Positions 1 through 64,000 of a stretch of DNA of 64,000 nucleotides are shown here, piece after piece. The stretch is from NCBI GenBank assembly GCA_964404275.1, contig CAYOJH010000002.1, positions 19,042-83,041 on the forward strand. The letters are read 5' to 3'. The notes under the pieces were generated by a model that saw nothing but the letters and a program-made list of their open reading frames with translations, was not told where the DNA came from and did not search any database. This DNA is from an uncultured Gammaproteobacteria bacterium (GTDB lineage: Bacteria > Patescibacteriota > Patescibacteriia > SG8-24 > DYFX01). The number at the start of each line of letters is the position of its first letter. The stretch's first letter is position 1. Position numbers and translations under genes: made by a program.

Positions 1-465
1 TGGGTGATTTCCTCTCACGTGCTTGAACATCTTCCGGATTTCGACAAAGGCCTTTCCGAGATCCACCGCGTCACGAAAAAGCGCGCGATCGTGGCGCTCC
101 CGACCTGCCTCAATCTGGCCGGCGCGTCGCAGCTCGGCGGCGCAGACTTCTGGCGCCTTTCGAAACGGGCGATCATTGCCTTGCCATGGGGACTTCTCCG
201 GATCCTCGGCAACCTCGGACGCGAAGGCGTCCAGGAAGGCTACGCCGGAGTCGGTGAGCTGCCGCACATCTGGCGCTACCCCTGGGTCATGCGCCGGCGT
301 CTTGAAAGAGGCGGCTTCCGGATCACGCGTTTCGAAGCCGCGACGCTCATGCTCCCGTATTTCACCTTCCTGCTGCCGCTGGTGAAACTGCTCGACCGCG
401 CCAAGCACCTGCCATTCTTCCGCAATTTCGGCTACGGCTCCGTCGCGGTCTTGGAGAAAAAATGA
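1..465 (+). CDS. Class I SAM-dependent methyltransferase, 5' end outside the window
   Basis: ORF runs in frame from position 1 with no start. HVLEHLPD resembles the methyltransferase type-11 motif after motif II. Stop at 463-465. Confidence 0.55.
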   Translation, partial: WVISSHVLEHLPDFDKGLSEIHRVTKKRAIVALPTCLNLAGASQLGGADFWRLSKRAIIALPWGLLRILGNLGREGVQEGYAGVGELPHIWRYPWVMRRRLERGGFRITRFEAATLMLPYFTFLLPLVKLLDRAKHLPFFRNFGYGSVAVLEKK

Positions 466-499
466 ATCGCAAAAAAGCCGCGCATGCCGCGGCTTTGTG

Positions 500-1816
500 T
501 CATCGACCTTTCCGCTTCAGCACGCTGTAAATTGTCTTCAGCACGATCGCGGCGTCGAGAGCGAGCGAGCGGTATTTTAGGTAGTAGAGATCGTGGCGCA
601 GCTTCATCAAGTGGTCTTCGCGCGTGGCGGCGTAGGGGGCGGAGACTTGGGCCCAGCCCGTCAGGCCGGGGCGCACCAGGTGCCGCACGGGGAAGAGAGG
701 AATCGTTTTCGACAATTCGTCCTCGATCTCCGGACGCTCGGGACGCGGGCCGACGAAGCTCATCTCGCCGCGCAGGATGTTCCAGAGCTGGGGGATCTCG
801 TCGAGGCGCGAGGCGCGCAGGAAGCGTCCGAACGACGTGACGCGCGGATCGTGTTCCTGGGCGAAAGCGGCGCCGTGCTTTTCCGCGTCGACGCGCATCG
901 TCCGGAATTTCACGATCGTGAACGGACGGCCGCCGTGGCCCACGCGCCGCTGGCGGTAGAAGACCGGACCGCGATCCGCGATCCAAACTCCTGCGGCGAT
1001 GCAGAGCGCCAAGAGCAGCGCCGGCACGGAGAAGAGCAGGGCGAGGAGCACGTCGCAGGCCCGCTTGGCGTGCTCATAGAACGACGTTTCCTGCGCGGCG
1101 AGGTTGTCGAGGATCCAGCGCTCGTTGAGCGCCGATTCCGGCACCGCGTGGCGGATTTTTTCGTAGAACGTCGGCAGATCGAAGATCGTGACCGCCTGGA
1201 AGAATTTTCGGTACAAGCGCGCGGTCATCTCCGGAAGATGTTGCAGGTGCCGCGAGACGACGATCAAGTCGGAGGCCGGAAGGTTTTCATGCGAGCCGTC
1301 GTCCAGGACGCCGACGCAGGTATAGCCGAGATGCGTGTTCAGCTTCAGAATCTCGCAAAGCGTTCGCGCTTCTTCGCCGCCGCCGAGGAACAGCACCTTC
1401 AGGCGGAAGCGTTCGGCGGAAAACAGATCCATCGTCGCGAGCCGCCAGCCGAAGAACAGCGCCGCGTAGAGCGCGACGACGATCACGAGATTGGTTTTCG
1501 GCGCGATGCCGATGCCGGGAACGAAATAGAAGACCGCCATCGTGACCGCGAAGGCGGCGATCAACGCTTCGCCGGCGCGGGCGGCCAGCTCGATCTTGCT
1601 GCGCAAGGCGTCGAAATCGTAGAGGCCGACGATGTAGAAGATCGCGAGCCAGCAGGCGAAGACGATCGTGAACGGCCCGGCGTGCTCTGGCCAGTGCTGG
1701 CGATAGCCGGCGGGGCCGTAGCGCAGCACGAGCGCCGAGAGCAACGAAAGATAGGCGGCCAGGAGATCTCCCGCCGCCAGGATGAGCAGTTTGAATCGGC
1801 GCAGATCGCCAGCCAT
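500..1816 (-). CDS. Polyprenyl-phosphate sugar phosphotransferase (WbaP / bacterial sugar transferase family)
   Basis: C-terminal domain has PF02397-like motifs (RPFTIVKFRTM, DEIPQLWNILRGEMSFVGPRP, GLTGWAQV) after N-terminal TM helices. Start moved to the internal ATG at 1814-1816 (MAGDLRRFKLL) because the upstream part of the ORF is an R/A-rich extension. Confidence 0.8.
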   Translation of the reverse strand: MAGDLRRFKLLILAAGDLLAAYLSLLSALVLRYGPAGYRQHWPEHAGPFTIVFACWLAIFYIVGLYDFDALRSKIELAARAGEALIAAFAVTMAVFYFVPGIGIAPKTNLVIVVALYAALFFGWRLATMDLFSAERFRLKVLFLGGGEEARTLCEILKLNTHLGYTCVGVLDDGSHENLPASDLIVVSRHLQHLPEMTARLYRKFFQAVTIFDLPTFYEKIRHAVPESALNERWILDNLAAQETSFYEHAKRACDVLLALLFSVPALLLALCIAAGVWIADRGPVFYRQRRVGHGGRPFTIVKFRTMRVDAEKHGAAFAQEHDPRVTSFGRFLRASRLDEIPQLWNILRGEMSFVGPRPERPEIEDELSKTIPLFPVRHLVRPGLTGWAQVSAPYAATREDHLMKLRHDLYYLKYRSLALDAAIVLKTIYSVLKRKGR

Positions 1817-1839
1817 AGCGCCTTGAGGATAGCGAAAAA

Positions 1840-1859
1840 CGGCTTGAAACTCAAGCCGG
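1840..1859. promoter_or_regulatory. Perfect palindrome CGGCTTGAAACTCAAGCCG between two divergent genes; candidate operator
   Basis: Read directly from the sequence. A 9-bp inverted repeat with a 3-nt spacer sits in the 73-nt divergent intergenic region between the sugar-transferase gene (-) and the GT4 gene (+). Confidence 0.35.
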
Positions 1860-1889
1860 AACGGCGTAGAGTGGGAACGCATCGCACGC

Positions 1890-2972
1890 ATGCGCATCGC
1901 GTTTTTGACGACAACATTGGACGAAACCATCGGCTGGGGCCGCTATGCCGCCGGCTTTTTGGCCGAAGCGCGCCGCCGGAACGGCGCGGAAAACGTGCTC
2001 GCGCCCGATCCCGCGCGCTTGCGTTCGGGAAACATCCGCTGGAAGCAGCCGTTTCTGGCGCTCTCCGACGCTTTCGCGCTTCGGAAGGAATTGAAAAATG
2101 CCGACGTGATTCACGCGGCCATCGAGCCGGCCGCGCCGCTCGCGTTTTTCCTGTCGCTCCTGCTCCGCAAGCCGTACGTCGTGTCGGTCTGCGGCACCTT
2201 TGCCGACATCGCATCGTATTCGTGGCCGATACGCTGGCTGTATCGCTTGGCATTCCAGCGAGCCGGACGCGTTGCCGTCTTGAGTCGCTATACCTTGAAA
2301 GTGTTCGAGCGCGGCGTGAAGGACGCGAAGACGACGATTGTCTACGGAGGATTCGTGCCGGCTGCGCATGCGCCGAAAAAAGAGCGCATCAGTTCCCAGC
2401 GCCGCATCTTGGCCGTCGGCGCGATCAAGCCGCGCAAAGGATTCCACACGCTCCTCGAAGCGCTCGGTGCGCTGAAAAAAGAAGGCTTCGCCTTCCGCGC
2501 AGATTGCGTGGGACCGAAAGACGAAAGCGCGTATGTCAAAAAACTTGAAACGCGCCTCAGGGAACTCGCGCTCGAAGATGTCGTCACGTTTCACGGCCGC
2601 GTTTCGGAAGCGATGCTTCATCGGTTCTACGCGGATGCCGATCTTTTCGCGCTGCCGTCGGAGCACAGCGGCACGGCTTTCGAGGGCCTCGGTCTCGTCT
2701 ATCTTGAAGCGATGACGGTCGGCTTGCCGGTCATCGGCTGCCTCGATTCCGGCGCGGAAGACGTCATCCAAGACGGCCTGAACGGACGACTCGTGCCGCC
2801 CGGAAACGCGCAGACACTGGCGGCCGCGATCAAGGAAATTCTCGGTGATGAATCGAAGTGGAAGCAAATGAGCGAGGCCGCGCCTGGCAGCATCGAGCGC
2901 TTCCGCTGGGAAAACGTCGGCGCAGAGATGGACGCCGCCTATCGCGCCGCGCTTGCCGCGTATGCCCGCTGA
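1890..2972 (+). CDS. Glycosyltransferase family 4 (GT-B, retaining)
   Basis: C-terminal EHSGTAFEGLGLVYLEAMTVGLPVIG...DGLNG motif is typical of GT1/GT4 enzymes. Confidence 0.8.
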   Translation: MRIAFLTTTLDETIGWGRYAAGFLAEARRRNGAENVLAPDPARLRSGNIRWKQPFLALSDAFALRKELKNADVIHAAIEPAAPLAFFLSLLLRKPYVVSVCGTFADIASYSWPIRWLYRLAFQRAGRVAVLSRYTLKVFERGVKDAKTTIVYGGFVPAAHAPKKERISSQRRILAVGAIKPRKGFHTLLEALGALKKEGFAFRADCVGPKDESAYVKKLETRLRELALEDVVTFHGRVSEAMLHRFYADADLFALPSEHSGTAFEGLGLVYLEAMTVGLPVIGCLDSGAEDVIQDGLNGRLVPPGNAQTLAAAIKEILGDESKWKQMSEAAPGSIERFRWENVGAEMDAAYRAALAAYAR

Positions 2973-3933
2973 ACGCTTACGCGGTCTCTTCGGCGAACGC
3001 GTGAAAGAACGCGAAGCGCTGGCCAAGCACGTCAACATCCGCTTGGGCGGTCCGGCCGATTTTTATTTCGAAGCGAAAACCTCCGACGAGCTCGCGCAGG
3101 TCGTCGAAGCCGCGCTCGCGGATGGCTTGTCGTACGCCGTCCTCGGCGGGGGATCGAACACGTTGCCGAGCGACGAAGGCTTCCGCGGCCTGGTCATTCA
3201 AGCCTCGAATCGCGGCTGGAAGATCGAGGGCGCGCGCGTGTCGGCCGAAGCGGGCGTGCCGTCGGGTTTCTTGGCGCGTAAAACGGCCGAAGCGGGACTG
3301 ACGGGCTTCGAATGGGCGGTCTCGCTGCCGGGCACGATCGGCGGCGCGGTGCGCGGCAACGCGGGCTGCTTCGGCGGAGAAACGAAGGATGCGCTCGTGT
3401 CCGTCGAAACGCTACGCGTCAATGGCGGAACGACGGAACGCGTGACGTATGACAAGGAAGCCTGCGCCTTCGGCTACCGCGATTCCGTTTTCAAGCGGAA
3501 CGGCGAGGTGATCCTGTCAGCGACGTTCACGCTTGCGCCGGCTTCGAAAGAAACATGCCTCACCAAGCTCGAAGCCGTGCTTGCAGAGCGAAAGGAAGAG
3601 CAGCCGAGCAACGCGCCCTCCGCCGGCTGCATGTTCAAGAATTTCGAATTCAAGGACGAAAGCGAGGTCTCGACATTGAAAAGCGCCGCGCGCGTCCCCG
3701 AAGCTTTTTTGGCCGCCAAGCGCATTCCCGCCGGCTGGCTGATCGAGCGGTCCGGCCTCAAGGGCGCCACGATCGGCGGCGCGCAGGTGTCCGAGAAGCA
3801 CGGTAATTTCTTGGTGAATCTCGGAAACGCGACGGCGTCGGACGTGGTGCAGCTCATCTCGCGGATCAAGATGAAGATCCGCGACGGGTACGGCCTCCAG
3901 CTCGAGGAAGAAGTGCAGCTGCTGGGTTTTTAA
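2953..3933 (+). CDS. murB: UDP-N-acetylenolpyruvoylglucosamine reductase (MurB)
   Basis: FAD-binding N-terminus (NIRLGGPADFY...AVLGGGSN) and MurB C-terminal domain. Overlaps the preceding gene by 20 nt. Confidence 0.85.
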   Translation: MPRMPAERLRGLFGERVKEREALAKHVNIRLGGPADFYFEAKTSDELAQVVEAALADGLSYAVLGGGSNTLPSDEGFRGLVIQASNRGWKIEGARVSAEAGVPSGFLARKTAEAGLTGFEWAVSLPGTIGGAVRGNAGCFGGETKDALVSVETLRVNGGTTERVTYDKEACAFGYRDSVFKRNGEVILSATFTLAPASKETCLTKLEAVLAERKEEQPSNAPSAGCMFKNFEFKDESEVSTLKSAARVPEAFLAAKRIPAGWLIERSGLKGATIGGAQVSEKHGNFLVNLGNATASDVVQLISRIKMKIRDGYGLQLEEEVQLLGF

Positions 3934-3941
3934 GCGCTTTC

Positions 3942-5243
3942 ATGTCGACACTCCGCGAGAAAGCCAAGCGCGTGCTGGCCTGGTCCCAGACCTATGCCAA
4001 AACCGACATGGTCTATGTGGCCAAGAGCGGTTTTTGGACCACGCTGAATTTCGCGGTCGGCGGCGCGGTCGCGCTGCTGCTCGCGGCCGCTTTCGCCAAC
4101 CTGCTGCCGAAAGAAACCTACGGTACCTATAAATACATCCTGTCGATCGCCGGCGCCTTCGGTTTCCTGTCGCTGACCGGCATGAACACGGCGGTGACTC
4201 GCGCGACCGCGCGCGGTCATGACGGCGCGCTGCCGGAATCGGTCCGGATCCAGCTGCGTTGGAATCTGATCTACACCGCGGTCCTGACCTGCTTGGGCGC
4301 GTACTACCTGGTGCGCCACGGCGCGTTCGCGCTCGGCGTTTCGCTGTTGATCCTGGGCGCGCTGACGCCGCCGGCCTGGGCCTTCGCCACCTTCTCGTCG
4401 CTCTTGGCCGGCAAGAAGGATTTCAAACGAAGTGCCAAATATTCGATCCTCGGCTCGCTGCTGTACCTGGCGATCATGCTGATCGGCATCGTCTTCGGCC
4501 GCTCGCCGACGTGGCTGGTCGTCGCGTACGCGATCAGCAACTGCCTCGTGTACGCGCTGCTCTACGCGCTGACGATCGCCAGATACAAGCCGAAAGGCAT
4601 GGACGCGGCCGAGCGCCGCGAGATGCTCGACTTCAGCAAGCACCTCAGCGTCGTGAACGTCTTCGCCACGATCGCGCAGCAGATCGACAATATCGCGGTC
4701 TTCAAATTCCTGGGGCCCGCGCAGCTGGCCGTCTATGCCTTCGCCGGACTCATGCCCGACCGGATCCGCAATTTCGGCAAGACGGGCATGGGCATCATCA
4801 TGCCCAAGCTTTCGGCCAAGAATCTGCCGGAGGTCATGCGCTCGTTTCGTTTGCGTCTCGTCCAAAGCTTCGCGATCGGCACGCTCTTCGCCGTCGGCTA
4901 CGTGCTGATCGCGCCGCCACTCTTCCGTCTGTTATTTCCGCGCTACGTCGACGCGATCTTGTATTCGCAACTGATCGCCCTGAACCTGGTCTTCACGGTG
5001 CCGATCACCTACATGGCCTACGTCCACCAATCCCAGAAGCTGATTCCCGAGATTTACGCGACCAGCCTGGCGTCAAACGGGTTGCGCATCGCGCTCATGC
5101 CGATCGGCGGCGCACTTTTCGGCATCCTGGGCGTGATCGCGGGCAAGTTGGTCGGCAACATGTTCGGCGTGCTCATCAGCGCCCTGGCGCTGAGGCGGGC
5201 GCTCAAGCGGCACGCGGTTGCCAGTTCTGAGCCCGTCGCGTAG
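3942..5243 (+). CDS. Polysaccharide flippase, Wzx-like (MOP superfamily)
   Basis: About 12 predicted TM segments. Paralogous to 16379-17671 (shared GFW...FANLLPKETYGTYKY region). Confidence 0.75.
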   Translation: MSTLREKAKRVLAWSQTYAKTDMVYVAKSGFWTTLNFAVGGAVALLLAAAFANLLPKETYGTYKYILSIAGAFGFLSLTGMNTAVTRATARGHDGALPESVRIQLRWNLIYTAVLTCLGAYYLVRHGAFALGVSLLILGALTPPAWAFATFSSLLAGKKDFKRSAKYSILGSLLYLAIMLIGIVFGRSPTWLVVAYAISNCLVYALLYALTIARYKPKGMDAAERREMLDFSKHLSVVNVFATIAQQIDNIAVFKFLGPAQLAVYAFAGLMPDRIRNFGKTGMGIIMPKLSAKNLPEVMRSFRLRLVQSFAIGTLFAVGYVLIAPPLFRLLFPRYVDAILYSQLIALNLVFTVPITYMAYVHQSQKLIPEIYATSLASNGLRIALMPIGGALFGILGVIAGKLVGNMFGVLISALALRRALKRHAVASSEPVA

Positions 5244-5254
5244 ACTCTCGGCGT

Positions 5255-6259
5255 ATGCAGAAAACCGCTTTCGTCACCGGCATCCTTGGCCAGGACGGCC
5301 CGTATCTCGCGCAGCTGCTTCATGAGAAAGGCTATCGCGTCTACGGCCTGATTCCGCGCCACTCGAATCCGAATTTTTCGAATACGGATTACCTCGGCGT
5401 GACCGACGCGATCGAATTCGTGACCGGCGACATGTCGGATGAAGGCTCGCTCCTGCACCTCATCCGCGCGACGCGGCCGGACGAAGTCTATAACCTGGCG
5501 GCGCAGTCGTTCGTCGGCGCGTCCTGGGATCTCGCCAGGCTGACGACCGAAGTCAACGCCCTCGGCGTGCTCTATCTTTTGAACGCGATCAAACATCATC
5601 AGCCGACCGCCAAATTTTATCAGGCCTCGACCAGCGAAATGTTCGGCAACAGTTCGGAGGACGGCGGCGTGCAGACGGAAAACACGCCCTTTCATCCGCG
5701 CAGCCCGTACGCCATCTCGAAATTGTACGCGTATTGGATGACGGTCAATTTCCGCGAAAGTTACGGCATGTTCACGGCCAATGGCATCCTCTTCAACCAC
5801 GAATCGCCGATCCGCGGCAAGGAATTCGTGACGCGCAAGATTACCGACGGCGTCGCCAGGATCAAGCTCGGTCTGGCCGACGAGATCCGCCTCGGCAACC
5901 TCGACGCGCGCCGCGACTGGGGTTTCGCCGGCGACTACGTCGACGCGATGTGGCGGATGCTTCAGCAGCATGAAGGAAACGACTATCTCGTCTCGACGGG
6001 GGAGACGCATTCGATCCGCGAATTCCTGGACGCCGCCTTCGCGCACGCCGGCGTCGAAGATTGGCAACACTACGTGAAGATTGATCCGCGCCACAAGCGC
6101 CCGGCCGAAGTCAACGTGCTTCAGGGCAAGGCGCACAAAGCCGCCGAAACGCTCGGCTGGAAACCGACCGTCGGCTTCCAGGAACTCGTGGCCATGATGG
6201 TCGACGCCGATCTGGAACGCCACAGAGCGACGCTTGCCAAACGCGTCTTTTCGGTATAA
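5255..6259 (+). CDS. gmd: GDP-mannose 4,6-dehydratase
   Basis: N-terminus FVTGILGQDGPYLAQLLHEKGYRVYGLIPRHS plus SDR catalytic motifs (YAISKLYAYW). Confidence 0.9.
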   Translation: MQKTAFVTGILGQDGPYLAQLLHEKGYRVYGLIPRHSNPNFSNTDYLGVTDAIEFVTGDMSDEGSLLHLIRATRPDEVYNLAAQSFVGASWDLARLTTEVNALGVLYLLNAIKHHQPTAKFYQASTSEMFGNSSEDGGVQTENTPFHPRSPYAISKLYAYWMTVNFRESYGMFTANGILFNHESPIRGKEFVTRKITDGVARIKLGLADEIRLGNLDARRDWGFAGDYVDAMWRMLQQHEGNDYLVSTGETHSIREFLDAAFAHAGVEDWQHYVKIDPRHKRPAEVNVLQGKAHKAAETLGWKPTVGFQELVAMMVDADLERHRATLAKRVFSV

Positions 6260-6275
6260 ACTGCCCTCACCCCAT

Positions 6276-6587
6276 ATGCGTATCAATCGCATCAAAGCCA
6301 CCGGAATCGAGCTGACCGACGCCATCAAGGATGCTGTCGAGAAGGAAATGTCCTCGCTTGACGAGCTTGTTTCTCGCTGGGGCGAGGCCGTGCACGCCGA
6401 CGTCGAAGTCGGCCGGACCTCGAACCACCATCACAAAGGCGACGTGCATCGCGCCGAGATCAACCTGCACCTGGGCGGCAAGACGCTGCGCGCCGAGCAC
6501 GAAGGCCAAGACCTCTACGTCGTCATCAAAGAGACGGTGCGCACGATGCATCGCGAAGTGGTCAAGGAAAAGGAACGCCACGGCTGA
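6276..6587 (+). CDS. hpf: Ribosome hibernation promoting factor (HPF/RaiA family)
   Basis: MRINRIKATGIELTDAIKDAVEKEM...VEVG...HLGGKTL matches the YfiA/HPF fold. Lies directly upstream of secA. Confidence 0.8.
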   Translation: MRINRIKATGIELTDAIKDAVEKEMSSLDELVSRWGEAVHADVEVGRTSNHHHKGDVHRAEINLHLGGKTLRAEHEGQDLYVVIKETVRTMHREVVKEKERHG

Positions 6588-6593
6588 ACCCGC

Positions 6594-9344
6594 ATGTCCA
6601 TCTTCCGGAAGATTTTCGGCGATCCGAACGCCCGCGTCGTCGCCAACCTCCAACCCGTCGTCGACCGGATCAACGCGCTTGAAAAAGACATCCAAGCGCT
6701 CTCCGACGACGGCCTGGCGGCCAAAACCGGCGAACTCAAAGAGCGTTTGAAGAACGGCGCGACGCTTGATGATGTCCTGCCGGAAGCGTTTGCGTTGGTC
6801 CGCGAAGCCGCGCGCCGGACGCTCGGGCAGCGCCACTACGACGTTCAGCTGGTCGGCGGCATGGTCCTGCATGAAGGCGGCATCGCCGAAATGCGGACCG
6901 GTGAAGGCAAAACGCTGGTCGCCACCACGTCCGTCTATTTGAATGCGCTCGAAGGCAAGGGCGTGCACGTCATCACCGTCAACGATTATCTCGCGCGCCG
7001 CGACGCCGGTTGGATGGGCCGCGTCTATCATCGCTTGGGCCTCTCGACGGCCTGCATCAACCATCAGTCCGCCTACCGCTACGATCCGCTGTACAAGGCG
7101 GCGGCGAAGCCGGAAGAGGGCGCGGCGGTCGAAATCAAAGCCGTCGACACGACGGCCGCGTTTCATGTCGACATGGACGAGATGCGCCCGATCGGGCGCA
7201 AGGAGGCCTACCTGGCCGACATCACCTACGGCACCAACAACGAATTCGGTTTCGATTACCTGCGCGACAACATGGTGACCGTGCCGGATCAGGCGGTCCA
7301 GCGCGAACTGCACTACGCGGTCGTCGATGAAATCGACTCGATCTTGATCGACGAAGCGCGCACGCCGCTCATCATTTCCGCGCCGGCCGAGGAATCTTCG
7401 GAGCAGTATTATCATTTCGCCGACGTCGTCCGTCCGCTTGAAGAGGGGAAGGATTACAACGTCGATGAAAAGATGCGCGGCGTGGCCTACACGGAAGACG
7501 GCCAGAACCGCGTTTCGAAAGCGCTGAACAACGATCCGTGGAAGACGTCGGACATCATCACGATCTATCACTTGGAAGCCGCGTTGCGCGCCAAGGCGCT
7601 CTTCCATCTCGACAAGGAATACGTCGTGCGCGACGGCGAAGTCGTGATCGTCGACGAATTCACCGGCCGCCTCATGCCGGGCCGCCGCTATTCGGAAGGC
7701 CTGCATCAGGCCATCGAGGCCAAAGAAAAAGTCAAGATCCAGCGCGAAAGCCGCACGCTCGCGACCGTCACGTTCCAAAATTATTTCCGTTTGTACAAAA
7801 AATTGTCGGGCATGACAGGCACTGCGGCCACCGAGGCCGAGGAATTCGCCAAGATCTACAAGCTCGAAGTCACCACCATCCCGACCAACAAGCCGGCCCA
7901 GCGCCTCGACCTGACGGATCGCGTCTACAAAAACCATTCGGGAAAGTTCGCGGCCGCGGTGCAGGAAATCAAGGCGCGTCACGAAAAAGGCCAGCCCGTC
8001 CTGGTCGGCACGATTTCGATCGACCAGAACGAAGAACTTTCGCATCTCCTCGAACTCGAAGGCGTGCCGCATCAGGTGCTGAACGCCAAGAACCATGAGC
8101 GCGAAGGCGAAATCATCGCGCAAGCCGGCCGCAAGAGCGGCGTGACGATCGCCACCAACATGGCCGGCCGCGGCGTCGACATCATCTTGGGCGGCAACCC
8201 GTACGAGGCGGCCAAGGCCGCGGAAGTCCGCGAGCTCGGCGGCCTGATGGTCATCGGCACCGAGCGTCATGAATCGCGCCGCATCGACAACCAGCTTCGC
8301 GGCCGCGCCGGCCGCCAGGGCGATCCGGGCACCTCGCAATTCTACGTCTCGATGGAAGACGATTTGATGCGCATCTTCGGTTCGGACCGGATGAAGAACA
8401 TGATGGACAAGCTCGGCATTCCCGACGACATGCCGATCGAGAACGGCCTGGTCTCCAAGTCGATCGAATCCGCGCAGCACAAAGTGGAAGGCCACAACTT
8501 CGACATCCGCAAGCACCTCCTCGAATACGACGACGTGCTCAACAAGCATCGCGAAGGCTTCTATCGTCGCCGCAAGGAAATGCTGTTGTCGGACGGCGAA
8601 ACCGTCCGGACGAGCGTCTTCGAGATGATCGAGCGCGAAGTCGAACAGGTGACGCTCTTCCACACGCCGACCGAAAACGAAGCGGAGTGGAACCTCGAGG
8701 AAATCTACGAGGTCATGTCGACGATCTTCCCCGTGCCGAACGAGACGCGCATCAAGATGGACGGCATCCACACCGCTCTCGAGGCGAAAGAGGACAAGCT
8801 GGCCGGCATCCACGCCCGCACGGCCATCATCCAATACCTGACCGGCATCGCCCGCGCCCAGTTCGACAAGATCGAGCGCGAGATCGGCCTCGAGATGCTG
8901 ACGCAGGTCTGCCGCGGCTTGTCGCTGCGCGCCATGGACAACTTCTGGATCGAGCATCTCGACGCGATCGATCACCTGCGCAAAGGCATCGGCCTGCGTG
9001 GCTACGGCCAGCGCGATCCGCTCGTCGAATACAAGAAGGAGGCCTATCGCATGTGGAACGAATTGCTCCATGCGATCGAGCGCCAGATCGTCTACGCCGT
9101 CTACAAAGTCCAAGTCGCCGCCCAATTCGCGCCGTCGCTTTTGGAACAGGGTGGCATCACCGTCAGCGCGCCGGCCAAAGAATCCCCCTTCGCCAAGGCT
9201 TCGGGGGACGAGGGGTTGTTTGATAAAGCGCCAGCCACGAGCATCGACGCAGGCTTGCCCGCCGTAGCTTCAGCGAAGGTGGGCCGCAACGACCCGTGCC
9301 CGTGCGGCTCGGGAAAGAAGTATAAGAAGTGCCACGGGGCCTGA
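6594..9344 (+). CDS. secA: Preprotein translocase ATPase SecA
   Basis: Full-length 916 aa with DEAD-like motor motifs and the C-terminal zinc-binding tail [14 protein letters not shown]. Confidence 0.97.
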
Positions 9345-9350
9345 CGAGAC

Positions 9351-9380
9351 GGAAAGAAAAAACCTCCCTTGATCGGGAGG
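9351..9380 (-). terminator. Rho-independent terminator for the minus-strand gene 9381-9737
   Basis: Hairpin CCTCCC-ttgatc-GGGAGG followed on the minus strand by TTTTTTCTTTCC. It lies between the convergent secA and the Cys-rich gene. Confidence 0.7.
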
Positions 9381-9737
9381 TCAGCCGAAGTCGACTTCGA
9401 AGTCGCGGCCGCAGGTCGGGCAATGGTAGGGGACGACGTCGCCCTCCCATTCGGGGTTGACGTCGACGGCCTCGACATGGATCCAGTACTCGGACGCGGG
9501 CGCGTCGGCGGGACAGGGGTGATCCTTGGTGCAGTACTTGGTCTTGACCATGAAGTCGTGCGCCCAGTCCTGGGTATAGCGACAGCCATCTTCGGCGCAG
9601 CGCCAGCCGGCCGTCTCGGCTCTGAGCGGCGCGTCCGGATGGGTCGGGCACGTGAACGGGCGCATCGAGCCCCAGCGCTGCCAGGCGTTGAGGGCTTCGA
9701 CCTGGGCGTCGTTGAACGGCGCTTGGATTTTCGACAT
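9381..9737 (-). CDS. Small cysteine-rich protein, putative zinc-ribbon protein (118 aa)
   Basis: Eight Cys in CP/CxxC-like pairs (FTCPTHP, RCAEDGC, YCTKDHPCP, HCPTCG). GGAG Shine-Dalgarno 7 nt upstream of the ATG at 9737; terminator immediately after the stop. Confidence 0.6.
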   Translation of the reverse strand: MSKIQAPFNDAQVEALNAWQRWGSMRPFTCPTHPDAPLRAETAGWRCAEDGCRYTQDWAHDFMVKTKYCTKDHPCPADAPASEYWIHVEAVDVNPEWEGDVVPYHCPTCGRDFEVDFG

Positions 9738-9795
9738 GACGGCTCCTGAAAAAGGACGAGGGTCTACAGACGGTATACCATGACCGGAATCGGAC

Positions 9796-10758
9796 ATGAA
9801 AGCCGCGGAGCTTGACGACGGCGAAATTCCTGAATCCGACGGCATACGCTATAGTGGCGGGGTTGTTATGGATGCAGAAGCTTTGACGCGCGAACTCCTG
9901 GCGGAACCGATCGAGCGGGCCGATTTTTATTGGCATGCGCCGGAGTATCGGTCCTCTCTTGAAAATTGGAACGCGCTCGCGACCGAAAACGAGGTGCATG
10001 CGGCGATTTCCGCCCGGGACGAGAAAGCGGAGCAGAAAAAAAGCCGGAAGGACATCGCCTTCGTGACGACCCACGCCGGACCGGGCGGACGCCTGCTCGA
10101 CGTGGGCTGCGGCTACGGCCGCCTCGCGAAATATCTGCTTCCGTCCGTGGCGTTCGAAGCGTACGTCGGCCTCGACAGCTCGCGCGTCATGCTCGGAAAA
10201 TTTCAAGAGCGGTACGCGGCGCGGCCGGAAGAGCAAACAACGCCGCTCGTCCTGGTCCAGGCGGACATCGACCGCTTGCCGCTCCGGGACGGTTCCATCG
10301 ATTGCTGCGTCGTCTCGGCGGTCTTCCTGCACAACCACAAGGACGTCACGCGAAGGTCGATCGGCGAGATCGTCCGCGTCTTGAAACCGGGCGGGAAACT
10401 GCTGGCCATCGGCTCGTTTCCGAACGCGCAGAGCCTGACGGGCCTGCAGGGCTGGGCTTTCCTGCGTTATCTGCGCTGGCGCGGCCAGGAAAAGAAAAAC
10501 GGTCCGGTGCGGTATTTCAGCCGCGTTGAAATTCTCGGCTTGCTGGATGGCTTTACGGACGTCGCTTTCTATCCGAGCGGTTTCTCGGTGTATCCGAAAA
10601 TGCTGCTCGGCTTGCCGGCCTTTCTGCGCTGGCATTACCGCCGTTTCTACGACATCCTTCACGGCTTTTTGCGCCATCATCTTCCCAAGCCCGTTCAAGA
10701 CATTTTCTGCGTGTATCACGACGTGGTTGCGGCTAAGGTTCCGTCTGACGGAGATTGA
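9796..10758 (+). CDS. Class I SAM-dependent methyltransferase
   Basis: Motif I LLDVGCGYGRLAKYL, then DIDRLPLRDGSIDCCV and RVLKPGGKLL. The start may instead be the ATG at 9868. Confidence 0.7.
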   Translation: MKAAELDDGEIPESDGIRYSGGVVMDAEALTRELLAEPIERADFYWHAPEYRSSLENWNALATENEVHAAISARDEKAEQKKSRKDIAFVTTHAGPGGRLLDVGCGYGRLAKYLLPSVAFEAYVGLDSSRVMLGKFQERYAARPEEQTTPLVLVQADIDRLPLRDGSIDCCVVSAVFLHNHKDVTRRSIGEIVRVLKPGGKLLAIGSFPNAQSLTGLQGWAFLRYLRWRGQEKKNGPVRYFSRVEILGLLDGFTDVAFYPSGFSVYPKMLLGLPAFLRWHYRRFYDILHGFLRHHLPKPVQDIFCVYHDVVAAKVPSDGD

Positions 10759-10798
10759 CGTCGCGCCTGTGCTATGCTAAGGAGACTTGAATTCTCCT

Positions 10799-11578
10799 AT
10801 GGCCAAAGCCCTGATCGTCATTCCGGCCCGCATGTCCTCGACCCGCTTTTCGGGCAAGCCGATGGCCGTGATCGCCGGCAAAAGCATGATCGAACGCGTC
10901 TGGCGGATCGCCAAGGCCGTGCCTTCGGCCGCGCGCGCGATCATCGCCACCGACGACGCGGAACTGAAAACGTTTTGCGAAACGTTCGGCGCGGAGGTCA
11001 TGATGACGAGCCCGGAGTGCGCGACCGGCACCGACCGCGTGGCCGAAGTCGCCGCCGCGCTTCCGGACTATGACATCATCTTCAACTTTCAGGGCGACGC
11101 CGTCCTGACGCCGCCGGCCGTGATCGAAACGCTGATCCAGGCCATGCAAGCCGACCTGGCCGCGCCGGTGGGCACGCCGGTCGTCCACCTCAAGGGAGAA
11201 GCGCTCGAAGGGTTTTTGGAAAAGAAAAAAGCCGGCAGCACGACCGGCACGACGGCCGTCTTCGATCTGAACGGTTACGCGCTGTATTTTTCGAAGGCGG
11301 TGATCCCCAACGTCCGCGGAAAGATGGAGCATCCGCCGATCTTCAAGCACGTCGGCCTCTACGCCTATCGCCGCGAAGCGCTTGCGAAACTCGCTTCGTT
11401 GCCCGAAGGCCGCTTTGAAAAAGCCGAGAAGCTCGAGCAGCTGCGCGCGCTCGAGAACGGCATCCGCATCGCGTGCGTCGAGGTCGAGCTGGGCGGCCGC
11501 ACGATGGCCTCGGTCGACAATCCGGAAGACGTCGCGCAGGTCGAGTCGATCATCGCCAAGGAGGGCGAGCTGCTGTGA
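10799..11578 (+). CDS. kdsB: 3-deoxy-manno-octulosonate cytidylyltransferase (CMP-Kdo synthetase)
   Basis: MAKALIVIPARMSSTRFSGKPMAVIAGKSMIERV is the KdsB N-terminus. AAGGAG lies 15 nt upstream of the ATG; the ORF-track start at 10787 is a TTG. Confidence 0.85.
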   Translation: MAKALIVIPARMSSTRFSGKPMAVIAGKSMIERVWRIAKAVPSAARAIIATDDAELKTFCETFGAEVMMTSPECATGTDRVAEVAAALPDYDIIFNFQGDAVLTPPAVIETLIQAMQADLAAPVGTPVVHLKGEALEGFLEKKKAGSTTGTTAVFDLNGYALYFSKAVIPNVRGKMEHPPIFKHVGLYAYRREALAKLASLPEGRFEKAEKLEQLRALENGIRIACVEVELGGRTMASVDNPEDVAQVESIIAKEGELL

Positions 11579-11579
11579 T

Positions 11580-12209
11580 ATGCTGCGCCTCTTTTTCCTC
11601 CGGCACGGCAATACGTTCGAGGACGGCGAGGCCTCCTGCCAGATCGGCGCCAAGACCGACATTCCACTGACCGCCCAGGGCCGCGCGCAAGCCGAAAAGG
11701 CCGCCGACTTTTTCGCCTCGCAGGACATCGCGCTCTCCGCCATCCATGCCGGCGGCTTGAAGCGCCAGAGAGAAACGGCGGAGATCGTGGCGAAAAAAAC
11801 CGGCGCGCCGGTCTTGGAAACGGACGCGCTCTCCGAGCTCGACTACGGCGCCTGGGAAAATCTCACGACCGACGAAGTCAAAGCGAAATTTCCCGCCTCG
11901 TACGAGGCGTGGAGCAAAGCGGGGGAGTGGCCGGCTGAATTCGCCGGCAGCGCCGAGGATGCGCGCCGACGCTTGTCGGTTTTTCTCGAGCGCATCCGCT
12001 GCTCGTACGAAGACGGTTCGGCCGTGCTGGCCGTGACGAGCCAGGGCATCATGAAACTCGTCACTTCCGTGATCGAACCGGAGCGTTGGACCGAGCTGCA
12101 GTCCCGCCGCGCCGTCGATGATCTCAAGGTCAAAACCGGCGCGATCTGCGAGATCGCGCTCGAGCGGGATGGATGGAGGACGATTGCCTGGAACGTCGTT
12201 CCGGAGTAA
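11580..12209 (+). CDS. Histidine phosphatase family protein (phosphoglycerate-mutase-like)
   Basis: LFFLRHGNT is the RHG catalytic motif. ATG is 2 nt after the kdsB stop. The gene sits between kdsB and kdsD where a Kdo-8-P phosphatase would be expected. Confidence 0.7.
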   Translation: MLRLFFLRHGNTFEDGEASCQIGAKTDIPLTAQGRAQAEKAADFFASQDIALSAIHAGGLKRQRETAEIVAKKTGAPVLETDALSELDYGAWENLTTDEVKAKFPASYEAWSKAGEWPAEFAGSAEDARRRLSVFLERIRCSYEDGSAVLAVTSQGIMKLVTSVIEPERWTELQSRRAVDDLKVKTGAICEIALERDGWRTIAWNVVPE

Positions 12210-12225
12210 GGTGGAATTCAAGCGT

Positions 12226-13233
12226 ATGAACGGAATTGCCGAGGCGAATTTAACGGCCAAGACCATGGATGATCTGTCGCAGGACGCGCAGGATCGCGAT
12301 TTTGTCGCCAAACAGGCGGCTGCCATTCAGTCCGTCCTGAAAAATCTGGACGGCGAACTGGACAAGGCCGTCGGTCTTTTGGTCGGCGCGCGCGGAAAAG
12401 TGATCGTGACCGGCATCGGCAAATCCGGTCACATCGGCATGAAAATCGCCTCGACCATGAACAGTCTCGGCACCATGGCGGCTTTCCTGCACCCGGCCGA
12501 AGCCTTCCATGGCGATCTCGGCCTCGTCGGCAAGGACGATATCGTCGTGATGCTGTCGCACAGCGGTGAAACCAAGGAAACGCTGCGGCTTTTGCAGCAC
12601 GTAAAGCGCCACGGCACGGCCGTGATCGCCATCACCGGCAACGACGCTTCGTCCATGGCCATGGCTTGCGACGCCGTGCTGACGTACGACGTCGAAGACG
12701 AAGGCTCGCCGCACAACTTGGCGCCGATGGCCTCGACCGCCGCGATGCTCGTGATCGGCGATCTCTTGGCTGCGCGCCTTTGCCGCGCGCGCGGCTTCAC
12801 GGCCCAGGATTTCGCCGCCTCGCATCCGGGCGGCGCGCTCGGCCTCCAGCTCACGCGCGTCTCGGAACTGATGAAAACAGGCGAAGCGGTGCCGCTCGTT
12901 TCCGCCCAAACCGCGTTTCTCGAAGCGCTGCGCGCCATGAACGCCAAAAAGCTCGGCGTGGTCGGCGTGACCGATCCACAAGGCCGCTTGATCGGCGTCA
13001 TGTCCGACGGCGACGTCCGCCGCTTCGTATCTTCAGAACGATTTTCGCTCGAGGCGCCCGTTTCCGACGCAATGACGCCGCATCCGAAAGTCATCGGCGC
13101 CGAGGATTCGTTGAAAGACGCCTTGGCGTTGATGGAACAATACAAGATCACGGTGCTGTTCGCGCTTGATCGGGACGGCAAGCCGCAAGGCGTCATCCAC
13201 ATGCATCACATCATCGAAGGAAAAATCGTATGA
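12226..13233 (+). CDS. kdsD: Arabinose-5-phosphate isomerase (KdsD/KpsF; SIS domain plus tandem CBS domains)
   Basis: SIS motif VIVTGIGKSGHIGMKIASTMNSLGT, MLSHSGET, and C-terminal CBS pair. AAGGTGG Shine-Dalgarno is present. Confidence 0.85.
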   Translation: MNGIAEANLTAKTMDDLSQDAQDRDFVAKQAAAIQSVLKNLDGELDKAVGLLVGARGKVIVTGIGKSGHIGMKIASTMNSLGTMAAFLHPAEAFHGDLGLVGKDDIVVMLSHSGETKETLRLLQHVKRHGTAVIAITGNDASSMAMACDAVLTYDVEDEGSPHNLAPMASTAAMLVIGDLLAARLCRARGFTAQDFAASHPGGALGLQLTRVSELMKTGEAVPLVSAQTAFLEALRAMNAKKLGVVGVTDPQGRLIGVMSDGDVRRFVSSERFSLEAPVSDAMTPHPKVIGAEDSLKDALALMEQYKITVLFALDRDGKPQGVIHMHHIIEGKIV

Positions 13234-14063
13234 GCGCGGCACAGCGGCATATCGCGATCGGCGGTTTCGCGGCCGGCAACGACTTGCCGTTTTTCTTTAT
13301 CGGCGGTCCCGACTCCCTCGAGAACCTGGAGCACGCCATGAAGATGGCGACCGAAATCAAAAAGATCTGCGACGCGCTGGGTATCCCGTACGTTTTCAAA
13401 GCCTCCTACGACAAAGCCAACCGCACCTCGGCCAAGAGCTTCCGCGGCGTCGGCCTGGAACGGGGGATCGAGATCCTCTCCGCGATCAAGCGCGAACTGG
13501 GCATCCCGGTCACGACCGATTTTCATACGGCGGAAGAAGCGGAAAAAATCGGTCCCGTCGTCGACATGTTGCAGGTGCCGGCGCTCTTGTCGCGCCAAAC
13601 CGATCTGATCCAGGCCGCGGCCAAGCACGCCAAGGTCGTCAACATCAAGAAAGGCCAGTTCATCGCGCCGCATGACATGCGCCAGGTCATCGCCAAGGCG
13701 ACGCTGGCGGGCAACGAGAATATCCTGGCCACCGAACGCGGCTACATGTTCGGCTACAACGACGTGGTCGCCGACATGCGCTCGCTCCACGAAATGAAAA
13801 AGACGGGTCATCCCGTGATTTTCGACGCCGCGCATACGGCCCAAACGCCCAGCACGAACGGTGAATCGTCCGGCGGCGATCGGACGCTCATGCCGCCGCT
13901 CGCCCGCGCCGCCGTGGCGGTCGGCGTAGCTGGCATTTTCATGGAAGTCCACGATGATCCGGACAACGCGCCGGTCGACGGCCAGAGCTCGCTGGACCTC
14001 AAGGATCTGAAATCCGCGCTCGCGACCCTCAAGGAACTCGACCGCGTCGTCAAAGGCGCGTAA
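13230..14063 (+). CDS. kdsA: 2-dehydro-3-deoxyphosphooctonate aldolase (Kdo-8-phosphate synthase)
   Basis: DAHP/KDO8P synthase family motifs (LPFFFIGGP, KASYDKANRTS, FDAAHT). Overlaps kdsD by 4 nt. Confidence 0.9.
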   Translation: MSAAQRHIAIGGFAAGNDLPFFFIGGPDSLENLEHAMKMATEIKKICDALGIPYVFKASYDKANRTSAKSFRGVGLERGIEILSAIKRELGIPVTTDFHTAEEAEKIGPVVDMLQVPALLSRQTDLIQAAAKHAKVVNIKKGQFIAPHDMRQVIAKATLAGNENILATERGYMFGYNDVVADMRSLHEMKKTGHPVIFDAAHTAQTPSTNGESSGGDRTLMPPLARAAVAVGVAGIFMEVHDDPDNAPVDGQSSLDLKDLKSALATLKELDRVVKGA

Positions 14064-14068
14064 GCGCT

Positions 14069-15532
14069 ATGGACGAATTCGCGGCCGCTTTGAAAAATCT
14101 CAAGACGTTCAACCGGATGGTTTCGACGCATCCGGAACTTTCGTCGCTCCTGATCGACGGCGACCATGATTTCCTGCAGTGGCGGCAAGCCAAGATTTTC
14201 GTGGCCTTCCGCGAGCAGTATCGGCGCGCGACCGCGCGAGGAGCGAAAAAAAGCCGCGACAGAGCGCGGTATCTCCTTTCCGGACTTCTCGCCTGCGCGC
14301 TGACCGCCTGGGCTGCCTTGGCGCGAGGAAAAAAGGACGTCGTGATCTTCGGCGTGGACAAGATCAGCGCGGAACGGGATCACGATTTCCGTCTCGACGG
14401 CATCTATCGTTTCCTGAAAGAAAAAAACCTTTCGTTCACCGAAATCCTCCATACGCAGCTCGACGGAACGATGGGCCGGAACGCGCGGAGCCGCAAGCGC
14501 GCCGCCGTCTACCGCGAGGCTTTCGAATTCCTGGGCCTGATCTGGTTTCGTTTCTGCCGGTGCCGCGCCGAAGCGCGCCGCGTCGCCTCCGCTCTTTCCT
14601 GCGCGGAATTCGAAGAAGGCGATCGCGCCTTCGCGCGCGCGCTCGCCGAAAAACTGCTCCGCGGACGGCTGGCCTCGCGTTTTGAAATCGCTTGGTATCG
14701 GCGCGTGCTGCGGCGCATCAAGCCGCGCATGATCCTGGCGATCGACGATACGCGCTATCTGCAAGAAATCTGCGCGGCGGCACGGGCCGAACGTATCCCC
14801 GTCTACGCGTTCCAGCACGGCCACTTCACGAAATATCACGCCGGCTGGCTGGCCTCCGGCGCCGGCGGCGGAACGGACGCGCGGCCGGACGCGCTATTCG
14901 TCTGGAGCCCGTATTGGAAAAACGAGCTTTTGCGCCTCGGCACGAATTTCCGGGCGGACGAGCTGCGCGTCGGCGGAAATCCGAAAGGCGACGCGCCGAT
15001 CATTGAGGTATCGACCTATCAGCCCCCGGCGGCCGGGGACAGGATCGAACTGCTCGTGCCATTTGAATCTGACGCGCCCTTCGACGAGATGAAAGCCGTC
15101 ATGCGCTCGCTGCTTTCCACGGGCCGCGTCAAGATCTGGCTGAAGACGCGTCCTGACTGGGGCGCGCAGGAACAAATGCGGCGCTACGGACTCGACGAAC
15201 TTTCGCGCGAACAGGCCGAGGCGATTCCGGACCATCGGCCTCTGATCGGCCGGATCCATGCCGTGGCCGGAGCGTATTCGACCTTTCTCTATGACGCGCT
15301 ATCGGCGCTGCGCCCGGTTTTCATTTTCAAGACTTCGATGGATTTCGGGGAGGGCATGCTGATAAACGGCTTGGCTGACGCTTTTGATGCGCATGCGTCT
15401 GATCCGGCCGGGCGCTTGTCGTCCTCATGCGCGGAAGCCGCACCGAAACTGAAAAACCGCCTTGAAACGTATCAGGGCGGCGCAGGGAACCTCACTGAGA
15501 CGCTGCGGGCGCTTTTTGGGAAACAGGCGTAA
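14069..15532 (+). CDS. Unclassified GT-B-fold glycosyltransferase-like protein in the Kdo cluster (candidate Kdo/capsule transferase)
   Basis: 487 aa. The C-terminal half has a GT-B-like donor-binding signature (IHAVAGAYSTFLYDALSALRPVFIF). It lacks the WaaA motifs. Family assignment is inference. Confidence 0.4.
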   Translation: MDEFAAALKNLKTFNRMVSTHPELSSLLIDGDHDFLQWRQAKIFVAFREQYRRATARGAKKSRDRARYLLSGLLACALTAWAALARGKKDVVIFGVDKISAERDHDFRLDGIYRFLKEKNLSFTEILHTQLDGTMGRNARSRKRAAVYREAFEFLGLIWFRFCRCRAEARRVASALSCAEFEEGDRAFARALAEKLLRGRLASRFEIAWYRRVLRRIKPRMILAIDDTRYLQEICAAARAERIPVYAFQHGHFTKYHAGWLASGAGGGTDARPDALFVWSPYWKNELLRLGTNFRADELRVGGNPKGDAPIIEVSTYQPPAAGDRIELLVPFESDAPFDEMKAVMRSLLSTGRVKIWLKTRPDWGAQEQMRRYGLDELSREQAEAIPDHRPLIGRIHAVAGAYSTFLYDALSALRPVFIFKTSMDFGEGMLINGLADAFDAHASDPAGRLSSSCAEAAPKLKNRLETYQGGAGNLTETLRALFGKQA

Positions 15533-16382
15533 AGATCATCTTCATGCCATAGGAGGGGATTTGGAGAAACGAGTCGTTGACTTCCACGAGGTTAAATCCA
15601 TTGCGTTGCATGACACGGCAAAGGGTCTCGCGGCTATAATGGTACAAATGACCGAGGCTGATCGCATCCATGCGTGAGCCGTACTTTTGTACGTCGGGCA
15701 CTTCAAGAATGAGGAAGCCATGATCGGAAATGCGCTCGTGCAGACTCGCCAACAAACGGTCAGGATCGCCGATATGCTCGAACACATGCCAAAGCGTGAT
15801 CGCATCGAATGTCCTGCGCGGAACGGCGTCCAACGAAGGGTGGATAACGAGATCGGTCGAAGCGGAACCCAAAAAGCGGCTTCCTGGTTCCACGCCCTGG
15901 ACGTCAACGCCCGGCCAGGCTTTCTTAAGGAGGTGAAGAAACATGCCCTCCGCGCAGCCATAGTCGAGGATGACCGGTTCTGCGGTCTTGAAAAGGCCGC
16001 GTTGACGGAGATGGAGGACATACCTCACGTTGCGCGCGGCGACAACGGCGGTTTTTCGGAAATGAGAAGCACCGGGCCAAAGCCAGCCGCTTTCAATGCC
16101 TCGATACAAGTGGCTGCGGTAATAGCGCTCGATGAAGCGCGGCGTCGGCATCGGGTTTTCCATCACGAATCCACACTGACAGCGCACCGTCGCTATCTGC
16201 AGGCCGTATTTGTCTCGGTCATGCAATAACGTAAAGACGCCCCCCCCACACAGGAGGCAAGGGCGAAGCTCCGTTTCCAGCACGCGCATGATCGCATGCC
16301 GATACCAACAACGGATGACGGCGTGCAGCATGCGCTCGATTTTCGCGACGAGCCGGCCGGCCACAGGAAACGTTTTCCTCAT
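15492..16382 (-). CDS. SAM-dependent methyltransferase with N-terminal Cys4 zinc-finger
   Basis: CLLCGGG...CQCG followed by motif I ILDYGCAEGMF and LWHVFEHIGDP. Shares a 4-nt overlap with the upstream flippase. Confidence 0.7.
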   Translation of the reverse strand: MRKTFPVAGRLVAKIERMLHAVIRCWYRHAIMRVLETELRPCLLCGGGVFTLLHDRDKYGLQIATVRCQCGFVMENPMPTPRFIERYYRSHLYRGIESGWLWPGASHFRKTAVVAARNVRYVLHLRQRGLFKTAEPVILDYGCAEGMFLHLLKKAWPGVDVQGVEPGSRFLGSASTDLVIHPSLDAVPRRTFDAITLWHVFEHIGDPDRLLASLHERISDHGFLILEVPDVQKYGSRMDAISLGHLYHYSRETLCRVMQRNGFNLVEVNDSFLQIPSYGMKMIFTPVSQKAPAASQ

Positions 16383-17671
16383 AGGGAACGCGCTGCGCCA
16401 TGTTCTGCGCGTCGGCTGACGCGTTCGGCGTAGAAGAGCCCGAGCGCCAAACCGCTGAATTTAGAGATGATTTTGGCGTAAGCCACGCCCATCAAACCTA
16501 ACGGTTTGATGAGCAGCAGGAGGAAAACGATGAAAACGATCGAAGGACCGTTGCCGGCGATGTACCTGCCGCGGATATCGTGGTGCGCCGTGATGAAGGC
16601 CTGCGGAAGATGCGACGGCACGATGAAGATCTGGGCGGCGAGGAGCACGATCGCGTAGCGCGCCGCTTCCTGGTAGGCGGGAAAGACCAGCCGGTAGGCC
16701 CAGGGCGCGAGCAGCATCGCGATGCCGGAAAGCGGCGCGGCGACGATCATCGTGATGATCGTTTTGCGGAGCAGCGGAGCGAAAGCCTTGGCTGGCGATT
16801 GCTCCGCGAATTTCGGCATGGCCAGCGTTTTCAAATTCGAGGTCAGGCCGTCGACCTGTTCAGGCAAGGCCTGGGCCAGTGCGTAAACTGCCGTCGGCGC
16901 TGCGCCGAAGAATTGGAAAATCAGGATCTTGTCGAGGTTGACCGTCAAACTGCCGATCACGTTCAAAAAGCTGGCGTGTGCTCCGAAACGCATCGCCCCT
17001 GGATCCACCGTGTCGTTGGAAGTGTGGCGGGCGATCGTCAGGCGGTAGGCCGCGTACATGGCCAGGGCGGTGGACCCGACCGAAACCGTCACCAGGATCG
17101 CCGGATTGTGCGGCAGGAACAGCAAGGCCAGGACGAGTGCGGTGGCCGGCGCCGCCTGGCGCAAGGTGTTGTATACCGCGGCGGTTTTAAAAACTTTCTT
17201 ACCGCGCAAGAAGTGCGAGAACAGACTCGCGGACTGGGTGATCGGCAGGCAGATCCCGATCGCGACGAGCGCCCAAGCGAGCTTCGTATCGGCGTGCCAA
17301 AAGTACCAGCCGGCGCCGAGGAGGGAAAATAAACCGATCAGCAGATTCCATCGGAAGGATCGGTGCGCCAAAAAGCGCAGCGTGCCGTCCTGCCCGGTGG
17401 CGGCGGAGCGCACCAGCGCTTCTCCCAGGCCGGTCAAGGTGAAGCCGGTCAAAGCGCCGCCGATCGACATCAAATATTTGTAATACCCGTAGGCCTCCTT
17501 GGAGGCCAAATTGGCGAACAGGATGGCGACGACCAGCGACATGAGCGATCCCGCCAGCGAGCCGAAAGCGAGCCAAAAACCGCCCTTGGCGGCGTAGAGA
17601 ACGTCGGTCCGGAAGATCGGCTGCAGCCGAAGCAGCAGCGCTTTCGAGCGGTTTTTCAGGGCCTCGAACAT
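16379..17671 (-). CDS. Polysaccharide flippase, Wzx-like (MOP superfamily)
   Basis: Polytopic membrane protein, paralogous to 3942-5243. Confidence 0.7.
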   Translation of the reverse strand: MFEALKNRSKALLLRLQPIFRTDVLYAAKGGFWLAFGSLAGSLMSLVVAILFANLASKEAYGYYKYLMSIGGALTGFTLTGLGEALVRSAATGQDGTLRFLAHRSFRWNLLIGLFSLLGAGWYFWHADTKLAWALVAIGICLPITQSASLFSHFLRGKKVFKTAAVYNTLRQAAPATALVLALLFLPHNPAILVTVSVGSTALAMYAAYRLTIARHTSNDTVDPGAMRFGAHASFLNVIGSLTVNLDKILIFQFFGAAPTAVYALAQALPEQVDGLTSNLKTLAMPKFAEQSPAKAFAPLLRKTIITMIVAAPLSGIAMLLAPWAYRLVFPAYQEAARYAIVLLAAQIFIVPSHLPQAFITAHHDIRGRYIAGNGPSIVFIVFLLLLIKPLGLMGVAYAKIISKFSGLALGLFYAERVSRRAEHGAARSL

Positions 17672-17710
17672 GGCTTGATCTTACCCGGACTTTCCGCAAA
17701 AGGACAGCCG

Positions 17711-18169
17711 ATGGTACAATCGTCGCCGACGCGTTTTTATCCCCATCCGCCTATGCCCAGCCTGGAAGAAGTCCACGGTCGTTTGCGCGCCAAAGCCCGA
17801 GAGAAAAGCGAGCTCCAGAAAGCTTTCAAGGACGAGCTCGCCAACAATCCGCGCTACCAGCAGATCGTCGAGCAGCTCAAGACGTTGAAAGAAGAAAAAA
17901 AATCAATCGAGAACCAGACGTGGGCCTCATCTTCGGCCGACGCGCAGAAGCTCGATCTCCTGACGCTCGACATCCAGTCCGACAAGGAGATGCTTTCCGA
18001 ACTCGCGCTCAACCTGTACGTCAAAGGTCAGACAGTCGAGATCGTCGACGAGTTGCATGTCCGCTGGGTCCCGAAATTTTCCGTCGCGTTTAAAAAAGAC
18101 GACGAAGCGCAGGAGGAGCGCGCGTCGAACCACGCCGTCGCGGTCCCCGAACCGGACTTCGCGGCCTAA
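17711..18169 (+). CDS. Hypothetical coiled-coil protein
   Basis: Start chosen at the internal ATG MVQSSP, because the upstream part of the ORF is antisense to the flippase. Charged K/E-rich heptads. No recognizable domain. Confidence 0.4.
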   Translation: MVQSSPTRFYPHPPMPSLEEVHGRLRAKAREKSELQKAFKDELANNPRYQQIVEQLKTLKEEKKSIENQTWASSSADAQKLDLLTLDIQSDKEMLSELALNLYVKGQTVEIVDELHVRWVPKFSVAFKKDDEAQEERASNHAVAVPEPDFAA

Positions 18170-18184
18170 GCCGTTATCCTCCCT

Positions 18185-18826
18185 ATGGACGAGAAAACGA
18201 TCCAAAAGATGAACACCGCGATTTCCGTCGTGTTCATTTCCGCCGCGCTGATCCTGTTCATGGTCGCGCTTCAGCATCGCCAAGCGTCCGTCGCCAACCC
18301 AGGCGGCGCTTCGACGGCGCCGAAAACGAGCGATACGCAGGACTACGACGATCTGGCCGGCATGCAGCAGGCCGCCTTGGGCAAGGATTTCGCCAGCTGG
18401 ACGCCGGAAGGCAAACTGGACGCCGAGAAGACGCTGACCGCGTCGCTCGTCGTCAAAGGCCAGATCGCCAAGGCATACCTCGCGGTCAAAGCCTCGCTCG
18501 ACGGCAAGCCGCTCACGAAATACGAAAGCGTCTATCTGAAATTGAACGACGTCGGCGGCCATCTGTTCCGCCCGCAGAGCTTGAAGACGCCTGACACGGG
18601 CGACACCAGTCTGCTCTACGAGTTGAACGACGTGCCGGTCCTGCCGAGCGTGCCGTACGACGAAGCGCGCGTGCCGGAGAAGGCCGACCTCGCCGCGACG
18701 CTCCAGGACGGCAAGACGGTCCGCCTGACGGCCTTCATCTCGTCGCTCCGCCCGGCCCTGCTCGAAGACGTGACGATCGCCTACGTCTGCGCCGACAATT
18801 CCGACTGCTCGCTGACGATAAAATAG
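18185..18826 (+). CDS. Hypothetical membrane-anchored protein (N-terminal TM, extracytoplasmic domain)
   Basis: TM helix ISVVFISAALILFMVAL followed by a hydrophilic domain with a C-terminal Cys pair. Confidence 0.45.
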   Translation: MDEKTIQKMNTAISVVFISAALILFMVALQHRQASVANPGGASTAPKTSDTQDYDDLAGMQQAALGKDFASWTPEGKLDAEKTLTASLVVKGQIAKAYLAVKASLDGKPLTKYESVYLKLNDVGGHLFRPQSLKTPDTGDTSLLYELNDVPVLPSVPYDEARVPEKADLAATLQDGKTVRLTAFISSLRPALLEDVTIAYVCADNSDCSLTIK

Positions 18827-18840
18827 AAACGGGGATAAAC

Positions 18841-18880
18841 CGGCCTGGCGCGAGCGCGCGCAGGCCGGTATTGTTTTGGC
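18841..18880 (+). terminator. GC-rich stem-loop (ACCGGCCTG...CAGGCCGGT) followed by a T-run; probable terminator
   Basis: 9-bp perfect inverted repeat flanking a GC palindrome, then ATTGTTTT, just upstream of the GGGAGG Shine-Dalgarno of the next gene. Confidence 0.4.
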
Positions 18881-18901
18881 GTTCCTGACAGGGAGGAAAC
18901 G

Positions 18902-19624
18902 ATGGAACCCGATGTACGTTTCAAGCTGCTCGAGGGCCGTTTTCACAAGATCCTGGCCCGGCTGCGCGAGTTCCGGCGCCTTCATCCCGCGAAGATGCTC
19001 GTGCTCGTCGCCGAGTTCTGGGGAACGCCGAAGGCCGGCAAGTCCACGATGCTCACGATGGCGCGCGACTTCTTGAAGCGCGTCGGCGCGAAGGTGACGG
19101 CGCGGCCGGAGGGCGCGGAAGTCGTCGATCTTCCCCGCACCACGCCGCACTACAACCTGCAGACGTGCCGCTACGCGCTGACCGAGCTGTTCATGCACCT
19201 CTTCGGCGATTGGGAGATCGTTCTCCTCGACCGAGGGCTCAAGGACGGCGAAGTCTGGATGGACTACTGGTTCGGCAAGGACATGCTCTCGGAAGGGGAT
19301 CACCGCGCGCTCGTCGGCGCGTACAACGCCCGGATCTACCGCGATCTGTTCGACCTGCACATTTGCATGGTCTGCGATCCCGAGACCGCGCTTGACCGCG
19401 AGCTCGCGCACGCCATCTCGAAGATGGAAGGCGAGACGATGAACCTCAAGACGCTGCGCAATCTGCGGGCGATCCATGAGCGCGTCTGGGCGCGCGGAGG
19501 CGGCGAGGCCGATCCCAAGATGGTCTGGCACGATACGTCCAAGGAAACGCCGGTCGAAACGTCGGAGGCCATCCTGCATGCGCTGGCCGACGCCTTCGAA
19601 CGGCGGCTCGCGACGATCAAGTAA
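18902..19624 (+). CDS. P-loop kinase, deoxynucleoside-kinase-like
   Basis: Walker A EFWGTPKAGKST, then a DRG...YWF segment and DPE...LDRE resembling dNK family motifs. GGGAGG Shine-Dalgarno 5 nt upstream. Confidence 0.55.
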   Translation: MEPDVRFKLLEGRFHKILARLREFRRLHPAKMLVLVAEFWGTPKAGKSTMLTMARDFLKRVGAKVTARPEGAEVVDLPRTTPHYNLQTCRYALTELFMHLFGDWEIVLLDRGLKDGEVWMDYWFGKDMLSEGDHRALVGAYNARIYRDLFDLHICMVCDPETALDRELAHAISKMEGETMNLKTLRNLRAIHERVWARGGGEADPKMVWHDTSKETPVETSEAILHALADAFERRLATIK

Positions 19625-19650
19625 CCCGCGGCTTCGCGGGTTTTTTCTTT
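19625..19650 (+). terminator. Rho-independent terminator
   Basis: CCCGCG-gctt-CGCGGG followed by TTTTTTCTTT, immediately after the TAA stop. Confidence 0.8.
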
Positions 19651-19668
19651 GTGTTATGGTGGAGGCCT

Positions 19669-20247
19669 ATGCAGCCTCTCCGCATCGGCCTCGATTTCGA
19701 CGGCGTGATCGTCGACCACCATCCGCGCAAGCTGCGCCTGGCGGGGGAGATGGGCGTGCCGCTCGAGCGTTGGCAAGCGAATTCGAATTTCGTCAAAAAA
19801 TGTTTCGCGCCCGAAGCGTACCGGGCCTTTCAGTCGCACATCTACGGCGAAGGCATGAAGGACGCGCCGCCGGTCGCGGGCGCGCTCGAAGCGCTCGCGC
19901 GGCTGCCCGGCGAAGCCTACGTCATTTCCGCCCGACGGCCGGAAAACGAAACGCACGCGCGCGCCTGGATGCGGGCGCACGGTCTTCACGACGTGATTCC
20001 ATCCGACCGCGTCATCTTCTGCAACGAAGGCGCGGACAAGCGTCTGCACTGCGAGCGGCTTGGGCTCGCGCTCTTCCTCGACGACAAGCTTTCCTATCTC
20101 GCGCATCTTCCCGCCTCGATGACGCGGGTCCTGTTCGACGCGGATCGGATCGCTTCGCGGCTCGAGATTCCCGGCGATCTCCGCGTGGCGGAAAGTTGGG
20201 CGGAGTTTTCGGCGATCGCCAAAGCGCTGGTTGGGGAGCGCGCGTAA
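19669..20247 (+). CDS. HAD-superfamily hydrolase, 5'(3')-deoxyribonucleotidase (NT5C)-like
   Basis: Motif I GLDFDGVIVD and a distal LDDK motif. About 190 aa. GGTGGAGG Shine-Dalgarno is present. Confidence 0.6.
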   Translation: MQPLRIGLDFDGVIVDHHPRKLRLAGEMGVPLERWQANSNFVKKCFAPEAYRAFQSHIYGEGMKDAPPVAGALEALARLPGEAYVISARRPENETHARAWMRAHGLHDVIPSDRVIFCNEGADKRLHCERLGLALFLDDKLSYLAHLPASMTRVLFDADRIASRLEIPGDLRVAESWAEFSAIAKALVGERA

Positions 20248-20270
20248 AAAAAGAGACCCCGGGAAGGGAT

Positions 20271-20753
20271 CTAACGTTTGGCGGCGGGCGCCTTCTTCGG
20301 CTGCTCCGGCGGCGCGGAGGCGACGGCGGGCTTCTTGCGTCCGAAGAGCTTGCGGAACGGCCAGCTGACCGCGCGCCACGTCTTCTTCAGGACGAAGGCC
20401 GCGAGCAGGAAGCCGACGACGGTGCCGAAGCCCGCGACGGTGTAGAGCGACGGCAGGAAGTACAGCGCGCAGAATCCGCCCGTGAGCAGGAGGATCGCCA
20501 GCGCGACGGGCTTGTATCCCGCCTTGCCGACTTTCAGCGCGAAGAGCGCGTTGACGATGGCGATGAGCGCGGTGAAAGCCGCGACGATCGTGCTGCCGAC
20601 GGGCCAGCGTTCGAGGAGCGACGCGTCGTAGAACGGTCGATCGAGGCTGGCCAGGTCATGAGAGAAGATCGCCCAGACCGCCGTGCCGACCAGCTCCGTC
20701 ACGAGGGTTTCGATGAGCGCGAGTACGCCCAGAGAACGCCAGGGATTCTTCAT
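20271..20753 (-). CDS. Hypothetical small membrane protein with K/P-rich C-terminus
   Basis: Four predicted TM helices. AAGGAGG Shine-Dalgarno 6 nt upstream of the ATG on the minus strand. Confidence 0.5.
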   Translation of the reverse strand: MKNPWRSLGVLALIETLVTELVGTAVWAIFSHDLASLDRPFYDASLLERWPVGSTIVAAFTALIAIVNALFALKVGKAGYKPVALAILLLTGGFCALYFLPSLYTVAGFGTVVGFLLAAFVLKKTWRAVSWPFRKLFGRKKPAVASAPPEQPKKAPAAKR

Positions 20754-20841
20754 GAGAGCCTCCTTCTGCGGGAAAAGAACCGTGAAAGAAGCCTAGCCTG
20801 CGCGGGCGTCCGCGTCAATTCCCGCCTTATTTATGCGGGCG

Positions 20842-20870
20842 TTGCCTTTTTCCGGGGCCTTCTTTATACT
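20842..20870 (+). promoter_or_regulatory. Candidate sigma70-type promoter for secDF (-35 TTGCCT, 17 nt, -10 TATACT)
   Basis: Hexamers and spacing read directly from the sequence, about 60 nt upstream of the secD start. Confidence 0.45.
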
Positions 20871-20927
20871 GCCTCCGTATTGTGGATGGTGAGAACGTTC
20901 TGATCTGATTTGACTACGCTTTCCCGT

Positions 20928-22997
20928 ATGACCACACGTCGCGGCCGACCGTTTTTTTATTACGTCTCGCTGCCATTCGCCTGGATCGGCCGGGGGATCG
21001 CGCGCCTCTTCAAACCCACGCCGCGCGGCAAGATCCGCTGGGCGGTCTTGAGCGTGCTGATCCTGGCCGCTCTGGCCGGTTCCCTGGCGTATCCGCAGCC
21101 TTGGGATCGCGCCGCCGACGCTTGGAACGCCAAGGTCGTTGCGTCGTTCAGATTGCCGAACGCCTTGAAGATCCCGCACTTCAAGGACATTCCGTATCGC
21201 CTCGGCCTCGACTTGCAGGGCGGCACGCATCTTGTTTACGAGGCCGACGTCAAGGACATCCCTGATGCGGACCGCGCCAACGCGATGGAAGGCGTGCGCG
21301 ACGTGATCGAGCGGCGCGTGAACGCGTTCGGCGTGTCCGAACCGGTCGTTCAGACCAACAAAGCCGGCGACCATTGGCGCATCATCGTCGAGCTGGCCGG
21401 CGTCAAGGACGTCAACCAGGCCATCACGATGATCGGCGAGACCCCGATCTTGGAATTCAAGGAACAGAATGACGTCAGCCAGATTCCCTTGACGGCCGAT
21501 CAGCAGAAGGAACTGGACGCGAAAAACGCCGTGATCAAAAAGCAGGCGACCGACGCGTTACACGCGGCGCTGACCAACCCGAATGATGCTTCTCTTCAAT
21601 GGGACAAGCTCGGCCCGGTCACCGAGGCGCAATATCCGGAACTTTGGAAATGGGCCGACACGCATCCGGGCGTGAAGATCGACGCCGCGCTGGTCGAAGA
21701 CCAGGACGGCTGGAACGTGCTGCGCGTCAACGGCAAGGACACCTCGCAGCTCGAAGATCACGCGAGTCATATTTTGATCTGCTATCAGGGCGCCCAAAGC
21801 TGCCAAGAGCCGCTCACTAAACAGCAGGCTTTGGATCAGATCACCAAGCTGCGCGCCGAAGTCACGCCGCAGAACTTCGCCGAAAAGGCCAAGGCCAACT
21901 CGACCGACGGATCGGCCCAGACGAACTCCGGCGACCTCGGCTGGTTCACCAAGGACACGATGGTCAAGGAATTCGCCGACGCCGTCTTCGCCATGAAGAC
22001 GGGCGATATTTCGCAGCCGGTCGAATCGCCGTTCGGTTACCACCTGATCTGGAAACAGGGCGAGCGTCCGTCCGTCCGTTACGACATGGATCGTCTTCAC
22101 TTCAAGAAAGCCACGGCGGCTGACGTCGCTCCGGCGGCCGATCCCTGGAAGAACACGGGCCTTTCGGGCAAGCACGTGGCGCACGCCCAAGTGGAATTCG
22201 ATAACACCACCAGCCAGCCGCAGGTGCTCCTGACCTTCAACGACGAAGGCAAGAAGCTCTTCGGCGAGATCACCAAGCGCAACGTCGGCAAGCTCGTCGC
22301 GATCTATCTCGACGGCCAGCCGATCTCCATTCCGCGCGTCCAGCAGGAGATCGACGACGGCAATGCCGTGATCTCCGGCAGCTTCGATATCAAGGAAGCC
22401 AAGCTGCTCGCCCAGCGCCTGAACGCCGGCGCCTTGCCGGTCCCGATCAAGCTGCTTTCGCAGGAGACGATCGGCGCTTCGCTCGGCCAGGATTCGCTGA
22501 CCAAGAGCCTCAAAGCGGGCTTCTACGGCTTCCTGATCGTCGTGCTGTTCATGATCCTGTATTACCGCCTGCCGGGCCTCCTGGCCTCCTTGGCGCTCGC
22601 GATGTACACGGCCTTCTCGCTCGCCGTCTTCAAGCTCCTCGGCATCACGCTGACGCTCTCGGGCATCGCCGGCGTGATCCTCTCGATCGGCATGGCCGTC
22701 GACGCCAACATCCTGATCTTCGAGCGCATGAAGGAAGAACTGAAGAACGGCCGTCCGCTCGATTCGGCCGTCAACGAAGGCTTCAAGCGCGCTTGGACGT
22801 CGATCCGCGACTCCAACATCTCCTCGCTGTTGACTTGCGCGATCCTGTATTCCTTCACCTCGAGCTCGGTTCGCGGCTTCTCGGTCACGCTCGCGCTCGG
22901 TATCGTCATCTCGCTGTTTTCCGCCATCACCGTGACGCGCTCGCTGCTCCGTTTCGTCGGCCCGTGGGCGATGAAACATCGCTGGCTCTTCAAGTAA
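20928..22997 (+). CDS. secD: Protein translocase subunit SecD carrying an inserted parvulin-type PPIase domain
   Basis: SecD N-terminal TM, P1 head and C-terminal six-TM RND-like domain (GIAGVILSIGMAVDANILIFER). The ORF-track start at 20910 is a TTG; the first ATG is 20928. Confidence 0.9.
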   Translation: MTTRRGRPFFYYVSLPFAWIGRGIARLFKPTPRGKIRWAVLSVLILAALAGSLAYPQPWDRAADAWNAKVVASFRLPNALKIPHFKDIPYRLGLDLQGGTHLVYEADVKDIPDADRANAMEGVRDVIERRVNAFGVSEPVVQTNKAGDHWRIIVELAGVKDVNQAITMIGETPILEFKEQNDVSQIPLTADQQKELDAKNAVIKKQATDALHAALTNPNDASLQWDKLGPVTEAQYPELWKWADTHPGVKIDAALVEDQDGWNVLRVNGKDTSQLEDHASHILICYQGAQSCQEPLTKQQALDQITKLRAEVTPQNFAEKAKANSTDGSAQTNSGDLGWFTKDTMVKEFADAVFAMKTGDISQPVESPFGYHLIWKQGERPSVRYDMDRLHFKKATAADVAPAADPWKNTGLSGKHVAHAQVEFDNTTSQPQVLLTFNDEGKKLFGEITKRNVGKLVAIYLDGQPISIPRVQQEIDDGNAVISGSFDIKEAKLLAQRLNAGALPVPIKLLSQETIGASLGQDSLTKSLKAGFYGFLIVVLFMILYYRLPGLLASLALAMYTAFSLAVFKLLGITLTLSGIAGVILSIGMAVDANILIFERMKEELKNGRPLDSAVNEGFKRAWTSIRDSNISSLLTCAILYSFTSSSVRGFSVTLALGIVISLFSAITVTRSLLRFVGPWAMKHRWLFK
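21759..22064 (+). other. Parvulin (PpiC-type) peptidyl-prolyl isomerase domain embedded in the SecD periplasmic head
   Basis: HASHILI...SGDLGWFTKDTMVKEFADAVFAMKTGDISQPVESPFGYHLIWK matches the parvulin signature (HIL, GGDLGWF, MV..F, S.PV.S.FGYHLI). Confidence 0.7.
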
Positions 22998-23001
22998 ACG
23001 T

Positions 23002-23919
23002 ATGCTGCGCATCACCCAACATCGCGCGAAATTCTTCATCCTCTCCGGACTGGCCATGACGCTGTCGCTCGCGGCCTGGCTTTTCTGGGGCCTCAAGCCC
23101 GGCATCGACTTCACCGGCGGTTCGCTCTTGGAGCTCTCGTTCTCGCAGAATCCGCCGCCCATTTCGGCCATCGTCGATACGGCCAAAACCTCGCTCGGCA
23201 ACGCCCAGGAAGAAGTCACGGCTCAGCCGATCGGCGCGAACGGCGTCGTCCTGCGCATGCCGCCGATCGAAGAGGGCGCCCACCAGAAGCTCGTGACCGA
23301 TCTCAAGAGCGCCTACGGCAAGGACGGCAACGCGCTTGAAGAAAAGCAATTCCAGTCGATCGGACCCGTGATCGGCGCCGAACTCCAGCAAAAAACGATC
23401 TACGCCGTCGTCGGCGCGATCCTGGCGATCGTCCTGTTCATCACCTACGCCTTCCGCAAGGTTTCGTATCCGGTCGCGTCTTGGAAATACGGCGTCTGCA
23501 CGATCGTCGCGCTCTGCCACGACGTGCTCATCCCGGTCGGCGTCTTCTCGGCGCTCGGCCATTTCCGCGGCGTCGAAGTCGGCGCCTGGGTCGTGACCGC
23601 GCTCTTGACCGTCCTCGGCTTCTCGGTGCACGACACGATCGTCGTGTTCGACCGCATCCGCGAAAACCTGGCGCACGCCGGACGGATGTCGTTCGAGGAC
23701 GTCGTCAACCGCAGCATGAACGAGACGCTCGGCCGCTCGATCAATACCTCGCTGACCGTCATGCTGGTCTTGCTCGCGACTTACGCGTTTGGAGGCGCTT
23801 CCATCAAGGACTTCATCCTGACCATGATCGTCGGCGTCGGCGTCGGCACCTACTCCTCGATCTTCGTGGCCTCGCCGCTCCTGGTCTCCTGGCACCTGCG
23901 CTCGCAGAAAAAGCGCTAG
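23002..23919 (+). CDS. secF: Protein translocase subunit SecF
   Basis: Six-TM SecF with a periplasmic domain and the conserved TM4-6 motifs (TIVVFDRIREN, SINTSLTV). Confidence 0.92.
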   Translation: MLRITQHRAKFFILSGLAMTLSLAAWLFWGLKPGIDFTGGSLLELSFSQNPPPISAIVDTAKTSLGNAQEEVTAQPIGANGVVLRMPPIEEGAHQKLVTDLKSAYGKDGNALEEKQFQSIGPVIGAELQQKTIYAVVGAILAIVLFITYAFRKVSYPVASWKYGVCTIVALCHDVLIPVGVFSALGHFRGVEVGAWVVTALLTVLGFSVHDTIVVFDRIRENLAHAGRMSFEDVVNRSMNETLGRSINTSLTVMLVLLATYAFGGASIKDFILTMIVGVGVGTYSSIFVASPLLVSWHLRSQKKR

Positions 23920-24005
23920 AAAAAGAGGAAAAAAGCCTCTTCCAAAAATCCGAAAAATATGCTACGCTTCCGCCGACACGGGAGCGTCGCATTTTTTATC
24001 CGTCC

Positions 24006-25331
24006 ATGCCGCAGATCGTCATCGACCTTTCGCCTTTGTACGCGCTGATGGACAAGTCCCCGCTCCAGATCGCCTGGACGGTTTTCGCGTACGGCGGCTG
24101 GATTCCGTTCGTTTGGGTGCTGTGGAAAGGCTTATCGGATCTCTGGCTCCTGTCCCGCCAGGAAAAATACGCGCCGACCATCACTTACATCGTGCTCAGC
24201 ATCAACATCCCCAGGATGAACGAGCAGAGCCCGAAGGCCGTCGAACACATCTTCACGCACATCGCCGGCACGTATTCCTCGCCGAACTGGAAGGAAAAGT
24301 GGATCCAGGGCAAGTTCACGCCGGCCTTTTCGTTCGAATACGCTTCGCTCGAAGGCTACACGCAATTCATCGTGCGCTGCCCGATCCAGTTCCGCGACCT
24401 GATCGAAGCCTCGATTTTTTCGCAGTATCCGGACGCCGAGATCGCCGAGATCGCCGATTACACCAAGAGCGTGCCGCACAGCTTCCCCGATCCCGAATGG
24501 GACTGCTGGGGCACCGAATTCGTCCTCTCGAAGCCGAGCGCCTATCAGCTTCGGACCTACCCGGAATTCGAGCACGAGCTCTCCGGCGAGCTGAAGGATC
24601 CGCTCTCGACGCTGCTCGAGACGCTTTCGCGCCTGCGGAAAGGGGAACAGGTCTGGATCCAGCTTTTGGTCTATCCGCGCGATCAGTCCTGGATGCTGGA
24701 CTCCGCCAAAGTCGCCGCCAAAATGAAGGGCAAGGAAATCAAGAAGAAGCCGCCGGCTTGGCAGCACTTCGTCGAGGAAATGTTCAGCCTGGTCACCATG
24801 GGCGTGAGCCAGGTGGTCGGCGTGGGCGGCGAGGCCGAGAAAAAGCCGGAAGCGCGGCCGGAGAACAAGCTGTCGACCATGTCGACGGGCGAAAAAAAGG
24901 TGCTCGAGAAGATCGAAGAGAAAATGTCCAAGATCGGCTTCGGCGTGAAAATGCGCTTCGTCTATGTCGGCAAGCGCGACGTCTTCCGCAAGGGCCCGAT
25001 GATCTCGATGGTCCGCGGCGCGCTCGGGCTGTTCGGCTCGCTCGACGGCAACAGCTTCAAGAACTACGGCAAAGCCGCGCCCAAGACCGATTATTTCTGG
25101 CAGCGCTGGAGCGCCGATGAGAAGAAAACCAGGATTATCAGGCGTTTTTCGGGCCGCTCGTCCGCCGGCGCCGACCGTTTCATCTTGAACGTCGAAGAAC
25201 TGGCCAGCCTCTGGCACTTCCCGCAGATCCTGGTCAAGGCGCCGCTGCTCAAGAAGGTCGAATCGCGCAAGGTCGAACCGCCGTTCTCCTTGCCGGAAGT
25301 GCCGCCGGGGCTGCCTGAACCGAACGCTTGA
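24006..25331 (+). CDS. Hypothetical single-pass membrane protein, partner of the downstream ATPase
   Basis: N-terminal TM (LQIAWTVFAYGGWIPFVWVLW) followed by a roughly 400-aa soluble domain. Start set at the first ATG after the secF stop. Its stop overlaps the TTG/ATG region of the next gene. Confidence 0.55.
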   Translation: MPQIVIDLSPLYALMDKSPLQIAWTVFAYGGWIPFVWVLWKGLSDLWLLSRQEKYAPTITYIVLSINIPRMNEQSPKAVEHIFTHIAGTYSSPNWKEKWIQGKFTPAFSFEYASLEGYTQFIVRCPIQFRDLIEASIFSQYPDAEIAEIADYTKSVPHSFPDPEWDCWGTEFVLSKPSAYQLRTYPEFEHELSGELKDPLSTLLETLSRLRKGEQVWIQLLVYPRDQSWMLDSAKVAAKMKGKEIKKKPPAWQHFVEEMFSLVTMGVSQVVGVGGEAEKKPEARPENKLSTMSTGEKKVLEKIEEKMSKIGFGVKMRFVYVGKRDVFRKGPMISMVRGALGLFGSLDGNSFKNYGKAAPKTDYFWQRWSADEKKTRIIRRFSGRSSAGADRFILNVEELASLWHFPQILVKAPLLKKVESRKVEPPFSLPEVPPGLPEPNA

Positions 25332-25336
25332 GCGCT

Positions 25337-27241
25337 ATGCCTCCGTATCCCGCCGTGCCGTACAACCACGATCACGAGAACGAGGTCATTCCGTTCGCCG
25401 AGACGAATTTCCGCGGCCAGAACCGCGCGTTCGGCATCAAGACGGACGACCGGCGCCGCCACGTCTACGTGATCGGCAAGACGGGCATGGGCAAAACGAC
25501 CCTGCTCGAAAATTTCGTGATGTCCGACATCTACGCCGGGCATGGCTTGTGCTACATCGATCCGCACGGCGACACGGCCGACAAGATTCTGGATTTCATC
25601 CCGCCGTGGCGCATCAACGACGTCGTCTATTTCAATCCGGCCGACATGGAATTTCCGGTCGGTTTCAACATCCTCGAAATCGCGAACGAGAATCAGAAGC
25701 ACCTGGTCGCTTCGGGCTTGATGGGCGTCTTCAAGAAGATCTGGCCGGACGTCTGGTCGGCCCGCATGGAATACATCCTGCTGAACTGCGTCTTGGCGCT
25801 GCTCGACACGCCGGGCTCGACGCTCCTCGGCATCAGCCGCATCCTGGCCGACAAGGATTTCCGCAAGAAAATCGTCGAGAACGTCAAGGACCCGGTCGTC
25901 AAGGGCTTCTGGCTCAACGAGTTCGCCAAATACACCGACAAATTCGCGTCGGAAGCGATCGCGCCGGTCCAGAACAAGGTCGGCCAGTTCCTGTCGAACA
26001 CGATCATCCGCAACATCGTCGCGCAGACCAAGTCGACGCTCAACGTCCGCGAGATCATGGACTCGCGGAAAATTTTCATCGTCAATCTCTCGAAAGGCCT
26101 GGTCGGCGAAGACTCCTCGAAGCTGCTCGGCGGCATGCTGATCACGCGCCTGCAGCTCGCGGCCATGGAGCGCGTCGACATGCCGGAAAAGGATCGCCAG
26201 GACTTCTACCTGTACGTCGACGAGTTTCAGAACTTCGCGACGGAATCCTTCGCCAACATTTTGTCCGAAGCCCGCAAGTACCGCTTGGCGCTGATCACGG
26301 CGCATCAATATATCGAGCAGCTCGAAGAAGAAGTCGCGGCCGCGGTCTTCGGCAACGTCGGCACGATCATCTCCTTCCGCGTGGGCGCCAACGACGCCGA
26401 GCATCTCGCCAAGGAATTCGCGCCGACCTTCGTCGAAGAAGACATCATCAACCTGGCCAAATACGAGGTCTATCTCAAGCTGATGATCGACGGCGTGGCC
26501 TCCTCGCCGTTTTCGGCCAAGACGCTTTCGCCGATCGCCAAAAGAACCGAAAGCCGCGAGAAGGTCGTCAACGCTTCGCGGCAGCGGTACGCGCTCACGC
26601 GCGAAGACATCGAAACCAAGGTCAACACCTGGGCCGGCTTCGACGAGGCGACCGGAACCTTCGTCGGCACGGCTCGCGCGGGCGCGACGCCGGGCGTCAC
26701 GGGCGCCGCGCCTCGGGCCGCCACGCCGGAAGGCACGCCGTTCAAGGAAACTTCCGATCGGCAATACACCGCCAATTGCTCGCGCTGCAATAAAGAATTG
26801 CATTTGAAATTCCCGCCCGATCCGAACCGGCCTTTCTACTGCAAAGAGTGCCTGCCGTTCGCGCGGGCCGAAGCCGCCGCCGCGCCCGCGAAGCCCGCGC
26901 CTCGTCCACCTGCGCCTTCAAGTCCGCCGCGCCCCGCCCCCAAAGCCGCCATCCCGCCGCCGCGCCCGGCTCCCGCCCCTGCCCCGCGCCCCTCGGCGCC
27001 TCCCAAAGCCGTCGAACGCCCGCTCCCGCCTCCGCCGAAGCCGGGCATGTTCGGCGGCAAGATCCGCATTGTGACGGGGGAGCAGGAGCCCGAGGCTCTC
27101 GCGCCGGCCGCCCAGGAGAGCCCTAAGCCGCTGCCCACGCCGCCCAGGCCGCCCGCGCCGCCTCGGCTGCCCCCGCTTTCTCAAAAAGTCCCGCCATCAG
27201 CCCAAAAACCGCCCTCTGAAACGCCTTTGCCTTCGGCGTAA
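25337..27241 (+). CDS. VirD4/TrwB-like (FtsK/HerA-superfamily) P-loop ATPase with C-terminal zinc ribbon and proline-rich tail
   Basis: Walker A VIGKTGMGKTT, YIDPHGD (compare T4CP DPKGE), Walker B FYLYVDEFQNF, EARKYRLALITAHQ (RKYG...Q motif of coupling proteins and HerA). Also CSRCNKE...YCKEC and a roughly 125-aa Pro-rich tail. No N-terminal TM helices. A TTG at 25328 is an alternative start. Confidence 0.7.
   Translation: MPPYPAVPYNHDHENEVIPFAETNFRGQNRAFGIKTDDRRRHVYVIGKTGMGKTTLLENFVMSDIYAGHGLCYIDPHGDTADKILDFIPPWRINDVVYFNPADMEFPVGFNILEIANENQKHLVASGLMGVFKKIWPDVWSARMEYILLNCVLALLDTPGSTLLGISRILADKDFRKKIVENVKDPVVKGFWLNEFAKYTDKFASEAIAPVQNKVGQFLSNTIIRNIVAQTKSTLNVREIMDSRKIFIVNLSKGLVGEDSSKLLGGMLITRLQLAAMERVDMPEKDRQDFYLYVDEFQNFATESFANILSEARKYRLALITAHQYIEQLEEEVAAAVFGNVGTIISFRVGANDAEHLAKEFAPTFVEEDIINLAKYEVYLKLMIDGVASSPFSAKTLSPIAKRTESREKVVNASRQRYALTREDIETKVNTWAGFDEATGTFVGTARAGATPGVTGAAPRAATPEGTPFKETSDRQYTANCSRCNKELHLKFPPDPNRPFYCKECLPFARAEAAAAPAKPAPRPPAPSSPPRPAPKAAIPPPRPAPAPAPRPSAPPKAVERPLPPPPKPGMFGGKIRIVTGEQEPEALAPAAQESPKPLPTPPRPPAPPRLPPLSQKVPPSAQKPPSETPLPSA
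26868..27241 (+). repeat. Proline-rich low-complexity coding repeat (PAPRP/PPRP units) in the ATPase tail
   Basis: Repeated AP(R/K)PP units in the translation and GCGCCCGC/CCGCCGCG units in the DNA. Confidence 0.6.
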
Positions 27242-27260
27242 TCCCGGGGGGTTGCGGCTC

Positions 27261-27291
27261 TGTAAGATCTCTGCTGTAGTGACGTCTTACA
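27261..27291. promoter_or_regulatory. Inverted repeat TGTAAGA-N17-TCTTACA upstream of the ECF sigma gene
   Basis: Perfect 7-bp arms read from the sequence, 17 nt upstream of the sigma ATG. A CGTC element lies inside the spacer. Confidence 0.3.
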
Positions 27292-27307
27292 AACCGAACT
27301 CGACCAC

Positions 27308-27862
27308 ATGGAACGGTTGAAGGAAGCGCTGCTCTTACGCAGAATCCAGTCGGGGGACGAGACGGCGTTCATTGAGACGTACGACGTTTTTGGGCCTAAG
27401 ATCTATCGCCACGCCCTCTTTCGTACCAGTTCGCCGGAAACGGCGGACGACATCATGAGCGAGACCTTCGTGCGCGCCTGGCAATCGGTGCGCGTCAAGG
27501 CGGAAGAGATCCAGCACCTGAAAGCTTTTCTCTACCGCATCGCCGATAACCTGATCATCGACCATTATCGCCGCAACGCCCGCGCCGCCGTGGCCATCAG
27601 CGACGAGATCGAAGAAACGCTGCGCGCGCCGGGCGATCCGCATGAGGAAATGGATCGTCTGCTGAAAAGCGAGCGCCTGGGTCAAGCCCTCTCCCGCCTG
27701 CGCCCCGAAGTCCGCGATCTGCTGGTCATGCGCTACATCGACGATCTGCCGATCGAGCATATCGCCGAACTGACCGGAAAAAAGAAAAACGCCGTATACG
27801 TGGCCCTGCACCGGGCCGTCAAAGAACTGAAACTCGCATGTCCTGCCACCCCCGAGAATTAA
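27308..27862 (+). CDS. ECF-type RNA polymerase sigma-70 factor
   Basis: Region 2 (YRHALFRTSS...DIMSETFVRAW) and region 4 HTH (LPIEHIAELTGKKKNAVYVALHRA). Confidence 0.85.
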   Translation: MERLKEALLLRRIQSGDETAFIETYDVFGPKIYRHALFRTSSPETADDIMSETFVRAWQSVRVKAEEIQHLKAFLYRIADNLIIDHYRRNARAAVAISDEIEETLRAPGDPHEEMDRLLKSERLGQALSRLRPEVRDLLVMRYIDDLPIEHIAELTGKKKNAVYVALHRAVKELKLACPATPEN

Positions 27863-28626
27863 AAAGACTCCGCCGCATTCCGGTCCCGGAAAGCGTGCTC
27901 GAAGCCGGCCGCAAACGCCTGCTGGAGTTCATGGCTGAAACGCCGATGGTGCCTCTGGGCCGCCGTCCGATGCTTTTGCGTTGGAGGCCAGCGGCCGTCA
28001 TGCTTCTCGTGGCGGTTTTCGTGACTTCGGGAGGCGGCATCGTCTTCGCCGCCCAGCGCGCGCTGCCGGGCGATCACCTGTATGCCCTGAAGCTGGCAAG
28101 CGAGGAGGTTCAGGAACGCCTGGCGATCTCGCCCGCGCAGAAATTCGCGGTCCAGGCATCCCACGCGGCCCGGCGCCTCGACGAGACCGAGCAGCTCATG
28201 CAGCGCAACGGCCTCGCGCCGCAGGAACGCGTCCTGCGCGTCCAATCGGCCCTCAAAGCGTATGAATCGCATCTCTTCGCCATGAACGTCATCGCGCTCA
28301 CGATGGCCGTCAATCATCCGAAGTCCGAAGACGGACGGAAATCGATCCAGGCCGCCGAGCGCGTGCTCGACCGCCACGCGGCCATGATCGCCTCCGCCAC
28401 CGCCGCGCAGCCGGCCATGACGGATGCGGTGCTGGATCCGATCGACGAGGACATCGAATTGCAAACCGACATGATGGGGGTCATGCCCGCCGCGTCCGGC
28501 TCCGATTCCGAAGAGGAGAATCTGCAGCACCGTCATGAAGAACGCACCCGGAAGATCGAAGAGCATCTGAAGTCGCTGCAGCTCGATCTGGGCGGAAGAT
28601 CGCTTCAACCGATGCCGAAATCGTGA
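27838..28626 (+). CDS. Putative anti-sigma factor, membrane protein with a DUF5667-like domain
   Basis: Overlaps the sigma gene. TM segment AAVMLLVAVFVTSGGGIVFAA then LPGDHLYALKLASEEV, the hallmark of DUF5667. Confidence 0.6.
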   Translation: MSCHPRELKRLRRIPVPESVLEAGRKRLLEFMAETPMVPLGRRPMLLRWRPAAVMLLVAVFVTSGGGIVFAAQRALPGDHLYALKLASEEVQERLAISPAQKFAVQASHAARRLDETEQLMQRNGLAPQERVLRVQSALKAYESHLFAMNVIALTMAVNHPKSEDGRKSIQAAERVLDRHAAMIASATAAQPAMTDAVLDPIDEDIELQTDMMGVMPAASGSDSEEENLQHRHEERTRKIEEHLKSLQLDLGGRSLQPMPKS

Positions 28627-28643
28627 TAGGCTTTCTCCGTCGT

Positions 28644-29261
28644 ATGACGGAGAAAGCTTTGTATTTTAAAAGATTTCTTGGAGTCTTTTTGCTGGTCCTG
28701 CTCGCGGCCAGGCCCGTTTTGGCGGCCACGCAGCCGGCGGCCGACACGGACGGGGACGGCCTGAGCGACGCCGACGAAATCCTGTACGGCACCGATCCGT
28801 TCAATGCCGATAGCGATCACGACGGCTACCCTGACGGACTCGAAGTCCAGAACGGCTACGATCCGACCAAGCCTGACGGCGCGAAGCTGAAGAAGCGGAT
28901 CGTCATCACGCTCGCTTCGCAAAACCTGGAATACGATCTCGGCCCGAAGACGCTCGGCGCCTATCGCATCTCGACCGGCCGGCCCGGCCACCCGACTCCC
29001 GTCGGCACCTTCGCCATTCTCGACAAGAAACCGCGAGCCTGGTCGAATGAAGCCAAGCTTTGGATGCCCTGGTGGATGCCGTTCAAGGGCACGTCCTACG
29101 GCATCCACGAGCTGCCCGAATGGCCCGGCGGCAAGAAGGAGGGCGCGAACCATCTCGGCACGCCCGTCTCCGGCGGCTGCGTCCGGCTGGGCATCGGTCC
29201 CGCCAAGACGCTCTACGACTGGGCCGAGGTCGGCACCGAAGTGATCATCAAAAAGACCTGA
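28644..29261 (+). CDS. L,D-transpeptidase (YkuD domain) with N-terminal thrombospondin-type-3-like Asp-rich repeats
   Basis: Signal/TM, DTDGDGLSDADE...DSDHDGYPDG calcium-binding-like repeats, and the catalytic HELPEW...SGGCVRL motif. GTG at 28623 is an alternative start. Confidence 0.8.
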   Translation: MTEKALYFKRFLGVFLLVLLAARPVLAATQPAADTDGDGLSDADEILYGTDPFNADSDHDGYPDGLEVQNGYDPTKPDGAKLKKRIVITLASQNLEYDLGPKTLGAYRISTGRPGHPTPVGTFAILDKKPRAWSNEAKLWMPWWMPFKGTSYGIHELPEWPGGKKEGANHLGTPVSGGCVRLGIGPAKTLYDWAEVGTEVIIKKT

Positions 29262-29262
29262 C

Positions 29263-30588
29263 ATGTTCGAACTGCGCGATCCCATCCACCAGACGATCGA
29301 GTTCGACGATCGCGAAAAGGCGGTCATTGATCACGCGATCTTCCAGCGCATGCGCTACGTGCGCCAGCTCGGCTTGTCGTACCTCGTCTATCCAGGCGCG
29401 ACGCATGACCGCTTCAGCCACATGCTCGGCGCGATGCACATCGCCGGCCGCGTTTGGGACAACATCGCCAGCGTCAGCGCGGACGTGCTGAAACCGTTGT
29501 ATAAAAAAGACGACCTGGCGTACTTCCGGCGGATCCTCCGGTTCGCGGCGCTGCTGCATGACGTCGGCCACGCGCCGTTTTCGCACGTGTCGGAAAAACT
29601 CATGCCGAAGTTCGGCGAGCTCGACGCGCCGAGGAAGTGGTACCGCTCGTTCAATGACGCGCATCCGGCCGAGCATGAGGATTATTCGGTCATGATGATC
29701 GCGGCACTCGGCAATGATCCGATGATCCCCATTGCGCCGCACGAAGCCCAAGACATCGCGTCACTCCTCCATCATCAGATCAAGCCTTCTGCGCAGTGGA
29801 AGAAAACCTATGCCGGAAAAAAGGGCGCCATCCACGAACTGCTGAGCGCGCTGATCTCGGGCGAGCTCGACGTCGATCGCATGGATTACCTGATGCGCGA
29901 CGCGCATTTCACGGGCGTGGCCTACGGCTTTTATGACAAGGACCATCTGATCCGCAATCTCGGCGTGACCCTCCTCAAAGGACGGCCGGTGCTGACGATC
30001 GACTCGACTGCCATGCGCGCCTTCGAGGATTTCCTGCTGGCGCGCTACCACATGTTCCTGCAGGTTTACCATCACAAGACCACGAACGGCTTCGACCACT
30101 TCCTGAAGCAGGCCTTCGGGCGGCAGGAAGTCGAGATCCACGTGCCGGGCACGGTCGAAGGCTATCTGCAGATGAGAGACAGCACGTTTCTCGAAGCGCT
30201 TTTCGAGGCGGCCAAAGATCCAAAAAACGTCTGGTCGCGGCGCTTCGCCGAGCGGAAGCCGGCCAAACGCCTCTTTTCCGCGACCGGCGATCGTCCGGAA
30301 ACGCGCGTGACGATGCGACAGCTGCGCAAGAAATTGACCAAGGCCGGCATTCCGCATTTCGCGATCAACTCGCATCAGTATCTTTCGAAACTCGACGCCT
30401 TCCGGAAGCTCCAGAAACCCGGCAGCGCGCGCATGTACGTGCGCGAAAAATCCCTCAATCGGAAAGTGTATACGCCGGTCGAGCATTACAGCGTGTTGCT
30501 CAAGAAATACAACGAGGTCATCGACATCGTGAACCTCTACGTGCTGCCGGAGCACGAGAAAGCGGCCTTGAAAGCGATCGGCGTTTGA
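29263..30588 (+). CDS. HD-domain phosphohydrolase (dNTP-triphosphohydrolase-like)
   Basis: HD motifs HDRFSHMLGAMHIA and LLHDVGHAPFSHVSE; DxD motif ELDVDRMDYLMRD. Confidence 0.75.
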   Translation: MFELRDPIHQTIEFDDREKAVIDHAIFQRMRYVRQLGLSYLVYPGATHDRFSHMLGAMHIAGRVWDNIASVSADVLKPLYKKDDLAYFRRILRFAALLHDVGHAPFSHVSEKLMPKFGELDAPRKWYRSFNDAHPAEHEDYSVMMIAALGNDPMIPIAPHEAQDIASLLHHQIKPSAQWKKTYAGKKGAIHELLSALISGELDVDRMDYLMRDAHFTGVAYGFYDKDHLIRNLGVTLLKGRPVLTIDSTAMRAFEDFLLARYHMFLQVYHHKTTNGFDHFLKQAFGRQEVEIHVPGTVEGYLQMRDSTFLEALFEAAKDPKNVWSRRFAERKPAKRLFSATGDRPETRVTMRQLRKKLTKAGIPHFAINSHQYLSKLDAFRKLQKPGSARMYVREKSLNRKVYTPVEHYSVLLKKYNEVIDIVNLYVLPEHEKAALKAIGV

Positions 30589-30631
30589 GGCTGGACAAGG
30601 CGCGTTTCGCGTGGTACGCTGGCGCATCGTT

Positions 30632-31732
30632 ATGAACCTCGCCACGCTCGAAAAAGCGCTCGAAGGTCAGCCGGCCTATCGTCGGAAGCAGGCGGCGGAA
30701 CTCGTGTTTCGCGGCCTGATTTCCGATTGGGATGAAGCGAGCTCGCTCTCGAAAGAGTTGCGGGCGAAACTGAAAGCGGAAGTGCCGATCTCGAGCGTCG
30801 AGCGCGTGCAGACGTCGTCGTCTTCGAAAGGGGATACGCAGAAAGAAGCACTGCGCTTGAAAGACGGGCAGCTGATTGAAACCGTGCTCATGCGCCATCG
30901 GGACGAGCGCGCCACGGTCTGCGTTTCTTCGCAGGCGGGCTGTCCGATGGCCTGCGCCTTTTGCGCGACGGGCACGCTCGGTTTGAAGCGCAACCTCACC
31001 TCCGAAGAAATCGTCGATCAGGTGCTGCACTTCGCGCGCCTGTTGAAGAAGGAGGACGAGTCGGTCACGAACGTCGTCTTGATGGGCATGGGCGAGCCGC
31101 TTCACAATTACGACAACGTGATGGAAGCGCTGCGCAGGCTGAACGATCCGGAAGGCTTCGGGTTTGGCGCGCGGCGCATGTCGATCTCGACCTGCGGCAT
31201 CGTGCCGGGCATTTTGCGCCTGGCCGACGAGCCGATGCAGGTCAACCTGGCGATTTCGCTGCACGCGCCGAACGACGAGCTGCGCTCGAAACTGATGCCG
31301 GTCAACAAGGCGTATCCGCTCGCGAAATTGTTCGCCGCCATCAAGACGTACGTGCAGAAGAGCGGGCGCAAGGTCATGTTCGAATATTTGCTGATCGACG
31401 GCGTGAACGATACGCCCGAAATCGCCGACGAGCTGGCCGACCTTCTGATCCGCGAGAATCCCGAGGGCAAAAACCGCCCGAGCGGCCTCTATCACGTCAA
31501 TTTGATCAAATACCATACGACCGACGTCGCGGCTTCGGCCGCCGAGCGCTTCGGTTTGCCGATCGATCCGAAATCGGGGACAGGCACCTTTCCGTCTTCC
31601 CCCGTGGAACGCCGCAAAGCCTTCATGCAGGTGCTCGAAGAGCGCGGCATCTCCGTCACGCATCGCATCACCTTCGGCGAAGACATTGACGCCGCCTGCG
31701 GGCAGCTTGCGAACAAGGCCGCGACCCATTAA
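30632..31732 (+). CDS. rlmN: 23S rRNA (adenine2503-C2)-methyltransferase RlmN (radical SAM)
   Basis: CVSSQAGCPMACAFCATG radical-SAM cluster motif and RlmN/Cfr family architecture. Confidence 0.88.
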   Translation: MNLATLEKALEGQPAYRRKQAAELVFRGLISDWDEASSLSKELRAKLKAEVPISSVERVQTSSSSKGDTQKEALRLKDGQLIETVLMRHRDERATVCVSSQAGCPMACAFCATGTLGLKRNLTSEEIVDQVLHFARLLKKEDESVTNVVLMGMGEPLHNYDNVMEALRRLNDPEGFGFGARRMSISTCGIVPGILRLADEPMQVNLAISLHAPNDELRSKLMPVNKAYPLAKLFAAIKTYVQKSGRKVMFEYLLIDGVNDTPEIADELADLLIRENPEGKNRPSGLYHVNLIKYHTTDVAASAAERFGLPIDPKSGTGTFPSSPVERRKAFMQVLEERGISVTHRITFGEDIDAACGQLANKAATH

Positions 31733-31764
31733 TCTGATGCCATCGTCCTTTGAAAGGGGGCCTC

Positions 31765-33018
31765 ATGGCATCGAGAACGTCTCGGAGCCGGAAGGCTCCC
31801 AAGCGCAAGCGCAACCGTTTTTTCGTCCACGGCCGATGGATCACGGTCTCGTACTTCAAAGGCTATGAAAAGCGCCATTTGAAGCCGGACCACATCGATA
31901 TCATGCATTGGCGCGGCGACGGTTCGGAACGCGGCGAGCATATTCCGCGCAACGTGCTCAAGATCGACGAACGCTACGTGGCGGAGACGCCTTTTCTCGT
32001 CAAGATCTTCGCGATCGAGACGATGCGGAAGTGGACGCGCCGCGGCGACAACGAACGCCTGCCGCCGTATCAGGAGCAGCGCAAGTACCTGAAGCAGCAG
32101 CTCTGCCTTCCCGGACCGGCGCCCGACTACGTCGAGCGTCGCGAGTGGAACGAAGAGCATCAGCTGCACGTCTGGTACGTGCGCGGCGACATCGTGCGGC
32201 AGTATTTCGATCCGCACTTCATCTTCGGCGGGCACGATCTCGTCTACGGCTCGTACATCACGATGCCGCGAACGGTCTGGATCGACGTCTGCCAGGACGA
32301 ACGCGAGATCGCCTACACGCTGCTGCACGAGATGGTCGAGCGGAGACTGATGGAACGCGGCTGGTCGTACGCCAAGGCGCACGCCAAGGCGATCGAGGCC
32401 GAGATGTCGCTTCGCTACGCGGAATACGATTCGGACGCCGTCTACGAAGTCGTTTCGGAACCGCTGCCGGTCGAAGCGATCGAGCAGATGACCGACGCCG
32501 GCTGCGGCCCGACCGCCCTCGCGATGCTGCTCGACCACGACGGCATCAAAAAGCCGAACGGCACGCCCTGGACGGAAGCCGATCTCATCGAACTGTGCGG
32601 CTGCGATCCTGCCATGGGAACCGATCACGAGCCGCTCGTGCGGGCCGTACGCTCCATCGTGGGCGAGGCGTTCACGGTCGGCGTGAACGGCACGCTCGAC
32701 GACTTGCGCCGCCTGGTGCTCGAAGAGCGCCGGCCGGTCCTGGTCGGCTGGTGGAACGGCGCCCATCGGACGTCCGAAGAGGTCCAAGCCGATCCCGAGA
32801 TCGACGAGGGCCATTACGGCGTCGTGAAGCACGTGACGACCCATGTCTGGCTGGCCGATTCATGGATCGTCCATCGCGAAGGCCCCGGCGACCATAAGGT
32901 TCGCCTCAAAGAGTTCGCGGAACGCTGGTACGACATGGACGGGACGCCGACCGAAAACGATCCGGGCTATCGCCGGGTCAACGGCTGGCATCTCTACCTG
33001 CACGCCAAGAAAGGCTGA
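31765..33018 (+). CDS. Two-domain protein: basic N-terminus, uncharacterized middle domain, C-terminal C39-like papain-fold cysteine peptidase
   Basis: Q-x5-CGPTALAMLL (catalytic Cys context of Peptidase_C39_2) and a distal EGHYGVV His. No signal peptide. AAAGGGGG Shine-Dalgarno 6 nt upstream of the ATG. Confidence 0.55.
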   Translation: MASRTSRSRKAPKRKRNRFFVHGRWITVSYFKGYEKRHLKPDHIDIMHWRGDGSERGEHIPRNVLKIDERYVAETPFLVKIFAIETMRKWTRRGDNERLPPYQEQRKYLKQQLCLPGPAPDYVERREWNEEHQLHVWYVRGDIVRQYFDPHFIFGGHDLVYGSYITMPRTVWIDVCQDEREIAYTLLHEMVERRLMERGWSYAKAHAKAIEAEMSLRYAEYDSDAVYEVVSEPLPVEAIEQMTDAGCGPTALAMLLDHDGIKKPNGTPWTEADLIELCGCDPAMGTDHEPLVRAVRSIVGEAFTVGVNGTLDDLRRLVLEERRPVLVGWWNGAHRTSEEVQADPEIDEGHYGVVKHVTTHVWLADSWIVHREGPGDHKVRLKEFAERWYDMDGTPTENDPGYRRVNGWHLYLHAKKG

Positions 33019-33049
33019 CCCCGTACCGTCCGGTACGGGGTTTTCTCTT
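33019..33049 (+). terminator. Rho-independent terminator
   Basis: CCCCGTACC-gtcc-GGTACGGGG followed by TTTTCTCTT. Confidence 0.65.
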
Positions 33050-33088
33050 GCCGACCTCTTTTTCCTATGATACGTTTTCGACACACGT

Positions 33089-33937
33089 ATGAAACCGCAG
33101 CGATTCACGATCGTCGGTGTCATGGGCCTCGGCATGGTCGGCGGCGCCATTTTTCGGCACTTCCAAAAGACGGGTTACGTCCCGGGCGAAACGCTCGTCG
33201 GCTATGATCCGGTCAAGGAAGGCCAGAACGATCTCGCGCCGATCCAGAAGGCGGATATCGTCTTCGTGGCCGTGCCGACGCCGTATCTGACGGGCGAAGA
33301 CGGCCGCACCGGCTTCGATTTGTCGCTTGTCCGTTCCGCCATCGAAACGCTCGAGGGCTCCAAAGTCATCGTCATCAAATCGACGGTCCTGCCCGGCGCG
33401 ACGGAAGAACTCCAGGCGGAATTCCCGCATCACAAAATCCTCTTCAATCCCGAATTCCTGACGGAAGTTTCAGCCGACCAGGACATGGCTTTTCCGGATC
33501 GTCAGCTGGTCGGTGCGACCGAGCAGTCGTTCAACGTCGCCGCCGACGTGCTCGCGATCCTGCCGCTCGCGCCGTTCGAGCGCGTCATGAAAGCGCGTGA
33601 AGCCGAGATGGTGAAGTACTACGGCAACACCTGGTTCTCGACCAAAGTCATCTTCGCCAACCAGATGTACGATCTCTGCCAAGCCATCGGCGTCGACTAC
33701 GACACGGTCAAGGAAGCCGCCGCAGCCGACAAGCGCATCGGCCGCACGCATCTCGAAATCTTCCACAAAGGCTATCGCGGTTACGGCGGCAAGTGCCTGC
33801 CGAAAGACACGCGCGCGCTGATCGAGCTGGGTGACAAGCTCGGCGTCGAAATGGCGCTCTTGAAACGCGTCGAAGAGCTGAACAACGCGCTGGTCGCGGC
33901 CCAAGCGGAAAAGAAAGCCGAAACGCAGCCCGCCTGA
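33089..33937 (+). CDS. Nucleotide-sugar dehydrogenase family protein (UDP-glucose 6-dehydrogenase-like), short form lacking the C-terminal domain
   Basis: N-terminal Rossmann IVGVMGLGMVGGAI and catalytic-Cys region GGKCLPKDT. Only 282 aa. Confidence 0.65.
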   Translation: MKPQRFTIVGVMGLGMVGGAIFRHFQKTGYVPGETLVGYDPVKEGQNDLAPIQKADIVFVAVPTPYLTGEDGRTGFDLSLVRSAIETLEGSKVIVIKSTVLPGATEELQAEFPHHKILFNPEFLTEVSADQDMAFPDRQLVGATEQSFNVAADVLAILPLAPFERVMKAREAEMVKYYGNTWFSTKVIFANQMYDLCQAIGVDYDTVKEAAAADKRIGRTHLEIFHKGYRGYGGKCLPKDTRALIELGDKLGVEMALLKRVEELNNALVAAQAEKKAETQPA

Positions 33938-33965
33938 AAACGATCCCTTGAAAGGATCGTTTTTG
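33938..33965 (+). terminator. Rho-independent terminator
   Basis: ACGATCC-cttgaaa-GGATCGT followed by TTTT. Confidence 0.7.
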
Positions 33966-33966
33966 C

Positions 33967-35091
33967 ATGGTAGGTTGGCCCGTTATGTGGCAGCACGACG
34001 GCAAGCCCAAAGTCATGGTCGGCATGTCCGGCGGCGTGGATTCTTCCGTCGCCGCGGCCTTGCTGTTGGATCAAGACTATGACGTCGTCGGCGCCTTCAT
34101 GAAGAACTGGTCCGAAACCAAGGATCCCAAGACGGGGGAGTGCGCCTGGAAAGAGGAGCGACGCGACGCCATGCGCGTGGCAGCCGAGTTGGGGATCCCG
34201 TTCGTGACATATGATTTCGAAAAAGAATACGACGAAGCCGTCGTGCAGTATCTCTATCGAGAATACGCCGCCGGACGCACGCCGAATCCTGACGTGCTTT
34301 GCAACCGCGCGGTAAAATTTGATCTCTTCCTGAAAGCGGCACGCGCGGACGGCGCGGATTTCATCGCGACGGGACACTACGCGCGCGTTTCAAAAAATGA
34401 AAACGGTCGCTATGCGCTTCTTGCCGGACTTGATCGCGCCAAGGATCAATCCTATTTCGTCTTTTCGCTCGGCCAAGAGCAACTGAAGCATGTGCTGTTT
34501 CCGATCGGGCATCTCGACAAGCGCGACGTGCGCGCCTATGCGCGCGAGCGCGGGATCAGCACGGCCGAGAAAAAAGATTCGCAAGGCATCTGTTTCATCG
34601 GCCAGGTCGAGATCCGCGAATTCCTGAAGCGCGCGCTGACCCCGAAACCGGGCGCGATCGTTTCGACCGAAGGAAAAGAACTCGGACGCCATGACGATGC
34701 GCAGGCCTTCACGCTCGGGCAGCGCCAAGGACTTCGCCTTTCCGGCGGCCCGTGGTTCGTGGCGGCGATCGACGTGGCGACGGGGACGGTCACCGTCGCG
34801 CACGGCGCGGATCATCCCGCGTTGTTTAAGGGGAAACTGACGGCGAAAGATTGGCACTGGGTTTCGGGAAAGCCGCCCGAGCTCCCGCTCCGCTGCCAGG
34901 CCCGCATCCGCTATCGCCAGCCGCTTCAAGCCTGCGAGGTACATCTACCTGACACAAATGTACCTGGTACAAAAGTAGCAGATGAATTGGAAGTGCATTT
35001 CGAGAAGCCGCAGCGCGCGGTCACGCCCGGACAATTCGTCGTGCTCTATGCGGGCGACGAAGTCTTAGGCGGCGGCGTCATCGAAAAATAA
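33967..35091 (+). CDS. mnmA: tRNA-specific 2-thiouridylase MnmA
   Basis: PP-loop VGMSGGVDSSVAA and MnmA family Cys motifs. The start may be a downstream ATG. Confidence 0.88.
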   Translation: MVGWPVMWQHDGKPKVMVGMSGGVDSSVAAALLLDQDYDVVGAFMKNWSETKDPKTGECAWKEERRDAMRVAAELGIPFVTYDFEKEYDEAVVQYLYREYAAGRTPNPDVLCNRAVKFDLFLKAARADGADFIATGHYARVSKNENGRYALLAGLDRAKDQSYFVFSLGQEQLKHVLFPIGHLDKRDVRAYARERGISTAEKKDSQGICFIGQVEIREFLKRALTPKPGAIVSTEGKELGRHDDAQAFTLGQRQGLRLSGGPWFVAAIDVATGTVTVAHGADHPALFKGKLTAKDWHWVSGKPPELPLRCQARIRYRQPLQACEVHLPDTNVPGTKVADELEVHFEKPQRAVTPGQFVVLYAGDEVLGGGVIEK

Positions 35092-35116
35092 AAGCTCCCC
35101 GCGCGGGGAGTTTTTT
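35092..35116. terminator. Bidirectional Rho-independent terminator
   Basis: CTCCCCGCGCGGGGAG palindrome with a T-run on both strands. Overlaps the stop of the minus-strand gene. Confidence 0.7.
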
Positions 35117-36285
35117 CAGAGATAGCCGAGCTCACGAAGAAGCGACTGCCGTTCCCAGATCGGACACGGCGCGTTCGTCCTGGCGGCGGTGACGGCCAGG
35201 CCGAAGCCGAGCTGCCGGGCCAAGACGCCGCGATTCTGGAGACAATCTTTCCATTGAAAAGGCCACCAGTCCCGATCGTCGCTCATCGCGCCCATCATCG
35301 CGCCGACCATCGAGGCGACGGTGTCGGTATCGCCGCCGGCGTTGATCGCTTCGAGCACGGCCGCCGTCGGCTCCTGATCTTCGCAATGCCGGTACCAGAT
35401 CGCGAGCGCGAGCGGCACGGTGTTGAGCGAGTCCGCGATGCCTTTGCTGCCGAAGGCCCAGAGCTCTTCCGGCTTGCCGGAGAGCGAGAGCGCGTGGTGC
35501 AGCGCGTAGGAGAAGCGGTCGCGGCCTTTGTGCAGCAGGTTCAGCTGCACGTCCGCCGTTTCGACGCGCGCCTTGAGCAGCGTGAACGCGCCCTCCGGTC
35601 CGAAGCCGCGGACCAGATCGTGGACGACGCTCGCGACCGCGTAGGCGGCGACCGCGCAGAGCGGATCGCCGTGCGTGATGCGGGAGAATTCGAGGATCTG
35701 CATCAACGCTTCGCCGGACGCGAAGACGTCGCTTCTGCCGCGCAGGGCCATGAAGGCCGCGAGCGGCGCGATCTTCATCGACGGGCCGTTGCCGCGGGCC
35801 TTCTCGCGCCGTTGCGCCGGATGCGCGGGATCGCGCGGCTGCGCGGCTTCCCAGAGCGTCCGGTCCGCCGGCTTCTTGAAGGCCGGCGGAGGATGTTTCG
35901 CGAACAGCTTTCGCCGCTCGCGGTACCACTTGTCGATCTCGTAGAGACCGCGCTTGGTGGTGCGACCCCAGCCGGAGACGTCGTTCCAGAGCGCCTTGAG
36001 ATGCAACAGCACTTGGAGCTCATGGACGTAGCCGTCACCCATGATCAGGCCGTCGGCCACGGCGTTCGCGAGCTGGCTGTCGTCCGACGTGGAGCCGGGC
36101 GGCAGGTCGCGCGTGTCGTCGATCTTGCGTTCGATCTTGAGATCGAATCGCGGCCGATCGACGCCGAAGCCGCCGGTCGCGTCCAAGATCTCCTGGCGCG
36201 TCATGCATTCGAACGGCACGCCGAGCGCGTCGCCGAGGTGGACGCCGAGCATCACATTGGCCAGTCGCTGTTTGCTATTGGACAT
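35116..36285 (-). CDS. ADP-ribosylglycohydrolase family protein (DraG/ARH-like)
   Basis: GDALGVPFE N-terminal motif and GGDTDTVASMVGAMMGA C-terminal motif. AAAAGGGG Shine-Dalgarno 5 nt upstream of the ATG at 36285. Confidence 0.75.
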   Translation of the reverse strand: MSNSKQRLANVMLGVHLGDALGVPFECMTRQEILDATGGFGVDRPRFDLKIERKIDDTRDLPPGSTSDDSQLANAVADGLIMGDGYVHELQVLLHLKALWNDVSGWGRTTKRGLYEIDKWYRERRKLFAKHPPPAFKKPADRTLWEAAQPRDPAHPAQRREKARGNGPSMKIAPLAAFMALRGRSDVFASGEALMQILEFSRITHGDPLCAVAAYAVASVVHDLVRGFGPEGAFTLLKARVETADVQLNLLHKGRDRFSYALHHALSLSGKPEELWAFGSKGIADSLNTVPLALAIWYRHCEDQEPTAAVLEAINAGGDTDTVASMVGAMMGAMSDDRDWWPFQWKDCLQNRGVLARQLGFGLAVTAARTNAPCPIWERQSLLRELGYL

Positions 36286-36384
36286 GCGGACCCCTTTTGA
36301 AAGAACGTGGGGGAGCGTAGCAGCGCGCGGGCGTTTCGTCCAGTCTCCCACCCGTGCTATCATAGTCCGGAAATTCCATCATTG

Positions 36385-36546
36385 ATGCGAAATCTCCTCC
36401 GCTTCGCCCGACGCAACAAGTTCCTGCTGATCGCCACGGTTTTGCTGATGGCGGGCGCGGGCTGCGTCGGCGCGGCGCGGCAGGCCAGCCAGCAGCTTTC
36501 GCAGGACGCGCAGAAGCCGATCGAAATTCCCGCCACGCAAAAATAA
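36385..36546 (+). CDS. Small putative lipoprotein or membrane peptide (53 aa)
   Basis: Signal-like FLLIATVLLMAGAGC with a lipobox-like AGC. Followed by a terminator. Confidence 0.4.
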   Translation: MRNLLRFARRNKFLLIATVLLMAGAGCVGAARQASQQLSQDAQKPIEIPATQK

Positions 36547-36573
36547 AGCCGTCCCTGAGAGGGGACGGTTTTT
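36547..36573. terminator. Bidirectional Rho-independent terminator
   Basis: CCGTCCC-tgaga-GGGACGG with T-runs on both strands. Confidence 0.7.
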
Positions 36574-37186
36574 AGAGACAGTGGTTGATCTGGCAGAAGT
36601 GCTGATGATCGATCATCGTGGTGTGCGTTCGGACGACCTTCGGCGTCATGAGGCTTTCGGCATCCTGCGCCTGATGTCCGAGTCCGCCAGCATGACCGAT
36701 CTCGTGTCCTGCGACGCCTTGCATCATCCAGGTCGCGTGCGGTCCCAGGAGCGGATTCAGCAGATCCGGATCCTCGTTGAAGATGACGATGTCGTCATTG
36801 TCGTAGAGGCCGGCGGCATCATCGGAACTCAGATGATAATCGTTCCACAGCTGCCGGCCGTAGTCGGTCAGGTTGTTGCGGTGCGCGTATTTCGTGTCGT
36901 TGATCAGCTGATAGACGCAGTGGACGCCGTCGCCGACGTTGTTCTCGTCGTACGTCGCCATCTCCGGCTTCTGGCCGCCGTAAGCGTAGGGCGCATTGCC
37001 CGTCGCCAGAGTCACGCCGGCGTTCCAGTCCGCGATCGCGGCTTGGATCTGCGTCAGCTGCGCGGGCTGCCACTCTCCGCAAGCGTAGACGGTGGCCGTC
37101 CGGCCTTCGGCGAACTCGGGATACGGACTGAGCGCGTTGCAGGCGGCCGAGAAGACGCAGAAACACGCGATGAGCATGGTCTTCAT
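36572..37186 (-). CDS. Secreted metzincin-type zinc metalloprotease (HExxHxxGxxH)
   Basis: Signal peptide MKTMLIACFCVFSAAC and zinc motif GHEIGHAGGLGH. GGGAGG Shine-Dalgarno 5 nt upstream. Confidence 0.75.
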   Translation of the reverse strand: MKTMLIACFCVFSAACNALSPYPEFAEGRTATVYACGEWQPAQLTQIQAAIADWNAGVTLATGNAPYAYGGQKPEMATYDENNVGDGVHCVYQLINDTKYAHRNNLTDYGRQLWNDYHLSSDDAAGLYDNDDIVIFNEDPDLLNPLLGPHATWMMQGVAGHEIGHAGGLGHQAQDAESLMTPKVVRTHTTMIDHQHFCQINHCL

Positions 37187-37234
37187 GGAAACCTCCCGGC
37201 CTCAATCTTCCATACTTTAGCGCAAATGTCAACC

Positions 37235-37263
37235 TTGCGAGGCGAACGAATCTCTTGTAGATT
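37235..37263 (+). promoter_or_regulatory. Candidate promoter for alaS (-35 TTGCGA, 17 nt, -10 TAGATT) ending 6 nt before the ATG (leaderless)
   Basis: Hexamers read from the sequence. No Shine-Dalgarno between the -10 and the ATG at 37270. Confidence 0.35.
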
Positions 37264-37269
37264 GCCCCT

Positions 37270-39072
37270 ATGACCACGAATGAAATCCGCTCGAAATTCC
37301 TGGATTTTTTCAAAGAAAAGGGCCACGCGATCATCCCTTCGGCCTCTTTGATTCCCGAAAACGATCCGACGGTGCTGTTCACGACGGCGGGCATGCATCC
37401 GCTCGTGCCATACCTGCTCGGCGAACCGCATCCGGCCGGCCGGCGCTTGGCCGACGTGCAGAAGTGCGTCCGCACCGGCGACATCGACGAAGTCGGCGAC
37501 AACCGCCACCTCACGTTTTTTGAGATGCTCGGCAACTGGTCGCTCGGCGATTACTTCAAGCGCGAGGCGATCACCTGGTCGTTCGAATTCCTGACCTCGC
37601 CGCGCTGGTTGAATCTCGATCCAGGACGCATCTACGTCACCGTCTTCGAAGGCGATGCCGATGCGCCGCGCGACTTGGAATCCGTCGCGATCTGGCAGGA
37701 CGCGTACCAAACGCGCGGCATTGAAGCGCGCTTCAACGAGCGCATCTTCGCCTATCCGAAAGACAAGAACTGGTGGGGACCGGCCGGCATGACCGGTCCG
37801 TGCGGTCCCGACACGGAAATTTTTTGGGACACCGGCCGTCAGCACGATCCGCGCCACGGCGCCGAGTGCCATCCGAACTGCGACTGCGGACGCTTCATCG
37901 AGATCTGGAACAACGTCTTCATGGAGTACAACAAGTCGGCGGCGGGCGCCTTCGAGCCGCTCGCGCAGAAGAACGTTGACACCGGCATGGGTCTGGAACG
38001 CGTCGTGGCGGTGCTGCAAGGCAAGTCGACGGTCTTCGACACGGAAAATTTTCAGGAGATGCTGGCCGCCGCCGGCGCGATCTGCGGCAAGACGTACGGC
38101 AAAAATGAAGACGACGACCGCGCCATGCGTATCGTCGTCGATCACGTCCGCACGGCCGTCTTCATGATCGGCGATCCGCGCGGCATCACGCCGTCGAACG
38201 TCGATCAGGGCTACATCCTGCGCCGCTTGATCCGCCGCGCCGTTCGTTATGGACGCCAGCTCGGCATCGAAGGCTTCTTCACGTCCAAAATCGCCGAGAA
38301 GGTGATCGAACTTTTCCGCGACGCGTATCCCGAGCTTGAAAAGAACCGCGATCGCGTGATCGGCGAACTCGACGCCGAAGAGGACAAATTCATGCGCACG
38401 CTCCAGAACGGCCTGCGCGAAGTCGAGAAGGTCAAGAAAGACCTGGAAGCCTCGCCGACCATTCCGGGCGAGACGGCCTTCTATTTGTACGAATCGTTCG
38501 GCTTTCCGAAAGAATTGACCGAGGAAACCGTCGGAAAGAAGGTGGACGAAGCCGAATGGCAAAAAGCCATGAAGGCCCACCAGGACCTTTCGCGCCAAGG
38601 CGCCGAGAAGAAGTTCAAGGGCGGCTTGGCGGACCACTCCTGGGAGACGACGCGCCTTCACACCGCCACGCATCTTTTGCATAAAGCGCTCCGCAACGTC
38701 CTCGGCGCGCACGTCGAGCAGAAAGGCTCCAACATCACCGCCGAGCGTCTGCGTTTCGATTTCTCGCATCCGAACAAGATGACGCCGGAAGAACTCAAGA
38801 ACGTCGAAGACATGGTCAACGAGGCCATCGTCCGCGATCTCCCCGTCCACTTCGAAGAGATGACCGTCGGCGAAGCCAAGCGCGGGGGAGCGATCGGCCT
38901 GTTCGAAGACCGTTACGGCGACAAGGTCAAAGTCTACGTCGTCGGCGATTATTCCAAGGAAATCTGCGGCGGCCCGCACGTCCAGCACACGGCCCAGCTC
39001 GGACGCTTCAAAATCTTGAAGGAGGAAGCGTCGTCGGCCGGCGTGCGCCGCATTAAAGCGATCGTTGAATGA
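37270..39072 (+). CDS. alaS: Alanine--tRNA ligase, short form lacking the C-Ala/DHHA1 domain
   Basis: Class II catalytic core ([23 protein letters not shown]), tRNA-recognition domain, and editing domain (HTATHLL...CGGPHV). Ends at 600 aa. Confidence 0.92.
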
Positions 39073-40034
39073 AATCCTATCTCGTCACCGGCGCCGCGGG
39101 CTTCATCGGCTTCCATGTCGCGAAGCGCCTGCTCGAGCGCGGCGACGCCGTGATCGGGCTCGATAATTTGAACGATTACTACGACGTTTCCTTGAAGGAA
39201 GCGCGTTTGGCGCGCCTGGCGCATCCGCACTTCCGTTTTGAAAAACTCGATATCGCCGATCGTGAAGGCATGAAGCGTTTTTTTGAAAAAGCCTCTTTTG
39301 ACGTCGTGATCCACCTGGCCGCGCAGGCCGGCGTGCGCCATTCGCTGACGCATCCCGAGTCGTACATCGACAGCAACCTGGTCGGCTTCGGCAACATCCT
39401 CGAGGGCTGCCGCCACAAAAAGGTCGCGCACCTGGTCTACGCCTCGTCGAGTTCCGTTTACGGCGGCAACACCGAGATGCCCTTCTCGACCTCGCAGAAC
39501 GTCGATCATCCGCTCAGCCTGTACGCGGCCACCAAGAAAGCCAACGAGCTCATGGCGCACGTCTACAGCCACCTCTACGCGCTGCCGACGACCGGCCTGC
39601 GTTTCTTCACCGTCTACGGTCCGTGGGGGCGTCCCGACATGGCGATGTTCTCTTTCACCAAAGCGATCCTCGAAGGCAAGCCGATCGACGTCTTCAATCA
39701 CGGCAAGATGCAGCGCGATTTCACCTACATCGACGACATCGCCGAGGGCGTGATCCGCGCAGCCGACCATCTGCCGGCGGGGGAGCCGCCCTACAAAATC
39801 TACAACATCGGCAACAACGCGCCGGTCGAGCTCGGTCATTTCATCGCCACGATCGAGAAAGCGCTCGGACGGGAAGCCAAGAAGAATTTCCTGCCGATGC
39901 AGCCCGGCGACGTGCCGGCCACCTACGCCGACGTGGACGACCTGATGCGCGACGTCGGCTTCAAACCCGCCACGCCGATCGAAGAAGGCGTTGACAAATT
40001 CGTCGCGTGGTACAAAGAATACTATCGTCCATAG
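39069..40034 (+). CDS. NAD-dependent epimerase/dehydratase (UDP-glucuronate 4-epimerase-like)
   Basis: [10 protein letters not shown] Rossmann, [18 protein letters not shown] catalytic YxxxK. ATGA overlap with alaS. Confidence 0.85.
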
Positions 40035-40042
40035 GAGGTCCG

Positions 40043-40417
40043 ATGCGGTTCTTTAAAACAGCGTCCTTGCTCACGTTCGCGTTCGCCGGGATCTGGCTCT
40101 TCCTGTGTTGGGATCTGATGATCGAAACGAGGGACATCCGAATCCTGCTCATTGCGGCCGTGCCGTCCGCTCCTGCGCTCCTCGGCCTGGTCGGGTGTGT
40201 CCTGTACGAGCGTTTCCGCGCGCCAGATGTTATCATCCGGGTGGCGCTCAAGCCGCTGCCCGAACGCTTCCTGCTTCAGGAACAGCGCCTCGAACAGCGG
40301 GAGCGGCTCAGGAAGCAGCTCTTCGATCTCAACTGCGAGATCGAGACCTTCAACGCCAACCTCGCGCCCGATGAACGCAAGGCCTGGAGGCATCGTCCAG
40401 GTCCCTACGGCAAGTGA
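40043..40417 (+). CDS. Hypothetical membrane protein (124 aa)
   Basis: AGGAGG Shine-Dalgarno 4 nt upstream. Two TM helices then a charged coiled-coil tail. Confidence 0.45.
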   Translation: MRFFKTASLLTFAFAGIWLFLCWDLMIETRDIRILLIAAVPSAPALLGLVGCVLYERFRAPDVIIRVALKPLPERFLLQEQRLEQRERLRKQLFDLNCEIETFNANLAPDERKAWRHRPGPYGK

Positions 40418-40418
40418 T

Positions 40419-40442
40419 CCGCCTTATTTAGGGCGGTTTTTT
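40419..40442 (+). terminator. Rho-independent terminator
   Basis: CCGCC-ttatttag-GGCGG followed by TTTTTTC. Confidence 0.6.
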
Positions 40443-40459
40443 CGTCCGTGAGGCCGCCC

Positions 40460-40488
40460 TTGACGCGTTCGGGCCGTTTTGTTAGACT
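40460..40488 (+). promoter_or_regulatory. Promoter P1 for the infA-rpoA operon (-35 TTGACG, 17 nt, extended -10 TGTTAGACT)
   Basis: Read from the sequence. Consensus-like -35 and a TGn-TAGACT -10. Confidence 0.5.
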
Positions 40489-40517
40489 TTCCGCAAGCAA
40501 AGTCCCCGCCTGGCGAC

Positions 40518-40546
40518 TTGCGTCATTTTTTGGTTCGGATTAGACT
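40518..40546 (+). promoter_or_regulatory. Promoter P2 (-35 TTGCGT, 17 nt, -10 TAGACT), a tandem copy of P1
   Basis: Same TAGACT -10 hexamer and 17-nt spacing, 58 nt downstream of P1. Confidence 0.45.
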
Positions 40547-40578
40547 ATCCGACACTTCAATAATTCTTGACGAGCAGA

Positions 40579-40815
40579 ATGCAGAATAACGGATCAGGAG
40601 GAGTGGGGAAGGATTTCATCGAAGCCGCCGGCGTCGTTGAAGAGCTTCTCCCCGCCACGACCTTTAAAGTGAAGCTCGAAAGCGGACACAGCATCCTGGC
40701 CCACCTCTCGGGCAAGATGCGCATGAACCGCATCCGTCTCCTTCCCGGAGACCGCGTCAAAATCGAGATGACGCCGTACGATCTCACCAAAGGCCGCATC
40801 GTCTACCGTTTCTAA
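40579..40815 (+). CDS. infA: Translation initiation factor IF-1
   Basis: S1-like fold sequence GVVEELLP...[32 protein letters not shown]. Confidence 0.9.
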
Positions 40816-40836
40816 CGCTCGTCATCAACGTCTCGC

Positions 40837-40953
40837 ATGAAAGTCCGCTCGTCCGTCAAAAAAATCTGCCGCGACTGCACGGTCATCCGCCGCAAGCGCC
40901 GCGTCATGATCATCTGCGAAAAGAACCCTAAGCATAAGCAGCGCCAGGGCTAA
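40837..40953 (+). CDS. rpmJ: 50S ribosomal protein L36
   Basis: Found by reading; it is below the 60-aa ORF-track cutoff. [38 protein letters not shown] has the C-x2-C...C-x4-H zinc ribbon. Confidence 0.9.
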
Positions 40954-40962
40954 TTTGACTTT

Positions 40963-41352
40963 ATGGCACGTATCGCAGGCGTTACCCTCCCGAACAACAA
41001 GCGCGTGATCATCGCCCTGACCTACGTCTACGGCATCGGCAAGACGCAGGCCAAGAAGATCATCGAAAAGACCGGCGTGAATCCGGACACGCGCGTCAAG
41101 GATCTTCCCGAAGCGGAAGCCAACAAGCTCCGCGACCACATCGAGAAGACCATGAAGGTCGAAGGCGAGCTCCGCCGCGACACGCTGGCGCAAATCAAGC
41201 GGCTCCGCGAAATCGGCTCCTACCGCGGCACGCGTCACGCCAAGAACCTGCCGGCCCGCGGCCAGCGCACCAAGACCAACTCCCGCACCACGCGCGGCAA
41301 TGTCCGCAAGACGATGGGCTCCGGCCGCGTCAAAGCGGGCATGAAGACCTAA
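40963..41352 (+). CDS. rpsM: 30S ribosomal protein S13
   Basis: [26 protein letters not shown] is the S13 N-terminus. Confidence 0.95.
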
Positions 41353-41373
41353 TCCGCCTCGACGTAAACCTTT

Positions 41374-41829
41374 ATGGAAGAAACCACGAACGTCATCGCC
41401 CCGGCCGAGGCCGACGCGAAGACGGAAGAAGGGAAGAAGTCCAAGGCGGCTCCTCGCAAGAAGACCAAGAAAACGGTCCGCCAGGTCTCCCACGGCCGCT
41501 GCTACGTGCAGGCGACCTACAACAACACGATCGTCACCCTGACCGACGCGAACGGCAACGTGCTGGCCTGGTCGTCCGCCGGCAAAGTCGGCTTCAGTGG
41601 CCCGAAGAAGTCCACGCCGTACGCCGCCTCGATGATCATCAAGGACGTCACCGAAAAGGTGAAGGATACCGGACTCAAAGACGTCAACGTCTTCGTCAAA
41701 GGCATCGGCTCCGGCCGCGAATCCGCGGTCCGCGCCTTGAACGCCAACGGCATCAACGTGCTCTCGATCAAAGACGTCACCCCGATTCCTCATAACGGCT
41801 GCCGGCCGCCGAAACCGCGCCGCGTGTAA
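41374..41829 (+). CDS. rpsK: 30S ribosomal protein S11 with an N-terminal extension
   Basis: C-terminal [20 protein letters not shown], with a K-rich N-terminal extension. Confidence 0.95.
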
Positions 41830-41832
41830 CCT

Positions 41833-42462
41833 ATGGGACGCAATACCGAACCCAAATGCAAACAGTGCCGGCGCGAAGGCGAGAAGCTCTATCTCAAAGG
41901 TGAGAAGTGCCTCGGTCCGAAGTGCCCGGTCACCCGCCGCGCGTTCCCTCCGGGCCAGCACGGTCCGACTTCCCGCGCCAAAATCACGCCGTTCGGCGTG
42001 CAGCTGCGCCAGAAGCAGAAGGCCAAGCGCATCTACGGCCTGATGGAAAAGCAATTCGAGAACTACTTCGTGAAAGCCGCCAGCCGCAAGGGCGACACCG
42101 GCGTCTTCCTGAAACAGTTCCTGGAAATGCGCTTCGACAACGTCGTCTACCGCCTCGGTTTCGCCAAGAGCCGCGCCCAGGCCCGCCAGATGGTCGGCCA
42201 CGGCCTGCTCACGGTCAACGGCAAGTCGGTCGACATCCCGTCGTACCAGCTCCGCGCCGGCGACATCGTCGCCATCAAGGAAAACAAGATCCACAAAGGC
42301 GCCTTCAAGGAACTGAAAGACCGCCTCTCCAAGCATCAGACCCCGGGCTGGCTCACGACCGACGCCGCCAACGCCACGGGCAAGATCATCAACCGCCCGA
42401 CGGCCGAAGAGCTCGAACAGAGCTTCGACGCCAAGCTGATCGTCGAATTCTACTCTCGCTAA
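41833..42462 (+). CDS. rpsD: 30S ribosomal protein S4
   Basis: N-terminal zinc ribbon CKQCRREGEKLYLKGEKCLGPKC and an S4 domain. Confidence 0.95.
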   Translation: MGRNTEPKCKQCRREGEKLYLKGEKCLGPKCPVTRRAFPPGQHGPTSRAKITPFGVQLRQKQKAKRIYGLMEKQFENYFVKAASRKGDTGVFLKQFLEMRFDNVVYRLGFAKSRAQARQMVGHGLLTVNGKSVDIPSYQLRAGDIVAIKENKIHKGAFKELKDRLSKHQTPGWLTTDAANATGKIINRPTAEELEQSFDAKLIVEFYSR

Positions 42463-42535
42463 TCCTTGGTCCGTCCCAGTGCCGCGCGGCGATTGCTGAT
42501 CTGTCGCGTCGCGTGCCGCAGGACTCCCAACCACT

Positions 42536-43351
42536 ATGGAAGACATTCTTCTTCCGTCGAAGATCGAAATCACTCCGACCGGGCGCGACAACGAGTCGAT
42601 GCTCGTCATGGAGCCGTTCTTCCACGGCTACGGCCACACGGTCGGCAACGCCCTTCGCCGGGTCTTGCTCTCGTCCCTCCAGGGCGCCGCGGTCATCGCC
42701 GTGAAGATCAAAGGCGCGTCGCACGAGTTCCAGGCCATCCCGAACGTCAAGGAAGACGTCCTCGAGATCATCCTGAACCTCAAGCAGCTCCGCCTGAAGG
42801 TGTTCTCCGATGAGCCGGTCAAGCTGACGCTTCACGCCAAAGGCGAGAAGAAAGTCACGGGCAAAGACATCCTGCCGAACTCGGACGTGGAAGTCGCCAA
42901 CCCGAACATGCACATCGCGACGCTCACGGACAAGTCCGGCGAGCTCGAAATGGAGATCACCGTGGCCAAGGGCCGCGGCTACGTCCCGACCGAGGAGCGC
43001 GGCAAGGAGCGCGGCGAACTCGGCACGATCGCCATCGACGCCCTCTACAGCCCGATCCGCTCGGTCGGCTACAAGGTGGACGACGTCCGCGTCGGCCAGA
43101 TCACCAACTTCGACAAGCTGACGCTCACGATCGAGACCGACGGCACGGTGGACGCCGACGAGGCCATCCGCTCGTCCGCTAAAATCCTGATCGACCACTT
43201 CGGTCTTCTGACCGGCCTCGCGGCCGGCGAGGCTCCGGCCAAGGCCGAAGCCGCCGAAGAAGCCTCCGGAGAAGCCGGAGAGGAATCGTCCGAACCCTCC
43301 GCCGACGGAGAAGAGAAGCCCAAGAAAAAGAAGGCTTCCAAAAAGAAATAA
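42536..43351 (+). CDS. rpoA: DNA-directed RNA polymerase alpha subunit, N-terminal domain only plus a charged tail
   Basis: The alpha-NTD is complete (EPFFHGYGHTVGNALRRVLLSS...). After about residue 228 the sequence is AAGEAPAKAEAAEE...KPKKKKASKKK, not a helical alpha-CTD. Confidence 0.9.
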   Translation: MEDILLPSKIEITPTGRDNESMLVMEPFFHGYGHTVGNALRRVLLSSLQGAAVIAVKIKGASHEFQAIPNVKEDVLEIILNLKQLRLKVFSDEPVKLTLHAKGEKKVTGKDILPNSDVEVANPNMHIATLTDKSGELEMEITVAKGRGYVPTEERGKERGELGTIAIDALYSPIRSVGYKVDDVRVGQITNFDKLTLTIETDGTVDADEAIRSSAKILIDHFGLLTGLAAGEAPAKAEAAEEASGEAGEESSEPSADGEEKPKKKKASKKK

Positions 43352-43353
43352 GT

Positions 43354-43704
43354 ATGCGCCATCGCGTTAAAGGAGCCATCTTGAGCCGAACGAAAGGGCC
43401 GCGCACCGCGCTGCTCCGCAATTTGGCGACCTCCGTCGTCTTGTACGAGAAGGTCAGGACCACCAAGGCCAAGGCGAAATTCGTCCGCCCGCTGGTCGAG
43501 AAGGCGATCACGATCGGCCGCGTCGGAACGCTCGCGTCCCGCCGCCAGCTGCATACGATGTTCACCCTCGAAAACGCGATCAAGAAGATCGTCGAGGAAC
43601 TCGGCCCCAAGTACAAGGGCCGCTCCGGCGGTTACACGCGCATCACGCCGCTCAAGCGCCGCGAAGGCGACGCCGCCGAGATGGTCATGATCGAACTGGT
43701 TTAA
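43354..43704 (+). CDS. rplQ: 50S ribosomal protein L17
   Basis: MRHRVKGAILSRTKGPRTALLRNLATSVV is the L17 N-terminus. Confidence 0.95.
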   Translation: MRHRVKGAILSRTKGPRTALLRNLATSVVLYEKVRTTKAKAKFVRPLVEKAITIGRVGTLASRRQLHTMFTLENAIKKIVEELGPKYKGRSGGYTRITPLKRREGDAAEMVMIELV

Positions 43705-43705
43705 T

Positions 43706-44071
43706 ATGCCGAGCACTTCCATCACCCGCAAAGCCGTCGAACTCGACGCCGCCGGACAGTCCGTCGGCCGCTTGGCGACGCAGATCGCGCGCATTTTGAT
43801 CGGCAAGCACAAGGCGACCTACACGCCGAACGTCGACGCCGGCGACACCGTCCGCGTCAAGAACGCGCACAAGCTCGTCCTGACCGGCAACAAGCAGGAA
43901 ACGAAACTCTACTACCACTACTCGCAGTATCCGGGCGGCATGAAAACCCGCGAAGCCAAGACCTTGATGGTCAAGGACCCGGGCAAGATCCTCCGCTACG
44001 CCGTCGATCGCATGCTCCCGAAGAACACGCTGCGCGCTCGTCGCATCAAGCGCCTGACGATCATCAAATAA
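43706..44071 (+). CDS. rplM: 50S ribosomal protein L13
   Basis: L13 family sequence (GRLATQIARILIGKHKATYTPNVDAGD). Confidence 0.92.
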   Translation: MPSTSITRKAVELDAAGQSVGRLATQIARILIGKHKATYTPNVDAGDTVRVKNAHKLVLTGNKQETKLYYHYSQYPGGMKTREAKTLMVKDPGKILRYAVDRMLPKNTLRARRIKRLTIIK

Positions 44072-44076
44072 GCGCT

Positions 44077-44571
44077 ATGACGACGAAGAAAGAACCCGCC
44101 AAAAAGACCGCCGCCAAGCACGCTCCGGCCAAAGCCGAAGCGAAAGCGGCTTCGAAGAAGCAAGTGAAGCACGAAGCCACCGGCACGTACGTCTACGCGC
44201 TCGGCCGCCGCAAGCGCGGCGTCGCCCAGGTCCGCGTCTACCTCGCCGGCAAAGGCAGCGTCACCGTCAACTCGAAGCCGATGAAGGACTACTTCCCGGT
44301 CGACGAGCTCCAGGACGCCGTGCTGTCGCCGCTCAAGGCCGTCGGCATGGACGCGACCGCCGACGTGGTCGCTTCCGCCCACGGCGGCGGCATCCGCGGT
44401 CAAGCTGACGCCGTCAAGCTCGGCATCGCCCGCGCCCTCCTGGTCCACAACCCCGATTTCCGCGCCACCCTGAAACCCCTCGGCGTCCTGACCCGCGACC
44501 CCCGCGAAAAGGAACGCAAGAAGTACGGTCTCAAGAAAGCCCGCAAGTCCCCGCAGTGGGCGAAACGTTAA
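44077..44571 (+). CDS. rpsI: 30S ribosomal protein S9 with a K/A-rich N-terminal extension
   Basis: GGGIRGQADAVKLGIARAL and C-terminal DPREKERKKYGLKKARKSPQWAKR. Confidence 0.93.
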   Translation: MTTKKEPAKKTAAKHAPAKAEAKAASKKQVKHEATGTYVYALGRRKRGVAQVRVYLAGKGSVTVNSKPMKDYFPVDELQDAVLSPLKAVGMDATADVVASAHGGGIRGQADAVKLGIARALLVHNPDFRATLKPLGVLTRDPREKERKKYGLKKARKSPQWAKR

Positions 44572-44580
44572 ACGCACCAG

Positions 44581-44607
44581 CTCCGCCGAAAGGCGGAGTT
44601 TTGGTTT
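44581..44607 (+). terminator. Rho-independent terminator after rpsI
   Basis: CTCCGCC-gaaa-GGCGGAG followed by TTTTGGTTT. Confidence 0.7.
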
Positions 44608-44640
44608 AGAAAAAACCTTCACGCGCGGGGTCGTGCACCA

Positions 44641-44994
44641 TTACGGTGCACGGCGGGGCGGGAAGGTGGCGGAGGCGTACTTGAGGAGGGGAGCGAGGAG
44701 CGTGTCGAACTTGAAGACGATGTCCGGTTCGCTCGGCAGGAGCCAGATGCGGCTGACGGAGCGCTGGAGTTGCTTGCCGCCGACCAGGAACTGGATGTCC
44801 GCGTCGAGTCCGCGCTCGATGACCGAGCGGCTGCGGCGCATGACCGAGCCGTAGATCGTTTGGTTGGTCTTTCGCTGGAACTCGGCGTAGACATCAACGA
44901 GCTTCTGGATATCGGCGCGGTTCCAGCCCTTGCGCTCGAGGTGTTGGAGAACGCCGATCAGGATGTGCTCGCTGTTCGCGGCGAAGACCTTCAC
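44641..44994 (-). CDS. Small hypothetical protein, paralog 1 of a tandem pair (117 aa; possibly a winged-helix regulator)
   Basis: GTG start overlapping the TGA of paralog 2 (GTGA). Aligns residue-for-residue with paralog 2 (RKGW, LVDVY, IYGSV, C-terminal FPPRRAP). Confidence 0.5.
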   Translation of the reverse strand: MKVFAANSEHILIGVLQHLERKGWNRADIQKLVDVYAEFQRKTNQTIYGSVMRRSRSVIERGLDADIQFLVGGKQLQRSVSRIWLLPSEPDIVFKFDTLLAPLLKYASATFPPRRAP

Positions 44995-45350
44995 GGCGCG
45001 CTCCGCGGCGGAAAGATGACATCCGCATGTTTGATGAGCGTGCGGTAATGCGGGTGGAGCGTGAGCGAGGCCGCGGCCGGAAGGCCGAGCGTCGTGAGCT
45101 GCACGCGGCTTACCGTCCGTTGGACGAGCTGGCGATTCTCGAGATCCTTGAGATCCTGTACGAGATCGTCCTTGAGCGCGCCTCGCGTCGGATTCCGCAC
45201 GGAGCCGTAGATCACGGCGCCGGTGGCGCGCTGGTACGCATCGTACACGTCGACAAGCTTGTCGACGTCGAGAAGATCCCAGCCCTTTTTGCGCAGATCG
45301 AAGATCAGGGCGAACAGGACTTGATCGTGCGTCGTGGCAATGATCGGCAT
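44991..45350 (-). CDS. Small hypothetical protein, paralog 2 of a tandem pair (119 aa)
   Basis: ATG at 45350 with a GGAGG Shine-Dalgarno 5 nt upstream. Ends FPPRSAP. The remainder of the longer ORF is an upstream extension antisense to nothing recognizable. Confidence 0.5.
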   Translation of the reverse strand: MPIIATTHDQVLFALIFDLRKKGWDLLDVDKLVDVYDAYQRATGAVIYGSVRNPTRGALKDDLVQDLKDLENRQLVQRTVSRVQLTTLGLPAAASLTLHPHYRTLIKHADVIFPPRSAP

Positions 45351-45447
45351 CCGAACCTCCGAATGGGTCCGGACTGAGCATAGCCATGACCGAGGCCGAC
45401 CGTCAAGGTTGATATTTTGCCTTGGAAATGGGAAAATAAAGGCGGAT

Positions 45448-46878
45448 ATGTCCGTCGCGCGGAACACCGCAACCCTGCTCGTCGCCTCGATTTTGCAGAA
45501 AATCCTGGCTTTCGCGTACTTCGCCGTGATCGCGCGGCTGGCCGGCGTGCACGATACCGGCACCTATTTCTTCGCGCTGTCGTGGACGCTGATGTTTTCG
45601 ATCGTGACGGATTTGGGATTGACCTCGGTCCTGATCCGCGAATCGGCTCGCGATCACGAGCGCGCGGAACACGTCTTGAATCAAGTGCTTTCGCTCAAGG
45701 CACCCCTCATCGCGCTCATGGCGATCGCCTCGATCGGCGCGGCCTACGTGACCGGCACGCGAGGAGTAGCGCTTCTGATGATCACGCTCGGCACGATCGT
45801 GCTGGCGCTCGATGCGACCTCCGTCACGTTTTACGGCCTGCTCCGCGGACACCACGTGCTCGTGTACGAAGGTATCGGCCTCGTGATCGGCCAATCGCTG
45901 ACGCTCGTGATCGGCGGCTTCCTGCTCGCGACGCACGCGCCGCTGTTCATGCTGATGTTCGCGATCGTCGCCGGCAGTTTTTGGAACGCCTGTGCGTCGT
46001 ATTACGTCGTCCGAACCAAGCTCAAGATCCATCCGCGCTTCGCTTGGAACCGCGCGCTCGCCAAGATGATCGTCAAGACCGCGATCCCGTTCGCGCTGGC
46101 GGGAGCGTTCGTGAAAATCTATACCAACATCGACGTCGTGCTGCTCACCAAGTTCGCGGGCGTGACGGCGGCCGGTCTTTACAGCGTGCCGTACAAGCTG
46201 ACCTTCGCGTTCCAATTCATCCCGCTCACCTTCACCGCGGCGCTCTATCCGGCCATGAGCCGGGCGTACGTCGAGGACAAGACCAAACTGGCCGACCTGT
46301 TCCACAAGGCGCTCTGGGCGCTCTCCATGATCGTCGCGCCGATTATCGCGGGGCTGGTCGCGCTCGGGCCGGAGATCGTCCGCGCGGTTTACGGCGCGGC
46401 CTATGCGCCGTCGATCCTGCCGACGCAGATCCTGATTTTCACGTTGATTTTCATCTTCCTCGATATCCCGATCGGCTCGCTCTTGAACGGTTCCGATCGA
46501 CAGGTCACGCAGACGACCTTGATGGGCGTCGCGATGCTCGTGTCGGTCATCTTGAACGTCGCGCTGATTCCCGTGATCGGCGTCATGGGCGCGGTCGCGG
46601 CCTCGCTCGTCAGCCATGCCGTGCTCTGTTTCGGCGGCTTGCACGCGATCGACAAGTTCCTCGCCTGGCCGCGTCTCCGATTCTTCGGCTTGGCGCTCAG
46701 GATCGCGCTCGCGGCCGGCGGCATGGGCGCGGTCGTCTGGCTCGCCAAGCCGCATCTCCCGCTGATCGCTTCGGTGCTCCTGGGCGGCCTGGCTTACGCC
46801 TTTTTTTCCTTCCTCTTCCGTACCGTCTCCGCGGACGATCTCCGCGATTTGACCGGACGGATTTTGAAACGCGCCTGA
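45448..46878 (+). CDS. Polysaccharide biosynthesis flippase (MOP/MATE-like, Wzx family)
   Basis: About 14 TM helices. AAGGCGG Shine-Dalgarno 4-5 nt upstream of the ATG at 45448. Confidence 0.7.
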   Translation: MSVARNTATLLVASILQKILAFAYFAVIARLAGVHDTGTYFFALSWTLMFSIVTDLGLTSVLIRESARDHERAEHVLNQVLSLKAPLIALMAIASIGAAYVTGTRGVALLMITLGTIVLALDATSVTFYGLLRGHHVLVYEGIGLVIGQSLTLVIGGFLLATHAPLFMLMFAIVAGSFWNACASYYVVRTKLKIHPRFAWNRALAKMIVKTAIPFALAGAFVKIYTNIDVVLLTKFAGVTAAGLYSVPYKLTFAFQFIPLTFTAALYPAMSRAYVEDKTKLADLFHKALWALSMIVAPIIAGLVALGPEIVRAVYGAAYAPSILPTQILIFTLIFIFLDIPIGSLLNGSDRQVTQTTLMGVAMLVSVILNVALIPVIGVMGAVAASLVSHAVLCFGGLHAIDKFLAWPRLRFFGLALRIALAAGGMGAVVWLAKPHLPLIASVLLGGLAYAFFSFLFRTVSADDLRDLTGRILKRA

Positions 46879-46888
46879 ATTCCATCGC

Positions 46889-47986
46889 ATGAAATCTTTT
46901 TTCAACCGCTATCGCGCGCACCAGAAAGGCTTCAGCTCGCGTTTCCGTTTCATGAAGGCCGCGCATGAGATGGGTGGAAAAAAAATCCTGCTCGTCACGT
47001 ACGAATATCCGCCCGACCTGGGCGGCGTGGCCAGTTACCTCGGAGGACTCTTCGGCGCGCTGCCGGAGGTGCGCGTGCTGAAGCTTCCGCAGCCAAAATT
47101 CCCGTTCGCCTGGCTCCTGCAATTGCCGAAGATGTGGAAAGCCGCCCGCGCGGCGGATCTTGTGGCCGTTTCGCATCTCCTGCCGCTTGGCACGGCGGCC
47201 ATGCTCTTAGGAAAACCGTACGTCGTCGTCGTCCACGGCCTCGATCTGCGCCTGGCGCGCCGAAAGAAAGGTCTGGCGTCGCGCGTCTTGAAGAAGGCCA
47301 GGCTCATCGTGGCCAACAGTCGCTCGACCGCTTCGGAATTGCCGTTCTTCGGCCTGCCGGCCGCGTCGGCGCTCGTCCTGACGCCCGGGTTCGATCCTTC
47401 GTTCGAAAAATTCGCCGAAAAGGCGGGGCACTCCGCCTTCCAGGCCTCGCTCCTGTCCGTCGGCCGGTTCGTGCCGCGCAAAGGCTTCGACCGTTTGATC
47501 GGCCTCTTGCCCAAGCTGCGCGAACGATGTGGCGACGTGATGCTGATTTTGGCCGGCTCCGGTCCGGAAGAGGGGAAGCTCCGCCAGGAGGCGAAGAAGC
47601 TCGGCATGAGCGCCCACGTCCAGTTCGTGATCGCGCCGGATCGCGTCACCCTGGCCGCCCACTACTGGGCCTGCGAAGTTTTCGCGCTGGCGGCTCGCGC
47701 CTCCGAAGATGACGTCGAAGGCTTCGGCATCGTCTGCCTGGAAGCCGCGCTGTTCGGCAAGCCGGTCGTGGCCACGCGCGCCGGCGGCCTGGCCGAAGCG
47801 GTGGCGGACAATGAAACGGGCCTTCTGGCCGATCCCGGTTCGGACCAAGAGCTGCTGGAAAAACTCGCTTCGCTTTTCGCGGACCATGAGCGGGCGCGCC
47901 GTTTGGGCGCAGCCGGACGCGCGCGCGTCCTGCGCGACTTCCGCTGGGAAGACCGCGCGAAACTGTTGCGGGAACGCCTGGCATGA
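46889..47986 (+). CDS. Glycosyltransferase family 4
   Basis: EGFGIVCLEAALFGKPVVATRAGGLAEAV...GLL is the GT4 E-x7-E region. The start may be a downstream ATG. Confidence 0.8.
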   Translation: MKSFFNRYRAHQKGFSSRFRFMKAAHEMGGKKILLVTYEYPPDLGGVASYLGGLFGALPEVRVLKLPQPKFPFAWLLQLPKMWKAARAADLVAVSHLLPLGTAAMLLGKPYVVVVHGLDLRLARRKKGLASRVLKKARLIVANSRSTASELPFFGLPAASALVLTPGFDPSFEKFAEKAGHSAFQASLLSVGRFVPRKGFDRLIGLLPKLRERCGDVMLILAGSGPEEGKLRQEAKKLGMSAHVQFVIAPDRVTLAAHYWACEVFALAARASEDDVEGFGIVCLEAALFGKPVVATRAGGLAEAVADNETGLLADPGSDQELLEKLASLFADHERARRLGAAGRARVLRDFRWEDRAKLLRERLA

Positions 47987-48690
47987 AAAAAATTTCCGTC
48001 ATCATCCCGTGCTACAACCACGCCTCCACGATCGGCCGCTGCCTGGAGAGCGTTTTCGCGCAGACGTACGAAAACGTCGAAGTGATCGTGGTTGACGACG
48101 GCTCGCGGGACGCGCTGGATGCCGCCCTCGCGCTGTTTCGCGATCGCGTCCGCGTGATCCGCCAGCACAACCAAGGCGGACCCGCCGCCCGCAACCGCGG
48201 CTTCCGCGAATCGACGGGCGACTTCGTGATGTTCTGCGACGCCGACGCGCGTTTGCGGAAAGACGCCCTTGAAAAATTGTCGGCGGCGCTCGAGGCGCAT
48301 CCCGAAGCGGCCTACGCCTATGCTTCTTTCAGATTCGGCTGGAAAAAATTCCCGCTCGGTCCGTTCGATCCCGAACGCCTCAAGAAGCATAATTACATCC
48401 ACACGGGGTCCTTGATCCGCCGCGAAGCCTTTCCGGGTTTCGACGAGACGCTCAAGCGCTTCCAGGACTGGGACCTTTGGCTTACGATGATGGAGCAAGG
48501 GAAGACCGGCATTTGGGTTCCCGAAATGCTGAGCAAGGTCCACGTCTCCTCGAAGCGAGGCGGCATCTCGAATTGGCTGCCGAAATTCGTCTACCGTCTG
48601 CCCTGGCGCCTGCTCGGCTGGAAACCGAAGCGCCTCTCCGACTACGAAGAGGCCGCGACCGTGATCCGAAAAAAACATCGCCTGGCATGA
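47983..48690 (+). CDS. Glycosyltransferase family 2
   Basis: ISVIIPCYNHAST...VIVVDDGSRD and DxD motif FCDADA. ATGA overlap with the previous gene. Confidence 0.8.
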   Translation: MKKISVIIPCYNHASTIGRCLESVFAQTYENVEVIVVDDGSRDALDAALALFRDRVRVIRQHNQGGPAARNRGFRESTGDFVMFCDADARLRKDALEKLSAALEAHPEAAYAYASFRFGWKKFPLGPFDPERLKKHNYIHTGSLIRREAFPGFDETLKRFQDWDLWLTMMEQGKTGIWVPEMLSKVHVSSKRGGISNWLPKFVYRLPWRLLGWKPKRLSDYEEAATVIRKKHRLA

Positions 48691-49574
48691 GCCGTCCCGC
48701 CGATCTCTCGATCGTGACCGTCAACTGGAAAGTCGCCGAACTGGTCGGCGAGCTTTTGGGCTCGATCGAAGCCAACAAAGAAGATTTGGCGCTCGAGATT
48801 TTCGTCGTCGACAACGATTCCCGTGACGACCTCGAAAACGTCGTCACGCGTTTCAAGAATCGCTCCGGCATTCCGATCACGCTGATCAAGAACGCGCGGA
48901 ATCTCGGCTTCGCGGCCGCCAATAACATCGCGCTGCGCCGCGCCTCCGGCCGCTACGTCGCCCTGCTCAATCCCGACGCACGCGCGACGCACGGATCCTT
49001 GAAAGCCATGCTTTCCTGGATGGACGCGCATGCGGACGTCGGCATCGCCGGCCCGAAACTCTTGAACGTCGACGGTTCGCTTCAGGCGTCAGTCCGCCGC
49101 TTTCCGACGCTTTGGGATCAGACGCTGATTCTTTTGAAAGTCCAGCACCTCTGGCCCGACGCGCCCGCTTTCAAGCGATACCTGGCGAAGGATTTTGACT
49201 ACGCGAAAGCGCAGGACGTCGATCAGGTCATGGGCGCCGCCTTGTTCGTGCGCCAGGACGTGTTCAAGAAGATCGGCCTGCTCGACGAGGCGTTTTTCAT
49301 CTGGTTCGAGGAGGTGGATTTCTGCAAACGCGCCAAGGACGTCGGCTGGCGCATCGTGTATACACCCATAGCCTCGTTCATCCATCACGGCGGCGCCAGC
49401 TTCGCCAAGGCGATGACCTTCAAGAAACAGCGCTATTTCACGAACAGCATGCGGATCTATTTCGCCAAGCATCGCGGCGCTTGGACGAGCGTCGTGCTGG
49501 CGCTGCCGATGCTCTTCGGCCTCGGTTCCGCCGCGCTCTTTTCCCTATGGACTTCCGCACCCCGCAAATCGTGA
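48687..49574 (+). CDS. Glycosyltransferase family 2 (rhamnosyltransferase-like)
   Basis: LSIVTVNWK...IFVVDNDSRDD and LLNPDA. ATGA overlap with the previous gene. Confidence 0.75.
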   Translation: MSRPADLSIVTVNWKVAELVGELLGSIEANKEDLALEIFVVDNDSRDDLENVVTRFKNRSGIPITLIKNARNLGFAAANNIALRRASGRYVALLNPDARATHGSLKAMLSWMDAHADVGIAGPKLLNVDGSLQASVRRFPTLWDQTLILLKVQHLWPDAPAFKRYLAKDFDYAKAQDVDQVMGAALFVRQDVFKKIGLLDEAFFIWFEEVDFCKRAKDVGWRIVYTPIASFIHHGGASFAKAMTFKKQRYFTNSMRIYFAKHRGAWTSVVLALPMLFGLGSAALFSLWTSAPRKS

Positions 49575-51073
49575 AAAAACACCTGCCGCTTTTCGTGTTC
49601 CTGCTGTCGGGAACGCTCGAGATGGTGTCGTATTGGGGCTGGCACGCGCCCGAGGTGCGAATTTCGGCGCTGGCGTTCCTCGGCATCGGAGCGCTCGTGC
49701 TGGCGTGCCTTGACTTGCGCTGGCTCTTCGCCCTGGTCCTGATCGAAGCGGTCATCGGCAGCCATGGCCGCCTGTTCTTCGCCGACGTCGGCGGCTTCTC
49801 GCTCTCGCTCAGGATGACGCTCTTCGCCGTCCTGGTCGCGGGCTGGACGCTGCACGCCGCGCGGGGCTGCGCCCGCATCCTGCACTTTCGCCACGTGCAC
49901 GTGGCGGGACCGCTCCTGCTGCTCGTGGCCGCCGTGACCTTGGCGTCCGTGCGCGGCTGGGGGATGGGCGCGCCGCTTTCCGAAATTTTCAACGACGCGA
50001 ACGGGTACGCCTTTCTGCTCCTGATCCCGATCGGACTCGACCTCTTCGCCGACCGTCCGGCCTTCGCCTGGCTCTTGCGGGCGCTCTCCGGCGCCGTCGC
50101 CTGGCTCTGCGCGAAGAGCTTGCTGCTCTTGTATGTCTTTTCGCACTCGTTCAAAGGCGGCTTCTTGCCGGATCTCTACGCTTGGCAGCGCAAATTCGGC
50201 CTGACGGAGATCACGCATCTTTCCGGCGGGGCGGTCCGCGTCTTCGCCGCTTCGGACGTCCTGTTGATTCCTGCGCTCGCGCTCGGCGCGCTCTTCGCCT
50301 GGGAAACGAAGCGCCGCTCCGTTTTCCTGTGGACTTCGCTCGTCGGGGCGACCTTGCTGCTCAGCTTGTCGCGCAGCTTCTGGCTCGGCCTGATGGTCGC
50401 GACGACCTTCATGCTGCCGGTCCTGCTGCGCTTCGAGCTCGCGCCGCTCCGCGCGCTCGGCCGGCTGTTCTTGAAAGGCTGCTACGCGATCCTGCTCGGC
50501 GCGGCCCTGCTCGCGGCGCTCGTGCTTTTCCCGCTGCCCAAGCCGGCCGCGAACGCCTCCGCCTGGTCGGTCTACGGCGGACATTTCGTCGACGCGAGCG
50601 ACGCGGCCGTTTCGAGCCGCTGGAACATGCTTCAGCCTTTGCATGACGGCATCGCCGCCGCGCCGATCCTGGGCTCCGGCTTCGGGGCGCAGATCACGTA
50701 TCACTCCGACGATCCGCGCATGCAGGATCTGTATCCGGGCGGCGCCGTCACGACCGGCGCGATCGAATGGCAGTACCTCGAAATCTGGTTCAAGATGGGC
50801 CTCTTCGGCCTCCTGGCCGTGTTTTGGCTGTGGTGGCGGATCGGCCTGCTCTTCTGGAAAACATTCGAGACGGCCCGGGGAGAGGACCGTCTCGTGGCCG
50901 CGGGCTTGATGCTGTCGTTCCTGGCCTTCGTCGTCGCCAATTTGTTCACGCCGTACGTCAATCATCCGCTCGGCTGGTGTTTCCTGACGCTCGTGATCGT
51001 CGGCTTCCATGCCGCCGAAGAACACGCGCGGCCCGAACATCACGAGGTTCCTAGGCCAATTCGGCTCCGTTGA
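49547..51073 (+). CDS. O-antigen ligase / polymerase-like membrane protein (Wzy_C family)
   Basis: Polytopic, with SLSRSFWLGLMV (SR..WL motif of the O-antigen ligase family) and a large loop. Confidence 0.6.
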   Translation: MDFRTPQIVKKHLPLFVFLLSGTLEMVSYWGWHAPEVRISALAFLGIGALVLACLDLRWLFALVLIEAVIGSHGRLFFADVGGFSLSLRMTLFAVLVAGWTLHAARGCARILHFRHVHVAGPLLLLVAAVTLASVRGWGMGAPLSEIFNDANGYAFLLLIPIGLDLFADRPAFAWLLRALSGAVAWLCAKSLLLLYVFSHSFKGGFLPDLYAWQRKFGLTEITHLSGGAVRVFAASDVLLIPALALGALFAWETKRRSVFLWTSLVGATLLLSLSRSFWLGLMVATTFMLPVLLRFELAPLRALGRLFLKGCYAILLGAALLAALVLFPLPKPAANASAWSVYGGHFVDASDAAVSSRWNMLQPLHDGIAAAPILGSGFGAQITYHSDDPRMQDLYPGGAVTTGAIEWQYLEIWFKMGLFGLLAVFWLWWRIGLLFWKTFETARGEDRLVAAGLMLSFLAFVVANLFTPYVNHPLGWCFLTLVIVGFHAAEEHARPEHHEVPRPIRLR

Positions 51074-52013
51074 AATCGGGATGGCCGTTCAAAAAAGCTT
51101 TCGCTTCGATTTCGTTTTTTCCTTCGAGCTGAATCGTCTTGAGAAGGAGGGAACCCGTGCCGCAATTCACGCCGAGCGTGCCGTCGGACAATGCGCAGAC
51201 GGTGCCATGTTTTCCGCTCGCATCGCAGAAGCTGGTCGGATGGAGCAAGGAGGCTTTCTTGATCGTGAGCTTCAGGGGTTTGCCTTTGCGGGTCCAGGTC
51301 GTGAAGGCTTCCGGCCAGGGCTGCATGGCACGGACGAAACGTTCGATTTCGACGGCGGATTTCGACCAGTCGATGCGTCCGTGCCCGCGCTCCAGGATGC
51401 CGGCATAGCTCGCTTGGGAGTGGTCCTGGGCTTTCGGCTGGAGCGCGCCGCCGAGATAGGCCTTGAGCGTCGGCAAGATCAGGTCCGCGCCGAGCGCCGA
51501 GAGCTTGCTCGTCAGCGTCGTGGTCGTGTCGTCATCGGCGATCGGCAGGCGCGCCACGCCAAGCACTGGGCCTTCATCCATTTTTTCGTTCATGACCATG
51601 ATCGTCACGCCGGTTTCTTTTTCGCCCGCGGCGATGGCGGCGGAGATCGGCGAGGCGCCGCGATAGTTCGGCAAGATCGACGCATGCACGTTCACGCCGC
51701 CGAAGGCGGGAATTTCCAAAAGCGTACGCGGCAGGATTTTTCCATATGAGACGACGACGAAAGCTTGGACGCCGAGACGCTGGAAATGGGCGAGGGCGGC
51801 TTCGTCACGCAGGGATTCCGGCTGGAAGACCGGCAGCCCGAGGCCGAGCGCGGCGCGTTTGACGTCCGGCGCGGTCAGGACCTTTTTGCGTCCGGCCGGA
51901 CGGTCCGGCTGCGTCACGACCTCGAGAATCGAAAAATCCCCGTCGGCGGCCAGGCGCTCGAGCACGGGGACGGCGAAATCCGAAGTGCCGAAGAAGGCGA
52001 TCTTAGACGTCAT
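51051..52013 (-). CDS. fmt: Methionyl-tRNA formyltransferase
   Basis: IAFFGTSDFAVPVL...VVTQPDRPAGRKK, HASILPNYRGASPI. Confidence 0.9.
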   Translation of the reverse strand: MTSKIAFFGTSDFAVPVLERLAADGDFSILEVVTQPDRPAGRKKVLTAPDVKRAALGLGLPVFQPESLRDEAALAHFQRLGVQAFVVVSYGKILPRTLLEIPAFGGVNVHASILPNYRGASPISAAIAAGEKETGVTIMVMNEKMDEGPVLGVARLPIADDDTTTTLTSKLSALGADLILPTLKAYLGGALQPKAQDHSQASYAGILERGHGRIDWSKSAVEIERFVRAMQPWPEAFTTWTRKGKPLKLTIKKASLLHPTSFCDASGKHGTVCALSDGTLGVNCGTGSLLLKTIQLEGKNEIEAKAFLNGHPDFNGAELA

Positions 52014-52467
52014 AGACTTTTTTGGCGCGGTCGACGAACAGCACGCCATCGAGGTGATCGAGCTCGTGCTGCAAGACGCGGGCGAAAAATCCGTGCGCGT
52101 CGTGCGTGACCGGCTTGCCCTCGCGATCGAGTCCCTTGAGCGTGAAGCCGCGCGCGCGGCGGACGATGCCCCATTTGCCGGGAACCGACAAACAGCCCTC
52201 TTCGCCGTCCTCCATGCGCCAGGATTTCTTGACCAGCACGGGGTTGATGACGATGTGCGGCGTCTTGCCGTCGACGGCCACGAAGACGCGAACCCAGCGC
52301 CCCGCTTGCGGAGCGGCGATGCCGACGCCGTCGGCTTTCCACATGGTTTCGACGAGATCGTCGAGCCAGACCTGGAAGTCCGGGGTGGAAATGTCTTTGG
52401 GATCGACCTCGGCCGAACGGGTCCTGAGCTGCGGATTCGGCAGGGTCACGATGGGTAATTTGGCCAT
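52003..52467 (-). CDS. def: Peptide deformylase
   Basis: GVGIAAPQ, EGCLSVPG, HELDHLDG metal-binding motifs. Confidence 0.9.
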   Translation of the reverse strand: MAKLPIVTLPNPQLRTRSAEVDPKDISTPDFQVWLDDLVETMWKADGVGIAAPQAGRWVRVFVAVDGKTPHIVINPVLVKKSWRMEDGEEGCLSVPGKWGIVRRARGFTLKGLDREGKPVTHDAHGFFARVLQHELDHLDGVLFVDRAKKVYDV

Positions 52468-52486
52468 AGAAAACGCGCTCAACCTA

Positions 52487-52753
52487 TCACTTTTTGGGGT
52501 TTTTGGCAAGCCACATGAAGAGCTTGCGGGGACTGGCCACATTGGCGCTTTCGCTCTTGAGTTCGGCGAAAATCGCGCGTGCCTTCGGAATGCCCATGCG
52601 GGTGATGACCCCGAGGTACATGCCGAACTTTTTGCGTTCGTTGAAATAGATGCTCATCTCCTCGGCCAAGACATGCGCTTCCGAATGGAGCCGCTTGTTG
52701 ACCGTTGCGCCCGCGCGCTTCTTGATGACGCCGCCGATGCCTTCCATGCTCAT
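52487..52753 (-). CDS. Small hypothetical protein (88 aa), possibly HTH-containing
   Basis: ATGA-coupled to the upstream gene. GMYLGVITRMGIPKARAIFAEL resembles an HTH. Confidence 0.4.
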   Translation of the reverse strand: MSMEGIGGVIKKRAGATVNKRLHSEAHVLAEEMSIYFNERKKFGMYLGVITRMGIPKARAIFAELKSESANVASPRKLFMWLAKNPKK

Positions 52754-53544
52754 GCGAGTTTGTAGTTGGCCGTGAGATAGCCGATGCCGAACGGACTTTC
52801 GTACGAAAGAATTTCGGGCGCGGCTTCGATGCCGTCCATGATGCCCGAGAGGATCGTGAGCGACGGCAGCGCGCACTGCGCGGCCTTCTCGGCCAGCTGC
52901 GGCTCGAACGTCACGAAGGCCGAAGGTTTTTTCTCCTGGAGGATCGCCAGGACCTTGTCGTCGAACTTTTTTCCGTACGGCGAATAGCCGGCGGGGGACG
53001 AGCGCGCCAGGCGATGCGAGAGATCGACCGAGCCGATCACGGCCACGCGGCGGTCGGCATGCATCAGGACTTCCTGGATGGCTTGGCCGAATTCGAAGTG
53101 CGCCTTGAGCGGCAGTTGCGACGGCGAGACCGGCAGGATCGCGACGGGCGAGAGACGCGACGCGAGGTAGGTCAGCGGTACCACGACGCCGTAATCGAGG
53201 CCGGCGTCGGAGCGCAGCATGAACGGCACGCCGCGGTCTTCGAGATGCTCCTTGAGCGCGCTGGCCAGGCGGAAATCGGAACGGAATTCGAGCGGCACCT
53301 CGAACACGCCGAAATTCTTGAGATCGGGTTCGTAGCGCTCGCGAAGCTCCATCGTGAAGTGGTCCGCTTCGACGCGGCCGTGCGGAGAAACGATCAGGAT
53401 CGCGTCGGGCCGCGCGGCGTAGAGGTCCTGTTCGAGCCGGCGCAGCGCGGTCAAGGTCTTCTTGAGCTTCTTCAAATGCTCCTTGCCGACTGAGGGCAGG
53501 AGAACCGGCGTGTGCGGGACGATGGCGGAAAAGACGAGAGACAT
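52750..53544 (-). CDS. MEMO1/LigB-type (class III extradiol-dioxygenase-like, AmmeMemoRadiSam protein B-like) family protein
   Basis: IVPHTP...ILIVSPHG and VDLSHRL His-containing motifs. Confidence 0.55.
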   Translation of the reverse strand: MSLVFSAIVPHTPVLLPSVGKEHLKKLKKTLTALRRLEQDLYAARPDAILIVSPHGRVEADHFTMELRERYEPDLKNFGVFEVPLEFRSDFRLASALKEHLEDRGVPFMLRSDAGLDYGVVVPLTYLASRLSPVAILPVSPSQLPLKAHFEFGQAIQEVLMHADRRVAVIGSVDLSHRLARSSPAGYSPYGKKFDDKVLAILQEKKPSAFVTFEPQLAEKAAQCALPSLTILSGIMDGIEAAPEILSYESPFGIGYLTANYKLA

Positions 53545-53545
53545 G

Positions 53546-54973
53546 TTATTGGGCCAAGGCGGTTTGCGCGGAGGCCGGCGCCGCGGCCGGGATGCCGGTG
53601 ACCGGCTGGCCGAGCGGGTGCAGGTTCAAGACGGCGTCGGTCGTCCAGATGATGCGCTTCCAGGAATAGCCGAGCTGTTCGAAGGCTTCGCCCGAGATGA
53701 TCGGCCGACGCTGGCCGTTCGAAATCACGAAGACCGCCTTGTGCGCGCCGGGGCTGGTGATCAGATCGCCGTCATTGAAGAGGAGAGGAGAGGCCGTCTC
53801 GTATTTCGCGAGCGCGTCCGGCGCGACGACGCTGATCCGCTTGTTCGGATAATCGGCTTTCATGATTGAGGCGTCGATGATCGGGCTCTTCTTGCCGCCT
53901 TCGACGAAATAGACGCCGCCGGTCTTTTTGTCCTGAAGCAGGGCGCCGGTCGGGTAGGCGCTCTTCAGCGTGATCGGGTCGCCATCGGCGTACGGCGCGA
54001 GGTCGGTCGGATCGACGTCATCGACTTCTTCCGGATCGAAGCCGATCTCGCGGAAGACTTCCATCGAGGCGATCGGCCGCTTTTTGTCGCCGACCAAAAG
54101 ATAGATGGTTCCCGTGCCCGGATCGCGGACGAGGGAATAGTCGGCGAATTGGATCGGCGCGCCGTCTTCAAAACCGGCCAGCACCGCGTCGGAGACGGGG
54201 ATGATTTTTTTCGCGTCGACGCGCGTATGCAGCGCACTCTTGTTGGCGAAGGCGCGCTTCAGGCCGCTCTGGATCAGATAGACCGTGCCGTCGGAACCGG
54301 AGAGCGCCGAGCCGTCCGGATAACCGAGCGAGAACCACTGGTCCCAGATCGTCCGCAGATTCTGGTTGCCGTGGAGATGCGGCGTATACGTATAGAGGAT
54401 GGCCGAAGCGAGGTTGGCGGGGGTCACCTGCTGGCCGTCGATGGCCACGGAGATGCCGGGAAAATAGCCGAAGGACCGCGCGGCGCCCGAGGTGTCCTGA
54501 TCGTAGATGTAGCGCACGAACGAGGCCGCGTTCACGATCTGCGAGGTGAAGCCGCGATAGCGCTGCCAGTTCGGGTCGTCGCAGGTCGAGCCGTCTGGGC
54601 GTCCGTAACCGGCGGCCCAATCGATCTGGCATTGACTGGGACCGCGGTCATCCACCAGGCTCTGCTCTTTCTGGATGAGGGCGAGCAGGAAGCGCGGATT
54701 CACGCCGGCCGCCTTGCCGTAGTAGTCGACGAGATAGCCCGGCGTCTTCATGGAGCCGTCGAGATCCGTAAATTTCATGGACGCCAGCGCGCCGCCGTGG
54801 GCCACCAGGAATTTTTGCGAAAAGCCGTCCGGCACGTTGATATCGGTCAGGTCGCTGTCGGACAGGACGTAGCCCGGATCGGCGTCCGAGGCGGCGCGCA
54901 CGGGAAATGCGGCCATGAGCAGCGAAATCTGCAGGAAAATCAGCAAGAATTTGCGCATAAGCGCCCTCAGCAT
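53546..54973 (-). CDS. Secreted hypothetical protein with a roughly 60-aa internal repeat array
   Basis: Signal peptide MLRALMRKFLLIFLQISLLMAAFPVRA. Repeats of the form G-x-[IV]Y[LF][IV]-x2-G-x-[KR]-[RS]-P-I occur at least four times. The first 266 codons of the ORF-track entry are antisense to htrA and were rejected. Confidence 0.5.
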   Translation of the reverse strand: MLRALMRKFLLIFLQISLLMAAFPVRAASDADPGYVLSDSDLTDINVPDGFSQKFLVAHGGALASMKFTDLDGSMKTPGYLVDYYGKAAGVNPRFLLALIQKEQSLVDDRGPSQCQIDWAAGYGRPDGSTCDDPNWQRYRGFTSQIVNAASFVRYIYDQDTSGAARSFGYFPGISVAIDGQQVTPANLASAILYTYTPHLHGNQNLRTIWDQWFSLGYPDGSALSGSDGTVYLIQSGLKRAFANKSALHTRVDAKKIIPVSDAVLAGFEDGAPIQFADYSLVRDPGTGTIYLLVGDKKRPIASMEVFREIGFDPEEVDDVDPTDLAPYADGDPITLKSAYPTGALLQDKKTGGVYFVEGGKKSPIIDASIMKADYPNKRISVVAPDALAKYETASPLLFNDGDLITSPGAHKAVFVISNGQRRPIISGEAFEQLGYSWKRIIWTTDAVLNLHPLGQPVTGIPAAAPASAQTALAQ

Positions 54974-55022
54974 AGCACGCGAAAAGGTTGATTGGCAATC
55001 GCCCGGCAGGTACCATGGCGGC

Positions 55023-56144
55023 ATGGATATCCGCACACCCCGTTCCAGATTTTTGAGAGCGTCCGGTCTCGTTTTTTTGAACATCGCGGTCGCGCTGACG
55101 GTGCACTTCGCCTGGTCGGCCTGGCTGCCGGCGGCCGGCGCCGCGCAGAAACCGGTCGCGCCGCTTACGGACGAAGGCCGCATGATCCAGACGATCGCCA
55201 AAACGTCGCCGGCCGTCGTCTCGATCGTCGTCCAGCAGCATGGACCGAACGATGCGATCATCAACGTCGGCAGCGGTACCGGCTTTCTGGTCGACGCGAA
55301 CGGCCTGATCGCCACCAACCGCCACGTGGCCTTTCGCCGCGACGCCGTGCTGACGGTCCTCCTGAGCGACGGACGCTCGTTCCCCGCGCAGGTGGCCGAC
55401 ATCGATCCGGTCAACGATTTGGCGCTGCTCAAAATCGAGGCGTCCGGCTTGCCGACCTTGGCGCTCGAAACCGATGACAACCTGCATCTCGGCCAGACCA
55501 CGATCGCGATCGGCAACGCGCTCGGCAAATACGCCAACACCGTCACGCACGGCATCCTTTCGGGCGTCGATCGCAACATCGATGCCGCCAACAACGTGAC
55601 GGGCGCGACCGAACAGCTGGAAGAATTGCTGCAGACCGACGCCGCCATCAACGAAGGCAACTCCGGCGGCCCGCTCCTGAACCTGGGCGGCAAGGTCATC
55701 GGCATGAACACGGCGGTCGAGACGGACGCGCAGGGCCTCGGCTTCGCGATTCCGGCTTCCGAAATTCGCAAAGTCGTCGATTCCTACCATATGTACGGAG
55801 CGATCGCGCGTCCGCGCCTCGGCGTCCGCTATTTCATGATCACGCCCGACCTGCAGATCGAAAAGAAGCTTCCGTACGGCTACGGCGCGCTGGTCGGGAC
55901 CGATACGCCGGGCGAGCCCGTCGTGCTGGCCAACAGCCCCGCCGCCGCGGCCGGCCTCATGGACGGCGACATCATCCTCGAGATCAACGGCAAAAAGCTC
56001 GAAGGCAAGATGACGCTGGCTAAAGTCGTCTTGGGCTTGCATGTCGGCGACGCGATCGCGCTGAAAGTCGTGCGCGGCGGCGTGGAGCTGACGCTGACCG
56101 CCCGGCTCGACGCCCAGCCGCCGTACGTCACGGACGCGCCATGA
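55023..56144 (+). CDS. htrA: HtrA/DegP-type trypsin-like serine protease with PDZ domain
   Basis: Catalytic triad contexts (TNRHV, D...L, GNSGGPL) and a C-terminal PDZ. N-terminal TM anchor. Confidence 0.88.
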   Translation: MDIRTPRSRFLRASGLVFLNIAVALTVHFAWSAWLPAAGAAQKPVAPLTDEGRMIQTIAKTSPAVVSIVVQQHGPNDAIINVGSGTGFLVDANGLIATNRHVAFRRDAVLTVLLSDGRSFPAQVADIDPVNDLALLKIEASGLPTLALETDDNLHLGQTTIAIGNALGKYANTVTHGILSGVDRNIDAANNVTGATEQLEELLQTDAAINEGNSGGPLLNLGGKVIGMNTAVETDAQGLGFAIPASEIRKVVDSYHMYGAIARPRLGVRYFMITPDLQIEKKLPYGYGALVGTDTPGEPVVLANSPAAAAGLMDGDIILEINGKKLEGKMTLAKVVLGLHVGDAIALKVVRGGVELTLTARLDAQPPYVTDAP

Positions 56145-57406
56145 TCGAACGGATCCGCCAGCTCGAACCGCTGCATGCACGCTGGAGCGCTCCGGTGCAT
56201 GTCTTCGGCTGGATCGTGATCGCCGGCACTTCGGCGCTGGCGGTCTTGTATCTCACGACGAGCGCGCCGGTTTTGGCGGACGCGCCCGCCGACTCCGCGT
56301 CGTCCACGGCGGCCGTGATCGCGGCGCCGCCGCATCGGTCGATGCCGAAAGAAGTCCGCGGCGTCTACATGAGCGCCGCCACGGCCGGATCGGCCGCCTT
56401 GCGCGCCGACGTCTTCGCCTACTTGAAACGGAATCGGATGAACGCGGTCGTGATCGACGCGAAAGACGGCAACGGCCGCTTGGCCTTCAAACCCGAACGC
56501 GCTTCGCTCGCCTCGGCCTCGCCGGACGTCGCCACCATCAAGGATCTCGACGCGCTGCTCAGCCAGGCGGGAGAGCAAGGCCTCTATCGCATCGCGCGCG
56601 TCTTCGTCTTCCAGGATCCTTCCTACGTGTCGCGCTTCCCGGCCGAGGCCATCCACAAGAAAGACGGCGGCATCTGGGCCGATAACAAAGGCGTCGTCTG
56701 GGTGAATCCCGCTTCGAAAGCCGATTGGTATTACAACGCCGAGATCGCTCGCGAGGCCTACGCGCGCGGCTTCGACGAAGTGCAATTCGATTACATCCGT
56801 TTTCCCAGCGACGGCGCGATGGACGCGATCGGCTACCCGCCGGCCGAAGCAGCCAAGCCGAAGCACGAAGTCATCCGCGATTTTTTCCGCTTCATGCATT
56901 CCCAGCTGGAAGTCAAGAGCCGGATACCGATCTCATACGATCTCTTCGGCTACACGACCTGGTACGTCGACTACGATCTCGGCATCGGACAGCTCCTGGC
57001 GGACGCGCTGCCGAACGCTTCCGCGATCTCGCCCATGGTGTACCCTTCGCACTACGCCAGGAACACCCTGGGCTACCCGAATCCCGCCGAGCATCCCTAC
57101 GAGATCATTTCCTCCAGCCTGCAAAAAGCCAACGAACAGCTCTACCGGCCGCATAACAAGGAATGCGACGACCTGATGACCGGGGTGAAAAGCGCGACGT
57201 CCGCCTTCCTGATGCCTTGCAACGCGCCGCTCGCCGAACAGCGGCCCTGGATCCAAGCCTTCGACATCGGCGCCGTCTATACGCCCGACATGATCCGCAC
57301 GCAGATCAAGGCGGTGCGCGATCAGGGCGGCACCGGTTTCCTGCTCTGGAACGCCCGGAACGTCTACCGCGACTTCGACGCCGCCTCGACCTCAACCACT
57401 CAATGA
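56141..57406 (+). CDS. Putative glycoside-hydrolase-like TIM-barrel protein (DUF4015/GHL-like), membrane anchored
   Basis: N-terminal TM, VRGVYMSA...MNAVVIDAKDGNGRLAF and FDEVQFDYIRFP resemble GH-like barrels. Family assignment is tentative. Confidence 0.45.
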   Translation: MIERIRQLEPLHARWSAPVHVFGWIVIAGTSALAVLYLTTSAPVLADAPADSASSTAAVIAAPPHRSMPKEVRGVYMSAATAGSAALRADVFAYLKRNRMNAVVIDAKDGNGRLAFKPERASLASASPDVATIKDLDALLSQAGEQGLYRIARVFVFQDPSYVSRFPAEAIHKKDGGIWADNKGVVWVNPASKADWYYNAEIAREAYARGFDEVQFDYIRFPSDGAMDAIGYPPAEAAKPKHEVIRDFFRFMHSQLEVKSRIPISYDLFGYTTWYVDYDLGIGQLLADALPNASAISPMVYPSHYARNTLGYPNPAEHPYEIISSSLQKANEQLYRPHNKECDDLMTGVKSATSAFLMPCNAPLAEQRPWIQAFDIGAVYTPDMIRTQIKAVRDQGGTGFLLWNARNVYRDFDAASTSTTQ

Positions 57407-58773
57407 AGCTCATGCGTTTCCACACCCGCCTCGCCGCCGTCTTCTTAGCCCTTTGCGCCTTCGGTCTGGCCGCCGCCGCGCGCGCCGATGATTGCGTTTC
57501 GCCGTTTTTCCAGATGGCCGACGGGCGTTGCTACGACGCGACGACGCATCTTTCGGCCGACTCGAGCGGCGAACTGTTCAAGCTGATCGACGCGCAGGGC
57601 TCGGCTTCCTCGACGCCGATCGCGGACGCGACCGCGACGCCGGCGCTCCCTCCGACGCCGACGATCGTGCTGGCCGTCCAGCGCGCGCATCAACTGCTGC
57701 AAGCCGCCATCGACGCCGACGCGAACAAGAAACCGAAAATCGTGACCAGCCAGAACGTCTGGGTGGACGTGACCTTGGCCGTCTGGAACGCCGAGACCGA
57801 CGAGATCCAGCTCGTGCAGGCCAAGAAGAACGGCATGAGCCTCAAGCTCGACCCCGCCGCGCCGGATGATTTCAAGATCACCGTCGCGAAAAACAACGGC
57901 GTCAATTCCACCTTCGCGGTGGATAGGGGCGAGCGGATCGTGGTAGCCGTGCGCTATCCGATCTTCAAGAACGTTTCGGTCTCGCGCCGCAAGCCGCGCT
58001 TCGCCTTGCATGACGTCGTCTACACGCCGTACTCCGACGCGCTGCGCACTTCCGAGATGATCGCTTGGGGCAAAGACACGGCGCATGGAGAAATTCGCGC
58101 CGCCTTCGACGCGCTCCGCGCCGCCTCCGTCCATTCGCGCGCCTTTCCGGATCAGCTTATGTCCGACGTCATCGATCCCAAGCTGGTCGAGTCGATCGCG
58201 ATCATCGAGCACGTCGGGCTCGGCGGCCTGTCGGACGGCTACGACACCGCCACGGACGCGTTCTATGTGACGCTCGGCGGCAATCAGGCTGACGCGTATC
58301 TCTACGCGCGCTCGCCGGCCGGCGCGCTCGGACTCGTGCAATTCATTCCCAGCACCTACGCGCTGATGGCCAAGCGTAAGGATCTCGGGCTGATTCCCAA
58401 TTTCGATCAGGGCATGGCCGATCCGGTCAACGCCATTAAGGCGCAGATCGGCTACCTCGACGCGATCCTGGCGGACATGCCGCTTTCGGTGAAGGATCTG
58501 TATCACGTCGACCCGACTCGCGTGGATGAATACCTCGCCGCCGCCTACAACACCGGCGACGGGCGCGTCCGCAAGACGATCGCGCAATGGGGCGACGCCT
58601 GGTCGGAGCCGCATGCGGCGGACATCAACGCGCTGGCCAAGAAAAAGGGCCGAAGGAGCCATGCCGTCAAGAAACTCAAGGCCGCGACGCTGCTTCCGGA
58701 GACCGTCATCTACGTCAAGAAACTCCGTCAGGCGCTGAATTTCCTGAATCCGCCCGCGCTGCCGCTTGCCTGA
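57403..58773 (+). CDS. Secreted protein with a C-terminal lytic transglycosylase (SLT) domain
   Basis: Signal peptide, SPAGALGLVQFIPSTY (SLT S..GA.GLMQ motif). ATGA overlap with the previous gene. Confidence 0.65.
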   Translation: MKLMRFHTRLAAVFLALCAFGLAAAARADDCVSPFFQMADGRCYDATTHLSADSSGELFKLIDAQGSASSTPIADATATPALPPTPTIVLAVQRAHQLLQAAIDADANKKPKIVTSQNVWVDVTLAVWNAETDEIQLVQAKKNGMSLKLDPAAPDDFKITVAKNNGVNSTFAVDRGERIVVAVRYPIFKNVSVSRRKPRFALHDVVYTPYSDALRTSEMIAWGKDTAHGEIRAAFDALRAASVHSRAFPDQLMSDVIDPKLVESIAIIEHVGLGGLSDGYDTATDAFYVTLGGNQADAYLYARSPAGALGLVQFIPSTYALMAKRKDLGLIPNFDQGMADPVNAIKAQIGYLDAILADMPLSVKDLYHVDPTRVDEYLAAAYNTGDGRVRKTIAQWGDAWSEPHAADINALAKKKGRRSHAVKKLKAATLLPETVIYVKKLRQALNFLNPPALPLA

Positions 58774-58776
58774 ATG

Positions 58777-58785
58777 TGCTAGAAT
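58777..58785 (+). promoter_or_regulatory. Extended -10 element TGCTAGAAT 8 nt upstream of the G8-gene ATG (leaderless transcript likely)
   Basis: TGn-TAGAAT read from the sequence. No Shine-Dalgarno. Confidence 0.35.
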
Positions 58786-58793
58786 GCGTCCAT

Positions 58794-61424
58794 ATGCGGA
58801 ATCTCCGCCTGCACGTCTTCTTCGCGCTCTTTGCCGCGCTCTTTCTCGCCGCGGGCCTGCCCCCCGAAGCCTTGGCGGAGGTGGGTTCGCTGATCAAAGG
58901 CTCGACGCCGGCCGTCTACTACATCGATGAAGGCAAGCGCTACGTCTTTCCGAACGAGAACGTCTACTTTTCCTGGTACGCGGATTTCTCGCAGGTGCGC
59001 GCGGTCACGGATGACGAACTGGCTTCGTATCCGATCGGCGGCAACGTCACCTACAAACCCGGCGCGCGACTGGTGAAGCTGCAGAGCGACCCGCGCGTCT
59101 TCGCCGTCGGCGCCGGCGGGACGCTGCGCTGGATCGCGTCCGAAGGCGCGGCCCGCGCGCTCTACGGCGACGATTGGAACAAGAAGGTCGACGATCTCCC
59201 GGACGCGTTTTTTTTCGCGTACAAAGAAGGAGAAGCGGTCGCCTCGGCCGCCGATTTCGATAAAACTTCTGAACGTGAAGAATCATCCATCGCGGACGAC
59301 CTGGCCGCCAAGACCGGCACGCCGGCTTCGCAAGATTTCGCCGCCGTCAGAAGCGGTTCTTGGAGCGACGCGGAGGTTTGGAACGGTTCACGCCCGACGG
59401 CAGGCGCGCGCGTGACGATCCCCGTTGGAACGAGCGTCGTCTACGACATGGCCGACGGCCCGACGATGAAATCAATCGACGTTTCCGGCAGCCTGTCCTT
59501 CGCGACGGATCGTTCCGCGCGGCTGGCGGCGCGCCAGATCACCGTGCGCGGCACGCTGTCGGCGGGCAGCGCCGCAGCGCCTTTGCCGGCGGACAAGCGC
59601 ATCGAGATCGCGTTGACCGGCGCGGCGGACACGGCCGTCGCCGACGACGGTTTGACGATCGACGGCGGCACGCTCGCGCTCTACGGCGCGGACGTCGGCG
59701 CCGCCTGGACGCGCTTGGCCTCGCCGGCGGAGATCGGCGCGACGAAACTCTCGCTCGAAGCGGCCGAGGCTTGGCCGGTCGGCGGGCAGATCGCGATTCT
59801 CGGCGCGACCACGGCGGAAGAAGAAGTGCGGCAGATCAAGAGCGTCGACGGCGCGACGATCACGCTCGACCGTCCGCTCGAACGCGCGCATCGTTCCGAA
59901 GACGGGCTGCGTTCCGAAGTCGCGCTGCTTTCGCGCAACATCGTGATCGACGGCGTCGGCGAGGGTCGCGGTTCCTACGCCCGTGGCATCAATCACGCCA
60001 AGATCGTCGTGCAGGACGTCGAGCTCGCTTCGCTCGGACGCAAAGGCGCGTCAGGACAATCGCCGCTGATGCTGGACGGTCTTTCGGGCGCGACGGTCGC
60101 GGGTGACGCGATCCACGACTCCGGCAATCGCTGCGTGACCTTGCGGCAGGCGACCGGCGTCACGATCCGGAATACCGTCGCCTTCCGCGCGTACGGCCAT
60201 TGCTTCGCGACCGAAGACGGTTCGGAAATCGGCAACGTCTTCGTCGACGACCTGGCCGCCGATATCCGTCCCGGCGCGCTTCCGTCCGACGCGGCGCCGG
60301 CGGCCTTCCTGCTGAAACATCCCGGCAACCGCGTCGAAGGCAATGCTGCGGTCGGCGCGACTTTCGGCTATTGGTATCTCCTGACAGATCACGCGACGAC
60401 GAACGCCGGCGTCGAACTGCATCCGCGCGAAGCCGCGCTCGGCAGTTTCGATCAGAACGTCGCCCGCGCGAACGCGAAGGTCGGCCTGTACGTCGACGAC
60501 GGCGCCGGCAAGGGCGATTTCATCCCGGCTTCCAAAGCGTCGTTTACCGGTCTGACGAGCGTCATGAACGGCGAACGCGGTTTCTGGATCCGCGGCGTGA
60601 ATCTTGAAGTCTCCGGCGCGTTCCTCGCCGAGAATTTGATCGGCGGCAGTTTCGCCGCCTTCGGCGCGACGCTCAAGGATTCGACGATCGCCGGTCGGCT
60701 TGAAGGCTCGACGGCGCCCGCCGTCAAGGCTGCCTACGGTTTCACCTTCGACGACGGTCCGGTCAGCGTCCAGAACGTGACCTTCGCGCATTTCAAAAAG
60801 GGCGCTTCCGCTTTCGGCTTCGAAGAAAAAAATGCCGAGCTGCCGGACCCGCGCAACAGCGAGAAAGGCATCATCTTGAACGACGCGGACGCCTGGCACG
60901 CCCCGAACCCCGTCACGCCTGGCGACGCCATGGCCGCGGTCCGCGATCTCGATCAAGGCGATGTCGTCGGCCCGCGCTCGGCCTTCCTCGGCGCCGATTG
61001 CAAAGCCGCCGACGGCAATGTCGAGCGCTGTCCGGGCCCGTACGCCCAGCTGGAGATCGCGCTTCGCGACGGAAAAGGGGACAAGAGCGTGACCTTCACC
61101 GAACTCGGAACGAACGCTTCGGTCACGCTCTCGCCCGGTCCGGCCTTCGACGGCCAGTATGCGTACGCGACCGTGGCCGAAGGCGGCCGGTATCGCGCGA
61201 ACGTGCTCGACGCCGCTTCGGTCGAGGCGAGCTACGACGGACTCGCCAAGCCGCTGCTCGTCCGCGTCCCCGCCGGTCTCGGCGCTTCGGTGCGTTCCGA
61301 CGGCCAGACGCTTCAAAAAACCGAACTCGCCGCGCTCGCGCCCGGCGGCTGGGCCTATGATGGCGGGTCGGCCGAGGCGGTGCTCTGGCTGAATCCCGGC
61401 GACGATTTCGAACTGACCCGCTGA
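58794..61424 (+). CDS. Large secreted G8-domain / right-handed beta-helix protein (876 aa)
   Basis: Signal peptide. G8-like segment WSDAEVWNGSRPTAGARVTIPVGTSVVYDM...IDVSGSLSFA...ITVRGTLSAG followed by beta-helix-like repeats. The N-terminus shares a repeat with 53546-54973. Confidence 0.6.
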   Translation: MRNLRLHVFFALFAALFLAAGLPPEALAEVGSLIKGSTPAVYYIDEGKRYVFPNENVYFSWYADFSQVRAVTDDELASYPIGGNVTYKPGARLVKLQSDPRVFAVGAGGTLRWIASEGAARALYGDDWNKKVDDLPDAFFFAYKEGEAVASAADFDKTSEREESSIADDLAAKTGTPASQDFAAVRSGSWSDAEVWNGSRPTAGARVTIPVGTSVVYDMADGPTMKSIDVSGSLSFATDRSARLAARQITVRGTLSAGSAAAPLPADKRIEIALTGAADTAVADDGLTIDGGTLALYGADVGAAWTRLASPAEIGATKLSLEAAEAWPVGGQIAILGATTAEEEVRQIKSVDGATITLDRPLERAHRSEDGLRSEVALLSRNIVIDGVGEGRGSYARGINHAKIVVQDVELASLGRKGASGQSPLMLDGLSGATVAGDAIHDSGNRCVTLRQATGVTIRNTVAFRAYGHCFATEDGSEIGNVFVDDLAADIRPGALPSDAAPAAFLLKHPGNRVEGNAAVGATFGYWYLLTDHATTNAGVELHPREAALGSFDQNVARANAKVGLYVDDGAGKGDFIPASKASFTGLTSVMNGERGFWIRGVNLEVSGAFLAENLIGGSFAAFGATLKDSTIAGRLEGSTAPAVKAAYGFTFDDGPVSVQNVTFAHFKKGASAFGFEEKNAELPDPRNSEKGIILNDADAWHAPNPVTPGDAMAAVRDLDQGDVVGPRSAFLGADCKAADGNVERCPGPYAQLEIALRDGKGDKSVTFTELGTNASVTLSPGPAFDGQYAYATVAEGGRYRANVLDAASVEASYDGLAKPLLVRVPAGLGASVRSDGQTLQKTELAALAPGGWAYDGGSAEAVLWLNPGDDFELTR

Positions 61425-61425
61425 T

Positions 61426-61785
61426 ATGCTCCGCATCCTTCTCCACATTCTGGTCATGCCCGCCATGCTCTGGTTGGAACGCCGAAGCGGCCCGCGCTTG
61501 CGTCCTTCACGCGCGGCGCTCGCCTGGTACGTCTTGGGCCTGCCGCTCATGGCGGTCGAGGCTTCGGTCTCCGGCCGCGACGGGATGCCGGTCTTCCTGC
61601 AGAGCGCGATCGTCGCGCTGTTCTTCCTGCCGCCGGCCTACTTCGCGTTCCGCTACGCGCGGCGGCATGGCGGCGTCTGGAAGCCGTTTCTTCTGTACCT
61701 GGCCCTGTCCTGCATCGCCGGCGTCGTCGCGGCTTTGTCCCTGGCGCATGCGCCGCTCGTGCTCGGAAGTGTTTGGAAAGCGTGA
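61426..61785 (+). CDS. Hypothetical small membrane protein
   Basis: Three or four TM helices. ATG 1 nt after the previous stop. Confidence 0.45.
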   Translation: MLRILLHILVMPAMLWLERRSGPRLRPSRAALAWYVLGLPLMAVEASVSGRDGMPVFLQSAIVALFFLPPAYFAFRYARRHGGVWKPFLLYLALSCIAGVVAALSLAHAPLVLGSVWKA

Positions 61786-61799
61786 TAGAATAAACCCAT

Positions 61800-63131
61800 A
61801 TGGCCTTGCGCTACGACTTCCTGAACATGATGCGGAATCGCGTCGGCGCGGAAGGCGTTTCGCCTGAAGAGCTGCAGGCGCTGGCGGGTCGCTTGGAAAT
61901 CGCCAGGCGCGCGCTGGCCGCTCGGAAGAAAGACGGAACGCTCGGATTTTTCGACGCGCCGAAGCGCCGCCCGAGCCGCGACGCGATGGCGAAGCTCGTG
62001 CGGGGTTTTCATAAGAGCGTCGACACGCTGGTCGTGATCGGCATCGGCGGCTCGCTGCTCGGCGCGCAAGCCGTGGCCGAAGCGCTGGCGGGACTCGAAC
62101 CGCTTCGGCGCGGCGAGCGGGCGCTCAAGCTCGTCTTCGCCGGCGACGCGACGGATCCGCGCGCGGTCCGGGACGTCGTCGAGCGCGTCGATTGGAAGCG
62201 CGCCGCGATCAACGTCATTTCGAAAAGCGGCGACACGCTCGAGCCGATGTCGGTCTTCGCGCTCCTGCGCCACGAGCTGATCCGCGCGGTCGGCCGCGAA
62301 CAGGCCGCCAAGCGCGTCGTCGCCACGACCGACGCGAAGAAAGGGACGCTGCGCGAGATCGCCGCGCGCGAAGGCTACGCGACCTTGCCGGTGCCGGACA
62401 ACGTCGGCGGACGCTATTCGGTGCTGACGGAAGTCGGCGCCTTCCCGCTCCTCGCGGCCGGCATCAACGTCGACGAGCTTTGGAAAGGCGCGGCGGCCGA
62501 AGAAGCGGCCTTTTGGAAAAACGCGCCGCTCAAGAACGCGCCGCTGACGTTCGCCGCGCTCCAATGGCTGCTCTATCGCCGCGGAAAAACGATTTCCGTC
62601 TTCATGCCGTACGCCAAGCGCCTGGCGCTCGTTGGGCAATGGTACCGTCAGCTGTGGGCCGAGAGCCTCGGCAAGAAGCAGGACCGCGGGGGAAAAAAGG
62701 CGAACGTCGGGCCGACCCCGATCGCGGCCGTCGGTCCCGCCGACCAGCATTCGCAGATCCAGCTCTACAACGAAGGCCCGGCCGACAAGATCGTGACCTT
62801 CGTCGAGATCGACGATTTCGGCATCGACGCGCGGTTGCCCGAACCGTGGCCGGACCTGGAAGGCGTTTCGTATTTTTCCGGGCACACGCTCTCCGAGATC
62901 GCGCAGATCGAGCGCCAAGCCACGGCCGAAGCCCTGGTCGAGAACCGCCGGCCGAACGGCACGCTCCATCTGCCGGACCTGTCCGGCGCGTCGCTCGGCG
63001 CGCTGCTGCAAGGCTTGATGATCGCGACGGCCGTGGCGGGCGAGCTTTTCGACGTCAACGCGTTCGACCAGCCGGGCGTCGAAACCGGCAAGCGCGCCAT
63101 GTACCGCTTGCTCGGCCGCGCCGGTTCCTGA
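61800..63131 (+). CDS. pgi: Glucose-6-phosphate isomerase (short bacterial/archaeal type)
   Basis: SIS domain VIGIGGSLLGAQAV, ISKSGDT, and C-terminal PGI motifs. Confidence 0.88.
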   Translation: MALRYDFLNMMRNRVGAEGVSPEELQALAGRLEIARRALAARKKDGTLGFFDAPKRRPSRDAMAKLVRGFHKSVDTLVVIGIGGSLLGAQAVAEALAGLEPLRRGERALKLVFAGDATDPRAVRDVVERVDWKRAAINVISKSGDTLEPMSVFALLRHELIRAVGREQAAKRVVATTDAKKGTLREIAAREGYATLPVPDNVGGRYSVLTEVGAFPLLAAGINVDELWKGAAAEEAAFWKNAPLKNAPLTFAALQWLLYRRGKTISVFMPYAKRLALVGQWYRQLWAESLGKKQDRGGKKANVGPTPIAAVGPADQHSQIQLYNEGPADKIVTFVEIDDFGIDARLPEPWPDLEGVSYFSGHTLSEIAQIERQATAEALVENRRPNGTLHLPDLSGASLGALLQGLMIATAVAGELFDVNAFDQPGVETGKRAMYRLLGRAGS

Positions 63132-63132
63132 T

Positions 63133-63324
63133 ATGGCGACGCCGAGCCTGTTCGCGCTGATGGCGCACCTGACCGTCGAGGAACGCCAAAAATTCGGCGA
63201 GCGCCGCCGCCAGATGAAAGGCCGCGACGGCGTGCGGGAGCGCTTGATCCAAGTCGCCGGGAAAATTTGGAAACTGGAGTATTGGAAGGGCAAGGAAAAA
63301 CTCGACGAGCTCGTCATCGCCTGA
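63133..63324 (+). CDS. Small hypothetical protein (63 aa)
   Basis: ATG 1 nt after the pgi stop. K/E/R-rich composition atypical of GC-driven noise. Followed by a terminator. Confidence 0.35.
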   Translation: MATPSLFALMAHLTVEERQKFGERRRQMKGRDGVRERLIQVAGKIWKLEYWKGKEKLDELVIA

Positions 63325-63331
63325 GAAAGCG

Positions 63332-63364
63332 AAAACGCCCCGAAGCATGACGGGGCGTTTTCGT
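63332..63364. terminator. Rho-independent terminator (bidirectional)
   Basis: AACGCCCC-gaagcatga-CGGGGCGTT followed by TTTCGTT. Confidence 0.65.
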
Positions 63365-63380
63365 TCACTTGATGTTTGTC

Positions 63381-63557
63381 TTATGCGCGTCCGTCGGGAG
63401 ACTGGCCGAGATCGCGCCGAAGGCGCTTGTTCTCGTCCTGCTCGTTCGGATGCGTCGGCTTTTCGCCTTTCCAGGCGCCGCGTTCCGCGCGACGATCGTC
63501 GCGGTTCTCGCGCTCGCCCTTCCAGTCGCCGCGCGGCGCGCTATTTTCGCGATCCAT
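63381..63557 (-). CDS. Small hydrophilic low-complexity protein, or 3' part of a frameshifted gene
   Basis: MDRENSAPRGDWKGERENRDDRRAERGAWKGEKPTHPNEQDENKR is D/E/K/N-rich, which is unusual for out-of-frame GC-rich DNA. Confidence 0.3.
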   Translation of the reverse strand: MDRENSAPRGDWKGERENRDDRRAERGAWKGEKPTHPNEQDENKRLRRDLGQSPDGRA

Positions 63558-63741
63558 AAAAGCGACCCTGGTCGTCGCGCGCGTTTTGGGCGGCCGCCGC
63601 CTGGCCGCCGCGCGAACGGTCTTCCGGACGGAGATTGCGGGCGTTGTTCGCGCGCCCGTCGGAAGTTTTCTGCGGCTGCTGACCGTCGTTGCTCTCGTTC
63701 TTGTCTTTCTGGTCGTTGTTGTCGTTCTGCGCATCGGCCAT
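63541..63741 (-). CDS. Small hydrophilic low-complexity protein (66 aa), possibly a KGG/hydrophilin-like stress protein
   Basis: MADAQNDNNDQKDKNESNDGQQPQKTSDGRANNARNLRPEDRSRGGQAAAAQNARDDQGRF. Confidence 0.35.
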   Translation of the reverse strand: MADAQNDNNDQKDKNESNDGQQPQKTSDGRANNARNLRPEDRSRGGQAAAAQNARDDQGRFYGSRK

Positions 63742-63827
63742 AGTGCGTAAATGTTCGAGGGGAGTTACGCCTCCCGCACCATGTCAGACGCTGGGCGCGA
63801 GGCATTCTTACTTCGCTAATCTTCGCT

Positions 63828-63854
63828 AAAAAAACCGGTCGGAACCGGTTTTTT
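63828..63854 (-). terminator. Rho-independent terminator for a minus-strand gene entering from the right edge
   Basis: AAAACCGG-tcggaa-CCGGTTTT flanked by A- and T-runs. Confidence 0.55.
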
Positions 63855-63862
63855 CGCGATGA

Positions 63863-64000
63863 TCAGGCAATTCCCAAATCGCGGTCGTCATCGATGTCCG
63901 CGCGGACGTCTTCGTCCGTATCCGCGTCGACGCCCAGGTCGATGTCATCCTCGTTGCGGATGCCCGTGCCCTTGCGGGTATTTCGCCGCGCGTTATTCAT
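63863..64000 (-). CDS. 3' end of an unidentified gene with an acidic C-terminus (5' end outside the window)
   Basis: In-frame ...GIRNEDDIDLGVDADTDEDVRADIDDDRDLGIA-stop, with the stop at 63863-63865. Confidence 0.3.
   Translation of the reverse strand: MNNARRNTRKGTGIRNEDDIDLGVDADTDEDVRADIDDDRDLGIA

Follow-up and report, generated by a model that had tools for sequence, protein, structure and literature searches.

In the 64-kb window (the whole stretch of DNA that was analysed), we identified two small adjacent genes on the minus strand, A and B, which diverge from a glycan operon on one side and face a convergent rpsI on the other (Table 1). Both ORFs, of 119 and 117 aa, are present exactly as the first-pass annotation had claimed, and the same lengths are found in public gene calls. 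The GGAGG Shine-Dalgarno that had been attributed to the first gene is also in place; its purine-rich counterpart in the aligned loci of related genomes reads GGAGG, GGAAG or AAGGAG, and the corresponding site of B is GGAGG with a 6-nt spacing in locus L001 and AGGA with a 7-nt spacing in locus L017. As for the starts, the family HMM profile aligns from position 1 at the Met of A, and in L001 the orthologous genes overlap by ATGA at the equivalent position. The GC content at the three codon positions (0.69/0.38/0.79 in A and 0.64/0.39/0.88 in B) gives a clear coding signature in DNA of 62% GC. A and B are real genes. They had been described as embedded in longer out-of-frame ORFs, which proved incorrect: the ORFs listed at 44641..45387 and 44991..45563 are in-frame upstream extensions, and A and B looked “unclean” in the ORF list because they are shown there only in this extended form. 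A search of the window with the family profile recovered no further copy besides A and B, and Rfam and tRNA scans of the window gave no match.

Table 1. Features of the A-B locus and of the adjoining glycan operon (window positions).
Feature	Position	Strand	Details
Intrinsic terminator of the A-B operon	44610-44667	-	Hairpin over the last codons of B and its stop, followed by U6
Gene B, B-type paralogue	44641-44994	-	117 aa; GTG 44992-44994, TAA 44641-44643
Gene A, upstream A-type paralogue	44991-45350	-	119 aa; ATG at 45350, TGA 44991-44993
GTGA start/stop overlap of A and B	44991-44994	-	Translational coupling of A to B
Shine-Dalgarno-like GGAG of B	45001-45004	-	Within the final codons of A, 6 nt ahead of the GTG
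Spacer between A and the flippase gene	45351-45447		97 nt
Shine-Dalgarno of A, GGAGG	45356-45360	-	Read in the sequence
Sigma-70-like promoter of A-B	45377-45406	-	TTGACG (45406-45401), 18 nt, TATGCT (45382-45377)
Palindrome TCAACCTTGA	45403-45412		Formed where the -35 boxes of the divergent promoters lie back to back
Promoter-like site of the flippase operon	45409-45437	+	TTGATA, 17 nt, GAAAAT; 10 nt separate its end from the flippase ATG
Wzx-type flippase (Polysacc_synt), first gene of the glycan operon	45448-46878	+	Pfam PF01943, E=8e-34
Rest of the glycan operon	46889-51073	+	Pfam; members listed below
GT4	46889-47986	+	Pfam
GT2 (first)	47983-48690	+	Pfam
GT2 (second)	about 48687-49574	+	Pfam
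Wzy_C/O-antigen-ligase-like protein	49481-51073	+	Pfam

The two proteins align over their full length with 36% identity (BLASTP, E=2e-24), far above chance, which bears out the paralogy read from the sequence in the first pass. The overlap of the GTG of B with the TGA of A was likewise confirmed, and the pair recurs in relatives, where a 4-nt overlap, either ATGA or GTGA, is kept in all five loci that have both genes (the window, L001, L009, L010 and L017). A and B are co-transcribed, translationally coupled tandem paralogues, conserved in related genomes. It is hardly conceivable that they represent one longer gene split by a frameshift, or ORFs that are not genes. The ORF list does contain two longer ORFs, of 248 and 190 aa, that overlap, but A and B are each a complete, end-to-end copy of one domain; the family members are 112-128 aa long, with two exceptions, a protein of 153 aa and the 62-aa fragment P0014, and the 1.84 billion cluster representatives contained no fusion of some 240 aa. 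The two-gene layout is also seen in independent assemblies, and the codon-position GC signature is strong.

Pfam assignments corroborated the head-to-head flippase/GT4/GT2/GT2/Wzy locus that had been proposed, and the link between this locus and the small genes is conserved in all eight loci of the subfamily, with the flippase as the divergent neighbour in 8/8. The gene order of the glycan operon is identical in L001 and L017. Beyond this operon, on the same side of the window, fmt is encoded on the opposite strand, and the genes to the other side of A-B are rpsI, rplM, rplQ, rpoA, rpsD and rpsK. The host belongs to an uncultured, apparently genome-reduced lineage, and its RNA polymerase alpha subunit is without the C-terminal domain. 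The divergent arrangement of array and flippase persists even at identities as low as 66% for L13 and 58-59% for the flippase, and in L011 it persists despite 5 kb inserted between B and rpsI. Since all of the loci belong to a single, rather narrow clade, this synteny could be inherited rather than functional.

The spacer between A and the flippase gene contains two promoter-like sites, as against 0.1 expected. The TTGAC + TAnnnT box of the A-B promoter is conserved in L001, L010, L011, L017 and L009, and the flippase promoter arrangement is also readable in L001 and L011. In a spacer alignment that took in eight loci, two A/T-rich blocks keep a constant distance to the start of the flippase gene, and no operator conserved in all of these loci was found. 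The only conserved candidate operator in the spacer appears to be the palindrome TCAACCTTGA. The first-pass annotation had pointed to 45351-45447 as the place to look for such an element, and it is indeed there in the window; four loci, namely the window, L001, L010 and L011, have the corresponding TCAA-N2/3-TTGA, and in L017, L009, L007 and L014 the spacing differs and the palindrome is not kept. Two -35 boxes would suffice to account for it. We rejected as an operator a 22-bp perfect palindrome within gene A (45247-45268), which is unique in the window and conserved neither in the paralogue nor in relatives; an invertible or phase-variable promoter was also discarded, no notable inverted repeats flanking the region. 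At the other end of the operon, the terminator hairpin (-26.8 kcal/mol, z=-4.4, with 0/200 shuffles equally stable) faces the terminator of the convergent rpsI, and a simpler version, CCTTC...GAAGG followed by T6, is present in L001. Because A-B has its own promoter, Shine-Dalgarno sites and intrinsic terminator, we consider it a self-contained two-gene operon.

An exhaustive HMMER search with a profile of A, B and one orthologue against the 1.84 billion cluster representatives returned 14 proteins at E<=0.001, one of which, the repetitive, 565-aa P0016, was rejected as a spurious match. Thus, the family is real yet extremely rare. Word-index homologue searches retrieved the query itself, one orthologue, a few family members and nothing else, and collections of genome, metagenome and viral contigs, when scanned, yielded no new locus besides L001 and, in the viral contigs, no family relatives. 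Gene A matches the family profile best and retains all of the motifs (GW, KLVDVY, IYGSV, QRTVSR and FPPR); the product of gene B has a net charge of +7 and a pI of 10.1, and it shares 63-64% identity with its orthologue P0003. The FPPR tail is missing from a second subfamily (P0010, P0011 and P0013), which occurs in unrelated contexts: P0010 adjoins rpiB and rpe, P0011 overlaps by 4 nt a small HTH gene that precedes it, and P0013 is on contigs with no informative neighbours.

No model in Pfam, NCBIfam, PADLOC or PHROG was matched above noise by A, B or the family. The Pfam check that had been recommended, for PadR (PF03551), MarR (PF01047/PF12802) and DUF4364, gave no match at E<=10 in any of the 14 members, and no MarR protein appeared in the PDB sequence profile search; such searches of the PDB returned only noise, for example annexin and parafibromin. 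The family profile aligns helix 3 and the wing weakly to the wHTH protein SSO2273 (2x4h; E=0.41). Several other matches were set aside: that of A to DrmE_N (E=0.013) is below threshold and limited to 1/14 members and was attributed to chance, as was a match to “mpl”, and the matches to HTH_DeoR and CggR_N, each from a single member at E=0.16, were regarded as noise.

We modelled A with AF2 from a 14-sequence alignment (pLDDT 93.4, pTM 0.85), a run that replaced one with a 3-sequence alignment and a pLDDT of 62. The predicted elements are, from the N-terminus, beta 3-4, H1 8-21, beta 27-28, H2 29-43, a loop at 44-55, H3 56-72, a beta-hairpin 76-78/82-85, H4 89-94, H5 100-112 and the FPPR tail. 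The model has the winged-helix topology H1, beta1, H2, H3, beta2, beta3 with a three-helix core, to which two extra C-terminal helices are added, and the predicted wing is very short, with a 3-residue tip. H2 and H3 are connected by the 12-residue loop and not by a tight turn, so that the predicted HTH is non-canonical. The conserved IYGSV (residues 47-51), which had been taken for the recognition helix, falls in this loop; the helix in the recognition position is formed by residues 56-72.

Foldseek comparison of the model with the PDB gave matches that are almost all winged-helix DNA-binding regulators (SlyA, MepR, MexR, RovA, PaaX and HcpR), none of them at E<=0.001 (E>=0.04, TM<=0.49). The PaaX-like 3l09 was matched with a probability of 0.99, a TM of 0.48 and an rmsd of 3.2 Å over 94 columns, and PaaX 8a39 with a TM of 0.49; E2F-DP (1cf7_B) was also among the sub-threshold matches, and a BFVD structure search yielded generic WH domains only. 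The assignment of a winged-helix fold to the A/B family, based on structure prediction, is reasonably supported, whereas its placement in PadR, MarR or another named family is unsupported. Of the earlier description as PadR-like winged-helix proteins, the fold stands, and the PadR affiliation, for which Pfam offers no match, does not. We conclude that A and B belong to an undescribed, lineage-restricted and very rare family of proteins of about 115-120 aa with a predicted winged-helix fold.

Copy number varies across the relatives, with B alone, A-B or C-A-B. The layout of the window is repeated in L001 (GCA_964347735.1), together with an additional PQ-loop gene. In L009 and L010, the flippase is followed by divergent C, A and B, with C about 55 nt and about 50 nt upstream, respectively, and in L017 by a 71-aa A-type gene coupled to B through ATGA and then by rpsI. 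The flippase in L011-L013 (GCA_964553975.1) is followed by a lone B and by about 5 kb of other genes before rpsI, and that in L007 and L014 by PNPOx and then B. A B-type gene is present in every locus of the subfamily and is always the last gene, A and C being optional upstream additions. The short A-type protein of L017 retains H1-H2, the C-terminal helix and the FPxR tail, with helix 3 and the wing lost in frame. In a neighbour-joining tree, the B and C genes each form a coherent clade and the A genes group more loosely, implying that the duplications predate the divergence of these genomes.

The neighbouring genes are well conserved across these loci, whereas the small A/B proteins are not, and their dN is very high by comparison. 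Between the window and L001, the identity is 92% for L13, 78% for the flippase, 63% for B and 34% for A, and the respective dN values are 0.05, 0.16, 0.26 and 0.65; between L001 and L011, which is without A, dN is 0.022 for L13, 0.097 for the flippase and 0.67 for B. With dS near saturation and the B clade split in two in the tree, hidden paralogy may inflate the A/B rates. The NG86 omega of A is 0.53, that is, below 1, though with saturated dS. Given this saturation and the likely hidden paralogy, we do not claim diversifying selection on A or B.

The likeliest reading, to which we give about an even chance, has B as the central DNA-binding regulator acting on the promoter region that the two operons share, with A as its partner. 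In such a scheme, the basic B protein would act on the 97-nt region and thereby control the glycan operon, its own operon or both, and A, joined in three-copy relatives by C, would be made in a fixed ratio with B as an accessory paralogue and would enter a hetero-oligomer in which B is modulated. The regulator reading draws on the predicted fold, on the basic character of the B proteins (+7 and +8, pI about 10), on the conserved arginines of the wing (almost all family members have R78, and all B-types have both R78 and R82), on the divergent back-to-back promoters and on the association with the flippase across eight loci. The heteromer is suggested by the conserved translational coupling and by the L017 A-type protein, which has only N- and C-terminal helices, the usual dimerisation elements in small wHTH regulators; the loss of H3 and the wing from this protein hints at a partner role that needs no DNA-binding surface of its own. 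It is from these features that we infer DNA binding by A/B, its target and the formation of heteromers.

Several observations speak against a regulator, namely the sub-threshold fold matches, the non-canonical HTH, the acidic helix 3 of A (ALKDDLVQDLKDLEN) and the fact that no operator is shared by all loci. The A orthologue in L001 has a pI of 4.4. Synteny is weak evidence for regulation within so narrow a clade, PNPOx intervenes between the flippase and B in L007 and L014, and the second subfamily is found in unrelated contexts. A more far-reaching version, in which the array forms an obligate hetero-oligomeric winged-helix regulator (A-B or C-A-B), with B alone touching the DNA and the fast-evolving paralogues tuning or switching it in the control of surface-glycan expression, seems to us doubtful.

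It is also possible, although we consider it unlikely, that these winged-helix proteins do not bind DNA and serve as protein-protein adaptors, like MukE, ScpB, JetB and the ESCRT-II modules; the tandem paralogues would then replace a multi-WH-domain protein and could, as one possibility, be cytoplasmic accessory subunits of the glycan assembly machinery. Among the Foldseek matches are MukE (7v8p, 7nyw_F) and JetB (9qxt_E), with probabilities of 0.72-0.85 and TM of 0.42-0.47, but the closest geometric fit is to DNA-binding wHTH domains, for instance that of PaaX. The long, conserved H2-H3 loop with its IYGSV and the acidic helix 3 of A are compatible with an adaptor, as are arrays of one to three WH units, which resemble split multi-WH proteins, and the strict translational coupling, which suggests a complex of fixed ratio; the B proteins, however, are strongly basic. 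Furthermore, no SMC or kleisin was found among the annotated neighbours in the window, L001, L011 and L017, and the genes diverge from the glycan operon instead of lying within it, which is the usual place of a regulator and not of a pathway subunit.

Alternatively, B alone might be functional and A a dispensable duplicate drifting to loss, with the coupling left over from the duplication. The A-type gene is absent from L011, L007 and L014 and internally deleted in L017, and in the highly divergent A of L001, with the identity and dN given above, IYGSV has been lost. We judge this improbable, however: the window A fits the family profile best and keeps every family motif, its coding statistics are intact and its Shine-Dalgarno is strong, and its omega lies below 1 despite the saturated dS. 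Moreover, A-type genes occur in tandem arrays in five loci across substantial divergence, with the 4-nt coupling always kept. The regulator reading also has to be set against a selfish or defence two-gene module, toxin-antitoxin-like or carried as mobile-element cargo, that would have no connection with the glycan operon. In its favour, the genes are small and overlap, they evolve fast and their copy number is patchy; the distant member P0011 sits behind its small HTH gene with a 4-nt overlap, and A has the weak DrmE_N match already described. Nevertheless, such a module appears highly improbable, since A and B, in contrast to a toxin and its antitoxin, are homologues, their GC content equals that of the surroundings, and their chromosomal position is fixed between the flippase and the ribosomal-protein cluster in all relatives; PADLOC and PHROG gave no match, the viral contigs scanned yielded no relatives, and the DrmE_N match is both sub-threshold and isolated.

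If the regulator reading holds, a new sequence family would join the winged-helix regulators, and a candidate switch for a surface-glycan operon would become available in an uncultured lineage. The occurrence of one, two or three coupled paralogues, including a partner without the presumed DNA-binding half, offers a compact system for the evolution from homodimer to heteromer. Since a single clade accounts for this extremely rare family, the findings have a local and not a general impact. Beyond the family itself, this locus illustrates how naive ORF lists in high-GC DNA conceal small genes such as A and B.

Among known systems, the MarR/SlyA and PaaX/GntR regulators come closest: they share the predicted order of H1, beta1, H2, H3 and wing followed by C-terminal helices, they dominate the Foldseek matches of the A model, the H3 and wing pattern “L..L...g.v.R....r..LT..G” is like theirs, as in the weak 2x4h alignment, and the gene diverges from the probable target operon. 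In contrast to these regulators, the A/B family has no sequence-profile match to any such family, carries the 12-residue IYGSV loop in place of the HTH turn and has a very short wing, and it consists of one to three coupled paralogues instead of one homodimer-forming gene. With regard to the whole-chain MarR fold, the similarity is only local, in the WH part (Foldseek TM 0.25-0.38, rmsd 9-12 Å). PadR proteins are comparably small (about 110-120 aa in PadR subfamily 2) and likewise have a winged-helix core followed by a C-terminal helix, but PF03551 is not matched by the family, and no PadR structure is among the top 50 Foldseek matches.

E2F-DP, MukE, ScpB and JetB resemble A-B in consisting of paralogous WH units presumed to cooperate, although for E2F-DP, MukE and JetB the similarity is at the level of the fold and sub-threshold. 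Unlike the KITE proteins (MukE/ScpB/JetB), A and B have a glycan operon and ribosomal-protein genes for neighbours, with no SMC or kleisin, and they differ from type II toxin-antitoxin or defence modules in that the partners are paralogous, with no PADLOC or PHROG match. A hetero-oligomer of A and B would be a bacterial counterpart of heterodimeric winged-helix factors such as E2F-DP, with the difference that the heteromer proposed here is deduced only from translational coupling. What is new at this locus is the sequence family; the structural and functional kind to which it would belong is already well known.

The proteins encoded by the coupled paralogues A and B diverge much faster than their neighbours when the window is compared with the related loci L001, L011 and L017: between L001 and L011, dN is 0.022 for L13 and 0.097 for the flippase, the first gene of the divergent glycan operon, and reaches 0.67 for B. 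With dS saturated, this fast change may reflect hidden paralogy as well as relaxed or diversifying selection. The A-type paralogue in L017 is only 71 aa long, with an in-frame internal deletion that takes out helix 3 and the wing of the predicted fold. H1-H2, the C-terminal helix and the FPxR tail are retained, and the gene is still coupled to B through ATGA.

The family also includes a second subfamily, comprising P0010, P0011 and P0013, which lacks the FPPR tail and has no adjoining flippase. In L008, the subfamily gene lies upstream of rpiB and rpe; the one in L015 has a 4-nt overlap with a preceding gene for a 108-aa protein with a weak Xre-like or excisionase-like HTH.

A 12-nt string, CGTGAAGGT(T/C)TT, occurs twice around gene B, at the junction between the A stop and the B start and again shortly past B, where it supplies the 3' arm and the T-run of the terminator; this repeated string may be a scar of tandem duplication. 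Compared with L001, the end of B in the window is enlarged by an insertion of about 28 nt. This insertion contributes the hairpin GTGCACC-GTAAT-GGTGCAC, and through it the C-terminus of B, FPPRA in L001, becomes FPPRRAP, each followed by the stop codon.

Within gene A, the stretch coding for the family motif DVDKLVDV forms a 22-bp perfect palindrome with zero spacer, ACGTCGACAAGCTTGTCGACGT, the longest of this type in the window. Among 30 shuffles, 11-nt arms were never obtained, and 10-nt arms appeared on average 0.07 times per shuffle. The Leu codon at the centre, CTT, has an A/T third base, against a GC3 of 0.79 for gene A. Given that the palindrome is not kept in gene B or in the relatives, where 5-8 of 12 positions are self-complementary, it may be a mere consequence of the reverse complementarity of D/V and K/L codons. 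On the flippase side of the intergenic region, the promoter-like -10 box of the flippase, GAAAAT, ends at 45437, just 10 nt upstream of the ATG at 45448, and the flippase mRNA is therefore possibly near-leaderless, as judged from this spacing, which is equally readable in L001 and L011.

Coordinates of the features in the window and the related loci
Feature	Sequence	Coordinates	Remark
Genes A and B	window	44641-45350	
Palindrome	window	45247-45268	inside gene A
12-nt string	window	44612-44623; 44984-44995	two copies
End of B compared for the insertion	window	44626-44653	compared with L001 7190-7215
Flippase promoter region	window	45409-45450	
A-type paralogue	L017	6320-6535	
Second-subfamily locus	L015	285-1069	
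Second-subfamily locus	L008	789-1151	
Second-subfamily locus	L018	627-1013	
rpoA	window	42536-43351	271 aa; N-terminal domains PF01193, PF01000
alaS	window	37270-39072	AlaRS of 600 aa
rplQ-rplM-rpsI	window	43354-44571	rplM-rpsI immediately after rplQ
Dehydrogenase-like ORF, epimerase/dehydratase and ADP-ribosylglycohydrolase region	window	33089-33937; 35116-36363; 39069-40034	

Upstream of the ribosomal cluster, there are further sugar-related genes, namely, a UDP-glucose/GDP-mannose dehydrogenase-like ORF and an NAD-dependent epimerase/dehydratase, and the same region contains an ADP-ribosylglycohydrolase gene. The genes in this region possibly supply the glycan pathway.

No match to the alpha-CTD was found in the RpoA of the window. 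This short RpoA, together with the short AlaRS and the rplQ-rplM-rpsI order, suggests a reduced or unusual lineage. The public label of the related MAG (L001/L006), 'uncultured Gammaproteobacteria', looks doubtful because of the S9 match scores: Thermus and 130-aa uS9 chains, 3j9w among them, reach about 116-118 bits, 5v93 reaches about 111 bits, and a third uS9 chain group 91 bits; we take the 3j9w group to be Firmicutes, 5v93 to be Mycobacterium and the third group to be E. coli.
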